From an uncultured Pseudomonadota bacterium (GTDB taxonomy: Bacteria > SAR324 > NAC60-12): a stretch of 21,763 nt of DNA. Positions 1 to 21,763 of this stretch are shown piece by piece. The notes below the pieces were generated by a model. The model was not told the origin of the DNA and did no database searches. It was given only the letters and a program-made list of their open reading frames with translations. The DNA lies in the NCBI GenBank assembly GCA_913020725.1, contig CAJWCD010000057.1, forward strand, positions 1-21,763. The letters are read 5' to 3'. Every line of letters begins with the position of its first letter. Position 1 is the stretch's first letter. The translations under genes were made by a program, and so were the position numbers.

Positions 1-40
1 CAATGATCAGCCACGCCAAGATTTCCCGCCACCGCCGCAT
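1..40 (-). CDS. Possible 5' end of a membrane/secreted protein running off the window (MRRWREILAWLII...)
   Basis: ATG at 40 on the minus strand, open to the window edge; basic then hydrophobic N-terminus; divergent from the IclR gene. Only 13 codons are visible. Confidence 0.3.
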   Translation of the reverse strand, partial: MRRWREILAWLII

Positions 41-84
41 GTTCAAGACGCTCACAAGCCCTACCCTAGTATTGAAGCATCTGC

Positions 85-867
85 ATGTCAAGTTCAAACA
101 ATCGTTCATCCAAGGAAGAAGGCGGCTCGCTGCTACGACTGCTCGAGATTCTTGAAGGGATTGCACAAGCCGACCGACCGCAGTCGGCCACCGACCTGAA
201 CGAAGTGCTACGGTACCCCAAGGCCACGATTCACCGCCTCTGCGGGGTGCTGGAGCGCGAGGGCTTTTTGGAGCGGCAACTCGACGGCAAGCGGCTGGTG
301 CCCGGCCCCAGACTGGCCACCTTCGTGCAGGGGGTGCTGAGTCACGAGCGCTTTCGCATTCCCCGCCACGCAATTCTGAAACGGTTGTCTGAAGAGATTG
401 GGGAGACTTGCAACATTGCCTTGCCGCGGGGCAGCGAGATGATCTATTTCGACCGTGTGCAAACCCATTGGCCCTTGCAGATGCAACTTCCGGTGGGTTC
501 GGAGGTGCCACTCTACTGCACTTCGGCGGGCAAGATTTATCTGAGTTCGCTTTCCAAAAAACGGCGGACGCTGGTGGTGCAACGCCTCACACTAGAACCG
601 CGCACCCCGCAAACCATCACGGATTCTGCCGTCCTAGAACAGGAACTGGAGATCATCAGCAAGCAAGGCTACAGCACTGACAAGGAGGAATTCATTGAGG
701 GCATGGTCTGTGTGGGGGTGCCCATCAGCGATGAGCGCAACCGACTCTTTGCCACGCTCTCCTTCCATGCCCCCACCTCTCGAATGTCTTTATCAGAAGC
801 AACCACGTTTGTGCCCACCCTGCAAGATGCGGCAGAGCAACTGGCCCAACTGCCCGCGCTGGATTGA
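85..867 (+). CDS. IclR-family transcriptional regulator
   Basis: N-terminal HTH (LRYPKATIHRLCGVLEREGFL); IclR effector-domain motifs (IGETCN, VPLYCTSAGK, GYSTDKEEFIEGMVCVGVPI); 260 aa. Confidence 0.95.
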   Translation: MSSSNNRSSKEEGGSLLRLLEILEGIAQADRPQSATDLNEVLRYPKATIHRLCGVLEREGFLERQLDGKRLVPGPRLATFVQGVLSHERFRIPRHAILKRLSEEIGETCNIALPRGSEMIYFDRVQTHWPLQMQLPVGSEVPLYCTSAGKIYLSSLSKKRRTLVVQRLTLEPRTPQTITDSAVLEQELEIISKQGYSTDKEEFIEGMVCVGVPISDERNRLFATLSFHAPTSRMSLSEATTFVPTLQDAAEQLAQLPALD

Positions 868-875
868 ATCCCGAA

Positions 876-1799
876 TCAATTTTGCTCGGATGCCTGCGCG
901 AGCGCAATCGCGGAGACAAGAAAAATATCCTCACTGCGGCATCCCCGTGAGAGGTCGTGAATGGGCCGCTGGAGTCCTTGCAGCAACGGCCCCCACGCAA
1001 AATAGCCGCCCAATCTTTCGGTGATCTTGTAGGCGATGTTTCCGGCGTTGAGGTCCGGAAAGACCAGCACGTTCGCTTGTCCACCTAGCACGCTGTTTTC
1101 GAGCTTCCGTTCCGCAATTTCTGGAATGATTGCCGCATCAAACTGCAACTCGCCCTCGTGCAGCAGGGCACTATGGCTCTCCCCGAAAATCTGCACGGCT
1201 TCGGTCACTTTGTCCACGAGCGGATGCCTGGCGCTGCCCTTGGTTGAGAAGGAGAGAAAAGCGACCTTTGGGATTTCTCCAGTGAGCTGCTGGTGCGTGT
1301 TCGCGGCTTCCGCGCCAATTGTCGCCAACTGCTCCGGAGTCGGATCGGGGATCACTGCGCAATCGGCGTAGGACAGGGCGTGGGAACCGTCCGGAGCGAT
1401 CATCAAAAAGCTGCTCGACACCCACTTGGCTTCCGGTTTCACCCCCACCAGCCGAATCGCGGCACGGATCACATCTCCCGTCGTGTTGGTTGCGCCCGCG
1501 ACCATGCAATCCGCCTCGCCAAGTGCCACCATCAGTGCGGCAGTGTGCAGCGGAACTTTCAGGAATGCCTCCACCTGCGCGATCGTCCAGTCCTTGGCAA
1601 ACTTCTGCACCGCTACCCGCTCCTGACACTCCGGACGCTGGGCCAGTTCGGGGTTGACCTCCGCCACCGTGATTCCGGACTGCCGGAGTTTGGCGGCGGC
1701 TGCACTCATGCGGGGATCGGCTTCAGGCAGCGCCAGCACTTTCCCGGAGTGCCGGGCGCGATCGAGGATGCGCTCAAGGTAGGGATTGGTTGTGGGCAT
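876..1799 (-). CDS. pta: Phosphate acetyltransferase (short, PTA_PTB domain only)
   Basis: Motifs ADCAVIPDPTPEQLA, VAFLSFSTKGSA, GELQFDAA, FPDLNAGNIAYK, DLSRGC. The ATG at 1799 (MPTTNPY) is preferred over the ORF-track start at 1850. Confidence 0.92.
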   Translation of the reverse strand: MPTTNPYLERILDRARHSGKVLALPEADPRMSAAAAKLRQSGITVAEVNPELAQRPECQERVAVQKFAKDWTIAQVEAFLKVPLHTAALMVALGEADCMVAGATNTTGDVIRAAIRLVGVKPEAKWVSSSFLMIAPDGSHALSYADCAVIPDPTPEQLATIGAEAANTHQQLTGEIPKVAFLSFSTKGSARHPLVDKVTEAVQIFGESHSALLHEGELQFDAAIIPEIAERKLENSVLGGQANVLVFPDLNAGNIAYKITERLGGYFAWGPLLQGLQRPIHDLSRGCRSEDIFLVSAIALAQASEQN

Positions 1800-1910
1800 G
1801 GTTTTTTGAGAATCCAAGGTCCAGTAAATCACGAGACGGCTCCGCAACAACCTACCACATTACCCAAGAATGGTACTAGGGTTACAGAAATTGATCCAAA
1901 CTTTCGAATC

Positions 1911-1957
1911 TTGCGGTTACGCTAGAATGTGCTAACCTTTCACGAATTGCATCAATT
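1911..1957 (+). promoter_or_regulatory. Candidate sigma70 promoter and small operator palindrome for the TA locus
   Basis: TTGCGG (1911-1916), 16 bp, TGc-TAACCT (extended -10, 1930-1938); AATTG-cat-CAATT palindrome at 1945-1957; AAAGGA RBS-like sequence before the ATG at 1994. Confidence 0.35.
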
Positions 1958-1993
1958 TGATTCGCGGGTTCAATTCACCACAAAAAGGATGCC

Positions 1994-2219
1994 ATGAGTC
2001 CAATGTCGGTGCACGTCGGAGAGCAGTTCTATAACGATGCTAGAGTCATTTCAGAGGTACAAACGCGCTCCATCGACCAGCAAATCGAACATTGGGGGAA
2101 GATCGGGAAGATCGCCGAGGGCAACCCTGACCTTTCCTATGCGACCATCAAAAGCATCTTGATCGGGATGCAGCAATCCAAAGTGGGTGGATTATACCTT
2201 TGGCGGAGGCGGTCAATGA
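1994..2219 (+). pseudogene. ParD-like antitoxin with a C-terminal frameshift
   Basis: RSIDQQIEHWGKIGKIAEGNPDLSYATIKSIL is the ParD-like antitoxin signature. The family-typical end (DYTFGGGGQ-stop) lies in a shifted frame at 2190-2219, and its TGA overlaps the next ATG (ATGA, 2216-2219). Confidence 0.8.
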
Positions 2220-2467
2220 GGGTTCCGGAGAACCTCCCTGTTCCACACTCAAAAAAGAAGACTTCGCCGCTCTCAGGTTCGTGAATTGGACCAGGAAATT
2301 CAGTGAATTCTGGAAAATCCGGAACTCGGAAAGCCGGGTGAAGAAGAACTGGAAGCGTCTACTACCATCGCTACAACGGAAAATATGGTCGCATGTTGCT
2401 GGCGTATCAACCTTTGGCAGACAAACTCCGGTTGCTGGTGATCGTGCAAATCTCCTTGAAAATTTAG
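2216..2467 (+). pseudogene. ParE/RelE-like toxin pseudogene
   Basis: Reconstructed across frames: MRVPE/TSLFHTQKRRLRRSQVRELDQEIQ*ILENPELGKPGEEELE/VYYHRYNGKYGRMLLAYQPLADKLRLLVIVQISLKI*. Frameshifts near 2231 and 2355; internal TGA at 2304-2306. Confidence 0.75.
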
Positions 2468-2546
2468 AGGCGGGGCACTCGCGTACTTCTTAAAACCCAC
2501 AACTCCACGGAGCCTACAGGACTGGCACCATCCCCTGAAACGAACC

Positions 2547-3326
2547 ATGACTTCCGATGACCCGAAAATCGGCATTGCAGGCGGGGCCGGCCCCTATGCC
2601 GGGCTCGACCTTGCGCAAATGCTGTTGGAGGAAACCATTGCAGAGCAGGAGCAGGATCACCTGTCGACCGTGCTGCTTTCGACCCCGGAGCAGATCGAGG
2701 ACCGCACCCGCTTTTTGCTAGGCGAAGCGACTGTCAATCCCGCCCATGTGCTTTTCCGGAACGTGAGGGATTTGGAGTCGTTGGGAGCCTCTGTTGTCGG
2801 GCTTCCCTGCAACACGGCTCATGCTGCGAAGATTTGGTCGGTGCTGACCCGCAAGCTGGAGCAGTCCGGCTGCCGCGTCCGCCTGCTCGACATGATCGCG
2901 GAAACAGCAGATTTTCTGCGGGTGGAATGTCCAGAGGTGCAAACCGTGGGGGTGCTTTCCACGATTGGAACGTGGCGGGCTGCATTCTACCCGACCTTGC
3001 TGGAAGCGCAGGGCTACCGTGTGATGGTGCTGGAGGAAACCCAACAACGCGAGCTTCACGAAGAGGCGCTTTATCACCCCAAACACGGCATCAAGGCACA
3101 GGCCCATCCGGTCACGACTCAGGCCCGTCGTGTGCTGCTCGATGGAGTGCGCACCCTCGAATCGCAAGGCGCAGAAGCCGTGATCCTTGGCTGCACCGAA
3201 ATTCCCCTCGGCCTTCCGGAACGTCGGCTCGGAGCAACCTACCTCGTCAACCCCGGACGCATCCTCGCCCGTGCCCTCATCCGCGAATTCCAGCTTGAGC
3301 GGCTACGACCTTGGAGTTGGGAGTGA
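2547..3326 (+). CDS. Aspartate/glutamate racemase family protein (PLP-independent, two catalytic Cys)
   Basis: IGIAGGAGP, IEDRT, LPCNTAH and ILGCTEIP motifs; 259 aa. Confidence 0.92.
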   Translation: MTSDDPKIGIAGGAGPYAGLDLAQMLLEETIAEQEQDHLSTVLLSTPEQIEDRTRFLLGEATVNPAHVLFRNVRDLESLGASVVGLPCNTAHAAKIWSVLTRKLEQSGCRVRLLDMIAETADFLRVECPEVQTVGVLSTIGTWRAAFYPTLLEAQGYRVMVLEETQQRELHEEALYHPKHGIKAQAHPVTTQARRVLLDGVRTLESQGAEAVILGCTEIPLGLPERRLGATYLVNPGRILARALIREFQLERLRPWSWE

Positions 3327-3412
3327 CGATTACCGGATCCCCCCTGCCCTCGCCATTATATCAAAAATTCATGATGCTGAGTGCTTCGGATTGAGCAGAG
3401 CAGAAAAAAATT

Positions 3413-4618
3413 ATGCCCAAAACTCATCAAGTGATCATCGCTGGAGCCGGACCCGTCGGGCTGGTGGCCGCATTGGCACTGGTGCAGCGTGAGGTGTCCG
3501 TGCTTGTGCTGGAGGCCGAGCCCGGCTTGACCCGCGACCTGCGGGCTGGTTCGTTTCATCCGCCCACTGTGGAAATGTTGGACACGCTTGGTGTGGGAAC
3601 TCCTATGCACAAAGCGGGGTTGAAGGTGCCCGTCTGGCAATTCCGGGATCGACTGGAGGGCGTGGTTGCCGAATTCGACCTCGGATTGCTGCGGGAGGAA
3701 ACCCATTTTCCGTACCGTCTGCACCTTGAACAACACCGACTGACTCCGATGCTGCTGGAACGCCTCCAGACTTATCCGGAGGCGGAGGTGCAATTTTCTG
3801 CAGCCGTGTCCAAATTTACACAAGACTCCAATGGAGTCACCGTCACGGTCGAAACCGCAGGAGACCGACAGGAAATCCGAGGCGAATGGTTGCTTGGCGC
3901 AGATGGCGGACGCAGCTCGGTGCGTCGAGAAACCGGCATCGAGTTCGAGGGCTACACATGGCCGGAACGTTTTCTTGTTGCCAGCACCACGCGGGAGTTG
4001 GGCGACCACGGTTTTGCGCACACCGCCTACATTGCCGATCCCGACCGCTGGGCAGCGGTCTTCAAGGTTCCTGACGAAGGCCCGCCCGGCCTTTGGCGCA
4101 TTGCTTACCCCACCGATCCAGAAATCCCGGAAGCAGAAGTGCTGGCTTCCGATGAAATCCAGCGGCGCTTAGAGGAACTGTTTTCGTTTGGGGGGACATT
4201 TCCGCTCAAGTACCGCAGCACCTACCGTGTTCACCAGCGCGTCGCCAAGCAATTCCGAAGCGGGCGTGTGCTGCTGGCAGGTGACGCCGCCCACGTCAAC
4301 AATCCGCTCGGGGGTTTCGGACTCAACGGCGGCATCCACGATGCGGTCAACCTTGCGGAAAAACTGGCAGAGGTGATCCACCTGCGGGCAGATTCGGAAT
4401 GGATGGATCGCTACGAGGTACAGCGGCGCACCGTCAATGTTGAGTACGTTCAAGCCCAGAGCATCCGCAATAAGCGCATGATCGAAGCTCGCGATCCTGC
4501 CGTTCGGAAAAAGAATCTTGCAGAAATGCAACAAATCGCCGCAGACCCGCAACGCGCCAAGGCGCATTTGCTCAATACTTCTATGATCAACTCCGTCCGG
4601 CGAGCAGCGGCATTGTGA
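3413..4618 (+). CDS. FAD-dependent aromatic monooxygenase (group A, MhpA/PheA-like)
   Basis: GAGPVG Rossmann motif, LLGADGGRSSVR (DG motif), RVLLAGDAAHVNNPLGGFGLNGGIHDA (GD motif). Confidence 0.9.
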   Translation: MPKTHQVIIAGAGPVGLVAALALVQREVSVLVLEAEPGLTRDLRAGSFHPPTVEMLDTLGVGTPMHKAGLKVPVWQFRDRLEGVVAEFDLGLLREETHFPYRLHLEQHRLTPMLLERLQTYPEAEVQFSAAVSKFTQDSNGVTVTVETAGDRQEIRGEWLLGADGGRSSVRRETGIEFEGYTWPERFLVASTTRELGDHGFAHTAYIADPDRWAAVFKVPDEGPPGLWRIAYPTDPEIPEAEVLASDEIQRRLEELFSFGGTFPLKYRSTYRVHQRVAKQFRSGRVLLAGDAAHVNNPLGGFGLNGGIHDAVNLAEKLAEVIHLRADSEWMDRYEVQRRTVNVEYVQAQSIRNKRMIEARDPAVRKKNLAEMQQIAADPQRAKAHLLNTSMINSVRRAAAL

Positions 4619-4624
4619 TGAGGG

Positions 4625-5680
4625 TTAGTCGTGGCGTTGCTCCCGCCACAGTCCGAGTTTCTTCTGGCTCACCTGATCGGAAAAAGAAAACAGCACCACC
4701 TCTCCCTCTGTTTCGTGGGCATACGGATACCAGCCAGGAATGACAAAATGATCCCTCGGTCCCCACTCAATCTCGGTTTGATTTTCTCCCTCACCGACCA
4801 CGGTGCGTCCGGTTCCCTCGACCACCGAGAAGATCTGATGTTCAGTGGTTTGGTAACGTTGACTCTGGAAGTTCTGGGGCAGTCCGTGCAGGAACGCCGA
4901 AATCGTCGGCATTACCGAACCCCCGTCCATCGGGTTGCGGTATTCCAACTTGTAGCCGTGCCACAGATTGGGTTTCCGCGAGGCACACAATTGCTCCAAG
5001 GCGGGGCGCGTTTGAGAATAAGGGTATGAGAACAACGGAGATGCAGGATCGGTCGGTTCATCATCAACGGCCCGCAGATTAGCCCCATAGCGGGCATTGC
5101 ACGTTTCGGGAGGGCGAGTGGCGGGGTAGCGCTCTTCAGGGTAATTTTCTCCAAAGGTGGCTCCGAAAAAATGCGCCTGCGGGATGTCAAGTCCGTCGAG
5201 CCAGACCATCGCCCCTACGCCCTCATGTCCGTGATCGTGCCATGACCACGACGGGGTGAGGATAAAATCACCTACGCTCATGTAGGCGCGTTCGCCATCC
5301 ACCGCCGTGTACGCCCCTTCTCCCTCGAGGATAAACCGCAAGGCCGCCGGAGTGTGCCGATGCGCCGGTGCGACCTCGCCCGGCAGGATGAGTTGCAGTC
5401 CGGCGTAAAGCGTGTCCGCGGTACGGGCCTCGCCTCGCAGCACCGGGTTCTCCAAAATCAACACTCGGCGTTCCGCTTCCTTGGCACTGATGAGGGTTCC
5501 GGATTCCATCAAAAATGGCCGCACCTGCTCGTATTGCCAGAGGTGGGGCACCGCTCGCGTGATTGGTTTAGGAGCCACCAAGCGGTGAATCACCTCCCAA
5601 AGCGGGGCGAGTTCTTGTTTGTCGATGCGGCTGTAAAACTCCGCTAGTTCTGGGTTCGGTGAATTTTCAGGTGTGTCCAT
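4625..5680 (-). CDS. gtdA: Gentisate 1,2-dioxygenase (bicupin)
   Basis: APLWE, AERRVLILENP, LYAGLQLILPGEVAPAHRH, PSWSWHDH, WLDGLDIP, FSFSD; 351 aa. Confidence 0.93.
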   Translation of the reverse strand: MDTPENSPNPELAEFYSRIDKQELAPLWEVIHRLVAPKPITRAVPHLWQYEQVRPFLMESGTLISAKEAERRVLILENPVLRGEARTADTLYAGLQLILPGEVAPAHRHTPAALRFILEGEGAYTAVDGERAYMSVGDFILTPSWSWHDHGHEGVGAMVWLDGLDIPQAHFFGATFGENYPEERYPATRPPETCNARYGANLRAVDDEPTDPASPLFSYPYSQTRPALEQLCASRKPNLWHGYKLEYRNPMDGGSVMPTISAFLHGLPQNFQSQRYQTTEHQIFSVVEGTGRTVVGEGENQTEIEWGPRDHFVIPGWYPYAHETEGEVVLFSFSDQVSQKKLGLWREQRHD

Positions 5681-5783
5681 GTTTTGCTCACTATTCAGGT
5701 GGAGAGGCTGTAGGAAAGAATCATTTACAATGTGCAGATGCGAACCACCTTCAGCCTAAGCCTAAACAACTTCAATAGCTACC

Positions 5784-6890
5784 TCACAGCGCGTTTTCCA
5801 ATAACACCAACAAGTCTGCGGCATTGGCAGGTCGGGGGTTGGTTTGGCAGAGGTGATCCTTGGCGGCAACAGCAGCAATTTCTGGCAACGAGTCACGGAT
5901 TACTCCAAGCTCGGAAAGTCGGATCGGCAGTCCCAATTTCAGGATCAAGGCTTGCGACCACTCCGCTAAATTCATATGTGCAGGCAATTGCAACACTTGC
6001 CGTAGCCGTGTGTATTTTTCTTTGGCATGGCTGGCGTTGAAGCGCAACACATGCGGTAGCAGGACCGCATTGAGTGAGCCGTGATGCAAGCCCAGTGCAC
6101 CAAGGGGATGCGAAAGTGCGTGAATCGCACCCAACCCTTTCTGGAAGGTCATGCCGCCCTCAAGCGAGGCCATCAGCATTTGCCAGCGTGCTTCGCGGTT
6201 TTGTCCATCAGCAACAACCGGCTCCAGCCAAGATTCGGATCGCACCACGCAGTCGAGTGCAATCGCTTCGGCAGGTGGATTGTTGCGGGTTGAGAGAAAC
6301 GATTCAATGCCGTGGGTGAGGGCATCCACTCCGGTCGCGGCGGTCATTTCCGGAGGCAGTGTCAGCGTTAACTCAGGATCGCAAAGTGCACAATCTGGGA
6401 TCAACTTTAGGCTAACACAGGCGCTCTTGCTTCCGTCGTTCAGAGTGATCGAACAGGCCCGTCCGACTTCGGATCCAGTTCCAGCCGTGGTGGGAATGGC
6501 AATCATTGGAGCGACAGTTCTAATGCGTTCGCTACCCCCGCCAAGAATTCCGTAGTCGGACAAGACACCCGGGTGCGTAGCTAGGAGCGCTACTGCTTTT
6601 GCCAAGTCAATTACTGAACCTCCACCCAGTGCCACCAGTCCATCGCATCCTTCCTGACGATACACCTCCAGCGCATCCAGCACCGCCGCTTCCGTGGGAT
6701 TTCCGGGGGTGTCGGTAAAGACCGGGATTCCCGGATACAACGACAAGGCTCGCTCAACAAGTCCGGCAGCTTGCACTCCGGGGTCAGACACAAGCAGCGG
6801 ACGCTTCAGGTTGAGCAACGCCAGTTCGTTGGACAACAGTTCCAATGCCCCGAAGTCAAATTGAATGCGGGTGAGGTAGTGAATCAACAC
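5784..6890 (-). CDS. Iron-containing alcohol dehydrogenase family protein (resembles 4-hydroxybutyrate dehydrogenase-like members)
   Basis: GGGSVIDLAKA, IPTTAGTGSEV, DALTHGIES, GAIHALSH, HHGSLNAV; GTG start 6 nt after the dctM stop. Confidence 0.92.
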   Translation of the reverse strand: MLIHYLTRIQFDFGALELLSNELALLNLKRPLLVSDPGVQAAGLVERALSLYPGIPVFTDTPGNPTEAAVLDALEVYRQEGCDGLVALGGGSVIDLAKAVALLATHPGVLSDYGILGGGSERIRTVAPMIAIPTTAGTGSEVGRACSITLNDGSKSACVSLKLIPDCALCDPELTLTLPPEMTAATGVDALTHGIESFLSTRNNPPAEAIALDCVVRSESWLEPVVADGQNREARWQMLMASLEGGMTFQKGLGAIHALSHPLGALGLHHGSLNAVLLPHVLRFNASHAKEKYTRLRQVLQLPAHMNLAEWSQALILKLGLPIRLSELGVIRDSLPEIAAVAAKDHLCQTNPRPANAADLLVLLENAL

Positions 6891-6896
6891 CGAAGA

Positions 6897-8201
6897 TCAG
6901 CCGTACATCCTGTTTGGCAGAAACATTGCGATGTCGGGGAACAACACGAGAATCAACAACGCAAACCCCATGGCAATCCAGAACGGAAAAATTCCTTTGA
7001 AGATGTCATTCAGTGGAACGCTCGGTGCGATACTCTTGACGACAAAGACATTGACACCGACTGGTGGGCTGATCAGGCCCATTTCCAGCACGATCACCAT
7101 CAACACACCAAACCAAACCATATTGAAATCAAGCTGTTCCAACACCGGCTGGACCAGTGGCAGTGCCAGCACTAGGATCGCAAACCCTTCTAGAAAAGTG
7201 CCCAGCAGCACGAAAAACACCAGAATGATCGTGAGGGTGACAAAGCGATTCGGGCTGATCTGCATCAGCAGGTCAAGCAAGGCATCAGGGATACCGGAGA
7301 GTGCAACGAACGGTGTGAACACAAAAGCACCGATCAGGATCAGGAATGTTGTCGCAGTCGAACGCAATGTTTCCATCAACACGCCTGAGAGGCTCTGCCA
7401 TGTGATTGTACGACGTAAAAGAGCGACTATGAAGGACAGGATTGCACCGATCCCCGCAGCTTCGGTTGCCGAGAAGACACCGCCATATATTCCGCCGATG
7501 GTGATGAAGATGATGCCGATGATCCACGATGCCCGCCCTAATGCGAGAATCCGGTCTCGCATCGGCATGCTGGTTCCGGCCGCTGGCCCCAACTCAGGTT
7601 TCACGCTTGTCACAATGACAATGACCAGAACGAACAACCCTGCCAGCATGATTCCCGGCAGCACGCCGGCCATGAACAACCGACCAATCGATTCCTCCGT
7701 CAACAGGGAATAGATCACGAAACCCGCCGAGGGCGGAATGAGGATGCCGAGCGTTCCTCCTGCCGCAATGGCTCCAGTCGCCAGCTTGTCGTCATATTTG
7801 TAGCGCTGCATCTCGGGCAAGGCGACGCGGCCCATCGTCACCGCCGATGCCAGCGACGAGCCTGACAGCGCTGAGAAGCCGGCACAACCGATGATCGTTG
7901 ATGAAGCCAACCCGCCTCGCCAATGACCAAACCAAGTATACGCGGCATCATAAAGATCGCGACTCATTCCAGAGATACCTGCCAAGTTTCCCATCAGAAT
8001 GAACAACGGCAGGATTGTCAACGACAGCATGTGCGGAATGTGAAATGTCTCGCCTGCCAAAGTGGGCAGGGCGCCGCGCTCGTTCAGCACAAGGTGTCCA
8101 ACGAAGCCAACCAGCATCATTGCTGTCGCTACTGGCATACGCAGTGCCAGCAAGACGAAAAGTGCAACGAAGCCTATGACCCCGATGTCGATATCGGACA
8201 T
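6897..8201 (-). CDS. dctM: TRAP transporter large permease
   Basis: Polytopic 434 aa; LPLFILMG, SGSSLASA, AAGGTLGILIPPS, ATEAAG, GLISPPVGVNVFV. Confidence 0.95.
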   Translation of the reverse strand: MSDIDIGVIGFVALFVLLALRMPVATAMMLVGFVGHLVLNERGALPTLAGETFHIPHMLSLTILPLFILMGNLAGISGMSRDLYDAAYTWFGHWRGGLASSTIIGCAGFSALSGSSLASAVTMGRVALPEMQRYKYDDKLATGAIAAGGTLGILIPPSAGFVIYSLLTEESIGRLFMAGVLPGIMLAGLFVLVIVIVTSVKPELGPAAGTSMPMRDRILALGRASWIIGIIFITIGGIYGGVFSATEAAGIGAILSFIVALLRRTITWQSLSGVLMETLRSTATTFLILIGAFVFTPFVALSGIPDALLDLLMQISPNRFVTLTIILVFFVLLGTFLEGFAILVLALPLVQPVLEQLDFNMVWFGVLMVIVLEMGLISPPVGVNVFVVKSIAPSVPLNDIFKGIFPFWIAMGFALLILVLFPDIAMFLPNRMYG

Positions 8202-8203
8202 TG

Positions 8204-8737
8204 CTAATTGTTCTTTTCGTTTGGATCAATGGGATCGCGGAAATGCCTCAGTCCGTCTACAAACTCTGCGATGAGTACAAGCCCGTAGGCTCCCAGCCCA
8301 AAGGCCAAGATGATGTAGAACGGCTTAAACGGAATCGCCAAATTGGGCGTGAAGTGGCCACAGCGCAGACCGCAATTTCCTTGCACAAGCAACGCATAGA
8401 CGGTGACTGCAGTGATGCCAATCCCGAGCAGGCGCACAAGGACATCGGTCCATCGGGTGACCCTGCGCCCGCCGACTAGGTTCAAGACATCAACTGCGAC
8501 ATGCGCACCTTCCCGACCTCCATACGCGAACGAACAGGCGACGGTCGTCAGCAGCACCATCTCTGAGATGTCGTAGATGCCAAAAATGGGATCGTTGATG
8601 ATATAGCGGAACACCACTGCAACTCCGGTAATGCCCACAAGGCTCGCCATTGTGAACGATCCTATGTAAGCGACCCACTTGACCATGCGGTCAACATAAT
8701 AAACTGCATGGTCAGAAGTGTTTGGAGATCGTTTCAC
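8204..8737 (-). CDS. dctQ: TRAP transporter small permease
   Basis: Four TM helices with VVFRY and HVAVD motifs, between dctP and dctM. The GTG at 8737 is chosen because the ORF-track start at 8800 overlaps dctP; start uncertain. Confidence 0.88.
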   Translation of the reverse strand: MKRSPNTSDHAVYYVDRMVKWVAYIGSFTMASLVGITGVAVVFRYIINDPIFGIYDISEMVLLTTVACSFAYGGREGAHVAVDVLNLVGGRRVTRWTDVLVRLLGIGITAVTVYALLVQGNCGLRCGHFTPNLAIPFKPFYIILAFGLGAYGLVLIAEFVDGLRHFRDPIDPNEKNN

Positions 8738-8771
8738 GAAAACTCTTACAAAGGCTGGGTAATGAATTGGG

Positions 8772-9776
8772 CTAGTTGTCGAGTCCGCCCATCGCCTCAA
8801 TCACCTGAGCACCAGTTAAACCCGGTCGCAAGGTTTTCTTCTTGTAGGCTGTAATGGCTGGTGCCATGGCAGCTTGGAACCGCTTGACCTCGGCAGCAGA
8901 CAGGGTGATCAGTTTGACGCCGTTGCCAGCAGCGATTTTGAGCCCCCGCTTACCAGCAGCGTCATAGCCCTTGCCGCCTGCACGCGACAGATCCGGACCA
9001 CTGGCCTGCTCAACCCACGCCTGCTCTTTTGCGGAAAGGTCATTCCACACCTCTTTGTTCATCAGCAGAAAGAAGGCTGAGACCGAGGGCGGCAGGTTGA
9101 CGGTAATGTGGTTGGCAGGTTCCCAGAGTTTGAATGAACCAATCGCGCTCGAGCCAATGTGAATCGCGTCAATCGTACCGTTTGACAGATTTTGATGGAT
9201 CACATTGACGGGTTGCGCAACGGCACTAGCACCAAGTGCCTCAATGTAGGGAACATCCTGCGCAGAAGTGACGCGAATGATCATGCCCTTGACATCCTCC
9301 AGCTTACGCACAGGCTTGTCCTTAGTGATCAGCACCTTGGTTTCATTGGTCCAGATTGCCAGCACCTTGGCGTCGTATTCGGTGTCGATCAGTTTTCTTG
9401 CCTTAATCATACGCTCTGTGCCGTCAATGGCATTCTTGGCCAGACCTGGAACGGTGATCGTATTGGTCACCGGGAACAACTGACCTGTGTAGCCCGGCAG
9501 GCTAAATGAAATGTCAACCACGCCTTCAAGCAGTCGCGAATACTGCTGTGGAGGTGCTGCGTTGAGTGTCCCGCCCGGAAACAATTTGACGGTCAATTCG
9601 CCTCCGCTGATCTTTTTGAGATCGTTGGCAAAGCGCTGGAACACGGCTTTGTTCATCGGGTGCTTGGGACTCATGAAAAAGGAAAGTTTCAGTTGCTTGC
9701 CCCAGGCCGGTCCCGCCAGCAGTGCCCATGCAAGGGTTGCCAGCAGCAGAGTGCTTAATACAGTCCACTTCTTCAT
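8772..9776 (-). CDS. dctP: TRAP transporter substrate-binding protein
   Basis: Signal peptide ending PAWG; SGGELTVKLFPGGTL; PVRKLEDVKGMIIRV (conserved carboxylate-binding Arg region); AAGGAG RBS upstream. Confidence 0.94.
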   Translation of the reverse strand: MKKWTVLSTLLLATLAWALLAGPAWGKQLKLSFFMSPKHPMNKAVFQRFANDLKKISGGELTVKLFPGGTLNAAPPQQYSRLLEGVVDISFSLPGYTGQLFPVTNTITVPGLAKNAIDGTERMIKARKLIDTEYDAKVLAIWTNETKVLITKDKPVRKLEDVKGMIIRVTSAQDVPYIEALGASAVAQPVNVIHQNLSNGTIDAIHIGSSAIGSFKLWEPANHITVNLPPSVSAFFLLMNKEVWNDLSAKEQAWVEQASGPDLSRAGGKGYDAAGKRGLKIAAGNGVKLITLSAAEVKRFQAAMAPAITAYKKKTLRPGLTGAQVIEAMGGLDN

Positions 9777-9802
9777 CGTTATCTCCTTGGTTGATGGTTT
9801 GT

Positions 9803-9863
9803 GGGAAGTCCATGCTTCCCGAGTTATCCCCTTGCGGGGATCGGATATGCCGCAGTTGCGGCA
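9803..9863 (-). other. Three tandem hairpins in the rdhA-dctP spacer
   Basis: GGGAAG/CTTCCC (9803-9820); ATCCCC/GGGGAT with a GCAA loop on the mRNA strand (9826-9841); TGCCGC/GCGGCA (9848-9863). No U-tract. Confidence 0.55.
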
Positions 9864-9866
9864 CGT

Positions 9867-12005
9867 TCAGACCTTCTCAATCTGAGCGGGTTTGTAATGC
9901 TCCGGAGTCGCTTTTCCGGACTGGTAGCGGGCCAGCGCCTGCTTAGGGGTTTCGAGTTTGTGCTTGGCGGCAAGCGCCTGTTTGCGGTCCACCGGAAAGG
10001 GTTCAAGGTGATCCGGAGGGGGCATCTGCTCCGCGTGGTAGTAGGCGATCGAGTGCTTGTCCGGATCCAGTTTCTTGTCCAAGTTCAGTTCCCGGCGGTT
10101 GGTGCCCTTCGGCTCTACGGCTTTGCCGTCCACCCATTCAAGATCGTACCACCACTTCTTGACAAGATTGATGCGCCCGTTGCCCACCTTGTCGTCGAGA
10201 TCGGCGATCCACTTGCGGGTGAAGGGCAGGTGAATCGCCATCTTCAGGAAGAGGTCGTGGACGAGCAGCCCTTCGTGGTTGTACGGACAGGTTTTCATGC
10301 AGCGGCCACACGCGGAGCCTTTGGCGTTGGTGACACGGTAGCGGACGCAGCGCTCCGCGTCCGGTTTCCACATTTCGTAGCCGTTGAACATCACAGTGTC
10401 TCCCCAACTGATCGCCTGACACGGACACTCCCGTGCACACTTGCGGCATTTTTGGCACATGTCCTGAAGTCCGAAATCAATCGGCTGGTCGTGAGCGAGC
10501 GGCAGGTCGGTGGTGACCACGATGGACTTGAAGCGTGGGCCGACGAAGGGGTTGAGGACCAGTTCCCCGATGCGGCTCAGTTCGCCAAGTCCGGCGTAGA
10601 GAACGAGCGGGATGTGCAGGACTTCGCTGTCCAAGTTGGAATGTACGCGGGCGGAGTAGCCTAGCCTGCGGATGAACTCGGCCATTTGTCCGCCGACGGT
10701 CGCGCCCCGCAAGTAGCCACGCATGGACTGCGCCCCGCTGATCCAGTCGTCGCCGCTTGCACCGTCCATTGTTTCGTAGCCCTGATCAATGAGCATGACG
10801 ATAGCGTGGCGGTGTCGGGGTTCGATGGGTTTGCCGTCATCATCGTGTGAGAACCACGCAAAGCGCTTGGCCTCACAGATGCCGGTGAGGTCCATGTTGA
10901 GGAAGTAGGAAAGCGACTTGATCGCCTTAGCATTCTCAATGGAATCGTCCATGTTCGGTGCCTTTTCCGCAGCGACTTCGCCATCCTGATGCGGCACCAA
11001 ACCCCGGATCATCGGAACCATTCCCATCGTGAAGGGATGCTTGATTGCAAAGCGGTCGCGTTCCACCTGCGTCTTTGCTCCAAGGTCCCCCTTGCGTGCC
11101 CGTTCGAAAAACGCGGCGCGTTTTGGAACGCGTGGCACCTCGTCCTCCAACACCAGCGTGGTTGGGCGGGGCACCTTGCGGATCGTCTCCATCGGGTGCT
11201 GGCTCCAGTGCGAGGGGCGCTGACGGAGCCGTTCACGCTCACGTTCCGGAACTGCCCCGTCCACGCCCCACTGGAAGCGCCAGTCGCGTTCGGGCTTGGT
11301 CGGAGTTTCGACGAGGGGCAAGTCCGGCTGCACCGGCATGTCGCAACTCACCACTGCCGTGCCGAATCCAGCTTCCAAAAACGGGTTGACCACCTGCCCG
11401 CCTTGCCAACGGCCCAGCCCGGAGCAGACGGTTAGCAGCTCGTGATCGAGATCTGACTTGTTAGCCGAATGCGATTTGGCGTGCCAGCCGAGGTGTCTGA
11501 TGTAACCCGCAATGGTGACGGCAATCTCAGCAGCCCTTACAGCCGCCCGCTCGGCCTGTGCATCCCGGAGCCATTCCGCAGCGAGGTTTTCCGGCTCCGG
11601 TTCCCGGACATATTCCACGACGATCACGAGCGCGTTGCCGTGGTACGGCGTCATTGTCTCCCCGGACTCCGTTTCAGCGAACCACGCGGCCTCCGGAATC
11701 TCACAAGCCCCAACCATCGAGGCGTCCATGAAGTAACTTGCCGCCTTCATCTGTTGAGTGAGATCAAGCGGATCCTCCGCAATTGGAGCTTTTTCCTTGG
11801 CGGGGGTTCCGTCCTGCCACTGGTCGAGCAGATCGTTGTAGTCATTTGCAACCTCCGCAAAGCGCAGAGACGGTTCGCTGCGTTTCCGGACAGGGCGGGG
11901 CTTGCGTCCAGAGGGAATTCCCGGAATCACCGTAGTGCGTTCCAGCCGCTCCAGCGGATAAGGGCCAAGGTGAACCGGACGACGCTTGTTGGAAAACAGC
12001 TTCAT
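9867..12005 (-). CDS. rdhA: Catabolic, cobalamin-dependent reductive dehalogenase (NpRdhA/BhbA-type, no C-terminal reductase)
   Basis: N-terminus MKLFSNKRRPVHLGPYPLERL; DQGYETMDGASGDDWISGAQSMRGY; AGLGELSRIG; NPFVGPRFKS..VTTDLP; two 4Fe-4S motifs (CQKCRKCARECP and C..YR...GSACGRCMKTCP); duplicated N-terminal domain. ATG at 12005 preferred; the extension to 12068 runs into the MITE. Confidence 0.93.
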   Translation of the reverse strand: MKLFSNKRRPVHLGPYPLERLERTTVIPGIPSGRKPRPVRKRSEPSLRFAEVANDYNDLLDQWQDGTPAKEKAPIAEDPLDLTQQMKAASYFMDASMVGACEIPEAAWFAETESGETMTPYHGNALVIVVEYVREPEPENLAAEWLRDAQAERAAVRAAEIAVTIAGYIRHLGWHAKSHSANKSDLDHELLTVCSGLGRWQGGQVVNPFLEAGFGTAVVSCDMPVQPDLPLVETPTKPERDWRFQWGVDGAVPERERERLRQRPSHWSQHPMETIRKVPRPTTLVLEDEVPRVPKRAAFFERARKGDLGAKTQVERDRFAIKHPFTMGMVPMIRGLVPHQDGEVAAEKAPNMDDSIENAKAIKSLSYFLNMDLTGICEAKRFAWFSHDDDGKPIEPRHRHAIVMLIDQGYETMDGASGDDWISGAQSMRGYLRGATVGGQMAEFIRRLGYSARVHSNLDSEVLHIPLVLYAGLGELSRIGELVLNPFVGPRFKSIVVTTDLPLAHDQPIDFGLQDMCQKCRKCARECPCQAISWGDTVMFNGYEMWKPDAERCVRYRVTNAKGSACGRCMKTCPYNHEGLLVHDLFLKMAIHLPFTRKWIADLDDKVGNGRINLVKKWWYDLEWVDGKAVEPKGTNRRELNLDKKLDPDKHSIAYYHAEQMPPPDHLEPFPVDRKQALAAKHKLETPKQALARYQSGKATPEHYKPAQIEKV

Positions 12006-12014
12006 GGAATTTTG

Positions 12015-12249
12015 GGGTCTATGCCATTTCAAGTGGATTTGCCAAGCAACACAACCCATCCGGCTCATGTCGGCAAGTTAGGTGACGCGATGCCGCCCCC
12101 TGGGGAGGTAGCACCGGGTGGCACACCGGTGCTTGCGCCTGCAAAAATCGCTCATCAGGGGGCGTGAGCACGGGTGTGCCGCCCCGTGCTACCAGTCGCT
12201 TTTCACCTGTTTCCCGACATGAGCCCTCCACTCAATGTGGCATAGACCC
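12015..12249. mobile_element. 235-bp non-autonomous MITE-like element
   Basis: 23-bp terminal inverted repeats, 19/23 identical with the first 12 bp perfect (GGGTCTATGCCA; 12015-12037 and 12227-12249). Flanking 8-bp near-direct repeat GAATTTTG (12007-12014) / AAATTTTG (12250-12257). No transposase. Confidence 0.75.
12107..12193. repeat. Inverted pair of 27-bp REP-like palindromes (REPIN-like)
   Basis: GGTAGCACCGGGTGGCACACCGGTGCT (12107-12133, +) and GGTAGCACGGGGCGGCACACCCGTGCT (12167-12193, -). 24/27 identical; each has GTAG followed by an 8-bp stem. Confidence 0.7.
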
Positions 12250-12315
12250 AAATTTTGGATGTGCAGAACGCATGGAGGGATGGGCGATCTCCTCCCTGTG
12301 GAAGGGTCAGAGCCT

Positions 12316-12345
12316 TTTTTAGAACAAGCCATCTACTCCTGTCAA
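12316..12345 (-). promoter_or_regulatory. Candidate sigma70 promoter for the rdhA run
   Basis: Perfect TTGACA (12345-12340), 18-bp spacer, TAAAAA (12321-12316), oriented toward rdhA. Confidence 0.35.
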
Positions 12346-12429
12346 TCAACGTTGGTGGGCAGCGAAACTCACCTGACGTTTGCTATTATGGACAGTGTTC
12401 TCTGCTAATGCAACAACTTCATAGAATCC

Positions 12430-13818
12430 TTAGGCTGCAACCGAAGCATCTGCCTCCCGGCGCATGAGGCGGGGCAGAGAGCGTCCGCGTAACCAAGTCA
12501 TGCCCCAGATTCCGGAGACGACGTTGCCCACGGTGACACCGAGGAAGAGGCCAGGCATCCCCCAGCGCTGCGAGGCAAAGTAGGCGAGGGGAATGGTCAG
12601 CGCGAAGAGCCGGGCGAGGTTGATCGTGATCGATTGCAGGGGTTGGTGGAGTCCGCTGAACGCCGAACTGGCGATCATGGTGAGACCGTAGAACCCAAAA
12701 CTGACGGGCACAGTCCAAAGGTAGGTACGGATGAGTGCCTGCACACTTTCGGAGTCGCTGAACACCGAGGAGATCAGGTGGGCGCCAGCCGCGAGCAGGA
12801 GACACGCCCCTCCGCCCCAGAGCATGGAGAAACGGGTGCAGTAGGCGAGTCCGGCACGGATGCGTTCGTACAATTTGGCTCCGAAGTTCTGGCCGATGAA
12901 GGGCGTGATGATGATGGCGAGGCTGATTGTCCCCAGCATTGCAAGGCTTTCCAAACGGGTGCCCACCCCAAAAGCCGCCACCGCATCTTCTCCAAAACCA
13001 GAGGCCATGCGGGTGAGGATGGCATTGGAGATGGGAGGCAGGATGTTGACCAAGGCAGCAGGCAGTCCGATGTAGAGAATGCCACTCCACGAAGCCCACA
13101 CTTCCCAGAGCCGGGGCCAGCGGATTTCCAGCATGTGGTCCCGGATGCCCAACACCCACAATTCAGCGAGCATCGCGCAGAAAAAGGCGATCACCGTAGC
13201 GATGGCCGCACCGCGCACCCCCAGTTCCGGGAAGGGGCCGATGCCGAAAATCAGCAATGGGTCCAGCACAACATTGACTCCGGCGATCACGAGCATGATG
13301 AGGCTGGGGGTGAGGCTGTCGCCCGTTGCCCGGATGGCCCCGTTGCCGACGATAGGAATGGCGATGAACACCACCCCGAGGAACCAAGTGTCCATGAACT
13401 CGTGGATGATGGGCAACTGCTTGCTGTTGGCCCCGAGGGTTTGGAAAATCGGGTCGATGCTCCAGTAGCCAATGAACGCGACCACGCCCATCAGTGCAAC
13501 CGTTAGCCCCAGACTGTCGGTCGTCATCCTCCGGACTCGTGCTGGATCGCCCTGCCCGATGCTGTGCGAGACCATCGTGGAGGTGCCTGTGTTGAGGCCA
13601 AAGCCAAGGCTCATCACCGTGAGGGTCACGGGGAAGGTGAAGCTGATTGCCGCCAACTCCCGGACCCCGATCATCCCGATATAGAAAGTGTCCACGAGGT
13701 GATTCACGATCACGGCGACCAACCCAAAGATCATCGGAACCACCATCCGGAAGAGGGTTTGGTTCACCGGGTCTTGCGTCATGCTGACTTTTCCGGATTG
13801 GGGTCGGGGGGAGTTCAT
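12430..13818 (-). CDS. MATE family efflux transporter
   Basis: About 12 TMs; LVDTFYIG, ELAAISFTFP, IRATGDSLTP, NVVLDPLLIFG, LGVRGAAIAT, FIGQNFGA. Alternative start at 13782. Confidence 0.95.
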   Translation of the reverse strand: MNSPRPQSGKVSMTQDPVNQTLFRMVVPMIFGLVAVIVNHLVDTFYIGMIGVRELAAISFTFPVTLTVMSLGFGLNTGTSTMVSHSIGQGDPARVRRMTTDSLGLTVALMGVVAFIGYWSIDPIFQTLGANSKQLPIIHEFMDTWFLGVVFIAIPIVGNGAIRATGDSLTPSLIMLVIAGVNVVLDPLLIFGIGPFPELGVRGAAIATVIAFFCAMLAELWVLGIRDHMLEIRWPRLWEVWASWSGILYIGLPAALVNILPPISNAILTRMASGFGEDAVAAFGVGTRLESLAMLGTISLAIIITPFIGQNFGAKLYERIRAGLAYCTRFSMLWGGGACLLLAAGAHLISSVFSDSESVQALIRTYLWTVPVSFGFYGLTMIASSAFSGLHQPLQSITINLARLFALTIPLAYFASQRWGMPGLFLGVTVGNVVSGIWGMTWLRGRSLPRLMRREADASVAA

Positions 13819-13957
13819 TGGCGGAGATGATCGAAGAAGTGCAAACCATCAGTCTAAAGCAATTGGTCGGGCTGTCGAGGGAAGAAATGCAGCAAGGGGT
13901 GTCATTTTGGGAACGATAGGCAGCCGCTTTGCACACGCCCTGCATTACCGGGGCGTG

Positions 13958-15181
13958 ATGATTCGACGACACCGGGTTTTCCAGAACTCCACGCTTTTCG
14001 CACTTGGCGGCTTCCTGACCGTTCTGCTCGGCACCTTCAATTTGACCGAAGCTGGCGAAATCCGCCGACAGTACCATTCTGTCCGTGCGCTGGGCATGGG
14101 CAACGCCGCCCTTGCCCTGAGCTACGACGAAAGCGCACTCTTCTACAACCCTGCCGGACTTGCCAACGTCAAGACCTTCATTTTTCAGCTTCCCATTGAA
14201 GTTGTCTACAACTCGGAAGCATCGAAACAGAGCAGCAACATCACCAGCCTGATCACCAAGAAAAAATCCCTTGCCGATGTCCTCAGCGACCTCAAGGGCA
14301 AGGACATCTACTTTCGGACGCTGCTCGATTTCGACAGCCAGTTTGGGGCCGGAGGCTATGCTCCAAACTACGCACTGGCGATTCCCTTTGGCGACAGGAA
14401 TTCCGGGTTCACGCTCGCAGCATTTTACGGTGGGGAGCAGACGATCCGCTTTGGAGTTTCCAGCGCTGGCACCCAACTCACCACCGAGAGCCGTCGCGAT
14501 CACTCCCTCAACCTCGGACTGGGTTTTCCGTTGGCCCAAGGCAAATGGTTACTGGGGGTGACAGCCCAACAAATCGAACGTTGCGACAAGCCATCCGACA
14601 ACATCTCGGTGGGGAACGTCACTAATCTCACAGACGCGATTTGTGCTAGTGCGGACCTCCGCAAGGGTCAGGCGCTTCATGCGGGAATTCAGCGGCGTGT
14701 GGCCATGCTCGGAGGATTGCGCATCACTTGGGCACTCACCGCGCACAACATTGGCACCCTCAAGTTTTCCCGTAAGTCCGGGGAGACGAACCCTGTTGAT
14801 GTACCCCCGGAGTACGGCTTCGGCCTTTCGCTCCAACCCAAGCTTGGGCCGATCCGCTGGCTCATTGCCGCCGATCTCCGTGATTTAACGAAAACCCATC
14901 CGGACGACACCTCCTGCAAGACCAACAGTTCTTACAGTTGCTGGAAGAAACGGATGCACCTCGGCGCAGAGTTGGGTTTTTTCACGATTGACGAGAGTTC
15001 CAGTGTGATCGCCTTCCGCTACGGCTTCAATCAGGGCTATCCCACGAAGGGAATTGAACTCAATCCACTGATCTTCTCAAAGGCCATCAACCTCCAATAC
15101 GCCGAGTACCAAGTCGAAACCGCGACCCTCTACGGAACTCCGGAAACGCGCAAGGCTCTACGGCTCTCCATGGAATTCTGA
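13958..15181 (+). CDS. Outer-membrane beta-barrel protein (FadL/PorV/TraF-like superfamily)
   Basis: Signal peptide; SVRALGMGNA...ALFYNPAGLA N-terminal motif; amphipathic strands; C-terminal Phe (LRLSMEF). ATG at 13958 preferred because 13781 overlaps the MATE gene. Confidence 0.75.
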   Translation: MIRRHRVFQNSTLFALGGFLTVLLGTFNLTEAGEIRRQYHSVRALGMGNAALALSYDESALFYNPAGLANVKTFIFQLPIEVVYNSEASKQSSNITSLITKKKSLADVLSDLKGKDIYFRTLLDFDSQFGAGGYAPNYALAIPFGDRNSGFTLAAFYGGEQTIRFGVSSAGTQLTTESRRDHSLNLGLGFPLAQGKWLLGVTAQQIERCDKPSDNISVGNVTNLTDAICASADLRKGQALHAGIQRRVAMLGGLRITWALTAHNIGTLKFSRKSGETNPVDVPPEYGFGLSLQPKLGPIRWLIAADLRDLTKTHPDDTSCKTNSSYSCWKKRMHLGAELGFFTIDESSSVIAFRYGFNQGYPTKGIELNPLIFSKAINLQYAEYQVETATLYGTPETRKALRLSMEF

Positions 15182-15283
15182 GCATCCTGCGCTGCTCTGT
15201 CTGGACATTTCACGGCATCTCCGGCTAAGCTGAAGTGTTGGCATATTGCCTTCGTTTCAGGCCCTCACAACCACAATCGTCTT

Positions 15284-16336
15284 ATGAAACAACTCTTTTC
15301 TACGCAAGGACTGCTCACGATCGTTGCGTTGCTGGGCATCTACTGGGTTTTCTTTGGAGAGGACAAGCAAGAATCGCGGCGCGTGGCGAGTTTCGGAAAC
15401 ACGGTGATCGGCGTGAGCAACCAACTCAATCCGGAGGCGCTTGCCAAGCTCGGAGTTGATCTTTCCGAAAACCTTGATCCCCAGATCGTACCAGCATTGA
15501 TGAGCGAGGCTCTCAAGGAAACGACGCAAGCTAACGTCTCCGAGCAAGATTTCCTGCCCACGCTCGCGTCCAACATCTCTAACAAGATTCAGGGAGTCAG
15601 CACCATTGACCTCAACGGTGACGGCCTCACCGACCCGGTACTCGTTATGCCGCAGTCGGAACAAAGCGGGGACGAATTCCTCGTCTTTTCGATTCTGGTT
15701 CCGGACCCCTCGGAGGTTTCCAGCTTGCCCGCAGGGTCGGATCAGGCTGCGTGGCTGGACATTGCAAAAAACAAATCCATCGAGGTGATGACCGCTTCCG
15801 TGGTGAAAAAAGGGGCCGAGAAATTCGCGATGCAGGCGTCACCGAACCCGCAGATGTACAACTCTGCTGGTGCGCCCTACCCACCCTATTACAGTTACGC
15901 GCCAGGCATGACGAGCATCTTTATGACCTCGTTCACTGCATCACTACTCGCGAACTACCTCTTCATGCCGCGCTACCCGATGGGCTTTGGCGGATACATG
16001 GGGGCGCCGAGAGCGGTTTCCACGGTGCAGTCGAACCGCAGTTCCCGCACGGCAGGGCTCAGCAAGGCCAACGGCTCCAGCACTCCAGCAAGAACCGCCA
16101 GCGGCAAGAGCGTCGCGGCCAACAAGTTCAAGCCGACCTCGACGAAATCACTGAACAAGGTCAAGAGTTCGCAGTTCCGGGCGGCGAAGCGGGCAAAGTC
16201 CTCCGGAGGCGGGTTTGGTCAATCGAAAAGCACGAGCAGTTCCCGCAAGAGCTTCAACCAGCCGACCAAACGACGGAGTTTTGGAACCCCGACTCGGCGA
16301 CGGCGCAGCTTCGGTTTCGGACGCCGCAGGCGTTGA
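15284..16336 (+). CDS. Hypothetical membrane-anchored protein with a DxNxDG Ca-binding-like loop and a Ser/Lys/Arg-rich tail
   Basis: N-terminal TM; IDLNGDGLTD; second hydrophobic patch; low-complexity basic C-terminus ending RRRRSFGFGRRRR. Confidence 0.8.
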   Translation: MKQLFSTQGLLTIVALLGIYWVFFGEDKQESRRVASFGNTVIGVSNQLNPEALAKLGVDLSENLDPQIVPALMSEALKETTQANVSEQDFLPTLASNISNKIQGVSTIDLNGDGLTDPVLVMPQSEQSGDEFLVFSILVPDPSEVSSLPAGSDQAAWLDIAKNKSIEVMTASVVKKGAEKFAMQASPNPQMYNSAGAPYPPYYSYAPGMTSIFMTSFTASLLANYLFMPRYPMGFGGYMGAPRAVSTVQSNRSSRTAGLSKANGSSTPARTASGKSVAANKFKPTSTKSLNKVKSSQFRAAKRAKSSGGGFGQSKSTSSSRKSFNQPTKRRSFGTPTRRRRSFGFGRRRR

Positions 16337-16343
16337 GTCCGGG

Positions 16344-16748
16344 CTAGTCCCGCTCCTCCCAAGCACGGAGGCGGGCATCGTAGTCCGCTGGGTTGAGGGT
16401 GTGGATTTTGGAAGCGCGGGGGCTGCCGTGCTGGAGGAGGGCCTGCTCGCGCATGCGACGCATTTCCAAGAGGTACGACTGCCCTTCGAAGAGTTCGAGC
16501 TGGGAGTCGGAATAGGGAGCATGCAGCCGAGCCTCCCGCTCGATTTTCAAGTGACAGCGAGCGCAGAGTGGGATCAGATTTCCTGGAGCATTGTTTGACG
16601 GATTTTCGTCAATGTGGTGTACCTGCAACTGCTGCTCGCCGCTACGGATGCTCTGGCAGTCCTGTCCGCAACGGGCGCAGTGGTGGTTGAACAACTCGCG
16701 GATGAAACGGGAAATCGTCGTCCATTCCTCGTGATAGCGCTCATCCAT
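16344..16748 (-). CDS. Stand-alone HNH endonuclease (zinc-binding)
   Basis: CARCG ... LQVHHIDENPSNN...NLIPLCARCH. Confidence 0.88.
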   Translation of the reverse strand: MDERYHEEWTTISRFIRELFNHHCARCGQDCQSIRSGEQQLQVHHIDENPSNNAPGNLIPLCARCHLKIEREARLHAPYSDSQLELFEGQSYLLEMRRMREQALLQHGSPRASKIHTLNPADYDARLRAWEERD

Positions 16749-16854
16749 GTGGCAAATCCCGCTTTATGAATTGCTCAAATTCCCGTATCATTGTCAAGAA
16801 ACGCTGCCCTCCGGTTGCCAGAGTACTTTTTGAAACACCCTTGTTAGGAAAAAT

Positions 16855-17277
16855 ATGGCCCTTTCCCGTGACGAATTCATCGACATCCTCACCATCGTCA
16901 ACTACCTTGCTCACTCCGACGGCGACATGCATCCTGCCGAGAAGAAGGTGCTGATTGCAACCTTCAAAGCCGGAGCGGTGACTCCAGAAGAGCAGGGCAG
17001 GATGAAGGGCAAGTCCTCACTGGAGGAGATGCTGCAAGAGATCCAAACCGATGATGCCAAGCAGACCCTGATCGACCTGCTCGCGCTCGTGGCCAGTTCC
17101 GACGGGAAGTTTGAGGAGGAGGAGCGCGTGGTGATGGTCAAAGTCATGAAGAAGCTGGGAATGAGTCCGGACGAGTACCGTTTCTTCAAGGATGGGCAGG
17201 ATTTGGACGTTCCTGCCGTGCGAGCCGCCGTCATGGAAATCCTCCGCGACCTCAAAACCCAAGTCACCTCCGGTTGA
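16855..17277 (+). CDS. TerB-like protein
   Basis: Two TerB-type motifs, LAHSDGDMHPAE and VASSDGKFEEEE; AGGA RBS-like sequence upstream; 140 aa. Confidence 0.85.
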   Translation: MALSRDEFIDILTIVNYLAHSDGDMHPAEKKVLIATFKAGAVTPEEQGRMKGKSSLEEMLQEIQTDDAKQTLIDLLALVASSDGKFEEEERVVMVKVMKKLGMSPDEYRFFKDGQDLDVPAVRAAVMEILRDLKTQVTSG

Positions 17278-17287
17278 CCAGACCCCA

Positions 17288-18514
17288 CTAACTGCTTTTC
17301 CGCGCTTGCTTACGAGGCTTCGGAGGCTTGCTCACAGCCTCCGAAGCGGGTTTCCCGCTTTCCGCCTTTTCCTGCTCAATCTGCTGATGCAGTGACCGCA
17401 TCACCGTGTGAATCAGTTCGACACTCGCCGTGTCAAACTGTTCGTTGTTCACAACATCAACTTCGTGCACGTTGCACCGGGTCACGCAGTAGTCGTGAAT
17501 CTTGCGGATTTGCCCATATTGTTTGAGGTAGCGCACTTCCGGACGGTTGGGGCTTTCCTGCGCTCGTGCGGCGAAGCGGGAGCGGTGTTCCTTAGGATTG
17601 AGCAAGGAAATCAGCACGGTCACGACATACGCTCCTTCCGGAGGAGACTGCTGGAATTCCAACAGCAACGGCAGCAGATGGACTCCCTCCAAAATGACAT
17701 TCTGCCGCTCCTTGATGGAGCGGCGGATGGTGGCCCGGATGCCCACGCCCACATGCTGCGCCTGTAACTGGTAGCCCGCCAGCACTTGCTCGCTGCTCAC
17801 GCTCCCCCGCAACTTGAGCAATTCTCCCACCTGTGAGGATGAGGTGTGCAGGGTCGGCAGCAGTTCCTCGGTGAACACCAGCCGCATGATCTCCCGGATC
17901 GTGTCCGTGCCGATCACCTTGTGGATGCCCAAACGGGTACCCAGTGTCGTGGCAAGGGCGGATTTTCCGATTCCGGTGCCACCACCGATGCAAATGATCA
18001 ACGGTTTCGGCAGTTTGTCCAGTTGGCTGGAAATCCGGTAAAGGACTGCGGTTTCTTCACCATAAACCCGCAACAATGTCTTCTGGACCCGTGCAAACAA
18101 CTCTGCCTTCGACACCACCTCCTGTTGCTTCTGGATCAGCCGGGATTCGATGCGCAACGCCATTTGGTAGGCTTTCTGCGGTGGAATGCCGGAAGCACTG
18201 ATGGAAAACGCAAGCAGTCCTTTGGAGAAGGGTGTGGTGTCTTTGCCTTGACCCACACGGATTTCAAAATCCTCGTGGTGCCACGAGGGTTTCAGTTGCT
18301 CGAAGACCGTGGCTCCAAAGTTCTGCCGAATGAGTTGATCGGCGGTTTCCACCAATTTTTGCACTGGAATCAGGGCGTTCTGGCGGAATTGCGCCCGGGT
18401 TTCGGTGGCAATCTGGTACGCCTGCTCAAAGGGCAGCCCGCGCTGGATGAGCTTGTGTGCGAGAATCCCCCGGACGTAGGGTTCCTTGGTGTTGTTGGGT
18501 TTAATTACCTTCAT
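17288..18514 (-). CDS. 2-phosphoglycerate kinase-like P-loop kinase with two ATP-cone domains
   Basis: Cone 1 PYVRGILAHKL..GLPFEQAYQIA; cone 2 PFSKGLLAFSISASGIPPQKAYQMA; kinase PLIICIGGGTGIGKS..LGTRLGI..VIGTDTIREIMR, PTLHTSS, ILEGVHL, HRSRF. ATG at 18514 preferred. Confidence 0.85.
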   Translation of the reverse strand: MKVIKPNNTKEPYVRGILAHKLIQRGLPFEQAYQIATETRAQFRQNALIPVQKLVETADQLIRQNFGATVFEQLKPSWHHEDFEIRVGQGKDTTPFSKGLLAFSISASGIPPQKAYQMALRIESRLIQKQQEVVSKAELFARVQKTLLRVYGEETAVLYRISSQLDKLPKPLIICIGGGTGIGKSALATTLGTRLGIHKVIGTDTIREIMRLVFTEELLPTLHTSSSQVGELLKLRGSVSSEQVLAGYQLQAQHVGVGIRATIRRSIKERQNVILEGVHLLPLLLEFQQSPPEGAYVVTVLISLLNPKEHRSRFAARAQESPNRPEVRYLKQYGQIRKIHDYCVTRCNVHEVDVVNNEQFDTASVELIHTVMRSLHQQIEQEKAESGKPASEAVSKPPKPRKQARKSS

Positions 18515-18525
18515 GGGTGAACTCT

Positions 18526-19848
18526 CTACGGCCAAGTGTGCTTGCCAGCCCACGCAGAGCATTCCCGCCGGTCGGCATCCACCGTGGCCCAATAACTCGC
18601 CCAAGCAGCGGAAGGTCCTACGGTGTCCACCGTCGGTGGCCCTTTGCTAACCATGGCGTCCGGGCGCGGAATTGCCTCGGGAATTCCCTGTCCATTGCCG
18701 ACGGCGTTGATCGCTTGCAGCAGCAGTTTGCGATTGGCGATGATCGCCTTGTCGGTGGTGCCCAACTGTTCGGTGGTGCGGTTCTGAATCGGCCCCGGAG
18801 ATTCGACTGCCCACTGGTCGTGAACATTGATGTCTCGGCCCATGCCGGTGTAGGTGAGTTCGCGCTGCTCTTTGGGATCGTAGCCGTAGCGGTTCGTTTT
18901 GTTGAGACGCGGCAGGTAGTCCGGCAGTGAGTAGAGTTCCAGACGCTGCTCCCGCATCGTGGCGTGGTCCACGGGGGTGTTAAAGGCGGTGAAGATCGCG
19001 TACCAGTAGCTGTGTGTGTCATCCACTGGAACATGCCACTGCGTGATGGTCATGTCGTTGCTCATAGGAATGACGATGGCCTGTGGAAACAGCAGGTTGG
19101 TCACCCGGATATGAGTTTGGGAGGCGTTGAGTTCACGCCGGGTGATGAGGCGTAGGCCGTAAGCAGTGCTTTCAACGTCAATCTGGGGCTTGGGAAATTT
19201 CCGCAGCACCTTCGTGATCGGAAGGGCCGCGCCACTGGTGTTGTCCCGGAACTGCTGCCCGTAGCCCTCCGCAGCGTCCTCATCCACGAAAAAACGATGC
19301 AGGAACGAAGCGTGGGCAGGGTCAATGCCAACCTCCACCGCCTGTAACCAATTGCACTCCAAGAAGCCCTTGAAGGCGAAGGTGAACTCGCCGGGAGCGC
19401 TGAAGCAATCAAGCTCCGGAAGTGGAGGTGGATCACCGACTCCGAGATAGGCGAAGACGATGCCGTTACGCTCTTCGCAGGGGTAGGCGGTGTGGCGGAT
19501 TTTTTCGTGAAAGACACTCCCGGAGGGTTCGGCGGGCTGCTCCAAACATTTGCCCTTGGCATCCAACAGCCAGCCATGAAACGGACAGCGCAAGCCGCCA
19601 GCTTCCAAGCGTCCATAGCACAGGTCAGTTCCACGATGCGGGCAGTGCCGTCCGATCAAACCGTAGTGTCCGGACTCGTCCCGGAACGCCACCAAGTCCT
19701 CGCCGAGCAAACGCACTGCCTTCACGGGGCGTTCGCCCTCCAGTTCCTCCGTCAGCACGGCTGGTTGCCAGTAACGGCGCAGTACCTGACCTCCGGACGT
19801 GCCCGCTCCAGTTTGCGTGATGAGCCTGTTCTGTTCCTCGTTCAGCAT
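18526..19848 (-). CDS. Rieske non-heme iron oxygenase alpha subunit (phthalate 4,5-dioxygenase/LigXa-like group)
   Basis: LRRYWQP; Rieske CPHRG...CPFHGW; mononuclear Fe site CNWLQAVEVGIDPAHASFLH; HDQWAVES; LGTTDKAI. Confidence 0.93.
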   Translation of the reverse strand: MLNEEQNRLITQTGAGTSGGQVLRRYWQPAVLTEELEGERPVKAVRLLGEDLVAFRDESGHYGLIGRHCPHRGTDLCYGRLEAGGLRCPFHGWLLDAKGKCLEQPAEPSGSVFHEKIRHTAYPCEERNGIVFAYLGVGDPPPLPELDCFSAPGEFTFAFKGFLECNWLQAVEVGIDPAHASFLHRFFVDEDAAEGYGQQFRDNTSGAALPITKVLRKFPKPQIDVESTAYGLRLITRRELNASQTHIRVTNLLFPQAIVIPMSNDMTITQWHVPVDDTHSYWYAIFTAFNTPVDHATMREQRLELYSLPDYLPRLNKTNRYGYDPKEQRELTYTGMGRDINVHDQWAVESPGPIQNRTTEQLGTTDKAIIANRKLLLQAINAVGNGQGIPEAIPRPDAMVSKGPPTVDTVGPSAAWASYWATVDADRRECSAWAGKHTWP

Positions 19849-19849
19849 C

Positions 19850-21328
19850 TTACTTCAAAAACCCCTGAGCCTGCGCCACGAAGGCCGTGTCTTCCGGATT
19901 CTGCCGGATCAGCGCCTGCAAGAATTGCTGGAAAGCTGCTTTATTTTCGTTTTCATAAACGAAAACATCAAGCAGGAAACTGCCGGTATTGTCTTTGTAC
20001 CAATCGGCCGGGGGGGGATAAGTCCTCCAATCCTTTATGGTGAACTGCAACCCCCCGTTTCTCTGTGCTCGGAAATCATTCCAAACACCCTCCCCAGCAT
20101 TCCTGCCGTGAAACTTAAAAAATTTTCGGTTTTCCCCGATACGCAGGGTGAGGTTGCGATTGGGTGGTTTGCCAATGCACTCGTGTCTTCGGCAAGTGGT
20201 CACTTTGCCAGAGGCAAGTATCAGCACCTGATCCCCCTGCCTGAGGGAGATTTCCGAGGCAGCCCATGGGTACCGGCTCGCATAAACCTTCACTCTCCGA
20301 TAGTGCTTGATGTGGAATCCCGGATCGTAGGGTGGCAGTTTCAGCGGGTCTTCGCACCCAAAGCTGAATAACCCGCAACTCACCGTGTCCTCACTGGCCT
20401 TGACGATGGCCTCATACTGACTCCTGTCCATGCCCCTGACTTGTTGGCTGAGGATCACATGGACCGTCTTGTTTTCTCCAGCACCAACCTTCACACGAGT
20501 TGAGTAGGGCTTGTAGCCCGCACGTCCCACCATGAGATTGTAGTTGCCGGGAGGCAGCTTGAACGCCTTGCCCGTTTTGGCTCGATAGCGGTCGTTCAGA
20601 AAAACCGACCCGACCACATTGGCCTCCACACGCAGGGTCGCCTTGCCAGATTTTTTGCCCCAGGCGGACAATCGGCTGCGAATGACGGCGACCTGATTTT
20701 TGGCACGGGGTTTGTTTTGGTACTTGTTGATGAACGCCTGATAACGGTCCTTGGAGGGGTTGTACTGGAGCGCGTTATACTCGCGCTTCATGCTTGATTC
20801 ATCAAAATTCGTGTTTGCTACTGCAACCTGTCTTGCTTTGCCGAGGGTGACGCGTGCGGTTTTCTTTTGTCCTGCAGAGAGGGTCACGCGAGTGGAATAA
20901 CTTTTGTAGCCCGCACGTCCCACCACGAGATTGTAGTTTCCGGGCTGGAGTTTGATTTCGCTTCCGGTCTTTCCCCTGTAGCGGTCGTTGAGATAAACGG
21001 AACCCCTGACGTTGGCCTCCACGCGCAGGGTGGTTTTTGCCGTGGTCCTTGTCCCACGCTTGAGGTTGGCGTAGATCGTCTTGGTTTCATTGACCCTGAC
21101 GGAAACCCGCGTCTCGTAGGGAGCGTAGCCATACCGGGAAACCCGCAACTGGTACTTTCCGGGCTTGAGCGTCAGAGGTTGCTTTCCAGTCTTTCCCTTG
21201 TACACGTCATCCATAAAAATCGAGCCGACGACGTTGGCCTTGATGGTCAGTAGTGAACGTTTCGTCTTGGCTTGGAGGGGGGCGGGTTTTTCCTGTCCAA
21301 CCGCCAGAGTGCGCCGGAGGCGCGCGAT
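19850..21328 (-). CDS. PEGA-repeat protein with a C-terminal PA-IL/LecA-like domain, 5'-truncated
   Basis: Three PEGA-like repeats (L[RT][VI][EK]ANV.GS[VI]..[ND]D.Y..KTG...L.PG.Y.L.V.R.GY..Y.TRV). The frame stays open 38 codons upstream of the ORF-track ATG (21214), and that ATG falls inside repeat 1. Confidence 0.8.
   Translation of the reverse strand: MARLRRTLAVGQEKPAPLQAKTKRSLLTIKANVVGSIFMDDVYKGKTGKQPLTLKPGKYQLRVSRYGYAPYETRVSVRVNETKTIYANLKRGTRTTAKTTLRVEANVRGSVYLNDRYRGKTGSEIKLQPGNYNLVVGRAGYKSYSTRVTLSAGQKKTARVTLGKARQVAVANTNFDESSMKREYNALQYNPSKDRYQAFINKYQNKPRAKNQVAVIRSRLSAWGKKSGKATLRVEANVVGSVFLNDRYRAKTGKAFKLPPGNYNLMVGRAGYKPYSTRVKVGAGENKTVHVILSQQVRGMDRSQYEAIVKASEDTVSCGLFSFGCEDPLKLPPYDPGFHIKHYRRVKVYASRYPWAASEISLRQGDQVLILASGKVTTCRRHECIGKPPNRNLTLRIGENRKFFKFHGRNAGEGVWNDFRAQRNGGLQFTIKDWRTYPPPADWYKDNTGSFLLDVFVYENENKAAFQQFLQALIRQNPEDTAFVAQAQGFLK
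20511..20944. repeat. Nucleotide-level direct repeat between PEGA repeats 2 and 3
   Basis: TTGTAGCCCGCACGTCCCACCA[T/C]GAGATTGTAGTT[G/T]CCGGG at 20511-20551 and 20904-20944 (39/41 identical). Confidence 0.85.
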
Positions 21329-21763
21329 CTTTCAGCCATGATTGCGATTCCGGGCGGGACCCATCAGAACCATGCTGGCAAGGAGGTTGAACTGGACCGC
21401 TTCTGGATAGATGCCCACGAGGTCACGATCGCTGAGTATGCGGAGTTTCTCAATGCGTTGGCCAGCCTGGAAGAAAGCATGCGCAGCGCCTACGATCACA
21501 TCACCCAACCGGCCATCAAACTGGATCACCTTCCGGATGACTGGCATTCGGTCCTGAGCACGGCGCGGGCCGGCAGGAATTACGACGGCCTGGACCTCGA
21601 TCTCAATATTCGCGTTTACCGCAGCTACTTAGGGAAAATCGATGCGCCGATTGTCGGCAGCCTTTATGTCCGCAACCCCGACACCGGCAAACGAAGTCGG
21701 GAACAGATTTTTTCGGGAAAAGAATTTACAATCGAGCGGATGCACGTTTCCCGGAAAGTCTGG
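21326..21763 (+). CDS. Partial ORF: N-terminal part of an FGE-sulfatase (SUMF1) domain followed by apparently unrelated coding sequence; likely chimeric
   Basis: (DLSA)MIAIPGG...EVELDRFWIDAHEVTIAEYAEFL is an FGE-domain start (ATG 21338). The frame is open to the window end, but the expected PV..V.W.DA motif does not follow LDLN. Confidence 0.6.

Follow-up and report, generated by a model that had tools for sequence, protein, structure and literature searches.

A candidate operon for ortho-halogenated hydroxybenzoates in an uncultured SAR324 bacterium combines an NpRdhA-type dehalogenase, a TRAP transporter and gentisate dioxygenase

Background

Every catabolic reductive dehalogenase (RdhA) characterised so far works on ortho-halophenols, and both the natural substrates and the native electron donors of the truncated members of this group are open questions (PMC10463259). 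With JtRdhA, the substrates tested were mostly 4-substituted or simple halophenols, of which simple iodophenols were also accepted, while gentisate and salicylate fell outside the panel. NpRdhA of Nitratireductor pacificus pht-3B (structures 4RAS and 6ZXU; PMC7565698) is a truncated catabolic RdhA, and its gene is reported to be adjoined by those for a ferredoxin reductase and two ferredoxins (PMC10463259), an arrangement that is not universal for the type. In the bhb cluster of the Comamonas sp. 7D-2 plasmid pBHB (encoding BhbA) and on a plasmid of Nitratireductor sp. OM-1, a catabolic RdhA is found together with a periplasmic binding protein and nearby ring-cleavage genes. Here we describe a locus of an uncultured SAR324 bacterium (contig CAJWCD010000057.1; the window is the whole stretch of 21,763 nucleotides) which likewise combines these three elements and shares its TRAP transporter family with the OM-1 plasmid cluster, but which, unlike the NpRdhA locus, has no ferredoxin or ferredoxin-reductase genes near rdhA in the window.

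Results

Organisation and conservation of the gene string

Six genes follow each other on the minus strand: rdhA (9867-12005), dctP (8772-9776, TRAP binding protein, PF03480), dctQ (8204-8737, small permease, PF04290), dctM (6897-8201, large permease, TIGR00786 above cut-off), an Fe-containing alcohol dehydrogenase gene (Fe-ADH, 5784-6890) and gtdA (4625-5680), with gaps calculated from the coordinates of 90, 34, 2, 6 and 103 bp, where the dctQ start is a GTG at 8737 picked among several candidates. A group A FAD monooxygenase gene on the plus strand (3413-4618) converges with gtdA, leaving 6 bp between their ends, and is preceded at 86 bp by an Asp/Glu racemase family gene on the same strand (2547-3326, TIGR00035 above cut-off). 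The ORF coordinates agree with the original prediction in its seven genes, their strands and the five gaps, and its enzyme assignments are matched by the family profiles.

The 90 bp spacer between rdhA and dctP (9777-9866, minus strand) contains three short hairpins without a U-tract, and folds with a z-score of -2.96 (-3.03 for the spacer of the sister species, which has similar hairpins), with a likely role in stabilisation or processing of the dctP mRNA. Control of rdhA by a cobalamin riboswitch was dropped for lack of Rfam support, as the sole match upstream of rdhA was a chance miRNA (E 0.35), and the promoter and terminator scan gave counts no better than chance (3 vs 3.1 and 13 vs 10.2). 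RNA-library runs were also dropped as proof of expression or co-transcription, since all eight consist of assembled contigs in which flanking genes are covered as well, and one contig type spans even the convergent gtdA-monooxygenase junction. Three of the RNA-library contigs stop at 9853-9857 inside the rdhA-dctP spacer, a weak hint.

The full gene order recurs in one sister species only, at ~80% nucleotide identity (loci L001 and G001:C142 being taken as one occurrence), and is also present in two near-identical metagenome contigs. Within the phylum sample the gene set was found in only two genomes, DctP and ADH each being present in 2 of 88, and it is missing from a third genome of the genus (G002, 89% complete). 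The five-part set is not conserved outside the genus: none of the 79 other rdhA loci, among 419 relatives found, contains it (region counts exclude the unpublished G305). The DNA upstream of the string differs in the sister species, where a tRNA-like sequence was noticed by eye only.

RdhA is a predicted NpRdhA-type dehalogenase

RdhA (712 aa) aligns full-length with NpRdhA (4RAS/6ZXU) from the first residue (E 1e-201), vestigial N-terminal domain and core included, scores 196.5 bits against the TIGR02486 cut-off of 160, and contains two [4Fe-4S] motifs at 517 and 566. It ends without the C-terminal PDR domain of the fused proteins (G005, G014 and BhbA, 1071-1093 aa), and no TAT motif was found in a motif scan. 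The alignment shows the same catalytic and OH-binding residues as in NpRdhA, with S422, M423, Y426, N452, K488, R552, F290, F291 and F310 all kept; the ortho-halophenol site is intact at the sequence level, and activity as a truncated, catabolic, B12-dependent dehalogenase is predicted. The cytoplasmic NpRdhA type originally proposed is supported. Three positions differ from NpRdhA (A419 to Gly, P311 to Ala and K307 to Arg), but all three changes are usual in the wider subfamily, with Gly at position 419 in 78/78 aligned sequences. A locally adapted pocket was therefore rejected, as the pocket is the subfamily default and shows no mark of adaptation to gentisate.

The TRAP transporter is linked to catabolic RdhAs

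The best sequence and fold matches of DctP are aromatic-acid SBPs (~25% identity, TM 0.84), and nine of its top ten fold ranks are titled aromatic-acid binders, with 5IM2 as the tenth, although other proteins score close and identity is ~25%. Arg168, which we take to be the carboxylate-binding Arg, is invariant across 76 sequences. DctP is a predicted aromatic-acid binder, in keeping with the aromatic-acid character ascribed to it before.

In the tree, DctP groups with the rdhA-linked DctP of Yoonia (support 100/99), and members of its subfamily lie within 12 kb of a catabolic rdhA on three of 12 plasmid records (Yoonia, Aminobacter and Nitratireductor OM-1), while such rdhA genes occur on only 8 of 72,556 records. 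Of six other DctP-bearing records read, three are 4-oxalomesaconate clusters and one is a gentisate cluster. Catabolic RdhA is present in 4/4 alphaproteobacterial genomes with the DctP subfamily, versus a base rate of 36/400 (nominal p 6e-5; if 25% is assumed as the base rate, p rises to 0.004; kinship and genome size uncontrolled). The retrieved flanks of the closest DctP relatives examined (G066 at 58%, G229, G238 and G417) contain no rdhA. The RdhA-TRAP link is well supported, and the association in the original prediction stands, as it recurs in unrelated Alphaproteobacteria.

GtdA, Fe-ADH and the later steps

GtdA, a bicupin gentisate 1,2-dioxygenase, scores 476.6 bits with TIGR02272 (curated cut-off 442.1), has 2D40 as best PDB match (E 6e-108), and carries the AHRH, WHDH and YAGLQ motifs, including the Fe-binding His motifs. 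At the equivalent of SDO Gly106, which permits salicylate cleavage in that enzyme (PMC11109138), it has Gly, as do 2D40 and most aligned orthologues. The TRAP-GtdA link is moderately supported by the gap of 6 bp between ADH and gtdA in the sister species, by a natural variant without Fe-ADH which joins dctM to gtdA over 32 nt (3/8 RNA-library runs), and by a gentisate cluster in Celeribacter. Close gtdA orthologues in a sister genus (71-74%) have no adjoining rdhA or TRAP genes, and RdhA is absent from those genomes. Among the 79 other rdhA loci, five have pobA and two have gtdA-like genes, the latter hardly more than expected at random (p 0.01-0.09, with copy numbers assumed).

Fe-ADH scores 481 bits with NF058672, a 4-hydroxybutyrate dehydrogenase model with a cut-off of 500, and a role as maleylacetate reductase was rejected on comparison of that score with the E-value of 3e-24 to 3W5S. 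Its GC3 of 0.58 is near the 5th percentile of the genome, and the best of its 216 plasmid matches, in Celeribacter, adjoins the same TRAP family and gtdA, maiA and FAH genes. Fe-ADH is a dispensable, optional passenger and not the fixed member envisaged earlier, as it is missing from the natural variant.

Elsewhere in the genome, we found a MaiA/NagL-like gene on contig C36 (maiA above cut-off), a NagK-like FAH gene on C80 (59% to the Celeribacter counterpart), and cobQ and cobN. No pobA was found in the three genomes of the genus (G000, G001 and G002), and of the FNR/PDR reductase family, PF00970 and PF00175 were not found in G000, nor PF00175 in G001 and G002, leaving these genomes without either the established route via protocatechuate or the customary electron donor. 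The genome does encode a 105-aa ferredoxin, on C5. A complete protocatechuate 4,5 pathway is encoded on C14, unlinked to the string. PRK08255-type salicylyl-CoA hydroxylases are a possible alternative source of gentisate, while the six best PF01494 matches include no recognised 3-hydroxybenzoate 6-hydroxylase type.

The monooxygenase is probably part of a separate unit

The fold and FAD motifs of the monooxygenase fit the PnpA/HspB group (PnpA: E 2e-75, TM 0.91, 35% identity; HspB: TM 0.90), sharing the compact group A fold of p-nitrophenol 4-monooxygenase (PnpA) and HspB at an identity of only 33-35%, within a large, uncharacterised family of at least 7,913 proteins. PnpA and HspB act at the position para to the ring OH. 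An oxidative decarboxylation of the OdcA type, with hydroquinone as product, was also considered for the monooxygenase. The racemase gene (153 with the CuyB model, cut-off 190) stays with the monooxygenase gene in the sister species (L116). Relatives of the monooxygenase have gtdA nearby in 1/77 and 0/20 loci (1/97 together), with a maleate-isomerase-like partner gene in 13/20, and its co-occurrence with RdhA in 5/16 genomes loses significance at a higher base rate. The monooxygenase is weakly linked to the string and, with the racemase, probably forms a separate unit. The original prediction had included it as a fixed member, which is not supported in view of its opposite strand, its position behind the racemase and the rarity of gtdA near its relatives.

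Discussion

Our preferred reading, to which we give a probability of roughly 0.4, is that rdhA-dctPQM-(adh)-gtdA is one aerobic scavenging operon for ortho-halo-hydroxybenzoate with a gentisate exit, its genes presumably being co-transcribed. An ortho-bromo- or iodo-hydroxybenzoate taken up by the TRAP system would lose the halogen adjacent to its phenolic OH through RdhA. GtdA would then cleave the ring of the gentisate-type product, with the resulting maleylpyruvate passing to the MaiA/NagL-like and NagK-like enzymes. A halogenated gentisate or 3-hydroxybenzoate skeleton would best fit the NpRdhA pocket geometry, the corrinoid may be home-made, and electrons would arrive via ferredoxin instead of an FNR/PDR reductase; neither the monooxygenase nor Fe-ADH would be needed. 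Brominated or iodinated hydroxybenzoates are thus a likely food source of this seawater bacterium, and their breakdown would follow a route that is new for NpRdhA-type enzymes.

It is possible, though we consider it rather unlikely, that the string is only a loose collection for scavenging aromatics, in which RdhA and TRAP handle ordinary 3,5-dihalo-4-hydroxy aromatics, like the systems already known, while gtdA, whether ADH accompanies it or not, is co-expressed next to them and serves unhalogenated gentisate or salicylate, without a common substrate. The highly varied rdhA contexts with pobA as commoner partner (5/79 vs 2/79), the default RdhA pocket, the gtdA orthologues without rdhA and the salicylyl-CoA hydroxylase-type genes as providers of gentisate all agree with this, but the pobA needed for 4-hydroxybenzoate is absent from all three genomes, and both species, as well as the variant that lacks ADH, keep gtdA together with the TRAP genes. 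The patchy distribution even inside the genus and the change of the DNA upstream of the string between the two sister species would also suit an RdhA which detoxifies or takes another substrate class, such as halophenols (as JtRdhA does with iodophenols) or halogenated N-heterocycles, its gene order being an accessory-island accident fixed in two sister species; the independent co-location and co-occurrence of RdhA and TRAP speak against this reading, which we consider the least probable of the explanations.

The full pathway as first predicted, where the monooxygenase hydroxylates the RdhA product at the position para to its phenolic OH (by ipso attack where a halogen occupies it) to yield gentisate, appears improbable. 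Its closest characterised relatives do swap a ring substituent for oxygen, it lies beside gtdA in the sister species too (a closeness seen only in these 2 of 61 relatives), an independent locus (L145) combines such a monooxygenase with an aromatic-acid MFS transporter, FAH and gtdA, another (L313) has it ~4.5 kb from rdhA, and there is the lack of a recognised 3-hydroxybenzoate 6-hydroxylase type among the six best matches. Against this are the separate pairing with the racemase on the opposite strand, the neighbourhoods and the RdhA co-occurrence of its relatives, and the 35% identity to PnpA, at which the substrate is not transferable. We regard as more doubtful still its extension to a two-chemistry route for natural ortho/para-brominated 3-hydroxybenzoates in oxic seawater, in which RdhA would take the ortho halogens, the monooxygenase would exchange the para halogen for OH and so supply GtdA with gentisate, and RdhA would be powered without an FNR/PDR reductase; if true, this would point to the donor from which truncated catabolic dehalogenases naturally draw their electrons.

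Truncated catabolic rdhA genes are common (37 of 401 sampled Alphaproteobacteria), and the DctP subfamily which tracks catabolic RdhAs offers a direct handle, since a ligand co-purifying with DctP could reveal the natural substrate. Under the operon reading, an outlet via gentisate in a genus that has no PobA would extend the fate of marine organobromines past the 4-hydroxybenzoate route.

Comparison with known systems

In the openly accessible literature searched we found no published account of RdhA-TRAP-gentisate coupling, in line with the earlier view of it as undescribed. The dicamba (dichlorogentisate) route is also aerobic and leads to para-dihydroxy ring cleavage, but with a glutathione-dependent and not a B12 dehalogenase. 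The same combination of aerobic reductive dehalogenation and para-dihydroxy ring cleavage is described for pentachlorophenol, again with a glutathione-dependent, non-B12 enzyme (PMC5316534). By annotation only, the MarR-TRAP-rdhA loci of Yoonia sp. SS1-5 and Aminobacter sp. SS-2016 have the same DctP family directly adjoining a catabolic rdhA, but unlike the locus described here they encode a fused RdhA and a MarR regulator and are without gtdA or Fe-ADH. The gentisate cluster of Celeribacter indicus pP73C, also known from annotation only, shares Fe-ADH (57%), the TRAP family and, for ring cleavage and the following steps, gentisate dioxygenase, maiA and FAH, but it lacks rdhA and additionally encodes a P450, a ferredoxin and an aldehyde dehydrogenase. 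Finally, the contrast originally drawn with the Comamonas protocatechuate route is supported by comparison with the pBHB cluster: while the bhb type has a self-sufficient RdhA with PDR domain, PobA and protocatechuate 4,5-cleavage, the SAR324 locus has neither PDR domain nor PobA, and carries a gentisate dioxygenase instead.

Conservation of the gene order

ORFs, family profiles and coordinates bear out the seven genes, strands and gaps of the original prediction: rdhA (9867-12005), dctP, dctQ, dctM, Fe-ADH (5784-6890) and gtdA (4625-5680) on the minus strand, converging with a FAD monooxygenase gene (3413-4618). The source genome of the window (contig C57) is 3.45 Mb and 93% complete, and seawater runs contain sequence near-identical to the window. 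In the sister species (L001 and G001:C142, taken as one occurrence) the whole string is in the same order, racemase and monooxygenase included, though interrupted by a contig break, at 75-92% protein identity; the full order was not found in the third genome of the genus (G002, 89% complete), and DctP and Fe-ADH orthologues are present in 2/88 genomes of the phylum. For the synteny survey of RdhA, neighbourhoods were fetched for the best 80 of 419 relatives, and among the 79 loci outside the genus gtdA-like genes were found at two, strong pobA (4-hydroxybenzoate route) at five, dctP at one, a distant monooxygenase at one and Fe-ADH at none. By these counts, the five-part module originally proposed is not a widespread unit.

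Upstream of rdhA, a long GC-rich hairpin (12060-12200, z -3.4) differs in length between strains, is absent in the sister species and matched no Rfam family. In the sister species (L001:1-900), as judged by eye, the place of the MATE gene upstream of rdhA is taken by a stretch resembling a tRNA together with two small ORFs. Positions 17288-18604 and 16344-17277 hold an ATP-cone and 2-phosphoglycerate-kinase-like gene together with one TerB-like and one small HNH gene, none of them connected with the gene string.

A catabolic-type RdhA

The window RdhA aligns end to end with NpRdhA, the reference catabolic dehalogenase (E 1e-201), and has two Fe-S motifs; neither a TAT motif nor a PDR domain was found in it, and the full-length match and lack of a TAT motif uphold its assignment as a cytoplasmic NpRdhA-type dehalogenase. 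The residues that bind the OH group and donate the proton, S422, Y426, K488 and R552 (as named for NpRdhA in PMC7565698), are conserved. Three substitutions relative to NpRdhA, A419G, P311A and K307R, carry no local signal because they are usual among close relatives (Gly in 78/78, Ala in 56 and Arg in 68 sequences, from 80 loci of which two did not yield a sequence), and a locally adapted pocket was thus ruled out. According to PMC10463259, every characterised catabolic RdhA acts on ortho-halophenols, and the native electron donor of truncated forms (without the C-terminal PDR domain) has not been reconstituted; its substrate table includes neither gentisate nor salicylate.

Other dehalogenase genes were also seen. 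A second, shorter dehalogenase-like gene of the source genome (G000:C37:4975-6291, L236) scores above the TIGR02486 cut-off, and its sister-species counterpart has two stops within the match. RdhA forms of ~450 aa, without the vestigial N-terminal domain and matching residues 261-699 only, occur in many genomes (e.g. G066:C110, G326:C151, G446:C92). Independent truncated rdhA genes lie near a gentisate-dioxygenase-like gene plus a salicylyl-CoA-hydroxylase-like domain (L063:5874-12172), and with a co-oriented gentisate-dioxygenase-like cupin about 130 bp upstream (L031:8899-12202).

Rieske oxygenases and RdhA normally require FNR/PDR-family reductases. PF00175 of this family was not found in G000 (the source genome), G001 (the sister species) or G002, nor PF00970 in G000 (genomes 89-93% complete; controls positive in 9 and 11 of 14), yet G000 has RdhA and Rieske oxygenases (window 18526-19848, C142, C38). 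A motif search found one small bacterial-type ferredoxin in the genome.

Transport and ring cleavage

GtdA scores above the curated model cut-off, which supports its assignment as a gentisate dioxygenase, and in the sister species gtdA starts 6 bp past Fe-ADH. In contigs from 3/8 RNA-library runs, position 5680 is joined to 6895 through the same 30 other letters (window 5681-6894 missing), which looks like a strain variant lacking Fe-ADH, in which gtdA would lie 32 nt behind dctM. Fe-ADH resembles 4-hydroxybutyrate dehydrogenase (481 bits, model cut-off 500), and a role as maleylacetate reductase was rejected; the dctPQM-ADH arrangement recurs in one other genome (G238). DctP is a predicted aromatic-acid binder: the solved structures that match it best, in sequence as well as in fold, are of proteins that bind aromatic acids, though at about 25% identity. 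Elsewhere the source genome holds maiA above cut-off and a NagK-like hydrolase, cobQ and cobN, a second gentisate-dioxygenase-like gene, salicylyl-CoA 5-hydroxylase above cut-off and a complete protocatechuate 4,5-cleavage cluster (G000:C14, L279:1920-7882); pobA was not found in it, nor in G001 or G002 (89-93% complete).

Proposed pathway and alternatives

The most likely reading, at a probability of roughly 0.4, is that an ortho-halogenated hydroxybenzoate would be imported, lose its ortho halogen in a B12-dependent step and undergo gentisate-type ring cleavage, with later steps presumably encoded elsewhere in the genome. A gentisate or 3-hydroxybenzoate skeleton may fit better than salicylate, since the NpRdhA complex seats the second ortho position in a hydrophobic pocket. 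In the DctP tree (24 rows) the window protein clusters with the sister species, G066 and an rdhA-adjacent Yoonia protein (support 100/99). DctP matched 12 plasmid records, of which nine had their neighbourhoods examined: three carry catabolic rdhA within 12 kb, and the other six comprise three 4-oxalomesaconate clusters, one gentisate cluster, one without a clear pathway and one unannotated; none of the remaining three is among the eight rdhA-bearing plasmids. All four genomes with this DctP among 401 sampled Alphaproteobacteria carry catabolic RdhA, on another contig, against a base rate of 36/400 (centre genome left out), giving a nominal p of 6e-5, which rises to 0.004-0.015 if a base rate of 25-35% is assumed, values which ignore genome size and kinship. 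Counting against an RdhA-TRAP link, rdhA was absent from the fetched DctP flanks of these genomes (0/4), and against a TRAP-GtdA link, sister-genus gtdA orthologues (71-74% identity) lie in other gene contexts in genomes without this RdhA. A loose string of co-expressed genes is a possible, somewhat less probable explanation, and RdhA serving detoxification, or a gene order due to chance, is improbable.

A full pathway including the monooxygenase, as originally predicted, appears doubtful: membership of the monooxygenase is chemically possible but weakly backed by gene context. The modelled protein is nearest PnpA (TM 0.91) and HspB (TM 0.90), whose reactions are covered in PMC8401168, and its gene lies on the strand opposite to rdhA-gtdA, downstream of its own racemase (2547-3326). 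Of 375 metagenome relatives the best 80 were surveyed (38/80 reaching 8 kb); with three of the same species set aside, gtdA was nearby at 1/77 loci and rdhA at 0/77. In Alphaproteobacteria, where 21 loci were found and all but G305 were counted, the figures were 0/20 and 1/20, and 13/20 had a maleate-isomerase/arylmalonate-decarboxylase-like neighbour. This PnpA/HspB-like family (L305-L324, L134-L210) is large and uncharacterised. Its genes pair with maleate-isomerase/arylmalonate-decarboxylase-like genes, with Bug proteins or with an amidohydrolase-DUF4286 set, and several undescribed pathways probably lie behind these pairings.

Comparison with known systems

In agreement with the view that this coupling is undescribed, no gentisate exit for a catabolic RdhA was found in the literature searched, main texts with few subscription papers among them; the accessible text of PMC12750322 does not mention gentisate, and the accessible parts of PMC12016517, PMC11144243 and PMC11264262 gave no further support. 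The top plasmid match of 216 to Fe-ADH is from Celeribacter, where, as in the window, the neighbours of the ADH gene include the same TRAP family as well as gentisate genes. A catabolic RdhA with transporter and ring cleavage is already known from the Comamonas bhb system (annotation and literature), which takes the protocatechuate route, and by the literature searched it is the predicted gentisate exit that would be new.
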